Origin: Parcubacteria group bacterium
Lineage (GTDB): Bacteria; Patescibacteriota; Minisyncoccia; Minisyncoccales; UBA10102
Direction of reading: 5' to 3'
Assembly: GCA_016203945.1 (NCBI GenBank)
Contig: JACQLT010000001.1
Location: 6,645-70,644, forward strand
Length of the DNA stretch: 64,000 bases
The notes under the pieces were generated by a model. The model searched no databases, was not told where the DNA came from, and worked only from the letters and a program-made list of their open reading frames with translations. This document shows, piece by piece, positions 1 to 64,000 of the stretch. The stretch's first letter is position 1. Every line of letters begins with the position of its first letter. Both the position numbers and the translations under genes were made by a program.

Positions 1-73
1 GCTTGGCGTTCGTGCTTTGTTCTTCTGCGGGAGCTGTCTTTGAAGTTTTCGTGAAAAGTTGCGATTGCTTCAT
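1..73 (-). CDS. proS: prolyl-tRNA synthetase, first 24 codons only (gene runs off left edge)
   Basis: Reverse complement of 1-73 starts ATG and reads MKQSQLFTKTSKTAPAEEQSTNAK, a typical ProRS N-terminus; truncated so absent from ORF track. Confidence 0.5.
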   Translation of the reverse strand, partial: MKQSQLFTKTSKTAPAEEQSTNAK

Positions 74-74
74 G

Positions 75-1157
75 CTAATTTCCGGTTAAGCGACTAATAT
101 CCTGAAGGGTGACAAATAGGAGAAGAGAAATAAGGATGAGGAAGAATGCGGCATGGATGCGCTGTTCAATCCGCGCCTGCACCGGCTTCTTGCGTATCGC
201 TTCAATCGCGAGAAAGAGCAGCTTTCCTCCGTCAACCGCTGGAATAGGCAATGCGTTGAATACTGCAAGATAGACGGCAAGCAACGCCAGGAGCAAAAGG
301 AACGAAGCTAGGCCTCCGGCAAATGCGTTCTGCAGAAGGTCGAAAATGCCAACGACCCCCAGGAATTGCGTCCCTGCAGGAACTCCCCGGAAGCTCACGA
401 GGCCCGCCACCAGCTGCCATAGCCCCTGCACGACCTGCACCGTGAACTGCCAGGTGAACAGGAATCCTTTCACCGGAGCCTCATACCAGGGATATGAAAC
501 CAGGGCCGTTCTCGCAAGCGCAACCCCCAAAGGACCTTGGCCTTCGGGAACCCGCTCTCGGACGTTGAGCGTTACTTCATAGCTCTCCTTGCCAGAGCGT
601 ACACGCATGATTATATCCTGCCCTGCATGGCCCTGGGTAAACTCCTGCACCGCAGACACGGTGTTCATCTCTATGGGAAGCTCCTGAGTTCGGAATCCCT
701 CAATCACGTCCCCCACGGCTAGCCCCGCAGCAGCAGCCGGAGATCCGGGAACCACAGCAACTATCTGTACCTGAGCGTTTCCCGGATACTCATCTTGCAC
801 CTGGCTCGGAATGCCGAAGGTGGCTCCCAGAAAGGTAAGGATGAGAAACGCCACCAGCCAGAACGCAACCACGCCCGAAGCCACGATGAAGGAGCGCTGC
901 AGCACAGACTTGCCAGCATAGCTGCAGTTCCCAGCCATACCCGTTCCCTCTTCCCCTTCCAGGCGCACGAACGCACCCAGAGGAAGAAGGTTCAAGGAAT
1001 ACAGCGTTTCTCCCAAGCGCACTCCTGCAATGCGCGGAGGAAGCCCGACGCCGAACTCTTCCACCTTGACGCCGAATTTCTTTGCAACCAGAAAGTGCCC
1101 GAGCTCGTGCAGCACGACAAGCACAATCAAACTGATGAACACGATAAGTATGGTCAT
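75..1157 (-). CDS. rseP: RIP site-2 metalloprotease, M50 family (RseP-like)
   Basis: HELGH zinc motif in first TM helix, PDZ-like centre, C-terminal NALPIPAVDGG motif. Confidence 0.85.
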   Translation of the reverse strand: MTILIVFISLIVLVVLHELGHFLVAKKFGVKVEEFGVGLPPRIAGVRLGETLYSLNLLPLGAFVRLEGEEGTGMAGNCSYAGKSVLQRSFIVASGVVAFWLVAFLILTFLGATFGIPSQVQDEYPGNAQVQIVAVVPGSPAAAAGLAVGDVIEGFRTQELPIEMNTVSAVQEFTQGHAGQDIIMRVRSGKESYEVTLNVRERVPEGQGPLGVALARTALVSYPWYEAPVKGFLFTWQFTVQVVQGLWQLVAGLVSFRGVPAGTQFLGVVGIFDLLQNAFAGGLASFLLLLALLAVYLAVFNALPIPAVDGGKLLFLAIEAIRKKPVQARIEQRIHAAFFLILISLLLFVTLQDISRLTGN

Positions 1158-1708
1158 CCCTGTAATTCCTTAATTTTGCGCTCTTTCAAGGATTCAATCT
1201 TGCCCTGGTATTCGTCCACGAATTTCTGCAGCTCGTCCTTTCCCTTGAACTTTGCGTCTTCTCTGATTGTTCCTGTCCTTGACCAATTTTGCAACTGATC
1301 CCATGCGTCCTCTCTGCATTTCCGGATCGTCTTGCGCGCCTCTTCTGCTTTCATGCTGATCGCTTTTGCAAGGCTCTTGCGGAATTCCTCGGTCAGAGGA
1401 GGAAATGACAAACGGATCGTATCCTTATCCACGATAGGGGAAGCCCCCATGGAAGCCGCGAACAGCGCCTTTTCAATGGGTTCCAAATACGACCTGTCCC
1501 AGGGCTGTATGAGGAGGGAACGAGGCTCTGGGCAAGAAATTGAGGCCAGCTGTTTCAGAACCATCTTCTGGGAAAACGCCGTGACCTGAATATCCTCCAC
1601 CATGGCAGGAGAAGCGTGGGACGTGCGGACCTTGGAAAGCTCCTTTACAAAGAAGTCCAGTGCTTTTCCCATATCCTGTCGGGTTTTTACAAGAAGTTCT
1701 TTTTCCAT
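1154..1708 (-). CDS. frr: ribosome recycling factor
   Basis: 184 aa, full-length RRF-like sequence; 4-nt overlap with rseP start. Confidence 0.9.
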   Translation of the reverse strand: MEKELLVKTRQDMGKALDFFVKELSKVRTSHASPAMVEDIQVTAFSQKMVLKQLASISCPEPRSLLIQPWDRSYLEPIEKALFAASMGASPIVDKDTIRLSFPPLTEEFRKSLAKAISMKAEEARKTIRKCREDAWDQLQNWSRTGTIREDAKFKGKDELQKFVDEYQGKIESLKERKIKELQG

Positions 1709-1732
1709 GCGAAAATAAATTATTTATTTGAG
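1706..1732 (-). repeat. AT-rich start-proximal repeat (frr copy)
   Basis: catgcgaaaataaattatttatttgag, near-identical to 7161-7188. Confidence 0.8.
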
Positions 1733-1738
1733 CGCTCG

Positions 1739-2458
1739 TTAGAGGGCCAAGAGCACGTGCTCTAAAGCAAGACGGGTATTCACGTTCGTGGTGCGCAGCA
1801 TGAGCCAGGATTCTTGCATTCTCTCAAGAAGCGTCTGTAATGAAACAGGGAACGCAGATACTCTGGACTTCTCTAAGAAGAGAGTGTGAAGCCGGTCTTG
1901 CCAAGCCTCAAGCATAGAGATGACGTGCTCTGCGTCTTCCGCTTTCTCTTTCGCAAAAGCAAGGCGGCTGCGCAATGAAGATTTTTTCAGGCGGGAAAGC
2001 TCCTTTACATATGCTTCCTGCTCTTTATTTGGTTCGGCATATGGAGAAAAGAAGGGTATGTTTTGAAGCCTGGATCTGAGCGGCGAGGAGAGAAGCTGAG
2101 CCGGGTGTGCGAGCAAAAAAAACAGTACTGAGGAACTCGGCTCTTCCAGTATCTTGAGTAAAGCCGCCTGGCTCTCTTTCCCCATGTCTTGGGCTTCTTG
2201 AATAACGACGATCCTGAAAGGTGACTGGGCTGGAGTAAGCGAAGCGAAACGGCGAATCTCCTGCACCTTGGCTATCGCAGGACCCTCTGTAACCCAAAGA
2301 ACATCCCGGTGCGTATCCGTATATTCTCCCAGCAGATAGCGCAGGAGCTCCCGCACGGATTTGAGCTTGCGCTCTTTTGCGTTTCCGGACAACAGATAGG
2401 CATGGCTCATCCTCTCTTGCTCGGCTGACTTGAGGAGGAATGCTGAAGGATTTTTCAT
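1739..2458 (-). CDS. holB: DNA polymerase III delta-prime subunit
   Basis: HAYLLSG..., ALLKILEEP, SRLQ motifs; start moved to MKNPSAF (ATGA overlap with mreB stop) instead of ORF-track 2530. Confidence 0.65.
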   Translation of the reverse strand: MKNPSAFLLKSAEQERMSHAYLLSGNAKERKLKSVRELLRYLLGEYTDTHRDVLWVTEGPAIAKVQEIRRFASLTPAQSPFRIVVIQEAQDMGKESQAALLKILEEPSSSVLFFLLAHPAQLLSSPLRSRLQNIPFFSPYAEPNKEQEAYVKELSRLKKSSLRSRLAFAKEKAEDAEHVISMLEAWQDRLHTLFLEKSRVSAFPVSLQTLLERMQESWLMLRTTNVNTRLALEHVLLAL

Positions 2459-3468
2459 CGTTTTGTCATGATGCTGCGTTTGTATATCTCCAGGTTCTCC
2501 AAAACCACGCCGGTTCCCTTTGCAGCGCACAGCAGGGGTTCATCTGCGATAAAGCAGGGGACGCCGATTGCGCGCGAGATGAGTTGGTCCAGGTTCCTCA
2601 GTAGAGCCCCGCCTCCGGAAAGCACCATTCCCTTATCCATGATATCTGCGGAAAGCTCGGGGGGGGTATCATGCAGTAGAGCTTTGATGACTTGAATGAT
2701 TTCTCCGAGAGGTTCTTTCAGGGCTTCTGCGACATCGTTTGACGAAACCTTTATCGTCTTTGGCAGCCCAAGCAACAAATCCCTTCCCCGTACTTCTACG
2801 ACCTGCTCTTGCTTTTCTGGCAGCGCGCTTCCCACCTGTATCTTAATTTCTTCTGCGGTCTTCTCTCCCACGGCCACGTTATGCTTCTTCTTTATGAAGT
2901 CGGCGATTGCCTGATCGAACCGATCCCCTGCGACGCGCAAGGAAGCGAACGCAACCATCCCTCCCAGCGATATGACTGCAACCTCGGCCGTTCCTCCCCC
3001 GATGTTCACAATCATATGCCCCGAGGAAGAGTTGATGGGAATGCCAGCCCCAATGGCAGCCAAAATAGGCTCTTTTGCAATGTATGTGGCTCTGGCTCCC
3101 GCTTTGGTGGCTGCCTCGATCACGGCCCGGCGTTCGGTAGACGTGATGCCAGCTGGCACGGAAACCAATACTTCCGGCTTGAAAAACTGGAGTCCTGGCA
3201 CTACCCTTCTCAGAAAATATCTGATCATGGCGAGCGTCACGCGGAAATCCGCAATGACTCCGTCCCTCATGGGGCGGTACACGCGAATCGTATCCGGAGT
3301 GCGGCCGGTCATCTCCTTGGCGGCAGCTCCCACGGCTAAAATCCTGTTTTCGCCCAAAGACACCGCAACCACGGAGGGCTCCGAAAGAACCACTCCTTTC
3401 CCCGGAACGAACACCAGTGAGTTGCACGTTCCCAGATCAATGCCGATTTTTGTGATGAAAAATGCCAT
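2455..3468 (-). CDS. mreB: rod shape-determining protein MreB
   Basis: Actin-fold motifs IGIDLGTCNS, NIGGGTAEVAV, LSGGGALL. Confidence 0.92.
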   Translation of the reverse strand: MAFFITKIGIDLGTCNSLVFVPGKGVVLSEPSVVAVSLGENRILAVGAAAKEMTGRTPDTIRVYRPMRDGVIADFRVTLAMIRYFLRRVVPGLQFFKPEVLVSVPAGITSTERRAVIEAATKAGARATYIAKEPILAAIGAGIPINSSSGHMIVNIGGGTAEVAVISLGGMVAFASLRVAGDRFDQAIADFIKKKHNVAVGEKTAEEIKIQVGSALPEKQEQVVEVRGRDLLLGLPKTIKVSSNDVAEALKEPLGEIIQVIKALLHDTPPELSADIMDKGMVLSGGGALLRNLDQLISRAIGVPCFIADEPLLCAAKGTGVVLENLEIYKRSIMTKR

Positions 3469-3480
3469 TATAAAATAGAC

Positions 3481-4761
3481 TCATGCTTGCGTTACCCGTT
3501 TGATTCTTGCTCCCAGCTTCTGAAGGCGTTCCTCAATGCGTTCATATCCCCGATCAATCTGATAGATATTGTTAATGGTGCTCCTGCCTTTTGCGATAAG
3601 AGCGGCCATGAGAAGCGCTGCTCCCCCCCGGATGTCAAAGGTGCCGAGATCCGTTCCCTGCAGCTGGGTGGGGCCGTTGATGATGGCGCGGTGAGGGTCT
3701 GCGATGTAAATCTGGGCTCCCATTTTGTTCAATTCTTCCAAATACTTCAGCCGGCTCTCGTATAGAGGATCGTGCAGCAAGGTAGACCCTTGGGCTTGCG
3801 TAGCCAATACTCCGAATGCGTTCTGAAGATCAGATGCAATGCCGGGATAAATGAAACTCTGGATGTGTTCAATCCTGATGGACTTGGCGGGAAGCACCCG
3901 CACGTGAGCAAAGCCCTTCTTCTTGTTCCCAATCTTTACCTTGGCTCCGGCTTCCTTCAGGCGCTTGAAAAATAGATCCAGATAGCGAACTTCCACATTC
4001 TTTACCAGCACGGTTCCCTTTGTCCCGATCGCAAGCAGGATAAAAGTGGCGGCCTCAATGGGATCATACGACAGTGTGTGATGAAATCCTCTAAGATTCT
4101 TTTTGCCCTGAACCTCAAACACGTGAGGGCTAAGCTGCCGTATGGCAGCCCCCATGCTCTGTAATACCGAAACGAGTTCTTGGGTCTGGTAGTCCTGGTC
4201 TGCAATTTTAAGAAGCACCGGCGAGGACAGATGCGCCGCAAACAAGAGTGTATTGCAGGTTCCGGTCACAGAAAACTCGTTCAGCACCACCTCTCCTCCC
4301 TTTGAAGGGCGTTCTAAATTAAGGCTCACGCCCGTTTTATTTTTCCGAACCTTCGCTCCCAATTGCAAAAACGCGTCCAAGTGCGTATCAATGGGACGAG
4401 CTCCGATGATATCTCCTCCGGGCTGGGGAAGAGAAACTTTACCGAATCTGGCAAGAAGAGGGCCTAAAAAAAGGACGCTCCCGCGGAGCCGTAATACGGT
4501 CTCCCGCTTCATCAAAGAAGGGTTGAGTTTTGCGGTGTTCACGAGGATCCTGCGCTTTCTCTGCCACACGATTGTAGCTCCCATACTCTCCAATATCTCA
4601 AGCATGCGGAACACGTCTTCAATGAGCGGAAGATTGTCAATCACGCAGTCTTTTTTCGTAAGAATGGTGGCGGCTAAGACGGGAAATACTGCGTTCTTCG
4701 CCCCCCTCACCTCAATGGTTCCTCGCAAAGGCTTTCCTCCTTTGATGACGAACATTTCCAT
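3481..4761 (-). CDS. murA: UDP-N-acetylglucosamine 1-carboxyvinyltransferase
   Basis: 426 aa MurA-like; catalytic loop reads PGGDIIGARPID (Asp where E. coli has Cys115). Confidence 0.9.
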   Translation of the reverse strand: MEMFVIKGGKPLRGTIEVRGAKNAVFPVLAATILTKKDCVIDNLPLIEDVFRMLEILESMGATIVWQRKRRILVNTAKLNPSLMKRETVLRLRGSVLFLGPLLARFGKVSLPQPGGDIIGARPIDTHLDAFLQLGAKVRKNKTGVSLNLERPSKGGEVVLNEFSVTGTCNTLLFAAHLSSPVLLKIADQDYQTQELVSVLQSMGAAIRQLSPHVFEVQGKKNLRGFHHTLSYDPIEAATFILLAIGTKGTVLVKNVEVRYLDLFFKRLKEAGAKVKIGNKKKGFAHVRVLPAKSIRIEHIQSFIYPGIASDLQNAFGVLATQAQGSTLLHDPLYESRLKYLEELNKMGAQIYIADPHRAIINGPTQLQGTDLGTFDIRGGAALLMAALIAKGRSTINNIYQIDRGYERIEERLQKLGARIKRVTQA

Positions 4762-4767
4762 GCGCCT

Positions 4768-4796
4768 ATGGTATCGTGAAATATGATATAATGCAA
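4768..4796 (-). promoter_or_regulatory. murA promoter, leaderless type
   Basis: TTGCAT-17-TACCAT then 6 nt to ATG. Confidence 0.5.
4784..4792 (+). promoter_or_regulatory. extended -10 for PEGA gene, leaderless type
   Basis: TGaTATAAT, 7 nt to ATG 4800. Confidence 0.5.
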
Positions 4797-4799
4797 CAG

Positions 4800-5918
4800 A
4801 TGACCAAACGCACGAGAACTCTTCTCTTTTTCTCTTTGGTGCTGCTTTTCTCCGTGGTAGCTCCAGCCCTCATTTTGTACTCGTTGGGGTATCGCGTTGA
4901 CTGGCAAGAAGGAAGTATTGCCCAAACAGGAGGCCTTTATATTAAAACGGATCCTGCCAATGCCGTTATTTCTATCAATGGCAAGCAAGAAAAGAAAACT
5001 GATTTCCTCTTCGGCGAGCTTTTTGTGGATAACCTGCTTCCCGGAACCTACGCGGTGAAGATAGAAAAGGAAGGATACAAGCCCTGGCAGAAAAATCTTG
5101 TAGTACAAGCAAAGCAGGTGACGGAGGCGAAAAATATCATGCTATTTCCAGCCCAGACCGCCCTCAAAACACTGTTTGATTCTGTCGAGGAGGTATGGCC
5201 ATCTCCCGACTTGAACCTCCTCCTGCTTCAGCAAACATCCCCCCAAAGAGAAAGACACCTCTTGCTCTGGAACCCCAGAACCAACAAAGAGACCCCTGTA
5301 ATACAGCGGCTCACTTTTACTCAGAAAATCCAAAGCGTTCAATGGGATAAAAACGGAAAGGCCTTCCTTGTCCAGTTCCAGAAAGGAGGAGGCCAACCCC
5401 TGGTATTTAATGAGCAGGGAGAACCCTGCAAGGAATCTTTCTGTCTTGAGAACATTCTCAAGATTCAGCCCACGGACCAAGAAAAATTTCTTTCTGCCGC
5501 AGAAGAATCCTTGCGGCAGATTTTTCCTCAGATACAAGAACGAGCGCTCAGCCCTGATGAAAAGAAAATAGCCCTGACACAGGGTTCTGAGCTCTGGCTC
5601 CTCTACCTTCAGGACGACGAAGGTCAGCCCAAAAGAACTAAAGGAGAGCGGGTATTCTTAAGCAGGTTTGGAGAACAGATACAGAACCTTTCTTGGGTGA
5701 GCAACCACTATCTTCTATTGGGTATTGGCGGCGACGTTCGGATCGTAGAGATTGATGACCGAGATTCTCTGAATACGATCTCTTTGGGCTCATTCCCTGC
5801 CTTGCCTGCCTCGCCGGTAGGCGGGCCAAACCTTCGTATTTTCTGGGACAACAAAGAAAAAGTTATCTACATCCTGGGCAACGGCATCCTCTCGGTTTCA
5901 GAAAAACTCCTCCGATAG
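4800..5918 (+). CDS. membrane-anchored PEGA-domain protein
   Basis: N-terminal TM helix then PEGA-like block (YIKTDPANAVISINGK...LLPGTYAVKIEKEGYKPW); ATG 4800 preferred over GTG 4776 because TGaTATAAT lies 7 nt upstream. Confidence 0.6.
   Translation: MTKRTRTLLFFSLVLLFSVVAPALILYSLGYRVDWQEGSIAQTGGLYIKTDPANAVISINGKQEKKTDFLFGELFVDNLLPGTYAVKIEKEGYKPWQKNLVVQAKQVTEAKNIMLFPAQTALKTLFDSVEEVWPSPDLNLLLLQQTSPQRERHLLLWNPRTNKETPVIQRLTFTQKIQSVQWDKNGKAFLVQFQKGGGQPLVFNEQGEPCKESFCLENILKIQPTDQEKFLSAAEESLRQIFPQIQERALSPDEKKIALTQGSELWLLYLQDDEGQPKRTKGERVFLSRFGEQIQNLSWVSNHYLLLGIGGDVRIVEIDDRDSLNTISLGSFPALPASPVGGPNLRIFWDNKEKVIYILGNGILSVSEKLLR
5796..5825 (+). repeat. hybrid A/B-like 30-nt element in plus-strand PEGA gene
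   Basis: cctgccttgcc (first 11 nt of family B) + tgcctcgccggtaggcggg (family-A-like hairpin); encodes PALPASPVGG. Confidence 0.45.
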
Positions 5919-5930
5919 AACCCAGCTGGT

Positions 5931-5951
5931 GTTAGACATCGGATGTCTAAC
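5931..5951. terminator. bidirectional hairpin between convergent PEGA gene and rpsI
   Basis: gttagacat-cgg-atgtctaac, perfect 9-bp stem, T-rich flank. Confidence 0.55.
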
Positions 5952-5987
5952 ATTCTATATCTTGAGCGACGGTATGCTCTCGGTAAA

Positions 5988-6437
5988 CTACCGTTTCCTC
6001 CACTGCGTGGCGCGGCGGGCTCGGTGAAGTCCGAACTTCTTGCGCTCGCGCATGCGGGGATCTCTCGTTAAGAATCCAAGCGCTCTCAAGCGGCTTCTCA
6101 GCTCGGGGTCTCCTGCGACAAGAGCACGAGCTACGCCGTGACGGATGGCTTCTGCCTGAGCTGGCAATCCCCCGCCCTTCGTCAACACCTTCACCAAGAA
6201 AGAATCTTCTGTGCCGGCTTTTTCCAAAGATTCCTTGGCTACCCGCTGGAGTTCTGAATCCTGAAAGTATTGCTCCACCGGTTTCTCGTTCACCGTGAAT
6301 TTCTGCTCTTTAGTTTTTGAGGATGTAGGCCAAAGACGGACACGCGCCGTTGCGGTCTTTCTCCGTCCTACCCCCTCCAGATATTTGCCTGCCTGCGCAG
6401 GCAGGCCTTCTTTGTTGGTTTCTTTCTGCGCCGCCAT
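5988..6437 (-). CDS. rpsI: 30S ribosomal protein S9
   Basis: C-terminal ...GGGLPAQAEAIRHGVARAL...RKKFGLHRARRATQWRKR; start at MAAQKE (alternative 6452). Confidence 0.9.
   Translation of the reverse strand: MAAQKETNKEGLPAQAGKYLEGVGRRKTATARVRLWPTSSKTKEQKFTVNEKPVEQYFQDSELQRVAKESLEKAGTEDSFLVKVLTKGGGLPAQAEAIRHGVARALVAGDPELRSRLRALGFLTRDPRMRERKKFGLHRARRATQWRKR
6387..6406 (-). repeat. family B short variant (perfect 20-nt palindrome), rpsI copy
   Basis: gcctgcctgcgcaggcaggc; encodes (G)LPAQAG. Confidence 0.7.
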
Positions 6438-6441
6438 ATGG

Positions 6442-6804
6442 TTATGCCTCAATCGTCAATCGTTTGATAGTTTTGTTGCGCAGCCGGTTCTTGGGCAGCA
6501 TACCAAAGACGGCCCTTCTCAGTACTTCTGTCGGACGCTTGGCAAAAAGCGCCGCAAGAGGCTCTTTATGCAATCCTCCCATATATCCTGAGTGAGTGTA
6601 GTATATCTTCTGGCTGAGCTTCTTTCCGCTCAGCCTGATGCGCTTTGCGTTCTTCACGAGCACACGAGCCTCGCCGTCTATGTGGTGGCGAAAATCCACC
6701 CTGTTCTTGCCGCGCAGCAAAACCGCAACACGCACAGCCAACCTGCCCAAGGGCTGGTCGGTAGCGTCTACGACATGCGCGGGTTGTTTCTTGTTCTGTT
6801 CCAT
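6442..6804 (-). CDS. rplM: 50S ribosomal protein L13
   Basis: L13-like 120 aa, conserved rplM-rpsI pair. Confidence 0.9.
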   Translation of the reverse strand: MEQNKKQPAHVVDATDQPLGRLAVRVAVLLRGKNRVDFRHHIDGEARVLVKNAKRIRLSGKKLSQKIYYTHSGYMGGLHKEPLAALFAKRPTEVLRRAVFGMLPKNRLRNKTIKRLTIEA

Positions 6805-6812
6805 ACTATGCG

Positions 6813-7163
6813 TTATTGCACAAGCTCCAAAAGAGCCATGCGGGCTCCGTCGCTTCCCCGAACTCCAAGCTTGATAACACGGGTATAGCCCCCCCTCCTT
6901 TCTTTGTACCGGGGAGCTATTTCATCCAATAGTTTTTTTACCGCTCGCGCATCAAGATGCAAAGCCGCCTGCCTGCGAGCCATCATAGATCCTGTGCGCG
7001 TCTTGGTGATGAGCTTCTCTGCAAAGCGCCGCGTTTCCTTGGCCCGGGCTTCTGTCGTCTGGATGCGTCCCTTGATGATAAGGGCGCGGACAAGCGAATT
7101 CAAGAACGCCTTCCTGGGCGAGGCCATTCTTGAAAATTTTCTTCCCTGCTTTCTTTTTCGCAT
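6813..7163 (-). CDS. rplQ: 50S ribosomal protein L17
   Basis: L17-like (RKFSRMASPRKAFL...), follows rpoA. Confidence 0.9.
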   Translation of the reverse strand: MRKRKQGRKFSRMASPRKAFLNSLVRALIIKGRIQTTEARAKETRRFAEKLITKTRTGSMMARRQAALHLDARAVKKLLDEIAPRYKERRGGYTRVIKLGVRGSDGARMALLELVQ

Positions 7164-7188
7164 GCGAAAAATAAATTATTTATTTGAG
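7161..7188 (-). repeat. AT-rich start-proximal repeat (rplQ copy)
   Basis: catgcgaaaaataaattatttatttgag; includes rpoA stop; TTTTTCGCATGCGAAAAA palindrome centred on rplQ ATG. Confidence 0.8.
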
Positions 7189-7980
7189 TACCTTCTTCTT
7201 TGAAACCCGCTTCTTTCCGACAGCCGTTTTCCCCGCCTTGCTGCGAGGCAGGTTTGTCTTCTTCTCTTTCTTTTCCTCGGAGGGAGACGTTTCCTCTCTG
7301 CTCAGCCCTTCTCCGATGCGCTGGAATTGCCCCTGGAGGGTTTCGATTGCCTGCGCCAGGGCTGCTGTAGGAGTAAGCGCGCCGTCGGTCTCAATCTCTA
7401 GAATGAGCCGGTCAAAGTCGGTTCGCTCCCCAACACGCATGGCTTCCACCCGGAAGCTCACACGCCTGACAGGAGAGAAGACGGCGTCCAGGGCGATTGC
7501 TCCGATCTCTTGTTTTTCGCCTTTGCGCGCCTCCACGGCCACGTATCCGACGCCTCGCTCAATGCGCAGTTCCATGTCCAGCTCCGCGTGCTTATCCTGC
7601 AAGGTAGCGATGGCCATATCCTTGTTTATCACCTGAACCTCAGAGGAGGTTTTGATATCTCCTGCTTTTACCTTTTTCTCTCCCTTTACCTTGAGGGTCA
7701 CCGCCTGAGGTTCGTCTGAAAACATGCGAAAGCGCACCTGCTTGAGGCGCAAAAGAATGGTCACTACATCTTCTGTAACTCCGGGAATGGCCGAAAACTC
7801 ATGGGCAACACCCTTGATCTTCACCTGAGTAATGGCTGCTCCCTGCAAAGAAGAAAGGAGCACCCGCCTGAGCGTGTTCCCAACGCTCACTCCATATCCA
7901 GGATACAAAGCTTCAATCTCAAACACTCCCTTGTTCTCTGTCTGTTGCACTGTTTTTGCTGGTTGTGGAAGAGGAATCAT
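7180..7980 (-). CDS. rpoA: DNA-directed RNA polymerase alpha subunit, N-terminal domain plus Lys-rich tail (no alpha-CTD)
   Basis: alpha-NTD similarity over about 225 aa; ends in SREETSPSEEKKEKKTNLPRSKAGKTAVGKKRVSKKKVLK. Confidence 0.85.
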   Translation of the reverse strand: MIPLPQPAKTVQQTENKGVFEIEALYPGYGVSVGNTLRRVLLSSLQGAAITQVKIKGVAHEFSAIPGVTEDVVTILLRLKQVRFRMFSDEPQAVTLKVKGEKKVKAGDIKTSSEVQVINKDMAIATLQDKHAELDMELRIERGVGYVAVEARKGEKQEIGAIALDAVFSPVRRVSFRVEAMRVGERTDFDRLILEIETDGALTPTAALAQAIETLQGQFQRIGEGLSREETSPSEEKKEKKTNLPRSKAGKTAVGKKRVSKKKVLK

Positions 7981-8031
7981 ATAAATAAATTAAAGTATGA
8001 ATGATTAACGGGAATAAGCAAAGCTTTTTCT

Positions 8032-8559
8032 CTAACGAGAATAAAACTCAAAGATGAGGGGAATGTCGACTCCGGGATTGGCTTCTTGAACTGTGGGAAG
8101 CCCCTGCACGGTTCCCTTCATTTCTTCCTTGTTGAGCGCAATCCATGAAGGCGCCTCGTACTTCTTCATCGCAAGGCTCGCATTCTTAAACAAGACCTTT
8201 TCCAGCGATTGGGGGCGGATGGCGATGACATCCCCTACTTTTGTCCGGTACGAAGCGACTCCTACCTTTCTCCCGTTTACCAAGATATGTCCGTGAGAAA
8301 CCATCTGCTTTGCCTGATTACGCGTTTGCGCGAATCCCATGCGGAACACGGTGTTATCCAGTCTTCGTTCCAAATACTGGAGCAGCAGATCGCGGGAATC
8401 CCCTCCTTTCCTCGACTGCTCAACCGCTGCTTGCACATAGTTCTTAAACTGCTTCTCGCGGAGAAGGTATGAATTTCTCAAAACCTGCTTCTCTGAAAGC
8501 TGGCGTCCGTATTCTGAGGTCTGACCCGGCCTATGTTTTCGTACGACTGCGTTCTGCAT
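8032..8559 (-). CDS. rpsD: 30S ribosomal protein S4 (N-terminally short)
   Basis: SEYGRQLSEKQVLR..., S4 RNA-binding domain; 175 aa. Confidence 0.88.
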   Translation of the reverse strand: MQNAVVRKHRPGQTSEYGRQLSEKQVLRNSYLLREKQFKNYVQAAVEQSRKGGDSRDLLLQYLERRLDNTVFRMGFAQTRNQAKQMVSHGHILVNGRKVGVASYRTKVGDVIAIRPQSLEKVLFKNASLAMKKYEAPSWIALNKEEMKGTVQGLPTVQEANPGVDIPLIFEFYSR

Positions 8560-8563
8560 AGTA

Positions 8564-8998
8564 TTACACCCTTCTGACTTTGGGGGGGCGGGGCCCGTTA
8601 TGCGGGGTAGGGGTTAGGTCGGTGATAGAGCTGATTTCCAACCCTTTGGTGCCGAGCGAACGAACCGCAGAATCCCTGCCGGACCCCACGCCCCTGACAA
8701 AAACCGCCACGCGCTCAACTCCACGAAGCTTTGCTCCCTGGCTCAGTTGTTCTGCGACCTTGGAAGCCGCAAATGGGGTTGATTTCTTTGTGCCCCTGAA
8801 CCCCATGCGCCCGGCAGACACGCTCAAGACCACGTTTCCCCGCTCGTCGGTCAGGGTCATGATCGTGTTATTGTAGGAAGAATAGATATGTACGCGTCCC
8901 TCCTTAAACTTCTGCTTTCCTGAAACTGTCGTTTCCGGGGCCGCAGATACCGCCTGAGCCCCGGTTTCCCCTTTTTTAATGATTCGTTTCTTTCCCAT
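8564..8998 (-). CDS. rpsK: 30S ribosomal protein S11
   Basis: S11-like core ...NTIMTLTD..GN...SAG..GF.G..KSTPFAA. Confidence 0.92.
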   Translation of the reverse strand: MGKKRIIKKGETGAQAVSAAPETTVSGKQKFKEGRVHIYSSYNNTIMTLTDERGNVVLSVSAGRMGFRGTKKSTPFAASKVAEQLSQGAKLRGVERVAVFVRGVGSGRDSAVRSLGTKGLEISSITDLTPTPHNGPRPPKVRRV

Positions 8999-9000
8999 GA

Positions 9001-9390
9001 TTATGTGGGTGTTGCTGCGGGCTTCCTGCCAGATCCTACTGTTTTTCGTACGTTCCCTCGCACCGTCCTATTATTGGTCTTGGTACGCTGTCCGCGAGTC
9101 GGCAATCCCCTGCTGTGACGCATACCTCTCCAGGATCCGATCGCCTTCAGACGCCTGACATTCATGAGAATCTCTCTGCGCAGCTCTCCTTCAATCTTGT
9201 AGTTCTTCTCAACGTATTCTTTCAGACGGTTCAATTCGTCTGATGTGAGCTTTCCCACCTTCGTTTCCGGGGCGATACGAATCGCCTTGATGATATCCTT
9301 ACTCAACGCAGGACCCACTCCGTAAAGGTATCCTAACGCAATGTCCACCCGTTTATTGTCCGGCAATTGAATGCCGAGAAGTCGTACCAT
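9001..9390 (-). CDS. rpsM: 30S ribosomal protein S13
   Basis: MVRLLGIQLPDNKRV..., S13-like 129 aa. Confidence 0.92.
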   Translation of the reverse strand: MVRLLGIQLPDNKRVDIALGYLYGVGPALSKDIIKAIRIAPETKVGKLTSDELNRLKEYVEKNYKIEGELRREILMNVRRLKAIGSWRGMRHSRGLPTRGQRTKTNNRTVRGNVRKTVGSGRKPAATPT

Positions 9391-9444
9391 ATCGCTATGC
9401 GATATATCAAGTAAAGTTTGTTATAAAAAAATAGCAACTTGTTT

Positions 9445-9558
9445 TTAGCCTTGTCTCTGCTTATGCTTAGGATTTTTGCAGATGATATATATCTTTTGCT
9501 TTCTGCGCACCTGCTTGCAATCCTTGCATCGTTTTTTGATTGATGAACTTACCTTCAT
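9445..9558 (-). CDS. rpmJ: 50S ribosomal protein L36
   Basis: Hand translation: [37 protein letters not shown] (37 aa, below ORF-track size); ATGA overlap with infA stop. Confidence 0.9.
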
Positions 9559-9788
9559 GTTTTTCTGTATGCTCCCCGATATACGATCCTGCCCTTTGTA
9601 CGGTCATAAGGGCTGAGTTCCACGGTGACTTTGTCGCCAGGCAGAATGCGAATCTTATGCATGCGCAATTTGCCCGACACGTATCCCATCACCTCCTTCC
9701 CGTCATCCAGACGCAACTTGAAACGAAAGCTGGGCAGCGCCTCCAATACCTCTCCTTGGCATAGGAGACTTTTATCAGCTTCTTTCAT
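9555..9788 (-). CDS. infA: translation initiation factor IF-1
   Basis: S1-like IF1 sequence ...[35 protein letters not shown]. Confidence 0.93.
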
Positions 9789-9820
9789 CCTTGAATATGC
9801 CAGAATACACGCACCTTATT

Positions 9821-9849
9821 CATATACCATAGAGGCAAAAAAGGGTCAA
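9821..9849 (-). promoter_or_regulatory. infA-rpmJ-rpsM promoter
   Basis: TTGACC-17-TATATG with TGg extended -10; about 32-nt leader. Confidence 0.45.
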
Positions 9850-11118
9850 CTAGAGCGAATCCAGTCCCAGAGAAACATTGATGCGATTAAGATCAGTCGG
9901 AACTCGCCACTCCCAAAAAGGCCAAAGGGAAATAGCGAGGTTCTTCACCCCCTCTGTGGCTTCTCCCTGCCTGATTGCCATATCCGGAGCTTTCCCCTGG
10001 ACCCTGAGGGCAACATCCTGTTTTTGCACTGTCGCATACGCTTTTCCCTTTGAAAATCCTGCCAGCAGCAGAGCTCCCTTCTTGTGATCCACGTTCTTGA
10101 ACGTATACCCGCTCTGCACGGTCCTTTCAAGAATCGTTTCTCTTAGAGATAGCTCCTTTTGCATCGACCGGCTCAAAAAATCGTTGAGCGCGCTCCTGGA
10201 AAACGCTATCGCCAAAACCCGTACTTTTCCCGTCACATTGAACTGGCTCAGTTCAGCTCCCGCCTTTGCCAAAGAAGAGGTCTGCGATGACTCCACCAGA
10301 AAGGCGTCTTCCGGAATCTCATAGCCTGCAGGGAGCTGTTTTCGCAGTTCCTGTTTTGCCTGCTCCCTGAGCTCAGTTGCAATCATATCTTTGCCCCGGT
10401 CAAGATCATCCTGCGCTACGACCGTTGTTTCGCTTTTGGATCCTCCTGTCATAGGAGCTGACGACTTGCCGTAAATTGCGGTGTACAAGACAGAACCTGC
10501 AAGTCCGGGAAGTGAAAAGCTAGAAGGCCCGATATTGTAATCCTCCCCCGCTTCTGCGGCAACCACGTCAACATTCAGGGATCCGGGATCTCCGCCCTGA
10601 ACGGCTCCCTGTATCACCACGCGAGCCGTTGAGCGGAACAGCTTTCCGTCTTGGGAGACAAAGCGAGTGTTTGCGACAAGGATTTGGGGCGTGCTTGGCC
10701 TCGTATTGTATACGGTGATCACCCCTCGCGCCTGCCCTTGTTTGCTGGATTTCCCGGTTGCGGAAAACAGCCGCGTGCCGTCTTGTTGTTTTGTCAAAGG
10801 AAGCGCTTCGATAACTTCTCCTGCTTGCGCAGGCAGGATGGCTTCTTTCTTTGCGGCCAGAACCTCCTGCTCCACGAAAACTTCCCTGGAATCCGGGGTC
10901 ACCCTAATCGTTGCTTTTGCGGCAAAGAGATGGATGCCGAGTACGGAGACGAACACGAGACACAACGCTAACGCCGATAATACAAAAGACCTCGGGAGCT
11001 TACGACGAGGTTTCTGCGGCTTTGAAGGAATAAGAACCGGGGAAACCACAGGAACAGCCGGGGGCTTTTGTCGCGCGCCAGAGCGCGGAGTGATGTCAAC
11101 AAGTCTTCGATTATTCAT
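9850..11118 (-). CDS. membrane-anchored hypothetical protein (possibly baseplate-J/gp47-like fold)
   Basis: Basic Pro-rich N-terminus, one TM helix, large extracytoplasmic part; block RFVSQDGKLF...VDVVAAEAGEDYNIGP resembles baseplate J family. Confidence 0.4.
   Translation of the reverse strand: MNNRRLVDITPRSGARQKPPAVPVVSPVLIPSKPQKPRRKLPRSFVLSALALCLVFVSVLGIHLFAAKATIRVTPDSREVFVEQEVLAAKKEAILPAQAGEVIEALPLTKQQDGTRLFSATGKSSKQGQARGVITVYNTRPSTPQILVANTRFVSQDGKLFRSTARVVIQGAVQGGDPGSLNVDVVAAEAGEDYNIGPSSFSLPGLAGSVLYTAIYGKSSAPMTGGSKSETTVVAQDDLDRGKDMIATELREQAKQELRKQLPAGYEIPEDAFLVESSQTSSLAKAGAELSQFNVTGKVRVLAIAFSRSALNDFLSRSMQKELSLRETILERTVQSGYTFKNVDHKKGALLLAGFSKGKAYATVQKQDVALRVQGKAPDMAIRQGEATEGVKNLAISLWPFWEWRVPTDLNRINVSLGLDSL
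10820..10837 (-). repeat. family B short variant, hypothetical-gene copy
   Basis: cctgcttgcgcaggcagg; encodes LPAQAG. Confidence 0.65.
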
Positions 11119-11156
11119 ATCTCAATAGAAAGGAATGTTCCTGTATCATACCTTGT

Positions 11157-13034
11157 TTAGGAAGTTTTCAAAAGATGTCCGCGAATTCTCCGCACCCCGG
11201 CCGATACCGCTTCCTGTTTTCCGATGCGGAATCCCCCCACCTCTCTTGTGTGCTGCACGTGAGGGCCTCCGCACAGTTCTCTGGAGAACACGTCTCCTGT
11301 CTCAGGATTTCGGGCGGAATACACTTTCACCACGTCAGGATACTTCTCTCTCGGGGAATACAGAGCTCCCAAAGCTACCGCTTCCTGAAAGGGCATTTCC
11401 TTATATCCCATATCAAGATTCTGGCGAATCGCTTCGTTCACCAAGAACTCTATTTGTCGCACCTCTTCATCCGTCAGCTTCCGATCAAACGTAAAGTCAA
11501 AGCGGGTGCGTTCCGGGGTGATGTCAGAACCTGCCTGATGCACGCTTTCCCCTAATACCTTGCGCAGGGCAGCCTGCAGCAAATGGGTTGCCGTATGCAA
11601 ACGCGTGACAACCTTCAGTTCCTCCTCGTTCGCCGCCTTCAGCTCTCCCGTATCTAGTAAGAGCCCATGACCTCCGAACTTTCGCTCTTTCCCTGCTCTT
11701 GAAATTTCCTGATGTTTTCGAAATTCCTCATCAAATTCTTCCCTATCAATAAAAAGTGCGTGTTCGGCTAACAATTCGTTAATGAGCTCTAGTGGAAATC
11801 CATAACTCTGATATAAATCAAATGCTTCTTTTGGAGATATAGCATTGATGGTATAGGCAGACTTTTTACGAAGGTTTTTCGGAGGCCATCTAACAGCATA
11901 TTTTTTTTTGTTCTTTTCTCTTGATAAAAGCTTCTGAAACTCTGTAAGGCCCTTTTCAAGAGTCTTGCTAAATCTATCTGTCTCTTTCTGTAAAACTTCT
12001 AAAATAACCGACTTTTCTTCTCGTAAATTATTATAGTCAGGAACCTTACCATATATTCGTATGATTTCTTCTGCAGGACTTAAATAAAATTTTGAATCTA
12101 ACCCAGCTCCGATGTACTTATAGTGATTAAGCATGGCTCGCCTTATTAATCTCCGCAAAATATAACCCGCTTCTTTATTTGAGGGTCTTATTCCGTCTCC
12201 GATCAAAAATATACTGGCACGTAGGTGATCGGCAATAACACGGAGCTTTTCTATTGGTTTATCTCCAATAATTTCAATGATTGAACTGAAAATTGACATA
12301 AACAAATCTGTCTCGAATATATTCTTCTTGCCTTGGACAACCATCGCCAGTCTTTCTAACCCCATGCCGGTATCTACTCCCGGCTTCTCTAGCTTCCGCA
12401 ACTTCTTGTCCTTTGAGCAGTAGTACTCGTTGAATACGATGTTCCAGACCTCGGTGTTGTTGATATAGAGCTCGGTAGTGGGACCGCAGGGTCCCTCAGC
12501 TCCTGTGGGCCCCCAGAAGTTGTCCTCTCTCCCCTCCTCTCTGATATCCTTGACGCCAAGCTCACTCCAGAACTTTTTTGACTCCTCATCTCTGGGAACC
12601 TCCTTGTCTCCCCCGAACACGGTCACATACTGAATCTTCAACCCAATTTCTTTCAAGAACTCATGGGCAAGCCGTATCGCCTCCTCCTTGAAGTATCCGC
12701 CAAAAGAGAAGTTTCCAAGCATCTCAAAGAAGGTGAGGTGGGTCTCGTCTCCGACGCTGTCAATGTCTGAGGTGCGGAAGGATTTTTGAATGGATACCGC
12801 GTTCCTGCTTCCCAGGAACTTCCCTCCCAAGGTTTGATGAGGAGAAGACATGGGATCTGCCTCTCCCGTGTAATAGGGCTTAAACTGCTGCATGCCTGCC
12901 GTGGTAAGAAGCACAGAGGCGTCATCTGGAACCAAAGAAGACGAGGGCACAATGGTGTGCTTCCCGCCCGTGGCGGGTCCGCCTTGGGCGGAAAAAAACT
13001 CCAAAAATCTCCTGCGCAACTCCTGCGACTCCAT
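11157..13034 (-). CDS. alaS: alanyl-tRNA synthetase, short form (625 aa, no C-Ala domain)
   Basis: TAGMQQFKP, FEMLGNFSFGGYFK, GMGLERL, editing-domain HTATHLL and CGGPH motifs. Confidence 0.9.
   Translation of the reverse strand: MESQELRRRFLEFFSAQGGPATGGKHTIVPSSSLVPDDASVLLTTAGMQQFKPYYTGEADPMSSPHQTLGGKFLGSRNAVSIQKSFRTSDIDSVGDETHLTFFEMLGNFSFGGYFKEEAIRLAHEFLKEIGLKIQYVTVFGGDKEVPRDEESKKFWSELGVKDIREEGREDNFWGPTGAEGPCGPTTELYINNTEVWNIVFNEYYCSKDKKLRKLEKPGVDTGMGLERLAMVVQGKKNIFETDLFMSIFSSIIEIIGDKPIEKLRVIADHLRASIFLIGDGIRPSNKEAGYILRRLIRRAMLNHYKYIGAGLDSKFYLSPAEEIIRIYGKVPDYNNLREEKSVILEVLQKETDRFSKTLEKGLTEFQKLLSREKNKKKYAVRWPPKNLRKKSAYTINAISPKEAFDLYQSYGFPLELINELLAEHALFIDREEFDEEFRKHQEISRAGKERKFGGHGLLLDTGELKAANEEELKVVTRLHTATHLLQAALRKVLGESVHQAGSDITPERTRFDFTFDRKLTDEEVRQIEFLVNEAIRQNLDMGYKEMPFQEAVALGALYSPREKYPDVVKVYSARNPETGDVFSRELCGGPHVQHTREVGGFRIGKQEAVSAGVRRIRGHLLKTS
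12963..12992 (-). repeat. family A 30-nt in-frame double-hairpin element, alaS copy
   Basis: cccgcccgtggcggg|tccgccttgggcgga; encodes SAQGGPATGG. Confidence 0.8.
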
Positions 13035-13040
13035 GCATTG

Positions 13041-13069
13041 AGTATATCATTTATCCTTGACTCGGTTAA
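13041..13069 (-). promoter_or_regulatory. alaS promoter, leaderless type
   Basis: TTAACC-17-TATACT (TGa extended), 6 nt to ATG. Confidence 0.45.
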
Positions 13070-13070
13070 G

Positions 13071-13079
13071 TTATCCACA
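13071..13079 (+). promoter_or_regulatory. consensus DnaA box
   Basis: TTATCCACA, abuts alaS -35. Confidence 0.3.
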
Positions 13080-13108
13080 CCTTGACTTAGCCAAGGATAT
13101 ACGACCGT

Positions 13109-13149
13109 AAAAGAAAGGGGGGTCAGAGCCACTGATGTGGATAACCCCC
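13109..13149 (-). terminator. terminator-like hairpin after secreted-protein gene
   Basis: GGGGGT...ACCCCC with inner CCAC/GTGG, followed by TTTCTTTT on minus strand. Confidence 0.4.
13136..13144 (-). promoter_or_regulatory. consensus DnaA box (inverted)
   Basis: tgtggataa on plus strand; inside terminator-like loop. Confidence 0.25.
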
Positions 13150-13184
13150 TCGTTGCGAACTCCTGAGAGTCCTTAAGTTGATGA

Positions 13185-14234
13185 TTAGCGCTGCAGCGCT
13201 CCGGCGACGATATCTCCCCGGAAGATGACGTCAGCCCGGTGATACGGACCGATGCCGTTGATTCCCCAAGCAAGGTTGCCAGGGCTCGAATCGTCAAGCC
13301 GCACCTGGATTGCGTCGCCCAGATCGTCAAGATCGGTCGTGTCTCCGTACAGGTAGATCCTTCTCGTTTGCTGGGCTGGCACAACGAGTTCACCAAAACT
13401 GCCGAAGGAACTGCCGAAGTAAATCTCCACTGCGAGATCTGCTTCGTTTTCTCTGATCCCCACCAGAAGCTTGTCTCCAAGCCTGATTCCGTATTCGTCC
13501 CTCAAGACGAATCCCATGTGAGTTTTGGTTTGCTTGGAGATCGATCTGGTGATCCAAAACGTCACGTAGTCCAATTCCTGGAACGTTACGCTTTGGGTTC
13601 CCACTGCCGTGATGTCAAAGACGGCAAGCAGCGTATTGGAAGAAGGGGTGAGCGTTCCGGAAGGAGTGGCCGAGTTTATGGTGAACCTCGGATAGCTCCC
13701 GAAGTACCGATGCGTGGGACCGGGCACCGCATGAAAGTCCCATACCCTCTGGGATGGGGTGGTGCCCATCGCCCCGATGAGGCTCACCTCGATTGGCACC
13801 TCATTGTCTAATGGCGATACCATGGGATAGGTTTCGCCAAGAACCGTGATAGCCTTGAAACTCCCTGCTGGCACCGAAAGCACGCCGTCCTCAAAGTTTA
13901 GTTTGATGACTTGAGGAGAGCTTCCCCCGACTGCAAATTCTTTGATGAGATTGCCAGCGTGGTAGATGCTGAGCTTCGCTATATGCTCGCTGCCGACCAC
14001 GCGGAATACGAGCATAGTCACAGCCACGTTCTCGTTGCCGGCGCTCAGGATGAACGATGCCAAAGGGATATTCATATATCCTGCTGGCACCAGGCTGCTT
14101 ACGGATTCGGCCCGGAAATCCCGCTCCATGCTTAACGAACGGGCTCTCGTTCCCGCTCCCATTGCCGTGGACGCGGGAAGCATCACAGCTAGAACAGCGA
14201 GAATTGCGACCAGGACTGCTAGTTTCTTAAACAC
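13185..14234 (-). CDS. secreted hypothetical protein (two beta-rich repeats)
   Basis: GTG at 14234 preceded by AGAGGAGGG; signal-like FKKLAVLVAILAVLAVMLPASTAMG; ORF-track start 14324 judged too long. Confidence 0.5.
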   Translation of the reverse strand: MFKKLAVLVAILAVLAVMLPASTAMGAGTRARSLSMERDFRAESVSSLVPAGYMNIPLASFILSAGNENVAVTMLVFRVVGSEHIAKLSIYHAGNLIKEFAVGGSSPQVIKLNFEDGVLSVPAGSFKAITVLGETYPMVSPLDNEVPIEVSLIGAMGTTPSQRVWDFHAVPGPTHRYFGSYPRFTINSATPSGTLTPSSNTLLAVFDITAVGTQSVTFQELDYVTFWITRSISKQTKTHMGFVLRDEYGIRLGDKLLVGIRENEADLAVEIYFGSSFGSFGELVVPAQQTRRIYLYGDTTDLDDLGDAIQVRLDDSSPGNLAWGINGIGPYHRADVIFRGDIVAGALQR

Positions 14235-14316
14235 GGGAAATCCCTCCTCTATGCTATCTACATAGGGTTGTAGTTGCTGAATAGCACAATATCGTAAAAC
14301 GTTGGATCTGTCAATA

Positions 14317-15357
14317 TTAGACAATAACGCCGCCTGCGATGAGTTGGGTATCCTGATAGAGAGCCGCCACTTGGCCTGGAGTAATGGCGCGCTGAGGGGT
14401 TTGGAACGTAAGCTTGTACGCGTCCCCTATCTTGGAAAGCGTGGCTGGGGCCAGATGCTGGCGATATCTAATACGCGCATCCACCGAGATGAGATTCTTT
14501 CTCGTGTCCCCAGAAAGCCAGTTTATGTCCCGCAGTATCAGCTCTTTCTGATACAATCCCTCTTCGTTCTTGCTCACTACGAGAATATTGCGATCAATAT
14601 CCTTTTGCACGACGTAGTACGGACCCCCTCCCAATCCAATACCCTTTCTTTGCCCAATGGTGTAATACTGCGCTCCCTCGTGCGTTCCGAGCACGGTTCC
14701 CTGAACATCTATGATCTTCCCTGGCTTCACGGGCAAATAGTGCTTTAAGAAATCAACGACATCCACTTTTCCAACGAAACAAATGCCCTGGCTGTCTTTA
14801 CGTTCCGCATTCGGCAGCCCGAACCTCCTCGCCAGCTCCCGAACCTGAGGCTTCGTATGTTCCCCTATCGGAAACAACACCTTGCTCAGCACCTCTGGCT
14901 TGATAAACGAGAGGAAGTACGACTGATCTTTGTTTTCATCAACGGCCTCCCGCAGCTTTCCGTCCTTCAGGCGGGCATAGTGGCCGGTTGCGACGTATGC
15001 GGCTCCGAGCTGTATTGCCTTTTCAAAGAACAAGCCGAATTTGATTTCCTTGTTGCACATGGCATCAGGATTCGGAGTAATCCCTTTGCGGTAGCCTTCC
15101 AAGAGATAATCAACGACCCGTTTCTTGTACTCATCAATGAAGTTCACGGCGTAAAAGGGAATGTTCAGATGAGAAGCCGCCAGGCGAGCCATGCGCTCGT
15201 CTTCTTTGCTCGTGCACGCAGGAGACAATTCGGCCGACCAGCACTTCATGAAGATTCCGACAACCTCAAAACCGGCCTTCTTGAGCAAGGCCGCGGCTAC
15301 CGAAGAATCCACGCCTCCCGACATGGCGACTATAATTTTTGATCGCTTCTTGATCAT
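14317..15357 (-). CDS. mnmA: tRNA 2-thiouridine(34) synthase
   Basis: PP-loop AMSGGVDSSV, full-length MnmA/TrmU similarity. Confidence 0.9.
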   Translation of the reverse strand: MIKKRSKIIVAMSGGVDSSVAAALLKKAGFEVVGIFMKCWSAELSPACTSKEDERMARLAASHLNIPFYAVNFIDEYKKRVVDYLLEGYRKGITPNPDAMCNKEIKFGLFFEKAIQLGAAYVATGHYARLKDGKLREAVDENKDQSYFLSFIKPEVLSKVLFPIGEHTKPQVRELARRFGLPNAERKDSQGICFVGKVDVVDFLKHYLPVKPGKIIDVQGTVLGTHEGAQYYTIGQRKGIGLGGGPYYVVQKDIDRNILVVSKNEEGLYQKELILRDINWLSGDTRKNLISVDARIRYRQHLAPATLSKIGDAYKLTFQTPQRAITPGQVAALYQDTQLIAGGVIV

Positions 15358-15365
15358 AGGAAGGT

Positions 15366-15845
15366 TTAGGAGAATCGGTCGGCTACCGAGGACGCGGCAA
15401 AGGACTCTGGCTTGATGACTGGTTCAAATCCGTTGCCGCGGATGAGTCCTACGATCTCTTTAATCATGTCCTTGGTCGGCCCATTCTCCCCGACATCCGC
15501 GTGAATATACTGGATCTTGTCCCCAAAATGTTCTCGCAAAAACGAAGCGAAATCGCAAGAAAGCAGCACTTCTTGCAAGATGCGCTCATGCAGATTGTGA
15601 AACTTCCTAGCCTCAGGGTACTTTACCTTATGAATGAAAAAACGGCCGCCTTCCCCGTGCCGCAATACCACGACCACCAAGGGAAACGTGGGCTCCAAAG
15701 AAGAGGAGGAGTCGCAGCCGACGATGATCTCGTATTCTTTCTCCTGCTTCTCTTCCGTATAGTTCCGGATCTCCTCAAATACCTGCTCCATGGTAAGCTG
15801 ACCCTTGGTTGGATTGAAAAATTTTCCTTCCCAGAATATATTCAT
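15366..15845 (-). CDS. YkuK/DUF458 RNase H-like family protein
   Basis: IIVGCDSS...FIHKV...YIHADVG pattern; start at MNIFWEG, longer ORF overlaps tpiA. Confidence 0.55.
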   Translation of the reverse strand: MNIFWEGKFFNPTKGQLTMEQVFEEIRNYTEEKQEKEYEIIVGCDSSSSLEPTFPLVVVVLRHGEGGRFFIHKVKYPEARKFHNLHERILQEVLLSCDFASFLREHFGDKIQYIHADVGENGPTKDMIKEIVGLIRGNGFEPVIKPESFAASSVADRFS

Positions 15846-15859
15846 ACAACTCTCTGAGC

Positions 15860-16561
15860 TTACCCGAAACCCGTCTTTTTTACAAGATGTGCGAACTCTC
15901 TGGGCTTGAGCGATGCCTGGCCGACCAAGAATCCTTGCACCATGCCTTTTTTGAGAAACACGCCTGCGTTTTTGGCAGATACGCTTCCTCCGTACAGGAA
16001 GGTGGCGGATGGCGCAATTGCTCCCAGCCGCTGCACCATCTTTCTCACTTCGTTCGGACGCGCGGGCTTTGCCCCTTTGCGCGTACTGATTGCCCACGAG
16101 GGCTCATACGCCACTTTGATTTTTCCGTAGCTGCTCTTTGAAACTCCCTTGAGGGCCTTCATAAGCTGAGCCACGTTCTCTACGCAAACGACGGGAACAA
16201 GCCCTGCTTTGAGCGCAGCGCGCAGTTTCCCGTTGACCATGAAATCGGTTTCGCCAGATTCTCGCCTGAGCTCCGGGTGTCCCAGGATGACGAATGCACA
16301 GCCAAGCGCTTTGAGCATGGCAGGAGCAACTTGGCCCGTGTGAGCCCCCTCTTCTTCCGATGACATGTCCTGGGCGCCGAGCGGCAGCCCGCTGCGCTTC
16401 AACTGGCGCCCCACGGCCGCAAGATACGGGAACGGCGGACAGATGACGACGCGGACCCCATGCGTGTCCCTCAGATGCCGTTTCACAGAACCCGCCAGCA
16501 CAATAGCCAGATTGAGGCTCTTTGGATTCATCTTCCAGTTCGCTATGACCAGGCGTTCCAT
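15860..16561 (-). CDS. tpiA: triosephosphate isomerase
   Basis: ANWKMN, ILGHPELR, AYEPSWAIST motifs; start MERLVIANWKMN. Confidence 0.88.
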   Translation of the reverse strand: MERLVIANWKMNPKSLNLAIVLAGSVKRHLRDTHGVRVVICPPFPYLAAVGRQLKRSGLPLGAQDMSSEEEGAHTGQVAPAMLKALGCAFVILGHPELRRESGETDFMVNGKLRAALKAGLVPVVCVENVAQLMKALKGVSKSSYGKIKVAYEPSWAISTRKGAKPARPNEVRKMVQRLGAIAPSATFLYGGSVSAKNAGVFLKKGMVQGFLVGQASLKPREFAHLVKKTGFG

Positions 16562-16563
16562 AT

Positions 16564-17028
16564 TCAAGAAAATACGGAGAATAATCCGAGACTGACCATT
16601 GTCACAACGGCTCCCCCGAGCATGGACCCTATGACGAGCAACGGAAACGCTTGCCGCAAGGACATGCCAAAGGCAAAGGCCGCAATGGCTCCGGTCCATC
16701 CTCCTACGAAAGGAATCGGAGTCGCAACAAGAAGCAGAACCGTGGCATTCTTGCCCCAGCGTTCAGCCGTGGATTGATGAGTTCTTCGTGTGTGTTCAAA
16801 CACCCGAGACGCAATGCTTCCCAAGAATGGCATATGCCTTGTAAAAAACTTTAGGAAGAGGTTGCCAGTCCCTACGATCAGGCACAAGGGCACGAGATTC
16901 CCAAGCACTGACCACACGTACGCTGACCACACGGGCATGTCGGAATAATGGAGAGCCCAGGGGATGGCGCCCCGCAACTCAACAATCGGAGACATGGCAA
17001 TAAGAAATGTTTTGAGTTCCGGAGTCAT
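16564..17028 (-). CDS. small membrane protein (putative small multidrug export family, COG2426-like)
   Basis: 4 predicted TM helices; SPIVELRGAIPWAL N-terminal motif. Confidence 0.45.
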   Translation of the reverse strand: MTPELKTFLIAMSPIVELRGAIPWALHYSDMPVWSAYVWSVLGNLVPLCLIVGTGNLFLKFFTRHMPFLGSIASRVFEHTRRTHQSTAERWGKNATVLLLVATPIPFVGGWTGAIAAFAFGMSLRQAFPLLVIGSMLGGAVVTMVSLGLFSVFS

Positions 17029-18041
17029 TGTTTGCGCAAAAAAGCTGCTGCTTGTTCCGGCTCAATGGTGGATATCTCAATACCCGTGCTAATCTCAAAC
17101 CCCGCCCAGGTTGAGGTCTTGGGGAATATCTCCAGGTGCCAGTGGTAATACATGTGCTTTCCTTCGTCCACGGGAGCCGTGTGGATGAAATAGTTGTAGT
17201 CGGGATTATTCAGGGCCCTTGAGAGCTTCTTCATGGCAACCAACAAGACTTCTGAGAACTGTTCTTTCTGTCGCTCGATTATCTGTTCAAAATACGAAAG
17301 GTGCGCCTTGGGATACACACGGACCTCAAATGCAACCCTTGAAGCGAACGGGCACAGGACAACAAAGGCGTCGTTTTCAAAGACGATGCGCTTCTTCTCC
17401 TTCAGATCCCACTCCAGCATGCTGCAGTGCACGCATGTGTTGTATGTGACAAAATATTGTTTTGATCCCCGCAGGCTACGCTGGATGTCTGCTGCGATGA
17501 CCGGGGTCGCGATGAGCTGGGAATGTGGGTGGGCGATGGTCGCTCCCGCAGCCTTTCCCTTGTTCTTGAAGATAGAAATGTAATCTACAAACTCTTTTTT
17601 CATGAGGCTCAAGTACCGCTCTTGGTAAACATCTATAAGCTCTTTTGTTTCTGACAAGGAAAATTCAGGGATGTCTCTCGTGTGGTCCTTCGTAATGATT
17701 ACCTCATGGAATCCCACGCCCTCCATGGTCTGATAGGGACCGATGATGCTTGTGTGGGGAGAAGCAATGGGAGAAAACGCCGGATACTTGTTCGGGATTG
17801 CGATGGTGCTCCATGCCGACCCCTGCCCAACCTGTTTTCCATTCAAGAAAATGGCAGTAGGCTTCTCCTGCTCATCAAGTTTCTCAAAGGGACATGCGGA
17901 AGCAGAATCTTCCACCGAAACCCGCGCATCTTTCTGAAACGTTTCGGGACGCCGCGCGCGTCCGGTTGCGATCAGTACCCAGTCCTGAGAGACAGGATCC
18001 AATCTAAGCTCTGAGGGAAACTTTTGCTTCTTATCTTTCAT
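17025..18041 (-). CDS. galactose-1-phosphate uridylyltransferase-like (GalT/HIT superfamily)
   Basis: NKYPAF and HPHSQL (HxHxQ) motifs, two half-barrel repeats. Confidence 0.7.
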   Translation of the reverse strand: MKDKKQKFPSELRLDPVSQDWVLIATGRARRPETFQKDARVSVEDSASACPFEKLDEQEKPTAIFLNGKQVGQGSAWSTIAIPNKYPAFSPIASPHTSIIGPYQTMEGVGFHEVIITKDHTRDIPEFSLSETKELIDVYQERYLSLMKKEFVDYISIFKNKGKAAGATIAHPHSQLIATPVIAADIQRSLRGSKQYFVTYNTCVHCSMLEWDLKEKKRIVFENDAFVVLCPFASRVAFEVRVYPKAHLSYFEQIIERQKEQFSEVLLVAMKKLSRALNNPDYNYFIHTAPVDEGKHMYYHWHLEIFPKTSTWAGFEISTGIEISTIEPEQAAAFLRKQ

Positions 18042-18783
18042 ATATTCCTTTCCAAAGGTTAATCCTGATTTTCAATACTTCAAGCAGCATCTTTATCATG
18101 CCAGACAGCTTCACCCTGCTATTGGGATCATTGATCCATCTGACCGGAATCTCTTGTATTTTGTATTTGCGTTTCTTCGCCAGGACGAGAATTTCTACGT
18201 CAAACGCCCACCTGTCAATAGTGGCCCGCGAAAACAATTCTTCCGCCGCCTTTCTGGTAAATCCCTTAAACCCGCACTGCGTGTCCCATATGCCCCAGAG
18301 GCCCGAGATGGTCTGGACGATGAGGTTAAAGATATCTCCCAGGCGCATCCGCAGCCAAGACTGGGGCACAGGAAGCTCGGCTCCCTTGATGTCGCGGGAA
18401 CCAATGACCACCTCAAATCCCTTTTCTCCGCCAGAGGCGGACCCGCCTTGGGCGGGAAACCATGGCCACATTCGTTCCACCTGATCTACCGAAGTTGAGT
18501 TGTCGGCATCCATAAACAGGCGAAAGTCCCCGTGCGCAGCCAGCATGCCCTGTTTTACCGTGTATCCCTTTCCACGATTCTCCTTGCGATCAATAAGCCA
18601 AAGATTCTTGATAGATTCCGCCGCCTGCCGCACCACGTCTGCCGTGCTGTCTTTGGAGCCGTCGTTCACCACCAGAATCTCGTATTTATAGGATTGCCTC
18701 CTCAAGTATTCATCCACCGCCTTCAAGGTATTCGGAAGGCGCTCTGCCTCGTTGTATGCGGGAATAATAACAGATAATCGCAT
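18031..18783 (-). CDS. family 2 glycosyltransferase (dolichyl/polyprenyl-phosphate hexosyltransferase-like)
   Basis: SVIIPAYNE, VNDGSKDST, DADNS motifs. Confidence 0.8.
   Translation of the reverse strand: MRLSVIIPAYNEAERLPNTLKAVDEYLRRQSYKYEILVVNDGSKDSTADVVRQAAESIKNLWLIDRKENRGKGYTVKQGMLAAHGDFRLFMDADNSTSVDQVERMWPWFPAQGGSASGGEKGFEVVIGSRDIKGAELPVPQSWLRMRLGDIFNLIVQTISGLWGIWDTQCGFKGFTRKAAEELFSRATIDRWAFDVEILVLAKKRKYKIQEIPVRWINDPNSRVKLSGMIKMLLEVLKIRINLWKGIYER
18427..18456 (-). repeat. family A element, glycosyltransferase copy
   Basis: tccgccagaggcgga|cccgccttgggcggg; encodes PAQGGSASGG. Confidence 0.8.
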
Positions 18784-18801
18784 TACGCTATTGTAGCAAA
18801 A

Positions 18802-19551
18802 TTACCTCACCTTCGTCAGTATCTCGGGCCCCTTCTTGGTAATAGCAATGGTATCTTCAAAATGGCAGGATAGGGAGCCGTCTTCGGTCGTAAAGCCGTG
18901 ACCGTCTTTCATATGCTTGAGTTTCCAATGGCCTTGGGTCACCATGGGCTCTATACAAATAACCATGCCTTCTTTCAGCGTTTCCCCTTCGTGCCGCTTG
19001 CCGAAGTTCGCAACCTTGGGGTCCTCGTGCAGTTCTTTTCCGATGCCGTGGCCGCACAACTCCCGCACGACCTGATATCCCTGGCCTTCCACAAATCGCT
19101 GGATTGTTTCCCCTATATCCCCGACCGTATTCCCTACGGTCGCCTTCTTCACGCCGAGGCGCAGCGCTTTTTTGGTCACATCAATCAGATGGCGGGTTTC
19201 GGGAGTGACAGCACCGACTCTGAGCGTGCGCGCCATATCCAGATAGAACCCCTTCCAAATGCATCCGATGTCCAGTGTGATGATATCTCCATCTTTGAAC
19301 ACGCGCTTTGAGGGAACCACGTGGACAATCTCCTCGTTCACCGAGATGCAGATGGCACCGGGAAACCCGTGGTACCCCTGAAACGCCACCTGGGCACCTG
19401 ACTGCACGATGAGTTTTTTTGCCGCCCCATCTAATTCCTTGGTGGTGACTCCCGGCCGCACCATAAACTGCAGTTGCTTCATGATGAGGGCGAGCTTCCT
19501 GCCGCCTTCGCGCATGCAGGCCAACTCTTCAGGACTCTTAATGGATATCAT
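18802..19551 (-). CDS. map: type I methionine aminopeptidase
   Basis: Pita-bread metal ligands context (DIGCIW..., GHGIG, EPM). Confidence 0.9.
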   Translation of the reverse strand: MISIKSPEELACMREGGRKLALIMKQLQFMVRPGVTTKELDGAAKKLIVQSGAQVAFQGYHGFPGAICISVNEEIVHVVPSKRVFKDGDIITLDIGCIWKGFYLDMARTLRVGAVTPETRHLIDVTKKALRLGVKKATVGNTVGDIGETIQRFVEGQGYQVVRELCGHGIGKELHEDPKVANFGKRHEGETLKEGMVICIEPMVTQGHWKLKHMKDGHGFTTEDGSLSCHFEDTIAITKKGPEILTKVR

Positions 19552-20144
19552 CTGATGCCAAGCTTCTTGAGCTTGCGAAGGATGTCTTTATGGATTGTCT
19601 CTACGCTGCGTTCTCCGTCAATATCAACACGGATGTCTTTCCTTTGATAGAATCTCAGCACCGGTATGACCTCGATTCTAAACCATGCCAAACGCCTTTT
19701 GATATCGTCTCTATCATCATCATGGCGATCGCGCTTTAAAAGACGCTTCATCGCCTCCTCGGGAGAAATGATGAGGTTCAGCACAATCATGTTTTGTCCC
19801 CACCCGTAAAAATCCAGCGCCTCGTCTAACATACGGGCTTCGTAGAGCTTGCGGGGAGACCCGTCAAGAATCACCCCCTTAAACTTTTTATCGTGGCGAA
19901 AGCGTTCCAGCCGCGGCATCCAGAGCTGGAACACGAGAGGCGTGGGAACCAATCCCCCAACATTCATAACTTTCTTCAGGGTCCGACCTACAAAATCTCT
20001 ATGCTTATTCCGTTCTCTCAAAAGAGCGCCTGTGCTAAGATGTTCAAATTTGAATTTCTTTTCCAGGAGAGCGGCTTGAGTTCCTTTTCCAGAACCCGGC
20101 CTTCCCAGAATGACGATAAGATAGGGTTTTCGTAAAGAAGGCAT
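19548..20144 (-). CDS. adk: adenylate kinase
   Basis: P-loop GRPGSGKGTQ, between secY and map. Confidence 0.85.
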   Translation of the reverse strand: MPSLRKPYLIVILGRPGSGKGTQAALLEKKFKFEHLSTGALLRERNKHRDFVGRTLKKVMNVGGLVPTPLVFQLWMPRLERFRHDKKFKGVILDGSPRKLYEARMLDEALDFYGWGQNMIVLNLIISPEEAMKRLLKRDRHDDDRDDIKRRLAWFRIEVIPVLRFYQRKDIRVDIDGERSVETIHKDILRKLKKLGIR

Positions 20145-20148
20145 GTCT

Positions 20149-21429
20149 CTAAAACGTATCGTAATCTCTCATTTGAAGCTGCGAGCGCAACTGCCGTATG
20201 GTTTCAAGCACCACGCTCACAAGAATGAGGAGGGAAGTTCCTCCTACGAGAAATTGAAATGTCTGCACGCCGGTCGCCCCCTGAACAATAGCTGGCATCA
20301 AGGCAACCGATCCCAGAAAGAGAGCGCCGATGAGAAGAATTCGGTTCAAGACATAGCTCAAAAAGTGAGTTGTCGAGATCCCAGGCCGCACGCCGGGAAC
20401 AAACCCTCCCATCTTCTGAAGGTTGGAGGCGATGGCTTTCGGGTCAAAGGTCACCGACGTGTAGAAATAGGTGAAGACGCCCACGAGCAGGAAATAGGAG
20501 AACCCGTACGTCCATGGATTGGCGACAAAGTTCTGAACGGCCTGCGCGATACTTCCCAAGATGCCGGGAGACGCCTGGAAAAACGAGGCTATCATACCAG
20601 GAAACAGCAAAAGGGACAGCGCGAATATGATGGGGATCACGCCTGCCGGGTTCACGTTGAGCGGAAGATACGTTGAGACCCCTCCGTACATCCTGTTCCC
20701 CCGCACGCGCTTGGCGTAGGAGACCGGGATATTTCTCCTGGCGTCGGTGATCATGACCACTCCTGCGATGATAAGGAATGAGACCACGAAGAACGCAAGA
20801 TACGGCACGGCCTGGGAAGCATCCCAAGTGAGAAACAACTGCCTGATAGACGTGGGTAGGCTGGACACGATGCCAGCAAAAATGAGCAGGGATACTCCGT
20901 TCCCAATGCCTTTTTCTGAGATGAGCTCTCCTAACCACATGAGGAACACGGTGCCCGCGGTGATCGTAAGAAGCGTAGGGATGAGGGAGATGAGCGAGAA
21001 CTGATCAATGACCTGCTGCCTGACGAGAATCGTCAGGAACGCGTATCCCTGAAAAAACGCAAAGGGCACGGTGAGCATGCGGCCGTATTGATTGAACTTC
21101 TGCTTTCCCTGCTCCCCCTCTTCTTTGTAGAGTTTCTCCAAAGCCGGGAAGATCATCGTCAGGAGCTGGAGCACGATGGTTGCCGTAATATAGGGCCCAA
21201 CTCCGAGCATGACGATGGAAAGATTGTCTAAGGCCCCCCCGGTAAAGACGTTGAGCAATCCAAAGAGCTGGTTCCCGGCAAAAAATTCGCGGAGTCGCTC
21301 TTGATCGATCGCCGGAATGGGAATGTTCGCCATTATGCGGAATATGACGAGTATGCCGAATACGAAAAGAAGCTTGTTTCGAAGCTCTGGAATCTTGAAT
21401 ATTTGTATTGCTTTTAAAAGCCAGTTCAT
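20149..21429 (-). CDS. secY: preprotein translocase subunit SecY
   Basis: 10-TM SecY-like 426 aa. Confidence 0.93.
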   Translation of the reverse strand: MNWLLKAIQIFKIPELRNKLLFVFGILVIFRIMANIPIPAIDQERLREFFAGNQLFGLLNVFTGGALDNLSIVMLGVGPYITATIVLQLLTMIFPALEKLYKEEGEQGKQKFNQYGRMLTVPFAFFQGYAFLTILVRQQVIDQFSLISLIPTLLTITAGTVFLMWLGELISEKGIGNGVSLLIFAGIVSSLPTSIRQLFLTWDASQAVPYLAFFVVSFLIIAGVVMITDARRNIPVSYAKRVRGNRMYGGVSTYLPLNVNPAGVIPIIFALSLLLFPGMIASFFQASPGILGSIAQAVQNFVANPWTYGFSYFLLVGVFTYFYTSVTFDPKAIASNLQKMGGFVPGVRPGISTTHFLSYVLNRILLIGALFLGSVALMPAIVQGATGVQTFQFLVGGTSLLILVSVVLETIRQLRSQLQMRDYDTF

Positions 21430-21857
21430 GTGATTTTCCCGCCCGCTTTCTCAATTTTCGCCTTTGCGCTCTTGGAAACTTCGCATCCCTGAATGGTAAA
21501 AGACTTGGACATCTCTCCTCTTCCGAGGATTTTCACTCCGGACGTCTTCCCTTCCATTCTACGAATAATCTTGCGTTCAAGCAAAAGCTCAGGAGTCACG
21601 GTCGTTCCCGGTTCAAATCGGCTCTCAAGCACGTCAACGTTGAGCGTTGCTTTCCTAGTACGCAATATCTTGGCTCTTGTGCCGCGCAGTTTGGGATAGC
21701 GCTTGATGAGTTCGCGTATGGAAGGGGGGAACTTGCCGCCGGCTCTCGCTCCCTGCCCTTTCATGCCTCGGCCCGCATACGTTCCCCGTTTTCCTCCGCG
21801 TCCCACACGTTTCTTCTTTTTGCGCTTATGGATTGGTCGCAACTCGTGTAATTGCAT
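21426..21857 (-). CDS. rplO: 50S ribosomal protein L15
   Basis: KRVGRGGKRGTYAGRG motif. Confidence 0.9.
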   Translation of the reverse strand: MQLHELRPIHKRKKKKRVGRGGKRGTYAGRGMKGQGARAGGKFPPSIRELIKRYPKLRGTRAKILRTRKATLNVDVLESRFEPGTTVTPELLLERKIIRRMEGKTSGVKILGRGEMSKSFTIQGCEVSKSAKAKIEKAGGKIT

Positions 21858-21859
21858 AA

Positions 21860-22423
21860 TTAAGATTCTAATGAATTTGTTTCGCCCACCTGCAACGCTT
21901 GATGCGTAGCGTCTGCGGGCAGGGATTTCGTGCTTCGTGCTTTGAGTTTGCGCAATGCTTCTATCGTAGCCATGGCGTTGTTGAGCGGATTCTTTGTCTT
22001 GCTCAGGAATTTCGCCGAAACGTTCGCAATCCCCGCGCGCTCGCAGATCACGCGCACGGCTCCCCCCGCAATCAATCCCCTACCTTTGGGTATGGGTTTT
22101 AAGAGCACGCGCGAAGCCCCGAACTTCGCCTCTACCTGGTGCGCAATGGTTTCGTTTACTATGGGCACGTCAACAAGATGCTTGCGGGCGGCCCGGGTTG
22201 CTTTTGCCACCGCCTGCTGGACGTCCTGACCCTTGCCGATGCCGACTCCCACCTTCCCTTTCTTGTTTCCCACGACCACGGTTGCCCGAAAGCGAAATTT
22301 CCTGCCGCCGGCTGCCACTCTTGTGACGCGGGCAAGATCCAAGGTTTTTCCCTCAAACTCATCCCTGGGTCCCCTGGAACCTCTCCTATCTCCTCTTCTA
22401 TTGTTTTCTCTTCGTTGCATCAT
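21860..22423 (-). CDS. rpsE: 30S ribosomal protein S5
   Basis: VTRVAAGGRKFRFRATVVVGN..., basic N-terminal extension. Confidence 0.92.
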   Translation of the reverse strand: MMQRRENNRRGDRRGSRGPRDEFEGKTLDLARVTRVAAGGRKFRFRATVVVGNKKGKVGVGIGKGQDVQQAVAKATRAARKHLVDVPIVNETIAHQVEAKFGASRVLLKPIPKGRGLIAGGAVRVICERAGIANVSAKFLSKTKNPLNNAMATIEALRKLKARSTKSLPADATHQALQVGETNSLES

Positions 22424-22439
22424 GGTCAGAATTGAACAC

Positions 22440-22808
22440 TCAAAATATCAATCCTCCTTCCCGCGCCCCTTCGGCCAAGGCCTTTACGAGGCCGTGATAC
22501 TTGTATCCTCCGCGGTCAAACACAACCTTTGAGATTTTCTTTGTTTTCGCCTTGCTCGCAATCGCGCTTCCGATTTCCTTTGCCACATGTTGCGGCTTCT
22601 TTTTTATCTTTGTGGTTATATCGCGGTCAGAATAACTCATAAGAACGTTTCCCGCCTCGTCGTCAATGAGGCTGGCATACAGATGCTGATTTGAGCGGAA
22701 CACCATAAGGCGGGGTACCTTCACGGTGCCCTGAATCCGGCCCCGAACCCTGCGGTGACGCCGCATTCTTCGTTCTCTTTTCGTTGATGGATTCCTGTTC
22801 GTTCTCAT
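22440..22808 (-). CDS. rplR: 50S ribosomal protein L18
   Basis: L18-like ...RLMVFRSNQHLYASLIDD...FDRGGYKYHG. Confidence 0.92.
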   Translation of the reverse strand: MRTNRNPSTKRERRMRRHRRVRGRIQGTVKVPRLMVFRSNQHLYASLIDDEAGNVLMSYSDRDITTKIKKKPQHVAKEIGSAIASKAKTKKISKVVFDRGGYKYHGLVKALAEGAREGGLIF

Positions 22809-22816
22809 ATGATTTT

Positions 22817-23377
22817 TTATGCCTTGCCCGCAGATACCACGGCTTTCTTGCCGAGCTTTCTTCTTACGAACTGTCCCTGGTACCGAATGCCCTTTCCCTT
22901 GTACGGCTCCACCGGCCTGACGCGTTTTACTGTTGCCGCAAACTGTCCCACCCGTTCCTTTGAAGCGCCTGATACGGTTATCAAGTTTTTCTCCACAACA
23001 ATCTGCAAGCCAGTCGGAATAGGAAACCTGATTGGTTTGCTGTATCCGACCGTAAGCACCAGGTCCTGCCCCTCAACTGCGGCGCGGTATCCAACTCCTT
23101 CAATTTCAAGCTTCTTGTCATATCCCTTGGTGACACCTTCCACCATGTTGGAAAGAAGCTGACGCGCCAATCCCCAGAGGGCCCGATCTTTCCTTGAAAG
23201 CTTGGCAGATTCCATGGGAGAAACGGTGATACTCTTCTTGTCTTGCTGCAGGTTCACGCGAGGGATGCGGTCCTGCCGCAACTCACCCTTAGGGCCTTTC
23301 ACGCGGATGCTCCCGGCATCTATCTGAACCTCAACTCCCGAAGGTATGAGGACTGGTTTTCTTCCGATTCTACTCAT
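22817..23377 (-). CDS. rplF: 50S ribosomal protein L6
   Basis: MSRIGRKPV..., two L6 repeats. Confidence 0.92.
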   Translation of the reverse strand: MSRIGRKPVLIPSGVEVQIDAGSIRVKGPKGELRQDRIPRVNLQQDKKSITVSPMESAKLSRKDRALWGLARQLLSNMVEGVTKGYDKKLEIEGVGYRAAVEGQDLVLTVGYSKPIRFPIPTGLQIVVEKNLITVSGASKERVGQFAATVKRVRPVEPYKGKGIRYQGQFVRRKLGKKAVVSAGKA

Positions 23378-23399
23378 AGTTTGAGCGTTAGCGAGAACT
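23378..23399 (-). repeat. 22-nt conserved sequence immediately upstream of rplF ATG
   Basis: agtttgagcgttagcgagaact, 20/22 identical to 23835-23856. Confidence 0.75.
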
Positions 23400-23441
23400 A
23401 TATGGTTCTGAGCGATAGCGAATGGTTCATATATGTATGTA

Positions 23442-23834
23442 TTACCATACTTCGCATAGTATTTCTCCTCCGCATCCCTGTTCTTTTGCCTCCTGGTCCG
23501 TCATCACGCCCTTAGAGGTTGAAATGATGCTGATGCCATATCCGCCTTTCACCCGCCTCAGCCGTGAAACTCCAGCATATCTCCTAACCCCGGGCTTTGA
23601 GACGCGCTTCAACCCTGCGATAGCGGCTTTACCGGTCTGAAGATACTTAAGCTCAAGCTCAAGGATTCTTCTGCCCCGAAGCTTGCGCATCTCCACTCCC
23701 CGTATAAATCCCTTGCGTTCCAGCACCTTGCTTATGGCAAGCTTCAGTTTGGAAAACGGGATCTCAACAAGCTCCTTTTTCAGGGCGCTTGCGTTCCGAA
23801 TCCGCGTCAACATGTCTGAGATTGGATCTGTCAT
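23442..23834 (-). CDS. rpsH: 30S ribosomal protein S8
   Basis: MTDPISDMLTRIRNA... Confidence 0.93.
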   Translation of the reverse strand: MTDPISDMLTRIRNASALKKELVEIPFSKLKLAISKVLERKGFIRGVEMRKLRGRRILELELKYLQTGKAAIAGLKRVSKPGVRRYAGVSRLRRVKGGYGISIISTSKGVMTDQEAKEQGCGGEILCEVW

Positions 23835-23856
23835 AGTTTAAGCGTTAACGAGAACT
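23835..23856 (-). repeat. 22-nt conserved sequence immediately upstream of rpsH ATG
   Basis: agtttaagcgttaacgagaact. Confidence 0.75.
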
Positions 23857-23863
23857 TGTCGAA

Positions 23864-24049
23864 CTACCAGCTTGATTTTTGTATTCCCGGAATCAACCCT
23901 TTGTTTGCCATTTCCCTGAAGCAAATTCGGCACAACCCGAAGTCTCTCATGAATGCCCGCTTCCTGCCGCATCGAAAACATCGACGCGTGATACGACTCG
24001 AGAACTTCGGCTTCTTCTTTGATTTTGCGATTTGCGCTTTGGTTGCCAT
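23864..24049 (-). CDS. rpsZ: 30S ribosomal protein S14 type Z (zinc form)
   Basis: 61 aa, CFRCGR...CRIC cysteines. Confidence 0.92.
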
Positions 24050-24058
24050 ATATATAAA

Positions 24059-24622
24059 TTACGCTTCCTTCTTGAATGGGAATCCGAGGAGTTTAAACAG
24101 CTCCAGGCCCTGTTCTTTGTTCGGAGCCGTAGTCACGACGGTCATTTCCAAGCCCAGAGAGGAACGGACCTTTTCTGGCGCTATTTCAGGAAAAAATATA
24201 TGTTCCTTAAAGCCAAGTGTCAAATTTCCCATGGGATCCACGGATTTGGGGTCAATCCCCCGAAAGTCGCGCGATCGGGGCAGCACGACGTGAATAACCT
24301 TGTCCAAAAAACTTTCCATGCGCCTCCCTCTCAATGTCACCTTTGCGCCCGACGCCATTCCTTTACGCAGCTTAAAAGTCGCAATAGAGACCTTGGCCTG
24401 CGTGAGCGCGGGCTTCTGCCCCGCGATGGCGGCGAGATCCTCCATAACAGCCGCGATGGTCTTTTCCCTATCCTGTCCGGTCTTTACTCCCACCAGTTTC
24501 CCGATGCCGATGTTCAACGCCACTTTCTCCAAACGGGGAACCGCCATGCTGTTGCCATAGCCAAACTTCTTTTTCATCTCCGGAACCGCCTCTTTTTGAT
24601 ATGTTTCCCGTATGTATTTCAT
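24059..24622 (-). CDS. rplE: 50S ribosomal protein L5
   Basis: L5-like; start at MKYIRETY gives ATGA overlap with rplX stop (alternative 24637). Confidence 0.9.
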   Translation of the reverse strand: MKYIRETYQKEAVPEMKKKFGYGNSMAVPRLEKVALNIGIGKLVGVKTGQDREKTIAAVMEDLAAIAGQKPALTQAKVSIATFKLRKGMASGAKVTLRGRRMESFLDKVIHVVLPRSRDFRGIDPKSVDPMGNLTLGFKEHIFFPEIAPEKVRSSLGLEMTVVTTAPNKEQGLELFKLLGFPFKKEA

Positions 24623-24939
24623 GTGGTTACTCCGCATTTCTTGCAGGTCCGGTGCTTCTCATCTCCCGCAAAGACAAATCCGACTCGCGTGGCTTTTCCG
24701 CAGTGCGAACACACAAGTTTCGCCTTGCCCGCAGAAAACGGGGCGGGGATCTGCACCACCTGTCCCTTCTCGCCCTGGCGCCGGGGCTTCGTATGCTTCT
24801 TTCTCATGTTCATCCCCTCCACGGTCAAGCGGCCCTGCTGAGGAAATACGCGCAGCACCTTTCCCTTTCGTCCCCGGTCCTTTCCCGAAATGATCAAGAC
24901 GGTGTCTCCCTTTTTTATTTTAGATCCGATTACGTTCAT
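24619..24939 (-). CDS. rplX: 50S ribosomal protein L24 (Cys4 C-terminal variant)
   Basis: KOW motif [16 protein letters not shown]; CSHCG...CKKCG. Confidence 0.9.
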
Positions 24940-25304
24940 ATGACTTCTGGAGCCAGCGTCGCTATTTTCACGAATCCTTTCTCGCGAATCTCCCGGGGAA
25001 TCGGACCGAAGATTCTTCCTCCCTTGGGCTCCTTGTCTTTTTCTAAGATAACGGCTGCGTTCTCGTCAAAGGAAATGTATGAGCCGTCTTTTCTTCGGTA
25101 CTGCTTCTTCTGACGCACGATGACCGCTTTCACCACTTCGTGCTTCTTGACCTGACGCCTGGGCTCTGCATCCTTGACCGCGGCCACGATGATGTCTCCA
25201 AGCTGGGCGTACCGTTTTCTGGTACCCCCCAACACCCTGAAACACTGAATGATTTTTGCCCCCGTGTTGTCGGCAACGGTAAGCATTGTGCGCGGCTGTA
25301 TCAT
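24936..25304 (-). CDS. rplN: 50S ribosomal protein L14
   Basis: [17 protein letters not shown]... Confidence 0.95.
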
Positions 25305-25549
25305 GATTGGCTCTTCTCAATCTTCTGTACTACGCGCCATCGCTTATCTCGAGAAGCGGGCCTGGTCTCCTCAATGATGACTTTATCTCCAGTCTTATAT
25401 TCGTTGTTTTCGTCGTGCGCCTTGTAGCGGTTGTGCTGCTTGAAATACCTCAGGTATTTGGGGTGTTTCTTGATAGATTGGACTTCCACGACGACGGTTT
25501 TCTGCATCTTGTCTGAGACAACGATGCCTTCAAGTTTCTTTTTAGGCAT
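25301..25549 (-). CDS. rpsQ: 30S ribosomal protein S17
   Basis: [14 protein letters not shown]...KYKAHDENN. Confidence 0.92.
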
Positions 25550-25730
25550 GATGGTTTTTACTCAAGGTAAGTATGCGCGAGATGACCTTTTTTGTATCCC
25601 GCACTTCTCGTATGTTCTTTACCTTTCCAGATGACATGTCAAACCTAAGCTGAGCTAACTTCACTCGCAACTCGGAAAGAAGATGCTGCAGCTCCACTTC
25701 TGATTTTCCTTGTAATTCTTTCGTATTCAT
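25542..25730 (-). CDS. rpmC: 50S ribosomal protein L29
   Basis: 62 aa, ELQ..L..L...LAQLRF pattern. Confidence 0.88.
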
Positions 25731-26140
25731 ACTGGTTGCCGCGTGATGATGGTGGTTTTCACCCCCAGCTTGCCAGCTGCCATCTTCAAAGCTTCCCTGG
25801 CCTGGTCTTCCGGGAGCCCTTCAATCTCAAAAATGATGCGTCCGGGACGCAACGGGTATACGTAGTGGTCCACCGATCCCTTGCCTCCGCCCATGGGCGT
25901 CTCAGCTCCCTTTTTGGTGACGGGCTTGTCCGGGAATATGCGGATCCACATCTTTCCTCCTTTCCTCAGGAATCGGACGATCACGCGCCTTCCTGCTTCA
26001 AGCTGACGGGCCGTGATCCATTTCGCTTCCAGGCCTTTCAGCCCGTAGCTTCCGTGCACCAAGAGGGTGCCCCGCGAATCCGGCAGGGCAGAAGCCCGCT
26101 TTCGCCACTTTCTGTGTTTTACCCGCTTTGGAGTCAACAT
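25727..26140 (-). CDS. rplP: 50S ribosomal protein L16
   Basis: MLTPKRVKHRK...MGGGKGSVDHYV. Confidence 0.93.
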   Translation of the reverse strand: MLTPKRVKHRKWRKRASALPDSRGTLLVHGSYGLKGLEAKWITARQLEAGRRVIVRFLRKGGKMWIRIFPDKPVTKKGAETPMGGGKGSVDHYVYPLRPGRIIFEIEGLPEDQAREALKMAAGKLGVKTTIITRQPV

Positions 26141-26165
26141 AAATATTTAAGGTAAACCATATTGG

Positions 26166-26807
26166 TTATGCTCTTTCTCCCTTATACATCCATACCTTTA
26201 CCCCGATGGTTCCATAGGTAGTCTGCGCTTCAGCTTGCGCGTAGTCAATGTCAGACCGAAGCGTCTGTAAGGGCAGTGTCCCTTTTCTCAGCTGCTCCCG
26301 CCTTCCGATTTCAGCCCCTCCGAGACGACCCGATACCTCCACTTTCGCTCCTTGCACCTCCTTGTTTGCCATCATCTTTTCTACGACCTGCCTCAAGGTC
26401 CTCCGATGAGGCATGCGCTTCTCCAACTGTTGAGCGACCCACTGTGCGCACAGGGGAGCCGATACCCAGGGGTTCCTGATCTCCCGAATCTCCAAACGGA
26501 TCTCGGTCTTCTTATTTTGTATCCCCAAAAGCTTCCTGAGGCTGTTTCGCACCTCTTCAATGCCAGATCCTCCCCTTCCGATCACCAGCCCGGGGCGCGC
26601 GGTGTTTATGATCACCGTAATCTTGTTCGCTGACCGTTCAATTTCAACTCCTTCCAGACTGCTCTCCTTGAACCGTTTTTCCAGGAACGTGCGGACGGCA
26701 AAATCCTCTGCCAGAAGCTGAGGCATGCGTCTGACATTCATCCACCGGCTCTGCCAAGAGCCTGTTTCATGAAGGCGAAATGATTTTGGATGCACTTTAT
26801 GCGCCAT
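26166..26807 (-). CDS. rpsC: 30S ribosomal protein S3
   Basis: MAHKVHPKSFRL..., KH domain GRGGSGIEE. Confidence 0.93.
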   Translation of the reverse strand: MAHKVHPKSFRLHETGSWQSRWMNVRRMPQLLAEDFAVRTFLEKRFKESSLEGVEIERSANKITVIINTARPGLVIGRGGSGIEEVRNSLRKLLGIQNKKTEIRLEIREIRNPWVSAPLCAQWVAQQLEKRMPHRRTLRQVVEKMMANKEVQGAKVEVSGRLGGAEIGRREQLRKGTLPLQTLRSDIDYAQAEAQTTYGTIGVKVWMYKGERA

Positions 26808-26815
26808 AAATAAAA

Positions 26816-27328
26816 TTATATGCTCTTCCTTCTGAACATGCGTCTCATCCCTTGTTCTTTTTTCGGTACCTCCTTTCGTGTCATAGCTCGTGGAATCTGT
26901 TTTCTGGATTCGTCTTTCATCGTCTGTTCCTGCTCATCTTGAACTTCCTGCGCCTCTTGCACTGCTTTGGATTCCTGCTTTTTCTCTTTTAATTCTTCGC
27001 GGGATCCCAGCACCAAGGTAATGTGTGAGGTCTTCTTTTGAATCTCGAAGGCCTGGCCGCGCGAGCGTGCCCTCCGGCGCTTTAGCTTAGAACCTTCATC
27101 TACGGTAAGCTTCTCAATATACATCTGATTCTCCTGAACTTCAAAACGTAGCTTTGCTGCGGCTGCAGCTGCCTTCAGAAGTTTGGAGAAGGAATCGGTC
27201 CCTTTCTTGGTGGTAAAGCGCAAAATCGCCTCAGCTTCTCTGATGCTTTTTCCCCGGATCAAATCTGCCACGAGGCGGACCTTTCTGGGAGCTATTCTTA
27301 GGTTGCGTAATGTTGCGGATGATTGCAT
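26816..27328 (-). CDS. rplV: 50S ribosomal protein L22 with acidic/basic C-terminal extension
   Basis: Start at MQSSATLRNLRIAPRKVRLVADLIRG; ORF-track start 27451 overlaps rpsS. Confidence 0.88.
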   Translation of the reverse strand: MQSSATLRNLRIAPRKVRLVADLIRGKSIREAEAILRFTTKKGTDSFSKLLKAAAAAAKLRFEVQENQMYIEKLTVDEGSKLKRRRARSRGQAFEIQKKTSHITLVLGSREELKEKKQESKAVQEAQEVQDEQEQTMKDESRKQIPRAMTRKEVPKKEQGMRRMFRRKSI

Positions 27329-27332
27329 GGGA

Positions 27333-27716
27333 TTATTTTCCGCCAGAGGCGGATCCGTCTTTGGCGGACTTTCCTTCTGCTGACGCAGCTGTGGTTGCTG
27401 CCGCTGCCGCCTGTTGCCCTTGCTCAAGTTCCTTCTGGATCCTTCCTCCATGCTTGCCGAACTTAGTGGAGGGAGAAAACTCTCCCAACCTATGGCCTAC
27501 CATTTCTTCAACCACGAGCACGGGAATAAAATCCTTCCCGTTGTGCACGCCAAAGGAAAATCCGATCATGTCGGGAGTGATGGTAGCAGCCCTGCTCCAG
27601 GTCTTTATCACGGTCTTGCCTGCCTTGCCGTCAGGCAGGTCCCCTGACTTGAGCTTTTTGACCTTGAGCATGAGCTTCTCGTCTATATACGGGCCTTTTT
27701 TGAGTGATCGAGCCAT
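27333..27716 (-). CDS. rpsS: 30S ribosomal protein S19 carrying two in-frame hairpin elements
   Basis: MARSLKKGPYID...TWSR...VHNGK...EMVGHRLGEF; 7-aa LPDGKAG insertion and Ala/Gly-rich C-terminal extension. Confidence 0.92.
   Translation of the reverse strand: MARSLKKGPYIDEKLMLKVKKLKSGDLPDGKAGKTVIKTWSRAATITPDMIGFSFGVHNGKDFIPVLVVEEMVGHRLGEFSPSTKFGKHGGRIQKELEQGQQAAAAATTAASAEGKSAKDGSASGGK
27339..27368 (-). repeat. family A element, rpsS 3'-end copy
   Basis: tccgccagaggcgga|tccgtctttggcgga; encodes SAKDGSASGG just before stop. Confidence 0.75.
27619..27639 (-). repeat. family B 21-nt in-frame hairpin element, rpsS copy
   Basis: cctgccttgccgtcaggcagg; encodes LPDGKAG; identical to 44222-44242. 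Confidence 0.85.
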
Positions 27717-27722
27717 ATTGAA

Positions 27723-28502
27723 TTATTTGTTCTTCTTTTTTCTCCTTTCCAGTATCAGCTTGTTTGTCCATTTCTTTCTATTTCTGGTCTTGACGCCAAG
27801 GGCGTGCTTTCCCCACGGGGTCTTCGGATACCTCAATCCGATGGGTTGCCTCCCTTCTCCTCCTCCGTGCGGGTGATCAACCGGGTTCATGGCGGTCCCT
27901 CTAACGTGAGGCCGTCTGCCCTTCCTTCTTTGCGATCCCGCTTTTCCGATGACCTTATACCTGTGTTCCGGATTGGAAACAGCTCCGATGGAGGCAAACC
28001 CGCGCTCGTCCACTTTGCGTATTTCAGAAGAGGGCATGCCAAGATGCGCGTATCCTCCTTCGTGAGCAAGCAGGGTGGCGCTAGACCCCGCGCTTCGCGC
28101 CATTCTGCCTCCTCTTCCGGGTTCCAGCTCAACTGAATACACCTGGGTTCCGACAGAAATATTCGAAAGCCGCATGCGGTTCCCTGGCCGAACTTCGGTC
28201 TTCTCCGCGCACAGCACCTCTTGCCCGGTTTCCATGCCGTGGGCGGCAAGCAGATATCCTTTGTTTCCGTCTTCGTACTGCACAAAGGCGAGAAAGGCAG
28301 TGCGGTTGGGATCATACTCAATCCCAACGACCTTCCCTTTCACGTCCATATGCTCCTGTCCGAAATCAACCTGGCGCCACAGCTTGCGCAACCCTCCTCC
28401 CCGATGGCGGATCGTAATCCTGCCCTGCGCGTTCCTGCCTCCGTGCTTTTGCAAAGATACGAGCAGACTCTTCTCTGGTTTTTTCCTGTCTATGACAGCC
28501 AT
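27723..28502 (-). CDS. rplB: 50S ribosomal protein L2
   Basis: RHRGGG, GTAMNPVDHPHGGGEG motifs; start at MAVIDRKKP. Confidence 0.93.
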   Translation of the reverse strand: MAVIDRKKPEKSLLVSLQKHGGRNAQGRITIRHRGGGLRKLWRQVDFGQEHMDVKGKVVGIEYDPNRTAFLAFVQYEDGNKGYLLAAHGMETGQEVLCAEKTEVRPGNRMRLSNISVGTQVYSVELEPGRGGRMARSAGSSATLLAHEGGYAHLGMPSSEIRKVDERGFASIGAVSNPEHRYKVIGKAGSQRRKGRRPHVRGTAMNPVDHPHGGGEGRQPIGLRYPKTPWGKHALGVKTRNRKKWTNKLILERRKKKNK

Positions 28503-28506
28503 AATG

Positions 28507-28899
28507 TTAACGAGGAAGCACCTCAATAGTATGACCCTCTGCCAGCTTCACGATTGCCTTGCGGAATCCGGATTTCTCCCCTATGCGCCTTCCCACTCTC
28601 CTCTTCTTTGCAGGCATCGTGCTTGTCCTTACGCGTGCGACTTTCACTCTGTATCGTTCTTCCACGGCGGCCTTGATCTGGCGCTTGTTGGCTTCGGAAG
28701 AAACTACAAACACGTATTCGTTGCGTTCAGCCAGTATCCCCGCCTTCTCTGAAATGTGTGGGCGCCGCAGCACGTACGCCAAAGCTCCCGCGGTATCAGA
28801 AATAACTTGAAGTTCGTGGGCTGCTTCTTTTTTCTCTTCCTTGCTCTCCGTAGCCTTGGCGGAGGAGGGTTCCTTTTTCTTGAAAATATTGAATGCCAT
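28507..28899 (-). CDS. rplW: 50S ribosomal protein L23 with N-terminal extension
   Basis: L23 core LRRPHISEKA...YVFVV; about 35 extra Lys/Glu-rich N-terminal residues. Confidence 0.85.
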   Translation of the reverse strand: MAFNIFKKKEPSSAKATESKEEKKEAAHELQVISDTAGALAYVLRRPHISEKAGILAERNEYVFVVSSEANKRQIKAAVEERYRVKVARVRTSTMPAKKRRVGRRIGEKSGFRKAIVKLAEGHTIEVLPR

Positions 28900-28903
28900 A
28901 CTA

Positions 28904-29539
28904 TTATTTCACAAATGTGGTCTTGATCACCTCTATGGTCTCTTTCGGCATCACCAAAGAATGGAAGGATAGGACATCCAGCGCATTCAGGTCTTTTGCC
29001 TGCATGGTTTGAACGTTCGGAAGATTGTTTGCACTCTGGATGATATTGCGTTCCATGCCAGGCAACACGAGCATTGCCTTTGCCGTTTTCTTCTGCAGCG
29101 GCAGTTGTTTGAAGGTCTGGGTTAAGATCTTTGCTTTCGCGGAACCTGCGTGCAGTTCGTCTAGTATGATAATCTGACTGCGCCTTGCCTTTTCGGAAAG
29201 CGCCATGAACAGCGCCTTCCTCCTCAACTTCTTGTTTATTTTCTGCAAAAACACCTTGTCTTTGCGGGGGCCGAACGTAATGCCTCCTCCCCTCCACAAA
29301 GGAGAGCGGATGCTGCCCGCTCGCGCCCTGCCCGTGCCCTTCTGGCGCCACGGCTTCTTTCCTCCTCCCGAGACCTCTCTGCGATCTTTGGTGTGGGCCA
29401 ACGTCTGCCTGCGATTTGCCATCTGGGAGATCACAACCTGGTGCAAAGCATCTTGCTGCAAAGCAACCTCAAAGATTTCCTTGGGAAGCTCTACCTGGCC
29501 CACTTCTTTGCCTTCCTGGTTGTATACCGGCGTCTTCAT
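28904..29539 (-). CDS. rplD: 50S ribosomal protein L4
   Basis: Start MKTPVYNQEGKEVG; GGGKKPWRQKGTGRAR motif. Confidence 0.92.
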   Translation of the reverse strand: MKTPVYNQEGKEVGQVELPKEIFEVALQQDALHQVVISQMANRRQTLAHTKDRREVSGGGKKPWRQKGTGRARAGSIRSPLWRGGGITFGPRKDKVFLQKINKKLRRKALFMALSEKARRSQIIILDELHAGSAKAKILTQTFKQLPLQKKTAKAMLVLPGMERNIIQSANNLPNVQTMQAKDLNALDVLSFHSLVMPKETIEVIKTTFVK

Positions 29540-29540
29540 A

Positions 29541-30101
29541 TTACAATGAGCGGATTTCCAACAGCGTTCCTTTGGCTCCGGGCAATGCACCCCGTACCGC
29601 CAGGAGGTTGTTTGCCGCATCCACCTTCATGATCTCCAAGTTCTTTACGGTGACGCGATCTGCTCCCATGTGGCCCGGCATGCGCTTTCCCTTTACCACG
29701 CGCTGAGGAAAGCGGCCGCCCACAGAGCCCAGCGTACGGTGTTCGTGCTTCACTCCGTGGGTCGCGTTTCTTCCGGAAAATCCGTGTCGTTTCACGGCAC
29801 CCTGGAATCCCTTACCCTTGGAAATACCTGAAATCTTCACCTTGTCGCCTTCCTGAAATGCCGAAACCGAAATCTCTTGTCCGACCTCAGCATCAAAGCC
29901 GTTTTTGAATTCCCGAAGGAACTGATATTTGCCCTTTTTTCCCTTGCGCCCCAATTGAACCGCCTCATACCCGTCTGTATCTTTTGTGCGAATGCGCACC
30001 ACTGTGCAGGGGGCAGCTTCAATCAGGGTAACAGGAAACACTCTTCCGTCTGCATGAAAGATTTGAGTCATTCCTACTTTTTTTCCTAGTAATGTCTTCA
30101 T
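29541..30101 (-). CDS. rplC: 50S ribosomal protein L3
   Basis: LLGKKVGMTQIF...; ATG 30101 preferred over TTG 30116. Confidence 0.9.
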   Translation of the reverse strand: MKTLLGKKVGMTQIFHADGRVFPVTLIEAAPCTVVRIRTKDTDGYEAVQLGRKGKKGKYQFLREFKNGFDAEVGQEISVSAFQEGDKVKISGISKGKGFQGAVKRHGFSGRNATHGVKHEHRTLGSVGGRFPQRVVKGKRMPGHMGADRVTVKNLEIMKVDAANNLLAVRGALPGAKGTLLEIRSL

Positions 30102-30196
30102 ATCTATTTGCAACAAAAGACCGGGTACTCACCCGGCCAACACCGCGAGTACTCGGACAATCAATTCCTTATGAGGCTGCGCTCCACATCCCCATA
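30102..30196 (-). promoter_or_regulatory. rplC 5' leader with terminator/antiterminator-like elements
   Basis: ccgggtgagtacccgg + tcttttgtt 10 nt before ATG; upstream cgagtactcg can pair with gagtac of the hairpin. Confidence 0.4.
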
Positions 30197-30202
30197 CAAA
30201 CC

Positions 30203-30231
30203 AGTGTAGAAAACTTCCGCCCAAATGTCAA
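30203..30231 (-). promoter_or_regulatory. internal promoter for rplC-rplD... operon
   Basis: TTGACA-17-TACACT; phased A-tracts upstream. Confidence 0.55.
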
Positions 30232-30293
30232 CACCTTCTTGCACCTTCTTGTCCGGGACAAGGAAAAACAAGGAAAAAAACAAGGATAGAACC

Positions 30294-30314
30294 AAAACGC
30301 CCCTTTCGGGGGCG
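30294..30314 (-). terminator. intrinsic terminator after rpsJ
   Basis: cgcccc-cgaaa-ggggcg followed by TTTT on minus strand. Confidence 0.65.
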
Positions 30315-30359
30315 CTGGCTTCCCGCTCATCCTTGACTCAGTCAAGGATGAGTCAAGGA

Positions 30360-30698
30360 TTAGACGGTTTTGATTTCGATGTCTACTCCGGCCGGCAAAT
30401 TGAGGTTTCCTAAGGCGTCGATGACTTTGGGATTCGGATTAAGAATGTCTATGAGGCGCTTGTGCACTCTCATCTCAAACTGCTCCCGAGCATCCTTGTG
30501 CACGAAGGAAGAGCGGTTGACGGTGTATTTCTTGATCTCGGTGGGAAGGGGTACGGGACCTACGATTTGACATCCCTGGCGCAAGACGGCTTCCGCGATC
30601 TGCTTGCAGGAAGCGTCAATAACCTTGTGGTCGTATGCCACAATGCGGATTCGTAGTTTCTGTGAAAGAGCTTCTTTTTCTGCCCGCTTTGCCACCAT
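30360..30698 (-). CDS. rpsJ: 30S ribosomal protein S10
   Basis: [15 protein letters not shown]...GPVPLPT. Confidence 0.93.
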
Positions 30699-30716
30699 CC
30701 CGTCTTGAGTTTTTTG

Positions 30717-31913
30717 TTACTTGATGATCTTGGTTACCACTCCGGCTCCCACGGTCTTGCCTCCTTCGCGGATGGCGAACCGCTGTTGTTCCTCCATAGC
30801 GATGGACTGAATGAGCTTAATGGTCATCTTGACCGTGTCTCCGGGCATCACCATTTCAGTACCCTGGGGAAGGGTCGCCTCTCCGGTCACGTCCGTGGTA
30901 CGGAAGTAGAACTGGGGCTTGTAGCCGGTGAAGAATGGCGTGTGCCTTCCTCCTTCTTCCTTGGTGAGAATATAGACCTCTGCCTCAAAATCCGAGTGGG
31001 GTGTGATGGAACCCGGCTTTGCCAATACCTGGCCTCGTTCCACATCTTCTTTCTTCAGTCCGCGCAAGAGAATACCCACGTTGTCTCCGGCTCGGGTCTC
31101 GTCCAAGGTCTTGTTGAACATTTCCATGGATACAACCACGGTCTTTTGGGTAGGCTTCAATCCAACAACCTCCAACTCGTCGTTTGCCTTCACTTGGCCT
31201 CGCTCCACCCGGCCCGTAACCACGGTTCCCCGTCCTTCAATGGAAAAGACGTCTTCTGCTGCCATGAGGAAGGGCTTGTCTATTTCGCGCTTGGGCTCTG
31301 GAATATGCTGGTCTACGGCTGCCATGAGTTCAATGACTTTCTTGACCCATTCGTCGTCAGCAGATTTCCCTTCCAATGCCTTGAGAGCCGAACCTCGGAT
31401 CACGGGAATCGTGTCGCCGGGAAACTGGTACTTTTTTAAGAGTTCTCTCACTTCTGACTCCACGAGATCCACGATCTCAGGATCATCCACCATGTCGGTC
31501 TTGTTCAGGAATACCACGAGCGCTGGCAATCCTACCTGGCGAGCCAAGAGGATGTGCTCTCTGGTCTGCGGCATAGGGCCGTCAGGAGCTGACACCACCA
31601 AAATGGCGCCGTCCATTTGGGCAGCTCCCGTAATCATGTTCTTGATGTAGTCCGCGTGCCCGGGAGCGTCAATGTGCGCGTAGTGGCGGTTTGCGGTCTC
31701 GTACTCTGAGTGGTGAAGGGCGATGGTGATTCCTCGCTGGCGCTCTTCTGGGGCGTTGTCAATATCGGTGACGCTTTCTGCCTTTACCTTGTTGCCGGCC
31801 AACGCCAAAGAATGCAGGATGGCTGCGGTCAAGGTGGTTTTGCCGTGGTCCACGTGTCCGATGGTCCCGATGTTTACGTGCGGCTTTGTTCGCTCAAATT
31901 TTTCTGCTGCCAT
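30717..31913 (-). CDS. tuf: elongation factor Tu
   Basis: [19 protein letters not shown] motifs; 398 aa. Confidence 0.97.
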
Positions 31914-31962
31914 GATGGTTGTTGATTTAGCTTATTTATATCTATTTATATCGCCTACGCTA

Positions 31963-32187
31963 TCATTCTATCGGCAAATCGTCAAGGGTAAACTCTTCTT
32001 CGGGCGGCTGCGCTGTATCGTTCTCCATGCCGTTGTTTCCGTTATTCCCATTGAGAGCACGATTCATCCCCAGCCCCTGCCTATCGTATTCTTCGAAGGG
32101 AAGGATGACGAGGGTCGGCTTTCCGTCTTCCACGATAATAACCCGCTCTCCGTTTCTGATGAGGTGTTTGACGTCTTTCAAGTCCAT
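31963..32187 (-). CDS. small Phd/YefM-like antitoxin-fold protein with acidic tail
   Basis: 74 aa; ERVIIVEDGKPTLVILPFEEY resembles Phd/YefM core; Asn/Gly linker; tail EEEFTLDDLPIE; ATG 1 nt after fusA stop. Confidence 0.45.
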   Translation of the reverse strand: MDLKDVKHLIRNGERVIIVEDGKPTLVILPFEEYDRQGLGMNRALNGNNGNNGMENDTAQPPEEEFTLDDLPIE

Positions 32188-32188
32188 G

Positions 32189-34297
32189 TTACCTGCGCTT
32201 TCCCTCAATAATCTCCTGGGCGATAGAGGGAGGAACTTCCTCGTATCGGTCAAACTCCATGGTAAATGTCCCTCGTCCCTCTGTCAATGAGCGGAGAGAG
32301 GTGGCATACCCGAACATTTCAGAAAGGGGTACCTTGGCGTGCACTATCTTCATCTGCAGCCGATCTTCGGTGTCCTGAATGGCAGCCCTCTTTGCAGAAA
32401 GGTCCCCGATGACGTCTCCGAAGAAATCAGCAGGGATTAACACCTCAAGCGCCATGATGGGCTCGAGCAGCACGGTCTGCGCCTTCCTGGCCGCCGCCTG
32501 CAGAGCCATGGAGGCTGCGATCTTAAAAGCGATTTCTGAAGAATCCACGTCGTGATAGCTGCCGTCAAAGAGCGTTGCCTGCACGTCAATCATAGGGTAT
32601 CCGGCGAGCACGCCTTTGTCCAATGCTTCCTTCACTCCTTTTTCCACCGCGGGAATGTACTCCCGGGGAATTGATCCTCCTTTGATTTCATCTACGAACT
32701 CAAATCCCTCCCCTCTCAACTTCGGAGCAAGTTTGAGCCATACGTGTCCGTATTGGCCGCGGCCTCCAGACTGCTTGATGTATTTGCCCTCGGCCTCTTC
32801 TTCCTTTTTGATGGTTTCTTTGTAGGCAACCTGGGGGCGGCCGATGTTCGCCTCCACGTTAAACTCGCGCTTCATGCGGTCCACAATGATTTCCAAATGA
32901 AGCTCTCCCATGCCAGCGATAAGGGTTTCTCCTGTTTCCATGTCAGAGCGAACCCTGAATGTCGGGTCCTCGTCAGAAAGGCGCTTGAGGGACATACCCA
33001 TGCGCTCCTGGTCGGCTTTGGTCTTGGGCTCAATGCGAATGGAGATGACGGGCTCGGGGAACGAAATCTGTTCTAAGAGTAAGGGAGCCTGCTCGTCGCT
33101 GAGCGTGTGTCCCGTGGACGTGTTCTTGAGGCCGATGGTGGCTGCAATGTCTCCTGCATAGAGATCTTCCACTTCTTCCCGTTCGGCTGCATGCATACGC
33201 AGTATCCTGCTGATGCGCTCTTTTTCCTGGGTCGTAGTATTCAAAATGTACGAACCCTTCTTGAGCGTGCCCGAATACACCCTAAAGTACGTGAGGGTGC
33301 CGACGTACGGGTCTGAAGCCACTTTAAACGCAAGAGCTGAGAAGTGTTCTTCATCTAAGGGTTTGCGCTCTTCTTCTGCTCCGGTTTTTGGATTCGTGCC
33401 CTTGACCGGAGGAAGATCGGCGGGGCTGGGAAGGTAATCGGCTACCCCGTCCAGCACAAGCTGCACTCCCTTGTTCTTCAGGGATGACCCGCAGAATACG
33501 GGGACCAATGTTCCCGTCAGGGTCCCCTTGCGGATGACGCGCTTTACATCCTCGACCTTGAGTTCTTCTCCTGCCAGATAGGCTGCAAGAAGCTGTTCGT
33601 CTTCTCCCGCTATCTTTTCCAGCAGTCGGCTCCGCCATTCCTTGGCTGACTCTACATACTCTGCCGGAATGTCGCGCTCCTCCACTTGGCGCCCCATTTC
33701 TCCTTCAAAGAAGTATGCCTTCTGCCTCAGAAGGTCAATGATGCCTTCAAACTTCTCTTCTTCCCCAATCGGAATCTGCAAAGCTATTGCGTTGGGAGTG
33801 AGTTTCGTGAATACGGAGTTCAGGCTCTTCTCAAAGGACCCTCCCATGCGATCCAATTTGTTGATAAAACAGATGCGGGGAACGTGGAACTTGTCCGCCT
33901 GGTGCCATACGGTTTCAGACTGGGGCTCCACTCCTGCCACGCCGTCAAACACGACAACGGCCCCGTCCAGCACGCGCAGGGAACGCTGCACTTCTGCGGT
34001 AAAATCAATGTGGCCGGGGGTGTCAATGATGTTGATGCGGTATTCATTGCTCTTGGAACGATCCTGAACATACGTGGGCGTCCAGAAGCAAGTCGTCGCG
34101 GCCGAGGTAATGGTGATGCCGCGCTCGCGCTCCTGAGCCATCCAGTCCATGATAGCCGCCCCCTCGTGCACCTCCCCTATCTTGTGGGAAATGCCCGTGT
34201 AAAACAAAATGCGCTCGGTTGTCGTTGTTTTCCCGGCGTCAATGTGCGCGATGATTCCGATATTCCGGTATTTTTCTATGGGATATTGTCTGGGCAT
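32189..34297 (-). CDS. fusA: elongation factor G
   Basis: [18 protein letters not shown] motifs; 702 aa. Confidence 0.97.
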
Positions 34298-34303
34298 ACT
34301 TAT

Positions 34304-34319
34304 GCGAAATGAGCAAATG
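34304..34319 (-). repeat. 16-nt direct repeat copy A' just upstream of fusA ATG
   Basis: gcgaaatgagcaaatg, identical to 34419-34434 (last codons of rpsG). Confidence 0.9.
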
Positions 34320-34414
34320 TCGCTTCGCTCCTTAATAACCTTCGGTTTTTAATATTTTTCCACCACGGGAGGATACCCAATCCTCCCGACCCCTCCTGTG
34401 ATTTGCTCATTTCA

Positions 34415-34879
34415 CTAAGCGAAATGAGCAAATGCTCTGTTGGCGTCTGCCATGCGATGCACGTCTTCCTTTTTCCTGAACGCCGTCCCCTCCTTCTTGG
34501 ACGCGAGTAAGATCTCTTCTGCGAGCTTCTGGGCCATGGGCTTTCCCTTCTGGGAACGGGCGGCTCCAAGAAGCCAACGCAATGCCAAACTGAACTTCCT
34601 GTTCCCCTTCACCTCAACCGGCACCTGGTAGGTTGCTCCTCCAATGCGGCGGGACCTCACCTCCACAAAAGGAGAAATATTCTCCATCGCGAGCTGAAAT
34701 ATTTCCAGGGGCTCTTTTTTGCTCTTCTCTTTGATCAAGGCAAAAGCTCCGTACACGATCTTTCTCGCAACGGATTTCTTTCCCCGTTCCATGACATGGT
34801 TGATAAGCTTTGAAACGATCACATCTTGGTATATGGGGTCTGGGTGGATGAGCCGGGGGGGTGTTTTTCTGCGAGCCAT
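34415..34879 (-). CDS. rpsG: 30S ribosomal protein S7
   Basis: MARRKTPPR...ANRAFAHFA. Confidence 0.95.
34419..34434 (-). repeat. 16-nt direct repeat copy A (rpsG 3' end)
   Basis: gcgaaatgagcaaatg; pairs with inverted copy 34401-34413. Confidence 0.9.
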
Positions 34880-34913
34880 AAAGTATTAAATTCGAATTTT
34901 CGTCATCGGATTT

Positions 34914-35324
34914 TTACTTGGATTGTTTAGATCCATATTTCGAGCGCTCCTGCTTTCTTCCTTCAACTCCAGCGGCATCCAGCACGCCGCGCACAATGTG
35001 ATAGCGTACGCCAGGAAGGTCTTTTACCTTTCCTCCTCGAAGCAATACTACGGAGTGCTCCTGGAGGTTGTGACCTTCTCCGGGAATATAGGCCGTGACT
35101 TCCGTACCGTTGCTCAAACGCACCCTGGCTACTTTGCGCAAGGCCGAGTTGGGCTTCTTTGGAGTCGTGGTAAACACGCGCAAGCACACTCCGCGCTTAA
35201 ACGGGGCAGGAAACTCTACGGGCCGGTTTTGCAAAAGGTTAAACCCAAACATCAACGCGGGCGCCTTGGATTTCTTCTTGGCCCTTTGTCGCTCCTTTTT
35301 GATGAGTTGATGAATCGTCGGCAT
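34914..35324 (-). CDS. rpsL: 30S ribosomal protein S12
   Basis: Start [12 protein letters not shown]; [16 protein letters not shown] motif. Confidence 0.95.
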
Positions 35325-35374
35325 AAACTCAACGGCTATCGTACCAAGAGACGGAGAATATGTCAATTCGCTTC

Positions 35375-35989
35375 TTACAGAGAAAACCCGACGATGAGGG
35401 AAAAAAGAATGCGCACGAGAGACACGAGCCAGTCAAAGAAGAAAAAGATGAATATGAGCAGCAGAAAGAATCCGTACTGTTGAAGGAATGCGCGCATGGA
35501 ACGCATAGAGTCCGGCAACACGGAAAACAGGAGATGGGAGCCGTCAAGCGGCGGAATGGGAAGGAAGTTGAACAACGCAAGGAGCAGGTTTACAGAAACA
35601 ATGGAAGCCAAGAAATACGGGACAGCCGAGGGCAGGGCCGCGAGAGGAAGAAAGCGGAGCAATAATCCGAATACAAGCGCTATCAGTAGATTTGAGGCGG
35701 GACCTGCAATACTTACCTTGGCATGCCCCCATTTCTGATCTCGCAAGCGCATGGGATTTACGGGAACCGGCTTTGCCCATCCAATGGCAAACCCTCCCCC
35801 GCTTACCAAAAGCAAGAGCAGAGGAAGGATAACAGAACCAAAGGGATCGAGGTGCGGGATGGGATTGAGAGTCAGCCTCCCCTCGTCCTTTGCCGTAGAG
35901 TCTCCCAGCGCGTTGGCGACAGCGCCGTGTGAAACCTCGTGCAGCACCACGGAAATCAAGAGCACCGCGATAAGAAATATAAAATCCAT
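35375..35989 (-). CDS. M50-family site-2 protease homologue (small, SpoIVFB-like)
   Basis: HEVSHG zinc motif in TM helix, [15 protein letters not shown]; start MDFIFLI. Confidence 0.75.
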
Positions 35990-35997
35990 ACCGTTCA

Positions 35998-36026
35998 AGT
36001 ATATCGCAAAACGATATATCAAGCAA
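35998..36026 (-). promoter_or_regulatory. M50 gene promoter, leaderless type
   Basis: TTGCTT-17-TATACT, 8 nt to ATG. Confidence 0.45.
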
Positions 36027-36044
36027 GGCTCGCTATAGCACGGC

Positions 36045-36073
36045 TTGCGAACCAAAACAATCCCTGATATAAT
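36045..36073 (+). promoter_or_regulatory. rpmB promoter, leaderless type
   Basis: TTGCGA-17-TATAAT with TGa extension, 7 nt to ATG. Confidence 0.5.
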
Positions 36074-36080
36074 CCTGCGT

Positions 36081-36287
36081 ATGACACGAACATGCGCCCT
36101 GTGCGGAAAAGGGATCAACAAAGCGTGGACGCTCGTAAAGCTCCGCGGAAAATACAACCCGAGCACTTCTCACAGACAGAAGCCGAATTTGCAATGGCTC
36201 CGCTTGCCTGTCTCGCAGCAAGGCGGACTTTCTGGAAAACGCATACGGGCCTGCACGAAGTGCATCAAGGCGCTGGGGAAACGATAA
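36081..36287 (+). CDS. rpmB: 50S ribosomal protein L28
   Basis: MTRTCALCGKG...PNLQ...; start 36081 not 36045. Confidence 0.8.
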   Translation: MTRTCALCGKGINKAWTLVKLRGKYNPSTSHRQKPNLQWLRLPVSQQGGLSGKRIRACTKCIKALGKR

Positions 36288-36302
36288 TTCTGGCATTTGT
36301 TG

Positions 36303-36332
36303 AAAAAAAGAAGCCCTGGCGTCAGCCGGGGC
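36303..36332 (-). terminator. terminator-like hairpin at end of tmk-like gene
   Basis: 8-bp GC stem (one A-C mismatch on minus strand) with the stop codon in the loop, then T7 run. Confidence 0.4.
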
Positions 36333-36927
36333 CTGTAGAACAGGGGTCAGAGCAGTTTCGTAGAGCCGGGAGAATCGCTTGCAGGCAAGCTTCCCTGACC
36401 CGAGCCGGAGACAACGTGGCATCCACACGAACCCAAGAGAAAATATTTGCAAGCTCCTGGTAGCCGCGCTCCACTCGACGAGCAAAGCTCGGATCGCCCA
36501 TCGTCGTCGCCTCCTTTCTTTCTCGTACCACACAAAGTGGAGCTTCAAAAAGAAGGGTGATGTCTGGCTGTCGCTTGATGTGCTGGCCGACCCAATCAAG
36601 GAGCTCGCGCGGTACGCCGTTGCCGTAAACATCAAAGGCGATAGTAGAACCCCAGAAACGGTCAGCGAAGATGATGTCGGCCTTGTCCAGCATCTCCTGC
36701 ATTGTGTCGTACTGCTGAATCCGAAGCACCCAGAAGAGAAGAATTCTTGCCGGATGACCGAGCGGATATGTCCGCGCGATCGCGCGGAGAGTGGGCGCGT
36801 GGCCGATGGTCTCAACATCAACCATCTCGACCTGAAGTCCGCAACTCCGCAATTCATCCTTCAGCATCCCAATGATGGTCGTCTTCCCGCATCCGGGAAG
36901 TCCCTCTACGCCAATTATCAAACTCAC
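36322..36927 (-). CDS. thymidylate kinase-like P-loop NTPase
   Basis: GVEGLPGCGKTT P-loop, DRFWGSTIAF (dTMP-kinase DRY..S..AY-like). Confidence 0.55.
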   Translation of the reverse strand: MSLIIGVEGLPGCGKTTIIGMLKDELRSCGLQVEMVDVETIGHAPTLRAIARTYPLGHPARILLFWVLRIQQYDTMQEMLDKADIIFADRFWGSTIAFDVYGNGVPRELLDWVGQHIKRQPDITLLFEAPLCVVRERKEATTMGDPSFARRVERGYQELANIFSWVRVDATLSPARVREACLQAILPALRNCSDPCSTGPG

Positions 36928-37066
36928 GAGCGTCGCCTCCCCTCAGATCGTATTGGCAAGGTACGGTACGCAGAAGTATACCAGCAGATCTCAGAAAATC
37001 AATCCTTTCATTTCCCTCCTCTTTCAGGTACACTCAACTCGGATGATTCAAAATTAGCACAGAACG

Positions 37067-37140
37067 CGGGGCGTAGTATAATGGTAGTACGCGAGGCTGG
37101 GGGTCTTGCAGCTCGGGTTCGATTCCCGACGCCCCGACCA
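37067..37140 (+). tRNA. tRNA-Pro (anticodon GGG), CCA encoded
   Basis: Hand-folded cloverleaf: acceptor CGGGGCG/CGCCCCG with C1-G72 and A73 (Pro identity), D stem GTAT/GTAC, anticodon arm CGAGG-CTGGGGG-TCTTG with G37, T arm TCGGG-TTCGATT-CCCGA. Confidence 0.85.
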
Positions 37141-37147
37141 AAAACAC

Positions 37148-37774
37148 ATGGATCAAGAACAACCAAGTAAATACGAACAAAAGAAACTCAGGCGCGAAGA
37201 GAAGGAAAAACAAAGAATGCGAGGGCGCGCAAAGCGACGGTGGGGAACATGGCTTATGCTTCTACTTGGAACCGCAGTTATCGCTACGGGAATATTTTTC
37301 TTGATCAACAACAAAGGCAAAAGAGACAATGTGCCAGATCTCTCCCGGGCAATGCCAGATGAAGGCAGTATCCACGTGCCAGAAGGTACGGATGTAACAT
37401 ATCAATCCAATCCTCCAACTTCGGGAAATCATTGGCCCATTCCCCTGTTCCCTAAACTGTATGACGTGGAAAAACCAGATGAAGCAATCATACATAGTTT
37501 GGAGCACGGACGCGTCTGGATTTCCTACAAGCCTTCTATCCCGGAAGAAACAAAACAGGGGCTTACAAAACTCCTTCGAGGACGCTCAGGTGTTATTCTT
37601 ACGCCGCGGCTAGCGAACGATACCGATATTGCCATGGCCGCTTGGGGACGACTGGATACGTTTAATCTTTTTGCGGACGGCGAACTTTCAAGAGACCGAA
37701 TCCTAAACTTTGTGAACCGCTACCTCAACAAGGGCCCCGAATACGTTCCCACGATGGACGGGAAAGAATACTAG
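37148..37774 (+). CDS. DUF3105-domain membrane-anchored protein
   Basis: Lys/Arg-rich N-terminus, TM helix, NPPTSGNH and HSLEHGRVWISY motifs; ATG 8 nt after tRNA CCA. Confidence 0.65.
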   Translation: MDQEQPSKYEQKKLRREEKEKQRMRGRAKRRWGTWLMLLLGTAVIATGIFFLINNKGKRDNVPDLSRAMPDEGSIHVPEGTDVTYQSNPPTSGNHWPIPLFPKLYDVEKPDEAIIHSLEHGRVWISYKPSIPEETKQGLTKLLRGRSGVILTPRLANDTDIAMAAWGRLDTFNLFADGELSRDRILNFVNRYLNKGPEYVPTMDGKEY

Positions 37775-38343
37775 CGCGAACGAGGGACTTTACCAGCAAG
37801 CACCTCGTTTTTTATTTTCTTCCACCACGACTTGTTGTATTTTTTAAGCGAAGCAAGCTCCTTTTTGTAGATCGGCTTGAAGAACTGGTTACCTCCTTTC
37901 ACCTCCTCTGAGCATTTTGCGATCAACGAAAGCCGGTCTGCCAGCTTGACCACCTGGGCCTCAATCACCTTCTGCTCCCCTTCTTCGTTCCATAACGAGA
38001 CAAAGTGGTTAGCGAGTTGGTTGGGAAGCCCGGCAAACACTTTCTTGATCAAACGCTCATTCACCTTGCGGATGGCGCCCATCACGTCGGGAGAATAGTG
38101 CTTGAAGGGTCCCAGGATGTCTCCTGAAAACATTTCTTCCATGTCGTGGACGAGCGCCATCATGACCGCTTTTTCAGAATTAATCTTTACTTTCTTTCTC
38201 TTGAGCAGCTGACAAAACACCGCTGTTGTATACGCGACAAAAAAAGAGTGTTCTGCCACACTCTCCGGAAAATTCTGAGCATACGCGCTGAAACGCACGA
38301 TGTGTGCAAGCGACCTCTTCTGTAGGTGGGTGAACATATTCAT
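37771..38343 (-). CDS. HD-domain phosphohydrolase (YfbR-like 5'-nucleotidase family)
   Basis: ESVAEHS ... ALVHDMEE ... D motifs of HD superfamily. Confidence 0.7.
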   Translation of the reverse strand: MNMFTHLQKRSLAHIVRFSAYAQNFPESVAEHSFFVAYTTAVFCQLLKRKKVKINSEKAVMMALVHDMEEMFSGDILGPFKHYSPDVMGAIRKVNERLIKKVFAGLPNQLANHFVSLWNEEGEQKVIEAQVVKLADRLSLIAKCSEEVKGGNQFFKPIYKKELASLKKYNKSWWKKIKNEVLAGKVPRSR

Positions 38344-38354
38344 AAGAAGGGTTC

Positions 38355-38391
38355 ATAAAATACCCGCGAGAGCCAAGCAGTTGGCTCTCGC
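38355..38391 (-). terminator. strong hairpin ending candidate sRNA, 22 nt before HD gene ATG
   Basis: gcgagagccaa-ctgc-ttggctctcgc (11 bp) then gggtatttta. Confidence 0.5.
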
Positions 38392-38528
38392 CCCCATCTT
38401 CTTCCTATCGAGATTTATTCCAAAGTATCCAGGTGGGTGCCTCAGCCTCCGCCCAAGGGCGAAGAACATATCCGGCTCCCGAAAGAAATGTTTGTAGAAA
38501 AATCACGACAGAGGAAGCAGACAGGGCT
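38355..38528 (-). ncRNA. candidate rod-shaped small RNA or cis-leader (unclassified)
   Basis: Own TTGACC-16-TACAAT promoter, 5' arm 38500-38526 largely complementary to 3' arm 38393-38416, then 11-bp terminator hairpin. Confidence 0.35.
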
Positions 38529-38534
38529 ACTTCC

Positions 38535-38562
38535 ATTGTAGAACGCCCAATGCCTCGGTCAA
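38535..38562 (-). promoter_or_regulatory. promoter of candidate sRNA/leader
   Basis: TTGACC-16-TACAAT starting 5 nt after ndk stop. Confidence 0.5.
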
Positions 38563-38566
38563 GACC

Positions 38567-39154
38567 TCAGAACATCATGTCCTCCTCTGCCCTTTTGTAG
38601 TCGTGTATCTCTTCTGGAGCAAACCAAAACGTAATCTCGTGTTCTGCTTCCTCGGGAGTTTCTGAGGCGTGTAGGATATTGTGGATGGCACGCTTATCCC
38701 TGTTGGCAGCGGTTGCGTCATCCACGGAGAAGTCCCCTCTAATGGTGCCCATCTCAGCTACTGCCGGCATCGTATTCCCTGCGATCTTTCTCATCATATC
38801 CACCGCATGAATGCCCTTGACTACCATTTTTACCAAAGGGCTTGAAGTCATATAGTCAATGAGCCAGGATCGCACCATAATTCCAATTTCTTCTGGTTTA
38901 TCCGTGCCCAGTTCCTGGCTGGCATCCCATCCGTACTTCTTATAGTTTGCAAGAGTTTTCTCTCCAAGGCGCTTAATCCAGGAAGAATCTTTTGGATAGT
39001 GATCGTCAATTTGCGCTTTTGTCGCGGTAAACATCTCCAAAGCAATAATCTTTAATCCCCTTCTTTCCAGACGAGAAATAATCTCGCCGATGAGTCCGCG
39101 CTTTACTCCGTCTGGTTTAACAATGACAACGGTCCTTTCTTCTTTTGGATGCAT
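38567..39154 (-). CDS. ndk: nucleoside diphosphate kinase (long form, 195 aa)
   Basis: VIVKPDGVKRGLIGEIISR..., NILHASE (catalytic His) context. Confidence 0.85.
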   Translation of the reverse strand: MHPKEERTVVIVKPDGVKRGLIGEIISRLERRGLKIIALEMFTATKAQIDDHYPKDSSWIKRLGEKTLANYKKYGWDASQELGTDKPEEIGIMVRSWLIDYMTSSPLVKMVVKGIHAVDMMRKIAGNTMPAVAEMGTIRGDFSVDDATAANRDKRAIHNILHASETPEEAEHEITFWFAPEEIHDYKRAEEDMMF

Positions 39155-39160
39155 ATACGG

Positions 39161-40018
39161 CTATCGTAAATAAAATCTAATATCTCCTTCTTGATCTGTT
39201 CTCCTTATCTGTATACCATATTGTTCCAACTTCGCAAGGGTTTCTTGGTGAGGATGGCCGTATGTATTTTCTTTACCGCTTGAGATAATGGCAACGCTGG
39301 GACCCACCGCCTGCAAAAATCCGGAAGCGCTGGAATTTTTGCTCCCGTGATGGGCAACCTTAAGAATATCTGAAGCAAGCTGCGCGCCGATCTTTACCAG
39401 ATCCATCTCTACTGATGCCGGAATATCTGCAGTGAGAAGTATGGAATGCTTGGGCAAAACCAAGCGCGCCACAATGCCGCTTTCGTTGCTCATATCCATC
39501 ATCCTTCCCGCATAGTCTTGTACGGGAGACAGGATGTCCAGATGCTGAGATTGATTCTGTGTCCAGGAAATCCGCTGTGGCGCCCGGGCAAGCACTACGT
39601 TGTGCTCTGCAAGTTCCAGCTCCCAGGCCGCATATTCTGCGGTTTTTCGCCGTACTCCTGTCCAGTACACGGTATCTGCCTGAAACCGCTGAAGTATGCC
39701 AATAAGTCCAAAGATATGATCTTTGTCCGGATGGGACAAAATCACAAGATCAATGCGTTTTTCCCATGGAAGAAGCATCCTCCCTACCTTCTCTTGCACT
39801 TGAGTATCCGGACCCCCGTCTATGAGCACGGTATGGCCCCAGGGACTCCTCATGAATATGGAATCGCCCTGCTTAACGTCAAAAAATGCGATAAGAAAAG
39901 AAGGGCCCTGCCAGATATCCCGCCACACAATGAGATTTCCTATAGAGAGAGCGAATAAAAAGAAACACACCAGTATCGTCTGTAAACTCCGATACTGATG
40001 TGTATCCATGAGAGACAC
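39161..40018 (-). CDS. ComEC/Rec2-related metallo-beta-lactamase domain protein (MBL domain only)
   Basis: TM helix, ILSHPDKDH metal motif, VAHHGS; GTG 40018 or ATG 40009. Confidence 0.7.
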   Translation of the reverse strand: MSLMDTHQYRSLQTILVCFFLFALSIGNLIVWRDIWQGPSFLIAFFDVKQGDSIFMRSPWGHTVLIDGGPDTQVQEKVGRMLLPWEKRIDLVILSHPDKDHIFGLIGILQRFQADTVYWTGVRRKTAEYAAWELELAEHNVVLARAPQRISWTQNQSQHLDILSPVQDYAGRMMDMSNESGIVARLVLPKHSILLTADIPASVEMDLVKIGAQLASDILKVAHHGSKNSSASGFLQAVGPSVAIISSGKENTYGHPHQETLAKLEQYGIQIRRTDQEGDIRFYLR

Positions 40019-40180
40019 CTATTTCTTCCCCATGATGCGGAACATCTTGGTGCCGCACTTCGGGCAGGTCCCGGTCATAGCCCGTCTGGTCACTCCTCCC
40101 TTGCCTGCCATGGAAACCTCCTTCTCGTTAGACATCGTCCTCTTTGCCTTGCACTTAACACAGTATCCTTCTGTTGCCAT
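40019..40180 (-). CDS. DUF5679-type small zinc-ribbon protein
   Basis: Hand translation MATEGYCVKCKAKRTMSNEKEVSMAGKGGVTRRAMTGTCPKCGTKMFRIMGKK (53 aa, below ORF-track cutoff). Confidence 0.7.
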   Translation of the reverse strand: MATEGYCVKCKAKRTMSNEKEVSMAGKGGVTRRAMTGTCPKCGTKMFRIMGKK

Positions 40181-40288
40181 ATGGTTCGTATGAAAATGGA
40201 TTGCTTACGCGACCTTTGCCGCCTTTCTGCAAATGGATGAGCAGATTACTATAGCCTAAACGCCCCTTTTGAAGCTGTCAAGCGTGGA

Positions 40289-40981
40289 TTACTGCGCAAG
40301 CGCAGCATCAATGACAGCCTTCAGGGTCTCGTACGGCACGGCTCCCGATACTGGAACGCCGTTCACAAAAGATCCTGGAGTACCGTTCACTCCCAAAGAA
40401 ATCCCATACTGGTAATCCTCTTCCACGTGATCTGCGTATGTTCCGCTATTCAAGCACGCTTCAAATGCGGCCCTGTTCAAACCGATCTCTTGCGCAATTT
40501 GAGGAAGAAGCGCGAGATCCAATCCATTGTTTGAAGGAGTGATTTCGAAGACGCGATCCACGTATTTCCAAAACATATCGTTCCCGCCCAATTCTCCGGC
40601 GCATTCTGCAGCTTCCGCCTCTTTATCTGCCTTGGGGTGAAGCTGGTCAAGAGGAAAATGCTTGTAGACCCAGCGTACATTTTCTCCATATTCTGCAAGC
40701 GCTCGATTTACCGTGGGATGAAAACTCTTGCAGAACGGGCACTCAAGATCAGAAAACTCCACAATCGTAACGGGAGCCGCTATATTTCCACGGACGTGAT
40801 CCTGCTCTGACACCTGCACTTCTGCGGGAACTCCGGCTTGCGGAGCATTGTTCGAACCCAGCTGGGAAAGAGGGCTGGAACTTCCCTCGCGAATAACGGG
40901 GCCGTAAATAATGGCTCCTGCCACGAGAATGCCTACGACTACGATGGCTCCCGGAACAAAGAAATCTTTATATCGCTCCAT
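40289..40981 (-). CDS. DsbA-family thiol:disulfide oxidoreductase, membrane anchored
   Basis: N-terminal TM helix, CPFC active site, thioredoxin fold. Confidence 0.8.
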   Translation of the reverse strand: MERYKDFFVPGAIVVVGILVAGAIIYGPVIREGSSSPLSQLGSNNAPQAGVPAEVQVSEQDHVRGNIAAPVTIVEFSDLECPFCKSFHPTVNRALAEYGENVRWVYKHFPLDQLHPKADKEAEAAECAGELGGNDMFWKYVDRVFEITPSNNGLDLALLPQIAQEIGLNRAAFEACLNSGTYADHVEEDYQYGISLGVNGTPGSFVNGVPVSGAVPYETLKAVIDAALAQ

Positions 40982-41011
40982 GATGGTAGTACTTTAGTGT
41001 ATATTAGTTTT

Positions 41012-41935
41012 TTATGTCTTCGACTGGTTTTTATATTCGTAAGCAGAGGTGGCCGCTACCGCCCCCATGGCAGCGGCAGTAATGTCCTGCTTAAAACTTC
41101 CGAAATGGTTCGTTGCGTCTCCTGCCGCAAACACTCTAGAAACATTCGTTCTCATCTTATTATCCACTATAATATAGTTTTTTTCATCAAGCTTCAACCC
41201 CAGCTGCTTTGGAAGCGAAGTATCGGGATCAAATCCAATCTCAATAAATAGTCCATCTACCTTCAAATCAGACGACCCTTGATAGGACTTTGAAAGAACG
41301 AGTTTTTCGAGCATCTTGTCGCCCACGATCGTAGTAACCTCGGTTTCTGTAAGCACCTCAACCTTGTCTCCGAGTTTCTTCATCTGGTCCAGGTTTATCG
41401 GCTCAGCTAAAATTTCTTTGCCTTTGGCGATCAGATAGATTTTTTGGGCGTACTCTCCCAAAAAGTTTACCCCTTTCACCGAAGAATCTCCTCCTCCCAC
41501 CATGGCGACCGTCTTTCCTCCATACAGGGGGCCGTCGCACGTCCAGCAATAGTGCACCCCTTTTCCCGTAAGTTCTTTTTCATTGGGAAGATTCAAATGG
41601 CGCCTTCGAGAACCAAAAGCAAGGATAACGGTTTTTCCTTCAAATGTTTCTTCTTTGGTAGAGAGCTTGAAAGCTGACCCCTCTTTTTGGATACTGTCCA
41701 CTCTTCCATCCGCAAGCTTCACTCCCAACGAAAGAGCCTGATCTTTCATTGTCTTCATAAAATCATACCCGTCAATGGAAGCAATGGCGGGATAATTTTC
41801 TATCGTTCCTGCCGTTGCGGTCTCTCCTCCAAACTCTCCTGCAATGACAAGCGTAGTCATCTTATACCTTCCTGCATACAAAGCCGCTGCCAAGCCGGCA
41901 GCTCCAGATCCTATAATAATGAGGTCGTATATCAT
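41012..41935 (-). CDS. trxB: thioredoxin-disulfide reductase
   Basis: GSGAAGLAAA FAD motif, redox CWTCDG, GGGDSS NADPH motif. Confidence 0.88.
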   Translation of the reverse strand: MIYDLIIIGSGAAGLAAALYAGRYKMTTLVIAGEFGGETATAGTIENYPAIASIDGYDFMKTMKDQALSLGVKLADGRVDSIQKEGSAFKLSTKEETFEGKTVILAFGSRRRHLNLPNEKELTGKGVHYCWTCDGPLYGGKTVAMVGGGDSSVKGVNFLGEYAQKIYLIAKGKEILAEPINLDQMKKLGDKVEVLTETEVTTIVGDKMLEKLVLSKSYQGSSDLKVDGLFIEIGFDPDTSLPKQLGLKLDEKNYIIVDNKMRTNVSRVFAAGDATNHFGSFKQDITAAAMGAVAATSAYEYKNQSKT

Positions 41936-41942
41936 ACGTATT

Positions 41943-41948
41943 ATTATA
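41943..41948 (-). promoter_or_regulatory. trxB -10 box, leaderless type
   Basis: TATAAT, 7 nt to ATG. Confidence 0.4.
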
Positions 41949-41975
41949 TTCTACTACGACGTCCTCAAAAGAGAA

Positions 41976-42212
41976 TTAGGAAACTTTGAGGAGTTCGGAG
42001 AGTTTCCGCTTATCAAATCCAATGACAATAGAGCCGTCAACATCAATGACCGGCACCCCGAGCTGGCCGGACTTCTTGATCATATCCTCTCTGGCGCGCA
42101 TATCGCCCACAACATCCAGTTCCTTATACGAAACGTTGTGCTCCTTAAAGAACTCTTTAGCCGACTTGCAGTAGACACAGGAAGGCGTGGTGTAAATGGT
42201 TATGTTTGGCAT
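41976..42212 (-). CDS. glutaredoxin-like/NrdH-like small redoxin
   Basis: 78 aa, ITIYTTPSCVYCK active site. Confidence 0.75.
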   Translation of the reverse strand: MPNITIYTTPSCVYCKSAKEFFKEHNVSYKELDVVGDMRAREDMIKKSGQLGVPVIDVDGSIVIGFDKRKLSELLKVS

Positions 42213-42221
42213 AACATATTT

Positions 42222-42250
42222 ATGATAATCGTATGCGCATATGCTGTCAA
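42222..42250 (-). promoter_or_regulatory. glutaredoxin-like gene promoter, leaderless type
   Basis: TTGACA-17-TATCAT, 9 nt to ATG. Confidence 0.55.
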
Positions 42251-42278
42251 CACGGAAACATTGTCTCGCAGTTTTATT

Positions 42279-42671
42279 TTAAAACGAGATCACCTTTCCT
42301 GAAAGGGGAATAAAGTATTTCTCTATCGCCTGAGGAAAAGACTTCATCAGTAGTGTCTCCGCCTTATCAAGCTCCGCTCGTTGCGCCGCCCGCTCTTCTT
42401 CGGGGCTTGAAAATGCCCTACTTCCTCCGTATGCTCCACAATCCTCGTGCTGGATAAGGAGAATGGTTTTGGGGCTGTGGAGCCGTGAAGAAATTTGAAG
42501 CTGTTTGAGCAGGAAGTCGCGTTCTACACCCTCGCTGTTCAATGCCTGGACGGATCCCGCAACCGAAATCAGGTCGTATCCTTCGAAGAATCGAGGCGCG
42601 AGATACGCGGTGAGCGCCTTTCTGAGCCGAAAATCAATACAATGAATGACAAGAGCTTCGCACCGGTGCAT
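42279..42671 (-). CDS. minimal beta-carbonic-anhydrase-like protein
   Basis: HCIDFR (CxDxR) and HEDCGAYGG (HxxCG) motifs; only 130 aa. Confidence 0.4.
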   Translation of the reverse strand: MHRCEALVIHCIDFRLRKALTAYLAPRFFEGYDLISVAGSVQALNSEGVERDFLLKQLQISSRLHSPKTILLIQHEDCGAYGGSRAFSSPEEERAAQRAELDKAETLLMKSFPQAIEKYFIPLSGKVISF

Positions 42672-42676
42672 GTAAA

Positions 42677-44319
<1,643 letters not shown>

Positions 44320-45246
44320 TTAATCCGCGGTTAATGCTTCTTTTGCTGTTGTCACTTCTGCGAGCTCCTGCGTGATTGCGGCTTGCCTTGCCTTGTTCAG
44401 CTGCAGGGTCAAGGATTCAATGAGGTCTTCTGCGTTTTCCGTGGCATTCTTCATGGCAACCATGCGCGAAGAATGTTCGGATGCGTTTGATTCAAATATG
44501 ATATGGAGGATAACCGCGCGCACGAGTTCTGGAAGAATGCTTTCAAAAATCTCTTGAGCAGACGGTTCAAAGAGATGGGAACCACCCACTTCTTCTCTCT
44601 TTGTTTGCATCTCTGAATACTTGCCCCGCGAGGGCACGATCCCTTCAATGATGTTTTGAAGGCCCTCCATGGTGAGAGGGAGCAGGTCTGTGAGTTCCGT
44701 TCTCTGAACGAGGGCAGAAACAAACATGGTTGAACAGAACGTCACTTTATCATACGTATGGTTCTGATAGCGCGTGATCAGCCATTCTGCCAAGGGAGAT
44801 ATCTCAGACAATGTGGCAACGCTTGAAAAGCCGGCGAAAGACGCAACCGCCTTCACGCCGCGCCTCGCGAAGAATTCTTCCGCCTTCTTGCCCACGGCGA
44901 CAATATCAACATTCGCATGCTCCTCGTGAAAACGCATAGCTCTGCGCAGTACATTCGCGTTAAAGGCTCCGGCAAGACCGCGATCTGAAGTCACCACGAC
45001 AAGACACATAGGACCGCCTTCTGCCTTTTTAAAATAGTGGCTGTGGTGCGTCAGTTCCTCCTTCTGGGCGATGAAAAGGAGGTTGCGCAAGAGCGTGACT
45101 GCCTCTTTCGCGTAGGGACGCGCCCTCAGAGCGGTTTCTTCTGCTTTGCGCATCTTGGTGGCAGCCACCATCTCCATTGCCTTCGTGATCTGCTTGATGT
45201 TGGAGGTTGCCCGTATCTTGTCTTTTACCTGTCTCGTTACTGCCAT
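44320..45246 (-). CDS. atpG: F1 ATP synthase gamma subunit
   Basis: gamma-like N/C helices (ITKAMEMVAATKMRKA ... ITQELAEV). Confidence 0.92.
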   Translation of the reverse strand: MAVTRQVKDKIRATSNIKQITKAMEMVAATKMRKAEETALRARPYAKEAVTLLRNLLFIAQKEELTHHSHYFKKAEGGPMCLVVVTSDRGLAGAFNANVLRRAMRFHEEHANVDIVAVGKKAEEFFARRGVKAVASFAGFSSVATLSEISPLAEWLITRYQNHTYDKVTFCSTMFVSALVQRTELTDLLPLTMEGLQNIIEGIVPSRGKYSEMQTKREEVGGSHLFEPSAQEIFESILPELVRAVILHIIFESNASEHSSRMVAMKNATENAEDLIESLTLQLNKARQAAITQELAEVTTAKEALTAD

Positions 45247-45252
45247 ATCATG

Positions 45253-46803
45253 TTATATGAATTCTTTGCGAACCTGCTCAATGATCAGCTGTAGTTTCTT
45301 TTGCGTGTCTTCTGAAAAATCCTGGGTTTTGCGTATGTCCTCTAAAATATCCGGATGCAGATTCCGGAGAAGTTCCAGCAGTTTTTGTTCAAATGCGAGT
45401 ACCTTGTGTACCGGAATCTCGTCCAAAAATCCAGCAACGCCGGCAAATAGAGAGCACACCTGTTCTTCCATTGGCATGACTGCGTACTGATCCTGCTTGA
45501 GCAGCTCGGTGAGCCTAGCTCCCCGGTCAATGCGCTTTCTGGTTGCCTCGTCCAAGTCCTGCGAAAACTGCGCGAACGCGGCAAGCTCCTGATACTGGGC
45601 GAGTTCCAGCTTCAGCTGAGAAGCCACTTTCTTCATTGCTTTTGTTTGCGCGGAAGAACCCACGCGCGATACCGACAATCCGATGTTCATCGCAGGCCTC
45701 TGGCCCTTAAAGAAAAGCTCTGGCTCCAAATAAATCTGGCCGTCCGTGATGGAAATGACGTTTGTGGGGATATACGCGGAGACATCTCCGAGCTGGGTCT
45801 CTACGATCGGAAGCGCGGTCAAGGATCCCCCGCCCTGCTCCTTGGAAAGCTTTGCCGCGCGCTCCAGTAGACGGGAATGAAGATAGAAAATGTCTCCAGG
45901 ATATGCCTCGCGCCCTGGCGGTCGCTTTAGGAGAAGCGCGATTTGGCGCCACGCCCACGCATGCTTGGAAAGATCATCATAGATGACCAGGGCATCCTTT
46001 CCCTTGTCGCGGAAATATTCTCCTATAGTGCATCCCGCAAAGGGAGCCAGGTACCAGAGGGCAGCTGAGTCTGCGGCGGTTGCCGCCACCACGACAGTGT
46101 ATTCCATAGCTCCCCTGCTTTCTAAATCGCGAATGAGCTTTGCAACCTTGGACGCTTTCTGGCCGATTGCGACGTAAATGCAGATTGGCCGCGTCTTTGC
46201 GGGACTGTTGAGCTGATTGAGAATGACGTCTTGAGCCAAGGCGGTTTTTCCGATTTGCCGGTCTCCGATGATGAGCTCGCGCTGGCCGCGGCCTATAGGG
46301 CACGTGGCGTCAATGACCTTAATGCCTGTAGCCAGCGACGTATTCACCGGCTCTCTAGCCATGACCGAGGGAGCGTTGCGCTCCAAGGGCGATGAAGAAA
46401 GGCCTTCTTTTGAAAGTTTGCCCTTTTCATCCAGCTCTTTTCCCAGCGGGTTTATTACTCTGCCCAGAAGAGCTTCTCCCACCGGAACAGAGAGCACCTG
46501 TCCCGTGCGTTTCACGACGTCTCCTTCGCGAACCTTCACGTCGTCTCCCAGCACCACGGCTTCCACGAGGTATTCCTGGAGGTTTAGTACGAGAGCAGCC
46601 ACGGGAGGCTGATTGAGACTTGCAGGCCAGGAAGAGATGAGCACCATTTCAGAAAACATGGCATTCGCCAGCCCTTCAATGGAAACAATGCCGTCTCCGA
46701 CGCTCACAATTCTGCCGATCTCCTCTGCCTTTGGCTTGAGGTTTGCTCCCTGGATCTGTTTCTGTAAAAGCTCGATGATAAAATCTTTTTCCATGGTGGT
46801 CAA
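45253..46803 (-). CDS. atpA: F1 ATP synthase alpha subunit
   Basis: [10 protein letters not shown]-loop, full-length alpha. Confidence 0.97.
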
Positions 46804-47192
46804 AGAAACATGCGGTATAGTTTTTCTCTCAGTGTTCCATCCATTAAATATTCATTTCCCAGAAAGATTGCTATCCCCCCCAGGAGTTGTGGATTCACGC
46901 GCACAGTGATCGCTCCAAATCCTTTTGGTTTCAATATTGATAACGCCTTCTTTTGAGTAGTCAGAGAAAGAGGAGCCGCGCTTACCATCTCAACTACCTT
47001 TTTCCCTTTTGCTTTGTATTCGTTTTGAACCCCAACTAAGCAGGCCTGCAGGAATTTCGTATCCCCTCGGCGCTTTACGAGCGCAAAGAAATTGCTCATC
47101 TGTGCCTTCGCTTCTTTTCTGGTCTTGGCTTTTGCAAGAGAGCCGACTAATGCCTTAACGTATCTCCGTATCTTATTATTTCTTGCTTGCAT
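46800..47192 (-). CDS. atpH: F1 ATP synthase delta subunit, short (130 aa)
   Basis: Operon position; C-terminal [23 protein letters not shown]-like; start MQARNNK overlaps atpF end. Confidence 0.7.
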
Positions 47193-47694
47193 ATCCTTGC
47201 GCCACAGAATGAAGCAACTCTGCCGTGAGTTTCTCTTGGTCTTTTTTGCTGATCGTTCGTGCAAGCACGCGTGCGGCTGCTGCAAACGCCATGTCTCGCA
47301 CCTGACCCTGCAACTCCTTGAGAGCCGCTTCCTGCTCCCTGGAAGCCTGGTCTTTAGCCGATTTCACGATTCCTTCGGCTTTTCTCTTTGCAAGGCTCAT
47401 CTGCTGCTGCTCCATGGCTTGAGAGCGCGCCTGAGTTTCTCTCATAACCTGCTGCGCCTCGCCTTGCGCCTTATGCAGCACATCTTCCCTCAATACTTTC
47501 GTGCGCTCAACTTCCCGCTCAGCTGTGGCTTTGAGCTCCAAGCCCTTTGCAATTTCGCGCTTTCTGTTCTCAATAAAATCCAGGAGTCGCTTGAAGACGA
47601 AACGCCGGAGTAGCCAGAACACCAATAGAAAATTCAGCACCTGCGCCGCCAGGAGCTTTCCGTTGATCCCAAGGTTCTCCAAAAGCTCTGCCAT
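47176..47694 (-). CDS. atpF: Fo ATP synthase subunit b
   Basis: One TM helix then long charged helix. Confidence 0.85.
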   Translation of the reverse strand: MAELLENLGINGKLLAAQVLNFLLVFWLLRRFVFKRLLDFIENRKREIAKGLELKATAEREVERTKVLREDVLHKAQGEAQQVMRETQARSQAMEQQQMSLAKRKAEGIVKSAKDQASREQEAALKELQGQVRDMAFAAAARVLARTISKKDQEKLTAELLHSVAQGYASKK

Positions 47695-47708
47695 GCTATG
47701 TGAACGAA

Positions 47709-47942
<234 letters not shown>

Positions 47943-47981
47943 TTATTGAATTATGTGTTTGTTATTCTTTTTGACCTTTAG

Positions 47982-48728
47982 TTAATGTGCGGTTTCAGTC
48001 GCCATCCTCGCAAATATCATGGCCAGCATGGAAAACACAAGCGCCTGCACCAGCCCCACGAACAACTCAAGGAGTAGAAAGGGAAAGGGAGCCACTAGGG
48101 GAACAAGCGTCATGATGATGACCAGAAGAACCTCTCCCGCAAAGATATTCCCAAACAAACGGAACGAGAACGAAAGAACTTTGGCGAACTCCGCGATGAG
48201 TTCCAAAATGCCGACGAAGAAATAGATGGGCCCTTTGGTAAACGTAAAGAACTTGGAGAGGTGCCGCAAGAACCCGAGCTGCCGTATGCCGTATAGCTGA
48301 ATGGCAATCATGGTAACGAGCGTCAAGGCAAGCGTGCTATTCAAATCGCTGTTTGCCGACCTGAAAAACGGCACAAACGCGCGTTCTCCCTCATGCATCT
48401 CGTATATACCGAACGACCCCACTCCCGGCACCAGCCCGATCCAGTTGTTTAGAAGAACAAAAAGAAATATGGTGGCAATGAGAGGGAAAAACTTTTTTGC
48501 CTGCTCCCTATTTCCTAAGGTTTGCGCCATGAAATCCAGAATGCCGTCCACCACGATTTCAGCTCCGTTTTGAATGCGGCCGGGCACTCGTTGAAGTCGC
48601 CGGACCGCAAAAAAACCGGCTCCGCAAAGCAGGAGCGCGGTCAACAAAGAGAGAATCAAACTATTGGAAATGGGGATTCCTGCGAGGTGAGCTATAATCT
48701 CTGGCTTCAAACTAATGTGAATATCCAT
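47982..48728 (-). CDS. atpB: Fo ATP synthase subunit a
   Basis: Conserved LSFSFRLFGNIFAGE (Arg) motif. Confidence 0.92.
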   Translation of the reverse strand: MDIHISLKPEIIAHLAGIPISNSLILSLLTALLLCGAGFFAVRRLQRVPGRIQNGAEIVVDGILDFMAQTLGNREQAKKFFPLIATIFLFVLLNNWIGLVPGVGSFGIYEMHEGERAFVPFFRSANSDLNSTLALTLVTMIAIQLYGIRQLGFLRHLSKFFTFTKGPIYFFVGILELIAEFAKVLSFSFRLFGNIFAGEVLLVIIMTLVPLVAPFPFLLLELFVGLVQALVFSMLAMIFARMATETAH

Positions 48729-48747
48729 AACAATTACTCAACGCTTA

Positions 48748-49173
48748 TCATACCTTGCTTATAGGATGCTTGTAAAGAGCCCGCACTATGGAGATGGATA
48801 TCCCCTGTTCCGCCATCCACTGTTTCAGATCCTTCTCAAGCGCGTCCTGATCATAGCCGAGGCAGATGACGTCAGGCGCAAGTCGCTCAAGCACCCGCCA
48901 GGAAGACAGATCCTTGTCACCCAACACAGCCCAACTCACCAAGGGCTCCTGACTTACGAGGCGCATGCGCTCCTGCTCTGGAAGCCGAGGTTCTTTCTTC
49001 TTGAACTCCCGCACGAAGCTATCCCTGCCAACAATGGCAACTAGTTCAATATCTGTGCGGACTTGCCCCGAGCGATCCGCCGACTGGGCGGAGAGTCGAT
49101 GGGCCTGGTCGAACAAAGAACGGTGACCCTCATGCACCCCGTCAAAAATACCGAATACGACAACTCGTTTCAT
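48748..49173 (-). CDS. cytidylyltransferase-like nucleotidyltransferase, archaeal RibL (FAD synthase)-like
   Basis: VVVFGIFDGVHEGH (HxGH) motif, about 141 aa; ATGA overlap with upstream gene. Confidence 0.55.
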   Translation of the reverse strand: MKRVVVFGIFDGVHEGHRSLFDQAHRLSAQSADRSGQVRTDIELVAIVGRDSFVREFKKKEPRLPEQERMRLVSQEPLVSWAVLGDKDLSSWRVLERLAPDVICLGYDQDALEKDLKQWMAEQGISISIVRALYKHPISKV

Positions 49174-49913
49174 GCCTTTCCCTTCTTCCATGGAGCTCGG
49201 AGAAGTATAGACGCATACAGGTCTTCTTCCAATGAAATACGGAGTCCCGCAAGCTCTTCTTGGCTTGGGTTCCTATCTTGAAACTGCACAAACGGAACGT
49301 CTTCGATCACCGCAAGAGGAGTTTGCTCGCTTCCTTCTCCCATCTCAAGGACTGCCGACGAAGCCAAGCCGTCCGCGACATTCACCTGCGTTACTTTCAA
49401 TGGCCTGCCAAAAAGGTCTGGCGTGCCGCGATAATCGTTCAGCGCCAAAAATCCAGAATGCGAAATGGCAATACCATTGACCCCCCATCTCAAGGGACGG
49501 GTCGTGCTGTCTGTGATGATAACCCCTACGCGCTCCAGAGAAAACCGTTTCTGTAAAAACTCCCGAATGCTATCTGCGCTCCCTTGAGGGTCACGCGGCC
49601 AGAAGACATAGAGGTCTGACGCGTTGGATTCATCAATGCCCGCGGTGGCGGCAAGCATCCCTCGCTTGACCGCCAGAAAAAAGTGGTGCTTGTTTTCGTC
49701 TGCCGGAAGATACATCTCTGCCTCCTGCTCCACCAGCTTCTTCTTTTCCGCGCCTTCCTTTTTTATAACCCTCCCTTCGCACAGGGAAACGATCTTGGAG
49801 GTGACGGCTAATACGGAACCCTCGGGCATTTCTTTTAGGTATACGTTAATAACCGCAAGGATATCCGTATCCTTCTGCGTTATCTTGTGTGTTTTCACCG
49901 TCCGGACCTTCAT
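49170..49913 (-). CDS. CofE-family (F420-0:gamma-glutamyl ligase-like) protein
   Basis: VTSKIVSLCEGR, ATAGIDESNA, IITDSTTRPLRWG motifs. Confidence 0.7.
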   Translation of the reverse strand: MKVRTVKTHKITQKDTDILAVINVYLKEMPEGSVLAVTSKIVSLCEGRVIKKEGAEKKKLVEQEAEMYLPADENKHHFFLAVKRGMLAATAGIDESNASDLYVFWPRDPQGSADSIREFLQKRFSLERVGVIITDSTTRPLRWGVNGIAISHSGFLALNDYRGTPDLFGRPLKVTQVNVADGLASSAVLEMGEGSEQTPLAVIEDVPFVQFQDRNPSQEELAGLRISLEEDLYASILLRAPWKKGKA

Positions 49914-49919
49914 GGTCGT

Positions 49920-49928
49920 ATCGTAGCA
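49920..49928 (-). promoter_or_regulatory. extended -10 for cofE-like operon, leaderless type
   Basis: TGcTACGAT, 6 nt to ATG. Confidence 0.4.
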
Positions 49929-49933
49929 AAAAA

Positions 49934-49942
49934 TGGTATAAT
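49934..49942 (+). promoter_or_regulatory. extended -10 for 49952 gene, leaderless type
   Basis: TGgTATAAT, 9 nt to ATG. Confidence 0.5.
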
Positions 49943-49951
49943 TAAAAAAAC

Positions 49952-51079
49952 ATGCAATACCTTATCATCCCCCTTCTTATCATCCTTGCGATTGGGGTCG
50001 TGGCAGCTCGCATTGATCTCCCCGGGTTTGATTTTCCAAACGTGCTTTCAATCCTTGGGTGGGGAACTTCAACTCCTTCATCTCAAGGCGAGGTATATCT
50101 CTCGCAACGAGATACGCAACCCACAAATCCTCTCTTAGATACGGCAATTATAGAGGGTCCGCAGAATAATACCGTATTCCTTACTACAACCACCGTCACA
50201 TTTATATTTTCCGGAACAGGGCCTAAAAATATTCCCGTAAACACTCTCTCGTTTGAAACAAAAATAGAGGGTCTCGAGGAATCCTGGCAGTCCTCATCGG
50301 GAAACTCCAGAACCGTTACGCTTCCCGGAGGCAAAAAAACCTATCGGTTCTCGGTGCGTTCAAAACTGGGAAACGAGGTGGACCCAACCCCTGCCTCAAG
50401 AATCTTTGTTGTCCGGGTGTCTCCGTACTTTGGCAAAGTGAGCATCGGGAGCATTCGGGCACCCAGCTCTTTTCAGTCAGGCACCGTCACTCTTCAGGCG
50501 TATTCCCTGGGACAGAACGAATCGGTTTCTGTAACCGGCTGGAAGCTGCAGGGAAGAAACGATGACTTTGTTATTCCTCAGGGCGTGAAAAAGTATCTTC
50601 TTTTAGGGCAAAATTCTAGAGAGAATATAATAATGATACCGGGAACTTCTGTTATTATCTCTGAAAACCAGAATCCTTTGGCAGGAGGAATTGCATTCCA
50701 ACCCAATCGGTGTTTCGGGTATTTTACGGCAAATCGCACCTTCCCGATTTCGGTGCCATCCAGTTGTCCTGATTTTAATCCTCCGCGTTCTGCAATTTCC
50801 TATCTTTCTCCCATATGCCAGGACTTTATTTCGCAACTTTCCGGCTGCAGAAAACCGGACTATCGGCAGCATGCAGTATCTGCAGATGTGGAATGCAAGG
50901 ATTATTTAGATAACCATTTTACCTACGACATCTGCGTTCGCGATTATGGGACGACGTCCAATTTTCTGGTCAATCAATGGCATATATATACCGAGCAAGA
51001 ACGATTCCTCAGGCCGGGCCACGACCAAGTTAGCCTCTACGACTCTGACGGCCTCTTCGTCCAACGCTACGACTACTAG
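49952..51079 (+). CDS. secreted hypothetical protein with possible lamin-tail-like domain
   Basis: N-terminal hydrophobic anchor; block VTLQAYSLGQNESVSVTGWKLQGRNDDFVIPQG resembles LTD; Cys-rich C-terminus. Confidence 0.4.
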   Translation: MQYLIIPLLIILAIGVVAARIDLPGFDFPNVLSILGWGTSTPSSQGEVYLSQRDTQPTNPLLDTAIIEGPQNNTVFLTTTTVTFIFSGTGPKNIPVNTLSFETKIEGLEESWQSSSGNSRTVTLPGGKKTYRFSVRSKLGNEVDPTPASRIFVVRVSPYFGKVSIGSIRAPSSFQSGTVTLQAYSLGQNESVSVTGWKLQGRNDDFVIPQGVKKYLLLGQNSRENIIMIPGTSVIISENQNPLAGGIAFQPNRCFGYFTANRTFPISVPSSCPDFNPPRSAISYLSPICQDFISQLSGCRKPDYRQHAVSADVECKDYLDNHFTYDICVRDYGTTSNFLVNQWHIYTEQERFLRPGHDQVSLYDSDGLFVQRYDY

Positions 51080-51510
51080 TCAATCCGATCTCCTACAATA
51101 ACTCCGTAGCGGTCTGCCCATCCTGCAGAAATTTCCAGTACATACTGCACAGGCAACCCAGAAGAAAATGTCTGTGGAAAGGTGTCTGGAGAAATATCGG
51201 GCGCAATGCCAACGATGGTTTTGTATTCGTCAATCCATATAATGTCTATGGCAAAACGCATGTCCTTCATCCAGAAAGACAGGGCCTGAGGGTTTTCGTA
51301 TACAAACAGCATCCCCTCTCGTTCTCCCAGAGACGGGCGCCCAGACAGTCCGCGTATCTGAAGCTGCCTCGTGTCTGCGATCTCTACCAGAAGCTCTTGA
51401 TTCCCTATGCGAATTATCCTCTGTTCCGTTTGTACATCCTTTCCCTTCGGCAGAAAAACCGCCGAAGCTCCGAGGAAAAGAGTGACTCCGATGACGATCA
51501 GCGCGCGCAT
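51076..51510 (-). CDS. DUF192-domain protein
   Basis: RGLSGR...GMLFVY...FWMKDMRFAIDIIWID pattern. Confidence 0.7.
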   Translation of the reverse strand: MRALIVIGVTLFLGASAVFLPKGKDVQTEQRIIRIGNQELLVEIADTRQLQIRGLSGRPSLGEREGMLFVYENPQALSFWMKDMRFAIDIIWIDEYKTIVGIAPDISPDTFPQTFSSGLPVQYVLEISAGWADRYGVIVGDRID

Positions 51511-51513
51511 GAT

Positions 51514-52545
51514 CTATCCATGCTTGAATTCAATGACGTCTCCGTCTTGCACCTCGTATTCCTTTCCTTCCGTGCGCACAAGGCCGCGGGAAGCAGCCGA
51601 TGCGATGCTTTCCGATTCAAGCAGCTGCTCGCTTGGAACAACCATGGCTTTGATGAACTTCGTTTCAAAATCGCTGTGAATGACGGCTCCAGCTGTGGGC
51701 GCACGCGTCTCCTTGCGTATCGTCCAAGCTCGAACCTCATCTGATCCTGCAGTGAAAAAAGTTATGAGGCCCAACAGTTCGTATGATTTCGCGATCAATT
51801 CCGGCAACCGCGGAGCCATGCCAAGCTCGGTTAATCCGGCCTCGTTCAGTCCTGCCATATCAAACTCTTCCTTGATGTTCAGAGCGATGAAAGACATATC
51901 CATGCTTTCAAGCTTCTTTCTGAGAGAAACTGAAACATCACTGCTTTCGGCATTCAATACATAGAGTACCGGCTTTGCAGAAAGAAGATGGAGATTGGGC
52001 TGGGCTTCGGCGATCGGCTTACCTTCTGCCAATGCCGCACGAGCCCTGGAAAGAATCTCCAGTTCTTCTTGGACCTCCTTTTTTCCGGTCTTGGCATCCC
52101 GCTGAAGATCAAACATCCTCCGGTCAACGGTTTCCATGTCTTTGAGGGCAAGCTCCGTGCGTATGGTTTCAATGTCTCTGAGAGGATCTGGCGCTCCCTC
52201 GACATGAGTAATCTCGGGGTCTTTAAAACAGCGCACCACATGCAGAATGGAAGCCACTTCGCGAATGTGAGCTAAAAACTTGTTTCCGAGCCCTTCTCCT
52301 GCGGCAGCTCCCTTCACCAATCCTGCGATATCCACAAATTCAACGATGGCCGGGATGGTCTTTTCTGGTTTGAATAGCTGGCTGAGTTTCTCAAGCCGTG
52401 CGTCCTGCACGGTCGCGATGCCAACGTTCGGCTCAACGGTGCAGAACGGGTAGTTTGCAATATCCACGGGTTTCTTGGTGAGCGCCTGAAACAGCGTTGA
52501 CTTCCCCACATTCGGCAACCCGACAATTCCGACAGAGAGCTTCAT
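51514..52545 (-). CDS. ychF: ribosome-binding ATPase YchF
   Basis: GIVGLPNVGKST, TGS-like C-terminus DGDVIEFKH. Confidence 0.9.
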   Translation of the reverse strand: MKLSVGIVGLPNVGKSTLFQALTKKPVDIANYPFCTVEPNVGIATVQDARLEKLSQLFKPEKTIPAIVEFVDIAGLVKGAAAGEGLGNKFLAHIREVASILHVVRCFKDPEITHVEGAPDPLRDIETIRTELALKDMETVDRRMFDLQRDAKTGKKEVQEELEILSRARAALAEGKPIAEAQPNLHLLSAKPVLYVLNAESSDVSVSLRKKLESMDMSFIALNIKEEFDMAGLNEAGLTELGMAPRLPELIAKSYELLGLITFFTAGSDEVRAWTIRKETRAPTAGAVIHSDFETKFIKAMVVPSEQLLESESIASAASRGLVRTEGKEYEVQDGDVIEFKHG

Positions 52546-53261
52546 GGAGTAATGATAGTGCCTTCAAAGGATTTTCCGTCAATGGCGGCCTTGAAGCTTT
52601 TCAAATCCGCTGCCTTAAAAATTTTTGCGGTGAGCGAGAGCTTTTCTGCCAGGCGCGTGGCAACCGGGTCCACGGGAGTAGAAAGTCCAGGGACCCACGT
52701 CCGCGGAATAAGTTTTTTGTAATTGCTCCAGGAAATTCTCCTGATTGGCTTTGCCTTTGAGTTTTTTCTCGGGTCGCTGTCGTGCACAAATGAGGTGTCT
52801 TTTGCAATGATGACGTCTCGGGCATCGAATTTCTGCGCAAGCCGCACTGCGATATAGTCGGTTGACCATCCGGGCCTCCAGCCAGAAGCAAAGAAAATCT
52901 CCCTGTTTGAGTGCTTCATCATTTCTACTTCTTCTTCCAAAGGATCGTGATCAATAACTATAGGATATGCTTCTTTCACGAAAATCGTTCTCAATAAATG
53001 AGCGTTTAGGCGCGTAGCGTGAATGCCGATCCAGTCAAGATCCCAATCAGAAACCTTTTTTACCTTGTTAGCCGACTCTTGATATACCCTGCATATCTTG
53101 CCCCCGCCCACGACAATGACAAAGCGTTTGCCTTTACCAAGCTGTCTGCGCATGAATATGAGGAAGTCCCTCAAAAAAGCGGTGTTGATTCCGCCTTGGT
53201 CTGAAAGATGGGGAACAACCGCAGATCCCCCCAAATGGATGACAATGTACGAGGATTTCAT
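52542..53261 (-). CDS. pyrH: amino-acid-kinase family protein, archaeal-type UMP kinase-like
   Basis: IHLGGS, VIVVGGGK, TTDY-like WSTDYIAVRLA, final GTIITP resemble archaeal PyrH. Confidence 0.6.
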   Translation of the reverse strand: MKSSYIVIHLGGSAVVPHLSDQGGINTAFLRDFLIFMRRQLGKGKRFVIVVGGGKICRVYQESANKVKKVSDWDLDWIGIHATRLNAHLLRTIFVKEAYPIVIDHDPLEEEVEMMKHSNREIFFASGWRPGWSTDYIAVRLAQKFDARDVIIAKDTSFVHDSDPRKNSKAKPIRRISWSNYKKLIPRTWVPGLSTPVDPVATRLAEKLSLTAKIFKAADLKSFKAAIDGKSFEGTIITP

Positions 53262-54103
53262 GATCGGGAATATTGTAGCATAAATTTTGCCAGACCCTTC
53301 TTTTTGAGCTCCTGATGAAGCTTATAGTACCCGCACCATTCTTTGGAGCATATCCAGGACTCCGCGGGATGCAGGCAGTAGAATACGTTATGCTTTACGG
53401 CTTCCAAGATGGCATGCGCAGCCCGAAGCACCGTCGCATAGTTGTGCGCGGGACGCTGTACCTGGAATCGCACGATCCTGGAATCTTGTTTTGAGAATAC
53501 GATGTAGTCCTTGCTTATCCCGCGAACGGGCTTTCCCTTGAGCCGCAAGAATGCCTCCTGGTAAATTGAGATCTGCGGATCGTTATTGATATCCTGCCAG
53601 CTGGGCGTGCGGCGCGTGGTCTTCATCTCGTGGATGACGTGGCTCGTGTCGGAAAGATCAATCCTGCCCACCATTTCCAGGCCCTTGCCCGCGGGAAAGT
53701 TGAACGCGGTCTCCACGAGATCCGGCTTGATCTTGGGCTCCAATTCTTTGTAATAGACGTCTATGCCCCTGGCCCCCGTAAGCAGGAGGTTCGGTATGCT
53801 GCTCTTGCGCTCCTTTGCGAGGTATTCTTTCGTGAGAAGCGCGCGGGATTGCTCCATTTCAATCTCATAATCTTCCAGTGCCGATTGGAAAATCCCCGCG
53901 AAGAAATCCTTCGCGTCCCGCGCCTTCACGCCTTTCCGATCCAGTTTTTTCTGCTCAAAATGGTAGGCGAACGTCTCATGCAAGGCAAAGCCGTGCTTCT
54001 GGGCTTTGGTCGGAGGCCGCCTGATACCCAAGACGTAGCGAAACAGAAAATGTTCCGGACATCGCACATAGACCATCAATTGACTAAAGCTTATATGTTT
54101 CAT
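53258..54103 (-). CDS. PD-(D/E)XK nuclease, RecB/Cas4-like with Cys cluster
   Basis: GRIDL...IHEMKT (D...ExK), QISIYQ, Cys at VRCPEH plus C-x8-C-x4-C near C-terminus. Confidence 0.65.
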   Translation of the reverse strand: MKHISFSQLMVYVRCPEHFLFRYVLGIRRPPTKAQKHGFALHETFAYHFEQKKLDRKGVKARDAKDFFAGIFQSALEDYEIEMEQSRALLTKEYLAKERKSSIPNLLLTGARGIDVYYKELEPKIKPDLVETAFNFPAGKGLEMVGRIDLSDTSHVIHEMKTTRRTPSWQDINNDPQISIYQEAFLRLKGKPVRGISKDYIVFSKQDSRIVRFQVQRPAHNYATVLRAAHAILEAVKHNVFYCLHPAESWICSKEWCGYYKLHQELKKKGLAKFMLQYSRS

Positions 54104-54134
54104 GGTTCTTCAAAAGATACACTCTGTGAGTGCA

Positions 54135-54914
54135 TCATTTGTCTTTCTTTGCTTTTTTTCGAAAAGGAGTAAGCGCCGTCTGCACCGCCTCCCGGTACGT
54201 GCAGAATTCGCACTCTGCTCCTGCGCGCGGAAGCTCGTCTTGCATCAAAGTCAGCTTCGCCTGTTTGAGCATATCCCCAACCCAGGAATCGTCTCCCTTG
54301 TATGGGATGACTTTCACGTCAAACTCAAGCTTTGCGTCAAACGCCTTGGCGTCCGCTTTTCCGTTCACGTATACGAAGTATCCTACTGGCGAAACCCTGA
54401 ACCCGTTCTTCCGCATCAGCCATTGGTAGATTTCAATCTGGCGCTTGTACCCCTGCTGCCAGTCGGCGTCAATGTTCACCTCCCCGTTCTTTGCGGTTGC
54501 CTTGTAATCAACGACGTGCAGCTCTCCTGCCGCGTTCTCCCAGATATCGTCCACTCCTCCCGTCACCAGAAAATTCGTTTCAGGATCAAGATATCGCACT
54601 CCCTTGAAGGGGTCTCTCCACTCGTCCATGAGCGCGTGCTGAAAAGGGACCGCCTCAATACCGTAGGCCTCCATGAGAGGATGGGGGGTGGCGCTCGCGC
54701 GATGTCCGTCAAACTCCTTTTTCAAGAGCGTGTCCACGGCGGCGTTCAGACTGAATGGGTACCCGGGGGGCTGGTCTACGCCGAGGCGGCGGTCGATATA
54801 AAAGCATCTGGCGCATTTGATGAAATTATCCAAACGGCTCCTGCTTAGAACAAAGGGTTCCTTGGAAGCTACGTCAAATACGTTTTTTTTCCGTTTTCCT
54901 GGGTAAAAGACCAT
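54135..54914 (-). CDS. PD-(D/E)XK nuclease family protein (second, distinct)
   Basis: GGVDDIW...VVDYKAT (D...DxK), QIEIYQ, CARC and CEFC pairs; start MVFYPGK. Confidence 0.6.
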   Translation of the reverse strand: MVFYPGKRKKNVFDVASKEPFVLSRSRLDNFIKCARCFYIDRRLGVDQPPGYPFSLNAAVDTLLKKEFDGHRASATPHPLMEAYGIEAVPFQHALMDEWRDPFKGVRYLDPETNFLVTGGVDDIWENAAGELHVVDYKATAKNGEVNIDADWQQGYKRQIEIYQWLMRKNGFRVSPVGYFVYVNGKADAKAFDAKLEFDVKVIPYKGDDSWVGDMLKQAKLTLMQDELPRAGAECEFCTYREAVQTALTPFRKKAKKDK

Positions 54915-54930
54915 ATAGTTGTATTTTACC

Positions 54931-56109
54931 TTATGCCGTCTTTGTGACCAATACTGACTTTGCAAAAAATAACGAGCTCCCTATCAAAAACAGAGCTCCC
55001 AGAAGAAATTGGCTATGGATGCCAGCTGCATTGATGAGAAATCCTCCTACGAGCGGCCCTATGACTCTTCCTAACGACTCAAAAGAAAAGGCAAGGCCCA
55101 TGGTGGTTCCCTGCCCCTCTCTTGTTCCTTTGGAAAGGAGCGCGTTTACCGTGGGCCGCATTAATGCGGATCCCAATGTGGAAACTGATACGAATAAAAA
55201 CAGAATCCCAAGATTTGGAGCATATGAAATAAGCGCTTGTCCTGCTGCCATGCCAAGGCCGCCCGCAATGATCGTGCGAAACTCACCAAACTTTTTCACT
55301 ATAAAAGGCAGAAATACCCATTGCACAAAGGCGGCCACGCTTCCCATCCAGGCAAACACCACTCCGATTTGCTGCTCATGGAACGACAGCTGCTGCTCTG
55401 CAAACAACGGAAACCCTACCTCCAGATTCGCCAGGGCGAATGCCCAGGCAAAGAGCATAAAAAACAGAGTTCCAAATTCTCCCCTAAATCCGTGAAGGAT
55501 TGCTTTCACGTTAACCAATCCTTCTTTTAATACAAGCTTCTCTGCTTTTGCGGTCAGGGATTCGCGCAAGAAAAAGAATATGAACGTTGCGTTTAAAAAG
55601 GCTAATATGCCTGCTGCCACAAAAGGAAATGCGGGCGCAAAACCCGCCAACAGTCCGGAAGCTGCGGGCCCCACGATAAATCCCAAGGCAAAAGTCGCAG
55701 TCAGTCTACTCATATACGTCACTCGCTCCTCTTTTGAAGTGCTGTCTCCGATGTAGGCAGCGGCAATGGGAAATACCCCAGAAGAAAATAATCCGTGCAC
55801 CGCGCGCGCGATGAAAAGCCAGAACAAAGAGGGGGCGAGTCCAAACGCCACAAAGGAACCCGCGGTCCCTAAAAGAGCTACTACAAGCACGGGTTTTCTT
55901 CCATATCTGTCGGAGATGCGACCTACGATGGGTGAGACCAAAAACTGGGTGATGGAAAAAGAAGCTGCTAAAAATCCCAGCTGCAAAGGGGTGGCCCCGA
56001 AGTGCTGGGCATAAAAAGGCAAAAGCGGGAATACCATTCCGTATCCCACGATGGTGATAAACGCCGCTAAATATAAAAAAAGAAGGCGATGCCCCAAAAA
56101 TCTTTTCAT
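54931..56109 (-). CDS. MFS transporter
   Basis: 12 TM helices, GRISDRYGRKP motif. Confidence 0.85.
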   Translation of the reverse strand: MKRFLGHRLLFLYLAAFITIVGYGMVFPLLPFYAQHFGATPLQLGFLAASFSITQFLVSPIVGRISDRYGRKPVLVVALLGTAGSFVAFGLAPSLFWLFIARAVHGLFSSGVFPIAAAYIGDSTSKEERVTYMSRLTATFALGFIVGPAASGLLAGFAPAFPFVAAGILAFLNATFIFFFLRESLTAKAEKLVLKEGLVNVKAILHGFRGEFGTLFFMLFAWAFALANLEVGFPLFAEQQLSFHEQQIGVVFAWMGSVAAFVQWVFLPFIVKKFGEFRTIIAGGLGMAAGQALISYAPNLGILFLFVSVSTLGSALMRPTVNALLSKGTREGQGTTMGLAFSFESLGRVIGPLVGGFLINAAGIHSQFLLGALFLIGSSLFFAKSVLVTKTA

Positions 56110-56133
56110 GCCTGTTCCACTATAGCTTATTTT

Positions 56134-56460
56134 CTAGAAAGATTCAATCTTGGCCGCCAAAATGAAGTCGTTTTCGGAGAGGCCGCCGATGGCGTGGGTG
56201 GAAAGATCTATCGCAACCCTCCCCCACCCAAGCTCAATGTCTGGATGATGATTTTCTTGTTCGGCAAGCTCCCCCACCTTGTTCACGAAATCCAAAGCTT
56301 CTTTGAAGTTTTTAAATTTGAACTCCTTGCGTATTGTTATTCCATCAACAATCTCCCAGGGCGTTGTAAGCTGGGAAAGATATTCTTGGATCTGCGCACC
56401 CCGCAAAGGAGCTGTTCCCCCTTCGCATGCTGCGCATTTCTTTTGCGCTAAATCGGTCAT
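56134..56460 (-). CDS. pterin-4-alpha-carbinolamine dehydratase
   Basis: ENHHPDIELGWGRV motif; start MTDLAQKK, ATGA overlap with nth. Confidence 0.8.
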   Translation of the reverse strand: MTDLAQKKCAACEGGTAPLRGAQIQEYLSQLTTPWEIVDGITIRKEFKFKNFKEALDFVNKVGELAEQENHHPDIELGWGRVAIDLSTHAIGGLSENDFILAAKIESF

Positions 56461-57083
56461 TGTAATGAAGGATGTTTGCTGCAATCGTGAGGACGGGCCG
56501 GGCAATACTGTCTGCCGTACTCAATGAGGCGGTACGTGAAATCAAACCATTCTTTCTTGGGCAGGAGCTCCATGAGGTCGCGCTCTATCTTCACGGGATC
56601 TTTGTGGGACGTAAGACCAAGCTTCTGGCTTAGACGCATAACATGGGTATCCACCGCAATGCCCTCAACCACCCCGTATGCATTCCCCAGCACCACGTTT
56701 GCCGTCTTTCTCGCCACGCCCGGGATCCTCAACATCTCTGCCATGGTTCGGGGCACCTTCCCATGATACTCTTTCTGCACCATTCTGGCCGCAGCTAAAA
56801 TATTCTTTGTCTTTGCTCGAAAAAATCCCGTCTGTCTGATGTCTTTCTCAAAGACCCTTGGATTTGCACGCACGTAATCCTCCAGCTTGCGATATTTCTT
56901 GAATAGCTTCTCGGTAACCTCATTCACCTTCTTGTCCGTGCATTGAGCAGACAGTTCTACTGCCACCAGCAGCTCCCAGTTGTTTGAAAAACGCAGGGCG
57001 ATCTTGGCTTTTGGAAAAAGCTTCTTGAGCTTGCGCACGACGGCGAAGGCCCGCTTCTTTCGCTCTGAAAAAGAACCTATCAT
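56457..57083 (-). CDS. nth: endonuclease III
   Basis: HhH-GPD (LRIPGVARKTANVVL), C-terminal Cys cluster. Confidence 0.88.
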   Translation of the reverse strand: MIGSFSERKKRAFAVVRKLKKLFPKAKIALRFSNNWELLVAVELSAQCTDKKVNEVTEKLFKKYRKLEDYVRANPRVFEKDIRQTGFFRAKTKNILAAARMVQKEYHGKVPRTMAEMLRIPGVARKTANVVLGNAYGVVEGIAVDTHVMRLSQKLGLTSHKDPVKIERDLMELLPKKEWFDFTYRLIEYGRQYCPARPHDCSKHPSLQ

Positions 57084-57709
57084 TCCAGTTCAAGCGTGTT
57101 GCCGGTTTCAAGCCCCCGGAACTCAATGCCGTGCTCCTTAAAGTATGCTGCAAGGCGTTCGTACATTGTCTTGCGGGCCTCGTCACGCCAATGCCAGTCG
57201 TGGATCGGAATGACAACCCTGGGCCTGAGTTGCAGCGCTTTCTCTACCGCCTGCGTCGTGCTTCCCCACGGGGCCTGGACCGGAAGTGCAAGAACCTCTC
57301 GCGTCTCAAAAAAAGCGAATGAGTCTCCGGGATGGGTCAGCCGTGAAAACACGTGGAACAAAATGTTTTGAGGGGGAGAGGAAAAAGGCAGCCGTTCATG
57401 GCTGGCTTCAGCAATACTCACATCCTTGTTCCCCCTAGACGACGCCTTGACGCCTTGTTGCTCCAGCAAAAGAACGACCGATGGGTTGCTTATGATTTCA
57501 ACATTCGGAAACTGGGCAAGAATGGTCCTCAAGAACGGAACGTCAAGGTGATCTTGATGCTCGTGGGTAATAAGCACGAAATCCAGCTTCTCTATATACC
57601 GCACATCCAGAGCCTTGCTCTGGAACGTATAGTTCCCAGGGTCAATGAGCGCCGCCTTCCCTTGCTCCTCAACGAGTAGGCACGAATGAACGTATTTGGT
57701 AATCTTCAT
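57080..57709 (-). CDS. MBL-fold metallo-hydrolase
   Basis: MKITKYVHSCLLVE, ITHEHQDH motif; start 57709 overlaps upstream gene by 41 nt. Confidence 0.75.
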   Translation of the reverse strand: MKITKYVHSCLLVEEQGKAALIDPGNYTFQSKALDVRYIEKLDFVLITHEHQDHLDVPFLRTILAQFPNVEIISNPSVVLLLEQQGVKASSRGNKDVSIAEASHERLPFSSPPQNILFHVFSRLTHPGDSFAFFETREVLALPVQAPWGSTTQAVEKALQLRPRVVIPIHDWHWRDEARKTMYERLAAYFKEHGIEFRGLETGNTLELE

Positions 57710-58151
57710 TGGAAACAGACTGGACTTCCCTGGCAAAACATGTGCGGCCTTTTGTGTGATTCCACTGTTCCGCCGAAAAAGGAGTCGTGGTCTTCGTCTT
57801 TGCCTCAACCTGAGAGGAATCCGTGGCAAACACCGCGCAGAGTTCATACGTCTTCTCTCCCAACACCCGGTACTCGTATAGAACCTTGGTCTCGGGATCC
57901 TGGACCGACTGGATGTACGCGAACTGCTGCTGTTTCAAGTCGTCAAATCCCTGCGGAAGCTTTCTCTGCTGCTCCCAGTACATCTGAACTGCTGAGGATA
58001 TCTGCTGAAGGTCAGATGTCCTTCTTTGGTCAAATTGACGAGCGCGCTGTTCTGCCGGACTTCCGACGAGCAGCATACCGTATACCACGGCGGCAACAAC
58101 GCTGCAGATTATAGCTCCCAAGAAGATTGGTGAATGGAAAAATGATTTCAT
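57669..58151 (-). CDS. membrane-anchored pilin-like hypothetical protein
   Basis: N-terminal TM helix then RRTSDLQQISSAVQMYWEQQRKLP, like pseudopilin helix; no GFTLIE processing motif. Confidence 0.35.
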   Translation of the reverse strand: MKSFFHSPIFLGAIICSVVAAVVYGMLLVGSPAEQRARQFDQRRTSDLQQISSAVQMYWEQQRKLPQGFDDLKQQQFAYIQSVQDPETKVLYEYRVLGEKTYELCAVFATDSSQVEAKTKTTTPFSAEQWNHTKGRTCFAREVQSVSNEDYQIRSFVPTR

Positions 58152-58783
58152 GATTCCTTTTCTTCCTTTTGAAGGCCCGCAAGATAGAAGCCGAGAATGG
58201 CCCCACCAATGAGGAACACGACGAGGGACTTCAGTAAGAATCGCATAGTCGTCTCCCCTCCCAATACATTAAAGAGTAGTGAGATGGAGTCTCCGATGAG
58301 GACTCCCGCAACCACTACGAGCGTAAGATACGTGAGCCATTTGCGCACGAGCGACCGGCTGCGCTCAGGATCCTGAGCCGCGGACTTCATGAGTCTCGCC
58401 ATGAGCGCAAGATGAAGCGGGAACGCGATGACCAAAGAAGCAATAGCCATGCGCAAGGAGCTCAAAGAAATGTCCTGCCCGTAGAGGACGCGCGAGGCGT
58501 CCGGAAACCAGCGGTCAATGAACTGGAACAGAAGCGCCCCAAAGCTGAAGGCCGAGATGTACAGGGTGATGAAAGAAAGCAGATAGAGGAATGCTTCTCT
58601 GGCAGCCAAATAGGGCTTGGGTTTTGGAACCGGAAGCGGGAAAGGTACTTGGGTAAAGGCCGAAAGCGCTTTCTTTACCTCTTCTTCCTGCCAATGTGCC
58701 GCAAGAAGGGCATCGCGTATTGCCTGCCTGCTCATCCCCCTTCCTAGGGATTCTTTTACGAATTCCCGAAGATCAGAACTCAT
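58148..58783 (-). CDS. DUF5671-like integral membrane protein
   Basis: N-terminal soluble helix bundle then 4-5 TM helices; ATG 58783 chosen because TACACT lies 6 nt upstream. Confidence 0.5.
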   Translation of the reverse strand: MSSDLREFVKESLGRGMSRQAIRDALLAAHWQEEEVKKALSAFTQVPFPLPVPKPKPYLAAREAFLYLLSFITLYISAFSFGALLFQFIDRWFPDASRVLYGQDISLSSLRMAIASLVIAFPLHLALMARLMKSAAQDPERSRSLVRKWLTYLTLVVVAGVLIGDSISLLFNVLGGETTMRFLLKSLVVFLIGGAILGFYLAGLQKEEKES

Positions 58784-58789
58784 ACTCGT

Positions 58790-58795
58790 AGTGTA
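58790..58795 (-). promoter_or_regulatory. -10 box for DUF5671 gene, leaderless type
   Basis: TACACT, 6 nt to ATG 58783; TTGCGG about 16 nt upstream. Confidence 0.4.
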
Positions 58796-58897
58796 CCTCA
58801 ACAAAGCCAGACCGCAAGGTCAGCTTTCCGCATTTGTGCTACACTCACATCAGAACACCCAGCACATTACCATTACAAAGAAAGTAGAGAGTGTCGT

Positions 58898-60271
58898 ATG
58901 AAGAGAATAGCCGTTGTCGGCGCTGGCATGGTGACAGCGCACGGCAGAAGCAAGGAGACCTGGTCTGCGGTCTGCAATGGAAGGTCTGCTATCGCTGAGC
59001 TTCCGCAGACATGCGAGCTTGCGGCAGACGAAGAGCGCATCGGAGACGCGGCCTTCGAATGCTTTAGGGAGTGCGAAACGACCATCGGAGGATACCTCCC
59101 GAGAGAATGTCTGTCCGGTCTCGTCTTCGCCTCTCGTCCGGCGCTAGCGGTACGGGACATTGAGCGGAGTACGCCCCCAACGCAGTTCGCCTTTGTCGCG
59201 GTTCACGAGGCCCTCTTAACGGCCCGGCTCCTCGGTGAAGACGGGACGCTGCTCCCTCGGTTAGCTGAACGAACCGGTATTTCGCTCGGAAGCGGCATCG
59301 GTTCCTCCTCGAGAGTCGGAGACCTCGCCTCGCGCCTCCTCCAGATTCGGCGCGAGCCGAATGAGGAGACAAGGCAAAAGCTGTTCAGGACGCTGTTGAG
59401 GTCTCATCTGGACTCGGCGGCCACGGCCCTGCCGGACGCCTCCTCGTATCTCTTGGCAAAGACGTTTCAACTGCAGGGGCCTACCAACTGCACAATCAAC
59501 GCCTGCGCCACGGGAGCTGGAAACATCCGGCATGCCGCCATGGAAATCCTCCTGGGATATGTGGACGTAATGGTGGCCGGAGGAACGGAGGCCCTGAGCG
59601 CCATTGCGATGAAGGCGTTCAACATGTACGCCAAAAGCGGCGCTTTGAGCCGGCAAAACGGGCTGGGACCAAGAGCGAGCCGTCCGTTCGATGAAGCCCG
59701 GGACGGATTCGTGCCGGCCGAGGGAGCGGGAGTAGTCGTTCTCATGCGAGAAGAGCTCGCCTCAGACCTCCAGATTCCACCCCTGGCATATCTGGAGGGG
59801 TATGGCGCCTCCAACGACGCCAAACATCTCACGGACCCCGACGTGCACGGCCAGAGCCGCGCCATGAAAGAGGCCATCTCCATGGCAGGCCTCACCCCAG
59901 AAGACATCGGGGCTGTAAAGGCGCACGGCACGTCCACAAAAAACGGGGACGTGGCAGAGCTCAGGAGCATCAGGCAGGTGCTGGGAGAGAGGCGCTGTCC
60001 CATCTGGGCCCCCAAGTCCGTTCTCGGACATACCGTGGGCGCGTGCGGAGGCATTGAAACGGTACTTGCCGTGCTCGCGCTCAAGCACCAGGTCATTCCG
60101 GGAACCATCAACATCGAGAATCCGATCCCGGACTGCGGAGAGGAGCATTTACACAAAGAAGCGTGTTTTCCAAAAATTCCTCACCGCACCACGGAGGCGA
60201 ATGTTCGGCACATGCTGCTCAACTACTTTGGGTTCGGAGGCCAAAATGTCTGTCTCGTGCTGGGAAAGTAA
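58898..60271 (+). CDS. beta-ketoacyl synthase (KAS I/II, FabF-like) orphan
   Basis: Cys-His-His triad contexts NACATGAGN, AHGTSTKNGD, LGHTVGACGG; FGFGGQN C-terminus. Confidence 0.85.
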   Translation: MKRIAVVGAGMVTAHGRSKETWSAVCNGRSAIAELPQTCELAADEERIGDAAFECFRECETTIGGYLPRECLSGLVFASRPALAVRDIERSTPPTQFAFVAVHEALLTARLLGEDGTLLPRLAERTGISLGSGIGSSSRVGDLASRLLQIRREPNEETRQKLFRTLLRSHLDSAATALPDASSYLLAKTFQLQGPTNCTINACATGAGNIRHAAMEILLGYVDVMVAGGTEALSAIAMKAFNMYAKSGALSRQNGLGPRASRPFDEARDGFVPAEGAGVVVLMREELASDLQIPPLAYLEGYGASNDAKHLTDPDVHGQSRAMKEAISMAGLTPEDIGAVKAHGTSTKNGDVAELRSIRQVLGERRCPIWAPKSVLGHTVGACGGIETVLAVLALKHQVIPGTINIENPIPDCGEEHLHKEACFPKIPHRTTEANVRHMLLNYFGFGGQNVCLVLGK

Positions 60272-60291
60272 ATTGGCCAAGGAACCAAAAA

Positions 60292-60322
60292 GGCGGAGAG
60301 TTTCTCTCCGCCTCTTTTTTTT
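60292..60322. terminator. bidirectional terminator between KAS gene and yvcK-like gene
   Basis: ggcggagag-ttt-ctctccgcc flanked by A5 and T-run. Confidence 0.7.
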
Positions 60323-60327
60323 CGCGC

Positions 60328-61287
60328 CTATGCGAGACGCAAAAGGGCCTGGACGATCTTTTCCGCGTCGTGGCGCAAAAGACCCAATTCGTGCCACTTG
60401 TGTTTTACTTCTTCATTGACAAAGTCGCCTTCGATTATCTTAATTCCTTCCAGGTTTTCTTTGTCAATGCGCACGGGTTCGGCCGACTCCTTCCGGAATT
60501 CTTCTATGACTTCTTCGCTCAGATGTTTCGTGTTCACGAGTACGTAATCGAGCACGCCCTTGCCCAGATACTTTTCAATCTCTCGGACGTGATCGGACAA
60601 CGCATACCCTTCCGTAGTATGGGGCTGAGTCATGATGTTTGCAATAAACGCTTTCTTAGCCGAGGATCTCACAATGGCATCCCTGAGATCGCCGACGAGC
60701 AGATTCACGATAACGCTGTTATACAGCCCCCCGGGACCAAGAACGATGAGATCGGCAAGATTCAGAGCATTGATAACCTCGGGAATCGTCTTGAGATTCG
60801 AGGGTTCTGTAAACACTTCCTCAATGGGAGCTCTTGACTCGCGCGGCGACTTGATCTCGTGCTCTCCCCTGACAACAGTTCCGTCGGCCAGCCGAGCGAG
60901 AAGCGTCGCATTTTGAAGCGTACAGGGCAGAACGGTACCCCGAACCTGCAGGATCTTTGAGGCCTCTTGGACCGCCGTCAGAAACGAGTGTTGGATTTCG
61001 CTAAGAGAAGCAATGAGCAGATTGCTCATATGGGTTCCGTCCAGATACCCCTTTGTGAAACGGTAAGAAAACACCTGTCTGAGCCCTTCTGAAGCGTCAG
61101 AAAGCGCAAGCAGAGCGTTCTTAATGTCAGCCGGGGGCAAAACCCCAAGCTCTCTTCTGAGAACGCCCGAGTTCCTCCCATTATCCAGAACCGTTATGAT
61201 GGCAGTAATGTCTACGCCCTTGTCCTTGAGCCCCGCAAGCACGGTTGGCACCCCCACACCCCCGCCGATGATAACGAGTTTCTTCAT
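60328..61287 (-). CDS. YvcK/CofD-family (UPF0052) protein
   Basis: IIGGGVGVPTVLAGLK, GPGGLYNS motifs. Confidence 0.75.
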   Translation of the reverse strand: MKKLVIIGGGVGVPTVLAGLKDKGVDITAIITVLDNGRNSGVLRRELGVLPPADIKNALLALSDASEGLRQVFSYRFTKGYLDGTHMSNLLIASLSEIQHSFLTAVQEASKILQVRGTVLPCTLQNATLLARLADGTVVRGEHEIKSPRESRAPIEEVFTEPSNLKTIPEVINALNLADLIVLGPGGLYNSVIVNLLVGDLRDAIVRSSAKKAFIANIMTQPHTTEGYALSDHVREIEKYLGKGVLDYVLVNTKHLSEEVIEEFRKESAEPVRIDKENLEGIKIIEGDFVNEEVKHKWHELGLLRHDAEKIVQALLRLA

Positions 61288-61883
61288 AGAACAATGCCGA
61301 ACGACTTGAGACCGTCTTCCAGCATTTTGATGTCGTGCTCCCGGAAGAGAACGGTGTTTAAACCAAGAGCCTGGGCCGCCATGACGTTTCGCTCCTTGTC
61401 GTCAATGAAGACTGCGTCTTTTGGCGTAATTCCATACTCATCCAAAATGACGCGGAACGCGCGTTCGTCCGGTTTTCGGATGCCGTGCTCAAAGGAAAAA
61501 TACATCTTATCAAAAAACGAATCCAGATTATGATGCGCAATGAGATGCTCGGCCCACTCCCTGGCATAATTGGAAGAGAGAACCACCGAATGCCGTTTTC
61601 TGAGTTTCTGCACTCGAGAGAGAAGATCCGCGTTAACAACCAAAGAGTCCCTGATTCTCCGCTTCAGATCCTCCTCGTCAGCCTCAATGGACAGCGCCGT
61701 TTTCAGATGTCCCAAGAACTCATATTCGCTTATCTTGCCTCGATGAAGGTCTTTGCGAATCTCGGATGCGTCAAACTCGTGAAACACGTGCGGGGGAACC
61801 TGAAACTCTCCCTGAAGAAACACGTCGTGCCAGCTATCCACGAACACGCGCTCTAGGTCAAAAATGATGAGAGGAAGATTCAT
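61284..61883 (-). CDS. HAD-superfamily hydrolase
   Basis: IIFDLERV (DxD-like motif I variant), SSN, IDDKERN motifs. Confidence 0.65.
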   Translation of the reverse strand: MNLPLIIFDLERVFVDSWHDVFLQGEFQVPPHVFHEFDASEIRKDLHRGKISEYEFLGHLKTALSIEADEEDLKRRIRDSLVVNADLLSRVQKLRKRHSVVLSSNYAREWAEHLIAHHNLDSFFDKMYFSFEHGIRKPDERAFRVILDEYGITPKDAVFIDDKERNVMAAQALGLNTVLFREHDIKMLEDGLKSFGIVL

Positions 61884-62851
61884 GTCGTCTTGAGACGCGA
61901 TTTAAAGTCCCGGACCATAGGAACCTCGCTTGGGTTCTGTTTGTAAAACAACGCGAGATAGTACGCAACCCAATCTGCTAAAATTAAAGAAGAGAATATG
62001 CGTTCGAGTTTCGTCTCGCCCTCTGCGTCAATGATGTGGACGGCAAAACTTTTTTCTTTAAGCATTGCTGCCGATACGTCCACGCGTTCTTGAATGCGCG
62101 GCCTGTCTTCCGGATCTCGCAGAAATACAAACGAAAAACGTTCCGAGAGTGCCCTTGTTGAATCAATGACATCAAAACCCTGCATCTCGTTGTGATTGAA
62201 TTCAGGCAGCTGATTGGCAAAGCAAGGAATTTTTGTTGTCTCGTTTATCTTAATTTTCCACTGAAACGACAAAAAGCGGTTGTGTCGAGAACTATAGAGT
62301 ATGGGTACCTTGCCTTGCAAAGAAGCCGCGATGTTTTTCCCGCGCTCTTCAAGAGCTTCCGGATGCAGGCGTGCGGCTAATTCGCGGGCCTCTCGCTGCA
62401 TCTCTTTTTGCCCCATGAATTCCAAGAGCCCCATGAGCACCCATCCGGTAATGGCATGATGCAGCACATTGGAGCTGGGCAGTTGAATGTACGGAATATT
62501 GTTTTTCTTTGCTATCTCAAGCAATATTCCTCCTGTGCATAACGCGGCTGCCGGAAGATTTCGCCTGATTGCTTCTTTCAAAGCGTCGATCGTTTCCTCG
62601 GTATTTCCGGAATACGAACTTGCAATAAACAGCGTATGGCGTAGAAAATGTTCCGGGAGTTCGGGAAGGCCGTAATCCTGGTGAACGGTAATCTCCAAAA
62701 GCGGCTTGTGTCCGTCGAGAATGTCTGCTGCAAGATGGGAACCTCCCATTCCGATAACGACAAAACGCTCGTATTGTTTCCAGTGTTCCTTATTCTGGAT
62801 TACGGGTTCAAATAAAAACTGGTGGGGAAATGCCTTGATGAATTCGTACAT
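61880..62851 (-). CDS. bifunctional phosphoglucose/phosphomannose isomerase (SIS domain, archaeal type)
   Basis: GMGGSHLAADIL, SSYSGNTEET motifs. Confidence 0.7.
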   Translation of the reverse strand: MYEFIKAFPHQFLFEPVIQNKEHWKQYERFVVIGMGGSHLAADILDGHKPLLEITVHQDYGLPELPEHFLRHTLFIASSYSGNTEETIDALKEAIRRNLPAAALCTGGILLEIAKKNNIPYIQLPSSNVLHHAITGWVLMGLLEFMGQKEMQREARELAARLHPEALEERGKNIAASLQGKVPILYSSRHNRFLSFQWKIKINETTKIPCFANQLPEFNHNEMQGFDVIDSTRALSERFSFVFLRDPEDRPRIQERVDVSAAMLKEKSFAVHIIDAEGETKLERIFSSLILADWVAYYLALFYKQNPSEVPMVRDFKSRLKTT

Positions 62852-62852
62852 A

Positions 62853-63902
62853 TTATGTGCGAAACACTCCCGCTTTTTTCACCATCGCGTCGTTCTGAAC
62901 AATCCATGCATACAGTCGCCGTACCCCTTCTTTGGCGGAAACGCGAGGGGCCCAGCCAAAATCCCGTTGTGCCTTGGAAATATCGGAAATATAAATTTTT
63001 TGGTCGCCGGCCCTCCACGGACCAAAACTATACCGGAACTTCTTTCCAGAAATGCCTTCTAAGATGGCAAACAGCTCCCAGAGAGAAAGCGAGTGGTTCC
63101 TGCCTCCTCCCACGTTGTACACGTTTCCTTTTGTGACGGCAATATGGCTGAATGCAAGATCGTACGCTCGCACGAGATCATCCACAAACAGCACGTCTCG
63201 TACCTGTTTTCCGTTCCCAAAAATGGTAACCGGCTTTTGAAATAGCAGAGCGTTGCAGAACCAGGCAATCCACCCCTGCTCTTCAATGCCGAATTGGTGG
63301 GGTCCGTAAATGCCCGATTGTCGGAATACGACGGTTCGAAGTCCAAAAATCCGCGCGTAGTCAAGAAAATACTGATCCCCGCATCCTTTGGAGCATCCGT
63401 AGGGGCCGTGGAAATCGAGCGGAAAGCTTTCGTCAATGCCCGCGATGGCTCGATATTCGTATCGCCGTTCCTTTTCTGCGACTGGCAAGGCGGTCAATTC
63501 TCCATATACCTTGTTCGTGCTGGAATATAAAGCGGCTGCCTTGCTTTTTGTTTTGCGAAGCACCTCAAGCACGTTAAATGTTCCCAGGGCGTTAATCTCA
63601 AAGTCCTCTCTCGGATTCGTAATCGAGGTCACCATGGTCACTTGAGCTGCCAAGTGAAGCACCCGATCAGGACGATATTTTTTGAATACGGCAAGAAGTT
63701 TTTTATCGTCCCGTACATCGCCCTTCACAAACAAAAAGCTTCCCTTTTGTTTTTTAAGCCATGCTAAATTTTCTTTTGCTCCAACTCGCGAAAGATTATC
63801 GTATACCACCACACGGAATCCCTTTTTTACATAGAAGATGCTTGCATTGGTTCCTATAAACCCCGCGCCTCCCGTGATAAGAATGGTTTTTGTCATAACC
63901 AT
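62853..63902 (-). CDS. NAD-dependent sugar epimerase (CDP-paratose 2-epimerase-like SDR)
   Basis: ITGGAGFIG Rossmann motif, YGCSKG (YxxxK). Confidence 0.8.
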   Translation of the reverse strand: MVMTKTILITGGAGFIGTNASIFYVKKGFRVVVYDNLSRVGAKENLAWLKKQKGSFLFVKGDVRDDKKLLAVFKKYRPDRVLHLAAQVTMVTSITNPREDFEINALGTFNVLEVLRKTKSKAAALYSSTNKVYGELTALPVAEKERRYEYRAIAGIDESFPLDFHGPYGCSKGCGDQYFLDYARIFGLRTVVFRQSGIYGPHQFGIEEQGWIAWFCNALLFQKPVTIFGNGKQVRDVLFVDDLVRAYDLAFSHIAVTKGNVYNVGGGRNHSLSLWELFAILEGISGKKFRYSFGPWRAGDQKIYISDISKAQRDFGWAPRVSAKEGVRRLYAWIVQNDAMVKKAGVFRT

Positions 63903-64000
63903 TAGCTTCCGTTTTTCCAGTTTATTATCGCCTTCTCCCAGCGCTCAAACGTTCCGATATCCATCCACCGCCCCCTCCATTTATATCCGTACAGTTTCTT
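63902..64000 (-). CDS. sugar-phosphate nucleotidyltransferase, C-terminal 32 codons only
   Basis: Reads ...KKLYGYKWRGRWMDIGTFERWEKAIINWKNGS*; W.DIGT motif of G1P nucleotidyltransferases; TAATG overlap with epimerase start. Confidence 0.5.
   Translation of the reverse strand, partial: KKLYGYKWRGRWMDIGTFERWEKAIINWKNGS

Follow-up and report, generated by a model that had tools for sequence, protein, structure and literature searches.

The 117-nt spacer between rpsG and fusA in this Patescibacteria (Parcubacteria/Paceibacterota) bacterium is a small mobile intergenic repeat whose insertion signature is atypical and whose site is unusually conserved; it is not a regulator of the str operon. Most probably (roughly 0.7 by our own estimate) it represents a lineage-specific insertion of a small (~95-nt) dispersed repeat family from a narrow group of Patescibacteria. 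The insertion is polymorphic for presence and absence and the element has been transferred horizontally. Its core is dispersed at the protein level, bracketed in every context found by a short inverted repeat, X'...X. The three-part repeat at the end of rpsG and the start of fusA is best read as an insertion signature, composed of a duplicated gene end and a short inverted copy, rather than as an evolved switch.

Organization of the rpsG-fusA junction

In the 64-kb window (the whole stretch of DNA analyzed) the str operon genes lie on the minus strand in the order rpsL (end at 34914), rpsG (34879..34415) and fusA (start at 34297), and Pfam confirmed the S7 and EF-G identities of the rpsG and fusA products. 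The rpsG product has 154 aa, with the C-terminus ...ANRAFAHFA, and its stop codon TAG is followed by TGA. An earlier note on this DNA had reported a gap of 117 nt between the two genes; this is correct (34298-34414), and the gap and its borders contain the following features.

34421-34433, minus strand: 13-nt arm X, within the proximal copy D1
34416..34434, minus strand: proximal copy D1, comprising the last sense codons of rpsG (A-FAHFA) and the TA of the stop (repeat search, translation)
34415..34417, minus strand: rpsG stop TAG with an in-frame TGA next, at the tip of hairpin 1
34401..34413, minus strand: X', the inverted copy of X, GAAATGAGCAAAT, which includes the ATG of the mini-ORF
34300..34410, minus strand: mini-ORF of 36 codons, a hypothetical coupling relay
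34320..34400, minus strand: core of the inserted element, CACAGGAGGGG...GGAGCGAAGCGA, 82 nt counting C 34319; a sample stretch of it reads CAGGAGGGGTCGGGAGGATTGGGTNTCCTCCCGTGGTGG
34366..34388, minus strand: hairpin 2, 9 bp, CGGGAGGAU-UGGGU-AUCCUCCCG (repeat search, folding)
34301..34319, minus strand: distal copy D2, CATTTGCTCATTTCGCATA, which reads FAHFA and TAA (repeat search)
34297-34295, minus strand: fusA ATG
34281..34297, minus strand: fusA start and co-imported tract ATGCCCAGACAATATCC, common to other element-bearing alleles

On the RNA strand the spacer thus has the order CAUUUGCUCAUUUCGCU-UAG-U-GAAAUGAGCAAAU-(82-nt core)-AUUUGCUCAUUUCGCAUAA-GU-AUG. The direct repeat is exact over 16 nt (34304-34319 and 34419-34434) and reaches 19 nt if one mismatch is allowed (34301-34319 and 34416-34434). 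The 16-mer does not occur again within the 64-kb window. The inverted copy X' at 34401-34413 is complementary to each direct copy at 13 of 13 positions and over 16 nt at 94% to the rpsG-proximal one.

These details agree with the earlier note as to the position of the 16-nt duplication and of the inverted copy beside the rpsG stop, and correct it on one small point: the duplication ends 1 nt before the rpsG stop and is not the last 16 nt of the gene. The stem around the stop codon is real; RNAfold gives it 15 bp and a UUA loop, with the G of UAG paired. The internal GGAGG/CCTCC hairpin is present, with 9 bp (arms CGGGAGGAT/ATCCTCCCG at 34366-34374 and 34380-34388), and the AAGGAG motif (34333-34328) lies 30 nt upstream of the fusA ATG. 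Hairpin 2 encodes SGGLGILP in the element frame and is nearly invariant among all copies found. The fusA-proximal copy likewise reads FAHFA-stop (GCA TAA), followed by GU-AUG, which had been overlooked.

Empty and filled sites among relatives

The S7 protein of the window is identical to P0123 (MBI4122792.1). Its best match among species representatives is a Nealsonbacteria MAG (66%), and the top hits are all Patescibacteria. Since rpsG and fusA lie anything from 2 nt to over 200 nt apart among 80 diverse bacteria, the length of the spacer is by itself unremarkable. Close relatives were gathered by protein search and by reading of their contigs. The rpsG stop and the fusA start are only 2-6 nt apart in ten of these contigs (seven distinct sequences). 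Their S7 proteins are 75-98% identical to that of the window, the nearest 97-98%. The relatives compared, by S7 similarity to the window and length of the rpsG-fusA spacer, are as follows.

L093/L094: S7 with 3 aa differences; spacer 6 nt
L095/L096: S7 with 4 aa differences; spacer 6 nt
L081: S7 96%; spacer 2 nt
L089, L091, L092: S7 94-95%; spacer 2 nt
L090: S7 94%; spacer 34 nt
L082: S7 90%; spacer 4 nt
L097/L098: S7 with 26 aa differences (~83%), sister of L083; spacer 4 nt
L083-L087: S7 82%; spacer 117 nt
L088: S7 75%; spacer 4 nt

A further contig, L099, has the same S7 as L097/L098 and stands outside the junction comparison.

The empty junctions read ..TTY GCA TAA GC ATG, and D2 followed by AGT-ATG forms the same stop-start junction in the window. 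The empty junction corresponds to D2 followed by the start of fusA, and the additional 115 nt are hence an insertion. The fallback explanation of the earlier note, an insertion of ~100 nt that duplicated 16 bp of its target, is therefore borne out by the empty sites of the relatives; what was inserted is, however, a dispersed and horizontally spreading element and not an inert one-off scar.

Outside the window the full spacer was found in one other lineage only, L083-L087, which is a single strain in five independent assemblies (99.6-100% identical) with the same spacer architecture as the window. The occurrence of this architecture in all five assemblies rules out an assembly artefact. Presence/absence polymorphism with intact empty sites is evident from the comparison of L097 with L083, the flanks of which are 97% identical, and of L093/L095 with the window. 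L090 carries a deletion derivative that has lost 81-83 nt between two TA dinucleotides, and with them X', hairpin 2 and the A-rich part of the element, while the 3' module GGAGCGAAGCGA, the distal copy and the imported fusA tract are still there.

Large inserts between rpsG and fusA also occur in other Patescibacteria (L008-L010, L020, L042). They encode unrelated ORFs, and the idea of a homing-endonuclease hotspot was set aside.

Transfer between lineages

The window and L083 are 74% identical in rpsG, 77% in fusA and 44% at four-fold degenerate sites, as against 93% in the spacer and 79/82 in the 82-nt core. At the neutral rate, the chance of seeing no more than three differences in 82 sites is 1e-24; at the overall rate of these conserved genes it is 8e-7. 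L097 and L083 are 96-97% identical in DNA across rpsL-rpsG-fusA and 88% at four-fold sites, with marked divergence confined to the initial ~60 nt of fusA (identity 0.69-0.85). Over 15 codons of this 5' tract L083 and L097 are separated by 11 synonymous differences, and L083 resembles L090 there and, over the first 17 nt, the window; the tract shared by L083 and L090 is longer, about 45-50 nt. A local dip of identity at the 5' end of fusA is also seen between the window and L093/L095 and between L090 and L081.

A near-identical spacer in diverged lineages, together with a shared fusA 5' tract, argues for horizontal spread rather than vertical conservation. The element has thus entered at least three lineages, accompanied by a variable piece of the 5' end of the donor fusA. 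Such a pattern is just what would be left by homologous recombination or a gene-conversion-like process. In principle, the very high identity of the core could also reflect selection on function.

The core in other genomic contexts

The 36-aa reading of the spacer was searched against 1.84 billion representative proteins, and a small profile then against 5.8 billion. The matches are short ORFs of 64-83 aa that have the same core peptide, (Q/K)EGSGGLGIL(P/Q)WWKN...(K/R)NRR(L/C/F)L, in quite different flanks. The core translation recurs in P0133/P0143/P0138/P0139/P0144/P0140, in P0134, in P0141 and in P0142/P0145, and at least four contexts other than rpsG-fusA carry it, all known from translated ORFs alone. 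One of them, context X, has six variants with the common tail EWWYQMKE..EFWQEAKKLF... The tail of P0134, TFWFSAEEIFDYKRAEEDIMF, is the C-terminus of NDK, 81% identical to that of the window's own ndk (E = 1e-8). P0141 represents one more context, and in P0142/P0145, which have different flanks again, the same DNA is read in the other two frames. Long variants have 9-12 extra residues in the A-rich middle.

In each context, the four residues that directly precede the core correspond to an antisense reading of the four that directly follow it: EMSK/FAHF at rpsG, ENQN/FWFS at ndk (enumerated), IPPF/EWWY in context X and IAPP/GGAM in P0142. These antisense pairs mean that each time a locus-specific inverted repeat X'...X of 11-13 nt brackets the core. 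The 3' flank of the core would be a copy of the C-terminal coding sequence of the host gene, in the host frame. The duplicated gene end is 19 nt long at rpsG and, judging from P0134, probably ~63 nt or more at ndk. The bracketing repeats vary by locus and match the local target, unlike terminal inverted repeats, which are identical and element-encoded, and the target duplication is of variable length, unlike the usual short, fixed-length target-site duplication.

A second DNA copy of the core was found neither in the 64-kb window nor in the retrieved loci of relatives (blastn with word size 7, tblastn). The insertion in the rpsL-rpsG spacer of L089/L091/L092 contains an 11-nt exact match to the 3' module of the element, in inverted orientation, which was equalled by 8/2000 shuffles and is possibly a DNA fragment of the element. 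Scans of IMG/VR for a viral origin, with an exact 28-mer and with a degenerate protein, were both empty, and the ORFs of the element have no Pfam match.

Tandem duplication of the rpsG 3' end was tried as a source of the core and rejected. No local alignment was better than a 12-mer with one mismatch, a score that 174/2000 to 263/1000 shuffles also attain, and L083 gives no signal.

The recurrence of the core also bears on the possibility that no mobile element is involved, and that a small inverted triplication or a template switch took place locally at the rpsG stop and later spread only by homologous recombination. The direct, inverted, direct order of the copies is that of small inverted triplications (PMC13334657), perfect hairpins are known to arise by template switching (PMC8794818), the X-T-X' palindrome is near perfect, and, with its co-imported fusA tract, the element does seem to have spread at this locus by recombination. 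Such an accident nevertheless seems improbable to us, as the same core lies beside other genes, including those of the NDK tail, context X and P0142, and has no source in rpsG or in nearby sequence on either strand. In an inverted triplication all of the inserted sequence is local; here the order of the copies fits, and the 82-nt core does not.

RNA structure of the spacer

The 171-nt region folds with z = -4.75 (0/200 shuffles fold equally well) and the element alone with z = -4.86, and no perfect short-loop palindrome in the 64-kb window is longer than the proximal one; the repeat and hairpin structure is therefore not due to chance. In the RNA, X' can pair with the proximal X to form hairpin 1 (15 bp), or with the distal X to form a 13-15-bp basal stem that encloses the core. 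The second pairing is the family-wide feature, by which the element is closed into a stem-loop. Hairpin 1 predominates at equilibrium (P = 0.99), the alternative stem (X' with distal X) having P ~0. When the rpsG end is forced to be single-stranded, at a cost of ~17 kcal/mol, the alternative stem reaches P = 0.93-0.95 in both species. Comparison of the window with L083 reveals in hairpin 1 two compensatory double changes and one change from G-C to G-U, in the alternative stem one double change and two G-U changes, and in hairpin 2 one change from U-A to U-G, and 4/4 variable positions between the two carriers leave both pairings intact. That both pairings are physically possible, as had been supposed, is thus supported by the folding and by the variable positions.

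A functional reading of these pairings would be an RNA switch, hairpin 1 and the alternative stem being exclusive states by which translation of fusA is tuned to S7 or to the ribosome traffic on rpsG. The perfection of both stems in both carriers, the four variable positions that all keep pairing, and the prevalence of the alternative stem once the proximal X is blocked, as it would be under a ribosome, are what such a switch would lead one to expect. However, the spacer is missing in all of the closest relatives, which have a 2-6-nt junction, and L090 lacks both X' and hairpin 2. The alternative state is practically absent at equilibrium, with a gap of ~17 kcal/mol, and barely alters accessibility of the AUG region (0.56 vs. 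0.49). Since X'...X recurs at unrelated genes, the bracketing belongs to the element and not to the control of fusA.

The covariation adds little to the case for a switch. It comes from only two sequences and therefore has no statistical weight, the covariation score for two independent sequences being matched by 121/500 and 258/500 shuffles. Template switching moreover creates or restores perfect hairpin arms in one event (PMC8794818), and because templated mutation of this kind could yield matched arms in a single step, the covariation was not counted in favor of the switch.

The organism also makes scant use of Shine-Dalgarno (SD) sequences, which speaks against a switch acting through them. 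Most of the 19 gene starts inspected are without SD, among them tuf, rpsG, rpsJ and rplC, and there is almost none before fusA of the relatives with empty sites. In such an SD-poor organism, GGAGG/CCTCC and AAGGAG are unlikely to be ribosome-binding or anti-SD signals, and a role of this kind was rejected, the AAGGAG in addition being 30 nt away from the ATG. At the gathering threshold, Rfam has no family in the window except a tRNA (37067-37137), with only noise in the spacer at E <= 10, and neither an intrinsic terminator nor an internal promoter was found in the spacer.

In E. coli the S7 operator is situated in the rpsL-rpsG intercistronic region, and its occurrence is limited to Gammaproteobacteria (PMC3616713). 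It resembles the present case in belonging to the same operon (rpsL-rpsG-fusA-tuf) and in translational coupling, and differs from it in its rpsL-rpsG site and its rRNA-like S7 motifs (PMC3616713). Leaders of the S7-operator type would be expected at a conserved position, whereas the spacer feature is not conserved in position among relatives and sits in rpsG-fusA instead of rpsL-rpsG. Taken together, a switch is very improbable. The S7- or translation-responsive control proposed in the earlier note is not supported, as the close relatives recovered have neither the spacer nor any compensating structure, which the note itself had named as grounds for refutation.

The mini-ORF and translational coupling

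The mini-ORF begins with an ATG 4 nt past the rpsG TAG and ends with a TAA that leaves 2 nt to the fusA ATG. At the TAA-GC-ATG junction of an SD-poor genome, fusA probably relies on termination-reinitiation, and an insert of 115 nt would break this coupling of rpsG to fusA. Ribosomes that end on rpsG would melt hairpin 1 and could restart at the mini-ORF AUG and so reach the original stop. As far as can be judged from the reading frame, the mini-ORF might thus relay the rpsG-fusA coupling and make the insertion tolerable. Other copies of the element also hold the mini-ORF frame in phase with the host tail, but these copies were found by searching that very frame. The frame would be open by chance in ~20% of shuffles, with a further one-in-three chance of the ATG being in phase, and L090, which has no mini-ORF, indicates that it is not indispensable.

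Another explanation for the conserved frame is that the mini-ORF is a genuine gene for a small protein of 36 aa, and that its conservation is due to selection on the peptide. The frame is open from 4 nt past the rpsG stop all the way to the original stop, the differences between the window and L083 amount to four synonymous changes, one I/V and one K/E, the sequence EGSGGLG(I/V)L(P/Q)WWKN...NRR is invariant in 10 ORFs of different contexts, and insertions in the middle of the ORF preserve the frame. Still, there is an ATG only because X has a His codon of which it is the complement, the residues at both ends of the peptide result incidentally from the target duplication, and open frames are as frequent in shuffles as stated above. 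The invariance is also subject to ascertainment bias, the copies having been found via this frame, and P0142 reads the same DNA in other frames. The ORF is not called by gene callers in L083-L086, lacks a Pfam match and is absent from L090. A genuine small-protein gene is for these reasons unlikely.

Comparison with known systems

The element is most readily compared with MITE-like repeats such as Correia/NEMIS of Neisseria, RUP and ERIC. Like these it is ~100 nt long, non-autonomous and hairpin-forming through inverted repeats, occurs, judging by the translated ORFs, at several loci by gene ends, shows presence/absence polymorphism in close relatives and is co-transcribed in operons. Unlike these it has brackets that are locus-specific and target-derived (11-13 nt) and not element-encoded TIRs, a long direct duplication of variable length (19 nt at rpsG and, it appears, at least 60 nt at ndk) and no known partner transposase.

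To our knowledge, the only well-documented precedent for long target duplications that vary from copy to copy is IS1549/IS1634. The direct repeats of these elements are long and of variable length, 8-514 bp (PMC2266710), which can be likened to the variable duplicated gene ends seen here (19 nt vs. roughly 60-100 nt inferred). In contrast to the present element, however, IS1549/IS1634 are autonomous, of 1.5-2 kb, with terminal repeats and a DDE transposase of their own, and have no target-derived inverted copy. Template-switch hairpins and inverted triplications (PMC8794818, PMC13334657) share the direct-inverted-direct order, the perfect arms and apparent compensation in one step, but here a foreign 82-nt core, which recurs at other loci, lies between the inverted and the third copies. 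With a foreign core and a target-derived bracket of fixed length, the element is accounted for neither by IS1549/IS1634 nor by inverted triplication.

Some features recall the translational bypass of T4 gene 60 and of mitochondrial byps, where a mobile insert in a translated region is flanked by matched sequences that are potential take-off and landing sites. As in T4 gene 60, a stop directly follows the last sense codon, and the hairpin includes codon and stop. Bypass-type sequence features are present, in that UUC GCU UAG is matched by UUC GCA UAA 115 nt downstream and the stop is in the hairpin tip. The gap is 115 nt, and not 50 as in T4 gene 60, and the likeness is one of sequence features only; a bypass is not needed to encode S7, which is finished by the time the stop is reached.

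Rickettsia palindromic elements (RPE) are likewise small, palindromic, selfish and coding-associated, with an open frame in phase with host codons. RPE are in-frame inserts within host proteins, whereas in the present case the element follows the stop of the host gene. The protein searches yielded no long host protein that continues into the core, and in the other two frames a host protein reads into the element in one short ORF only, P0142.

A model of insertion and spread

The ancestral state is a 2-6-nt stop-start junction, ..TTY GCA TAA GY ATG, which survives as the fusA-proximal copy. The insertion form consists of the complete rpsG end with its stop, a 13-16-nt X', the 82-nt core with its 9-bp hairpin, the duplicated rpsG end and fusA. 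Transposition is envisaged to duplicate the 3' end of the target gene at variable length and to add a short inverted copy of the start of the duplication. We know of no transposition mechanism that gives a fixed-length, target-derived inverted repeat along with a variable direct duplication. At rpsG-fusA, passage from lineage to lineage was probably by recombination or gene conversion, which took along 17-50 nt of the 5' end of fusA. The insertion is presumably tolerated since rpsG retains its own stop and ribosomes would still reach the original stop by the fusA AUG.

As the duplicated segment is only 19 nt at rpsG, the proximal copy abuts X', giving a near-perfect 33-nt palindrome centered on the stop. 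In both carrier alleles the departure from perfect palindromy creates TAG, which indicates selection to terminate S7 correctly. That X' tracks each host's own rpsG end perfectly, with two compensatory double changes, would also fit a selected RNA hairpin.

A more far-reaching proposal is that of a new Patescibacteria element family of ~95-125 nt that inserts at gene 3' ends in coupled, SD-poor operons, is 'translationally transparent' and uses a novel insertion chemistry, and this we regard as rather doubtful as a whole. Transparency would be brought about by regeneration of the host gene end and stop, by looping out of the element through the target-derived inverted repeat of 11-13 nt, and by an open frame in phase with the host. 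Ribosomes would end at the original stop via the relay ORF, or conceivably shunt or hop across the stem. The novel chemistry would be that of a variable direct duplication joined to a fixed-length inverted copy of its start.

Significance for Patescibacteria

Patescibacteria have tiny genomes and few described mobile elements. In the present case, a small repeat has entered a highly conserved and tightly coupled junction of the translation apparatus and has passed between lineages in which synonymous sites are saturated. The striking repeat at the S7 stop and the EF-G start is a tempting false positive for a conserved regulator and is actually an insertion signature. If this signature holds true in the DNA of the other loci, it would point to an insertion mechanism outside the current IS and MITE classes, and would offer a natural experiment on how far translational coupling tolerates an insert of 115 nt.

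Insertions at the rpsL-rpsG and rpsG-fusA junctions

Hairpin-bearing insertions are polymorphic at the rpsL-rpsG junction too, both in L083, a contig with the rpsG-fusA element, relative to its element-free sister L097, and in three further contigs (L089, L091 and L092):

L083 1552-1657: 106-nt insertion with a 12-bp GC-rich stem, CCCCGCCCTCTA/TAGAGGGCGGGG
L089 433-490, L091 1788-1845, and L092: 58-nt insertion with the stem ACTATATG/CATATAGT

L097, 97% identical to L083 and with its own junction at 1708-1728, lacks the 106-nt stem-bearing insertion. Inside the stem shared by L089, L091 and L092 lies TCGCTTCGCTC; its reverse complement, GAGCGAAGCGA, is part of the rpsG-fusA element, and a match this good was equalled in 8 of 2000 shuffles.

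Several other Patescibacteria have inserts of 0.7-2.5 kb between rpsG and fusA that encode unrelated ORFs, membrane-like proteins among them:

L008 4474-5320, L009 4453-5169, L010 4429-5406, L042 4435-6234: rpsG-fusA inserts
L020 4151-6717: rpsG-fusA insert with an NlpC/P60-like and peptidase-like pair

The link between rpsG and fusA is therefore frequently broken in the phylum.

In the window, the frame of the mini-ORF (36 codons in the rpsG-fusA spacer) remains open upstream into rpsG, giving a longer reading frame that ends in FAHFA-stop, as S7 does, and that probably arose incidentally when the rpsG end was duplicated:

34300-34569, minus strand: 89-aa ORF in the +1 frame

Other intergenic regions of the window

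The following features lie outside the rpsG-fusA spacer:

30117-30360, minus strand: rpsJ-rplC spacer, 243 nt, with the rpsJ stop at 30360
31963-32253, minus strand: small ORF in the fusA-tuf interval, containing ..VIIVEDGKPTLVILPFEEY..
38366-38391: 11-bp perfect palindrome GCGAGAGCCAA-GCAG-TTGGCTCTCGC downstream of ndk, between ndk and an HD-domain gene

The rpsJ-rplC spacer, whose sequence is not related to that of the rpsG-fusA element, begins with a three-part repeat of its own (TCCTTGACTCA, TCCTTGACTGA and inverted GTCAAGGATGAG), which forms a 12-bp hairpin at 30326-30352. On its 3' side follow a terminator-like GCGCCCC-GAAA-GGGGCG-UUUU, then CCTTGTTTTT repeats and finally a promoter-like TTGACA-17-TACACT.

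The small ORF between fusA and tuf (74-96 aa, depending on the start) is an unusual occupant of the str operon. Its match to the Pfam Phd/YefM antitoxin family is sub-threshold, scoring 21 bits (E = 2e-4) where the cutoff is 29.8. Relatives also have an ORF of 62-74 aa between these genes, for which Pfam returned no match.

The element core was not found in the region downstream of ndk in the window's genome, unlike in a relative, where it lies at the ndk 3' end (P0134, an ORF joining the translated core to an NDK C-terminus).

Translation initiation

Among 19 starts inspected between 24.6 and 39.2 kb of the window, most have AU-rich upstream regions and no recognisable Shine-Dalgarno sequence, including those of tuf, rpsG, rpsJ, rplC, rpsC and rplP. 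This suggests that the organism initiates translation independently of Shine-Dalgarno pairing and depends strongly on coupling.

Follow-up and report, generated by a model that had tools for sequence, protein, structure and literature searches.

A conserved rod-shaped small RNA gene downstream of ndk in Parcubacteria with the architecture of 6S RNA

6S RNA, which regulates the housekeeping RNA polymerase on a global scale, has been described in nearly all bacteria (PMC8414754, PMC8876501). It is a rod of about 200 nt in which a central bubble lies between a closing and an apical stem, and its fold imitates that of an open promoter. Recognition depends chiefly on two elements, one in the apical arm ('-35-like') and one in the 3' strand of the bubble ('-10-like'). 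A short product RNA (pRNA) is copied from the 5' bubble strand, which leads to refolding and to the release of the 6S RNA (PMC8876501). A conserved A is found adjacent to the pRNA start, and a GG at positions 4/5 or 5/6 of the pRNA is widely conserved (PMC8414754). Tandem 6S genes have been reported in the Bacillus cereus group (PMC7726162), and Ms1, a 6S-like RNA of Actinobacteria only, binds the core polymerase (PMC9130861). [quoted passage not shown]

The RNA described here is encoded between ndk and a YfbR-like HD-domain gene in a 64,000-nt stretch of Parcubacteria DNA, referred to below as the window. Its transcription signals, homologues and secondary structure were analysed computationally and compared with those of 6S RNA.

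The gap downstream of ndk and its transcription signals

A preliminary description of the window had drawn attention to a 223-nt gap between ndk and the HD gene in a tightly packed region. This gap was confirmed from the limits of the two ORFs, both of which were recognised by Pfam (Table 1), and the surrounding genes abut or overlap. The promoter proposed in the same description, TTGACC-16-TACAAT on the minus strand, is of the sigma-70 type and was recovered at 38562-38535, starting 4 nt past the ndk stop codon and not 5 nt as had been given. The 11-bp hairpin with a U-rich tail was likewise found by pattern scan; both the promoter and the terminator calls are consensus matches. From the promoter spacing, transcription is predicted to start at about 38528, and the primary transcript would end at the terminator near 38357, giving a length of about 172 nt, of which about 140 nt would form the rod.

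Table 1. Features of the ndk-HD region of the window (window coordinates)
Feature	Position	Strand	Basis and remarks
ndk ORF	38567-39154	minus	Pfam NDK, 1e-37; stop at 38567
-35 hexamer TTGACC	38557..38562	minus	Pattern scan; putative promoter of the RNA gene itself
-10 hexamer TACAAT	38535..38540	minus	Pattern scan; 16-nt spacer to TTGACC
6S-like RNA body, 141-nt rod with central bubble	38390..38530	minus	Covariance model matches
Closing stem, 5' strand	38500..38526	minus	MFE fold, covariation; 'downstream duplex' and pRNA template by analogy with 6S RNA
Central bubble, 5' strand UUCUACAAACAUUUCUUUC, 19 nt, no G	38481..38499	minus	Family anatomy
Apical arm, 46 nt	38435..38480	minus	Helix GGGAGCC/GGCACCC, internal loop, 9-bp hairpin (38445-38467) capped by CUUG
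Central bubble, 3' strand ACCUGGAUACUUUGGAAU	38417..38434	minus	First bases most conserved; '-10-like' by analogy with 6S RNA
Closing stem, 3' strand	38392..38416	minus	MFE fold, covariation
Intrinsic terminator, 11-bp G+C-rich hairpin (38391-38366) and tail GGGUAUUUUAU	38355..38391	minus	Pattern scan
YfbR-like HD-domain ORF	37771-38343	minus	PF12917, 3.5e-33; start at 38343

The homologues of the RNA, which are presented below, were examined for the same signals. A strict promoter was defined as a TTGAC-type -35 box and a TAnAAT -10 box separated by 15-19 nt, with at least 9 of 12 positions matching, that ended 0-12 nt before the first position of the covariance model. Seventeen of the 30 homologues had such a promoter in this position, compared with 2.5% of random control positions at the same loci, and several of the remaining 13 had a -10 or an extended -10 box only. 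The -10 box of the window ends 4 nt ahead of the first model position, a distance shared by 10 of these 17 homologues. In most homologues the rod is directly followed by a terminator of unrelated sequence, and in two of them (L001 and L002) a U run lies directly 3' of the closing stem. With a predicted promoter and a predicted terminator of its own, the RNA would be transcribed as a stand-alone gene.

In three relatives (L049, at 5560-5600, L062 and L063), the final codons of ndk (..FGVDE*) contain or overlap TTGACG, the predicted -35 box of the RNA gene. Because of this overlap, ndk and the RNA gene are physically interlocked in several relatives. The HD gene of the window is probably expressed by read-through of the RNA terminator, because only 22 nt separate the end of this terminator from the HD start codon and the pattern scan gave no promoter for HD itself.

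The HD gene, for a dNMP nucleotidase, is beside the RNA, between its terminator and a convergent DUF3105 gene, and a thymidylate kinase gene is about 1.4 kb away. The presence of the YfbR-like HD gene varies among very close relatives, as it is found in the window and missing from L024 and L025. A tRNA-Pro (anticodon GGG; 37067-37140, plus strand) overlaps the start of the mechanically listed DUF3105 ORF (37106), so that the true DUF3105 start codon should be further downstream. The Ndk protein of the window clade has 195 aa and is matched by the Pfam NDK model (135 positions) in two stretches, which suggests an insertion relative to typical Ndk proteins.

Homologues, secondary structure and covariation

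Within the CPR, the relatives of the Ndk protein placed the window among the Parcubacteria/Paceibacteria, with Candidatus Wildermuthbacteria MAGs and groundwater metagenome contigs as the closest. An nhmmer search with the gap sequence detected homologous DNA in 6 of 23 genome loci, at varying distance from ndk and once inverted. Whole-RNA alignments made with MAFFT misaligned the variable closing stem, and RNAalifold then gave a wrong 3' helix. Because MAFFT could not align this stem, a structural covariance model (R1) was built from the single window sequence and a curated structure; models R2 and R3 were built from 12 and 19 matches, and the E-values of all three models are rough, as their calibration was shortened.

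In 61 sources, model R3 recognised 30 members on the expected strand, including MAGs labelled Wildermuthbacteria, Paceibacterota and Parcubacteria group. Further members, from Jorgensenbacteria (L007/L040) and from a Minisyncoccia MAG (L021), were recognised with R2 run with its filters off and by direct reading. At about 30 Parcubacteria loci the RNA is usually 30-120 nt downstream of ndk and on the same strand, and in some loci it is 0.3-3.7 kb from ndk or inverted. The window RNA scored 183/146/136 bits with the covariance models on the minus strand and 30/32/23 bits on the plus strand; because the scores of the reverse strand are far lower (146 vs 32 bits), the transcribed strand is that of the promoter and the terminator. 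Judged by these sequence matches, the RNA is a small RNA gene conserved across Parcubacteria.

Two side observations were made during these searches. In L043, and likewise in L044, two tandem copies of the RNA (5736-5858 and 5907-6051), about 50 nt apart, were located downstream of ndk, an arrangement reminiscent of the tandem 6S genes of the Bacillus cereus group (PMC7726162). The first copy of L043 was weaker (30.6 bits), and its 3' bubble strand does not begin with the otherwise invariant A. In three Falkowbacteria loci (L016, L017 and L053), the 6S-like RNA was absent from the position downstream of ndk; these loci harboured, about 120-290 nt 3' of ndk, a different conserved intergenic stretch, in which a TATAAT box is accompanied by two hairpins and a terminator and which could be another small RNA.

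The gap folded as a long rod followed by the terminator hairpin, with a minimum free energy (MFE) of -83.2 kcal/mol (z = -3.2) that was not reached by any of 200 dinucleotide shuffles. The reverse complement of the gap folded nearly equally well (z = -3.3), so that the folding energy alone does not give the strand. Individual folds of seven homologues likewise supported a rod with a closing stem, a largely unpaired central bubble and an apical stem. This is the rod shape of 6S RNA, and it was found here both in the MFE fold and by covariation.

Covariation was assessed in an alignment of 19 sequences (A8), which was fitted to the model structure and consists of related sequences, so that its numbers lean towards the structure and the shuffle counts are not probabilities: 91.9% of the cells were paired compared with 65.0% in column shuffles, with none of 500 shuffles reaching the observed value, changes on both sides were seen in 37 of 38 pairs, and the covariation score was 0.695 versus 0.229 in the shuffles. 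Sliding the 3' partners by 1-3 columns reduced the pairing to 43-51%. The two helices of the closing stem (helices 1 and 2) were 92-93% paired, with changes on both sides in 22 of 23 pairs, and helices 3 and 4 were 99% and 86% paired, respectively, with all pairs covarying. As a check, the apical arm alone was aligned with MAFFT blind to structure (A10) and the pairs of the window were then imposed on this alignment. Pairing was 78.5%, compared with 63.0% in shuffles, and double changes were present in 15 of 15 pairs; the helix adjacent to the bubble was 97% paired, with GC-to-AU and CG-to-UA swaps.

These results bear on several pairings of the preliminary description, which had itself proposed a covariation check on homologous spacers; the RNA proved to be conserved and to show covariation. 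The complementary arms that it had described, placed here at 38500-38526 and 38392-38416, are paired in the MFE fold and covary in the 19 homologues. The helix GGGAGCC/GGCACCC (38474-38480 / 38435-38441) was the best supported of all, with 99% pairing and compensatory changes. The inner pairings TTC..CAAA/TTTG..GAA were present in the MFE fold of the window but are unpaired in the consensus structure of the family.

The rod of the window has a closing stem of about 23 bp, an apical arm of about 20 bp and bubble strands of 19 nt (5') and 18 nt (3'). Across the 30 members, the length of the RNA was 122-173 nt. The 5' bubble strand was 18-21 nt long in 25 of them (mode 19) and contained few G residues (6.5% of bases), and the 3' bubble strand had 13-21 nt and started with AC(C/U)U in 28. 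The apical arm was 44-51 nt long in 25 members and expanded to 67-89 nt in the other five. Little self-structure was seen when the bubble strands of the relatives were each folded singly, a count that covers pairing within a strand. The 5' strand was without self-structure in 29 of the 30 members, and the 3' strand formed a small hairpin (-1 kcal/mol or better) in at least 13 of 30 relatives. The stems of this hairpin differ between relatives (for example CCUAGAA/UUCUAGG, UUGGC/GCCAA, CUUGGC/GCUAAG), and it is absent from the window clade. Conservation peaked in the helix bordering the loop on its apical side and in the first bases beyond it, namely G51-G53, C94-C98 and U100 (87-100%; C94 at 87%, and C95, C96, A97, C98 and U100 at 97-100%), which correspond to 38480-38478 and 38437-38431 in the window.

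The apical hairpin had also been likened to half of a repeated 'family A' element. This link was rejected, as every other match of the 16-mer concerned in the window had 3 or more mismatches, and one of these weak matches falls in coding sequence. The element meant is probably a pair of adjacent G+C-rich hairpins at 12962-12996 on the plus strand (CCCGCC-CGUG-GCGGG and UCCGCC-UUG-GGCGGA, followed by an A run). These hairpins are not a canonical terminator on either strand, and their likeness to the apical hairpin of the RNA is limited to a GCC-YUUG-GGC tetraloop hairpin.

Resemblance to 6S RNA and competing explanations

Two readings of the gap had been offered in the preliminary description: a rod-like sRNA of about 170 nt, with a 6S-like shape and running from its own promoter to its own terminator, or an aptamer and terminator leader controlling the HD gene. 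The first of these is supported by the conservation and the covariation described above and by the 6S-like architecture and core sequence. By analogy with the known 6S RNAs, the RNA most likely works like 6S RNA, and it is probably a divergent homologue.

When 401 nt around the gap were scanned with Rfam by E-value, the best family was 6S (RF00013), at 38530-38387, with 20.8 bits and E = 0.03, and the alignment was full length (model 1-187). 6S was also the best-scoring family over the RNA, again at full length, in L038 (24.1 bits) and in L007 from Jorgensenbacteria (22.1 bits, E = 0.0084). In the window, L038 and L007, the GGG and CCCAC(C/U)U of the family fall on the GGG and CCCACCU that the Rfam 6S consensus gives in upper case, and the E-value scans of these three gave no RF00013 match on the opposite strand. 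The scores of these three diverged members (21-24 bits) are far below the Rfam gathering threshold for 6S, which is 46.4 bits. No 6S match at E <= 10 was obtained for at least 17 other members, among them L026, L027, L063, L029, L021, L020, L042, L022 and L011, and, in a 41-kb scan, L001-L004, L018 and L019; these scans differed in size and in filter strength, as the stringency of the Rfam filters varies with input size. The Rfam check suggested in the preliminary description thus returned 6S as the best family and at full length, but below the gathering threshold, and matched no riboswitch family. A scan of the whole window at gathering thresholds (64 kb of genome) reported tRNA-Pro only. The other Rfam families listed for the relatives (miRNA, snoRNA and sRNA families) were rejected as noise, as they fall on terminators or A/T-rich hairpins. 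In the reciprocal search, neither R2 with its filters off nor R3 matched E. coli ssrS (L070, 1484-1666), the sole known 6S RNA compared, and the matches listed when the window and its relatives were scanned by E-value included none to other lineage-specific 6S families.

The features expected of the bubble were compared with those of E. coli 6S RNA, for which we take the pRNA start to be U44, followed by A45. The E. coli RNA has a 5' bubble strand of 17 nt and a 7-bp helix followed by ACCUUGA (CAUUC|ACCUUGA), and the corresponding 3' strand of the window has ACCUGGA. The pRNA start of the window RNA is predicted, by this analogy, at C38494, in a conserved YA(A/U)A motif. The Y of this motif is 11-15 nt 5' of helix 3 in 20 of the 30 members, compared with a distance of 14 nt from the upstream helix for U44 in E. 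coli. The predicted product RNA, 5'-GUAGAAAAAUCACG, is A/U-rich and without GG at positions 4/5 or 5/6, and constrained folding in which the template strand was blocked gave no clear release hairpin in the window RNA. The RNA was not filed as a member of RF00013 because of the sub-threshold scores, the lack of a reciprocal match and these misfits of the product RNA.

The main alternative is a Parcubacteria-specific rod sRNA with a function unrelated to that of 6S RNA, for example a sponge or a scaffold for another protein, in which case the likeness to 6S would come down to a generic long hairpin with an internal loop and a short motif shared by chance. This explanation, which we consider unlikely, is favoured by the low Rfam scores, absent for most members, by the failure of the models to match ssrS and by the lack of a predicted pRNA-driven release hairpin. 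However, the conserved bases (G51-G53, C94-C98 and U100) occupy precisely the upstream fork of the bubble and the first part of its 3' strand, where conserved sequence is expected of a 6S RNA, and they spell the 6S consensus GGG/CCCACCU. The 6S matches were on the transcribed strand only, although the reverse complement is an equally good rod, and the lengths of the bubble and the arm are held to promoter-like dimensions.

That the rod is a structured 3'-UTR element of ndk, acting as a stabiliser or processing signal and not as a separate gene, is very improbable. The position of the RNA close downstream of ndk and on the same strand, with no terminator between them at most loci, and the overlap of the -35 box with the last ndk codons in some relatives would be compatible with such an element, but the RNA has a putative promoter of its own at a fixed distance from its 5' end. 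Moreover, it is inverted relative to ndk in L002 and is 2-3.7 kb away from it in L003, L012 and L013.

The second reading of the preliminary description, a cis-acting leader in which the rod would be the aptamer and the hairpin at 38391-38366 the expression platform for the YfbR-like HD gene, was contradicted by synteny and is given very little weight. In terminator-type riboswitch leaders, a structured RNA and then an intrinsic terminator directly precede a gene, and the position of the terminator ahead of the HD start codon, with no separate HD promoter found, would be in line with this. Loci in which HD comes after the RNA are limited to the window, L004, L018 and L019/L061; in L019 no hairpin or U-run terminator is visible between the two. 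In seven other loci (L024, L025, L001, L026, L027, L062 and L063) the RNA is kept but the HD gene is absent, and the convergent DUF3105 gene comes next. Among them are the closest relatives of the window, L024 and L025, in which Ndk is 97% and 93% identical. Because the RNA persists without the HD gene in these loci, a riboswitch or attenuator dedicated to this gene is refuted. In addition, the terminator is conserved neither in sequence nor in position, inspection of the flanks revealed no conserved alternative pairing with the rod, and the conserved bases are in an internal loop of the rod and not in a multi-helix pocket. Unlike terminator-type riboswitch leaders, the RNA has no conserved downstream gene or expression platform. 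It is scarcely credible that the feature is a palindrome or mobile element at the DNA level or a gene for a small protein. An inverted repeat, long and imperfect, does make up the region, and an ORF of 43 aa is listed at 38405-38536, but the element is single copy in the window, has many G-U pairs and shows a strong strand asymmetry of model scores, and the ATG of the ORF coincides in part with the -10 box and is missing from L024 and L025, the closest relatives.

Proposed mode of action and comparison with known systems

Based on the 6S RNAs of E. coli and B. subtilis (PMC8876501), we infer that the 6S-like rod would mimic an open promoter; RNA polymerase binding, product RNA synthesis and a physiological role are all put forward by analogy. 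The apical arm would replace the upstream DNA out to about -35. In place of the -10 element, the primary sigma factor would read CCC-A-C-Y-U, the invariant sequence of the 3' strand at the upstream fork. The 5' bubble strand would be placed in the active site as a template, and binding would sequester the housekeeping holoenzyme. After a rise in NTPs, the polymerase would copy a short product RNA, beginning at the predicted start, from the 5' bubble strand into the closing stem, and its synthesis would release the RNA.

Because the Rfam 6S model stays below threshold on these sequences, standard annotation would omit the gene, and the RNA is probably unannotated in the CPR. What is new here is a shortened family of the 6S type that needs its own model and has a conserved position just downstream of ndk. 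This is useful rather than startling, since 6S RNA is expected in most bacteria. If the assignment is true, ultra-small symbiotic bacteria with heavily reduced genomes keep the 6S regulator, in the form of a natural and near-minimal RNA of about 140 nt, close to what a promoter spans between -35 and +20. For annotation across Parcubacteria, model R3 (19 seed sequences) together with ndk synteny would then be a practical route.

The linkage to ndk is also a lead on the coupling of transcription to nucleotide supply in host-dependent organisms; to our knowledge, CPR organisms are unable to make nucleotides de novo. A more speculative view, to which we attach a rather low probability, is that the RNA is a minimised 6S RNA coupled to ndk, the last NTP-supply step, as a sensor of nucleotide supply, or else a new polymerase- or protein-binding rod that is confined to the CPR and is not a 6S RNA. 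If it were a sensor, the A/U-rich template would make the release of the polymerase unusually dependent on ATP and UTP, and the ndk-6S pair would turn on transcription in the symbiont when the host supplies nucleotides.

The RNA resembles 6S RNA (RF00013) in its rod shape, its unstructured 5' bubble strand, its conserved core at the upstream fork, its predicted organisation as a stand-alone gene and its putative strong housekeeping-type promoter. The 3'-bubble hairpin of many relatives is reminiscent of the type known from B. subtilis 6S-1 (PMC8876501). The rod is about 25% shorter than 6S RNA, at about 140 nt compared with about 185-200 nt (PMC8876501), and the neighbouring gene is ndk, compared with zapA/fau for E. 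coli 6S and rarA/uspA in lactic acid bacteria (PMC8414754). Truncated variants of B. subtilis 6S-1 (78-82 nt) bind the polymerase and template pRNA in vitro, with an affinity about 10-fold lower; a natural 6S RNA of 140 nt is mechanistically plausible, because a bubble with short flanking helices suffices in truncated 6S-1 (PMC8876501). These variants are engineered constructs, whereas the ndk-linked RNA is a natural and conserved gene. The RNA known as 6S-Flavo forms a separate Rfam family. Together with Ms1 (PMC9130861), it provides a precedent for 6S-type RNAs that are missed by the general model and need a model of their own or a search by synteny.
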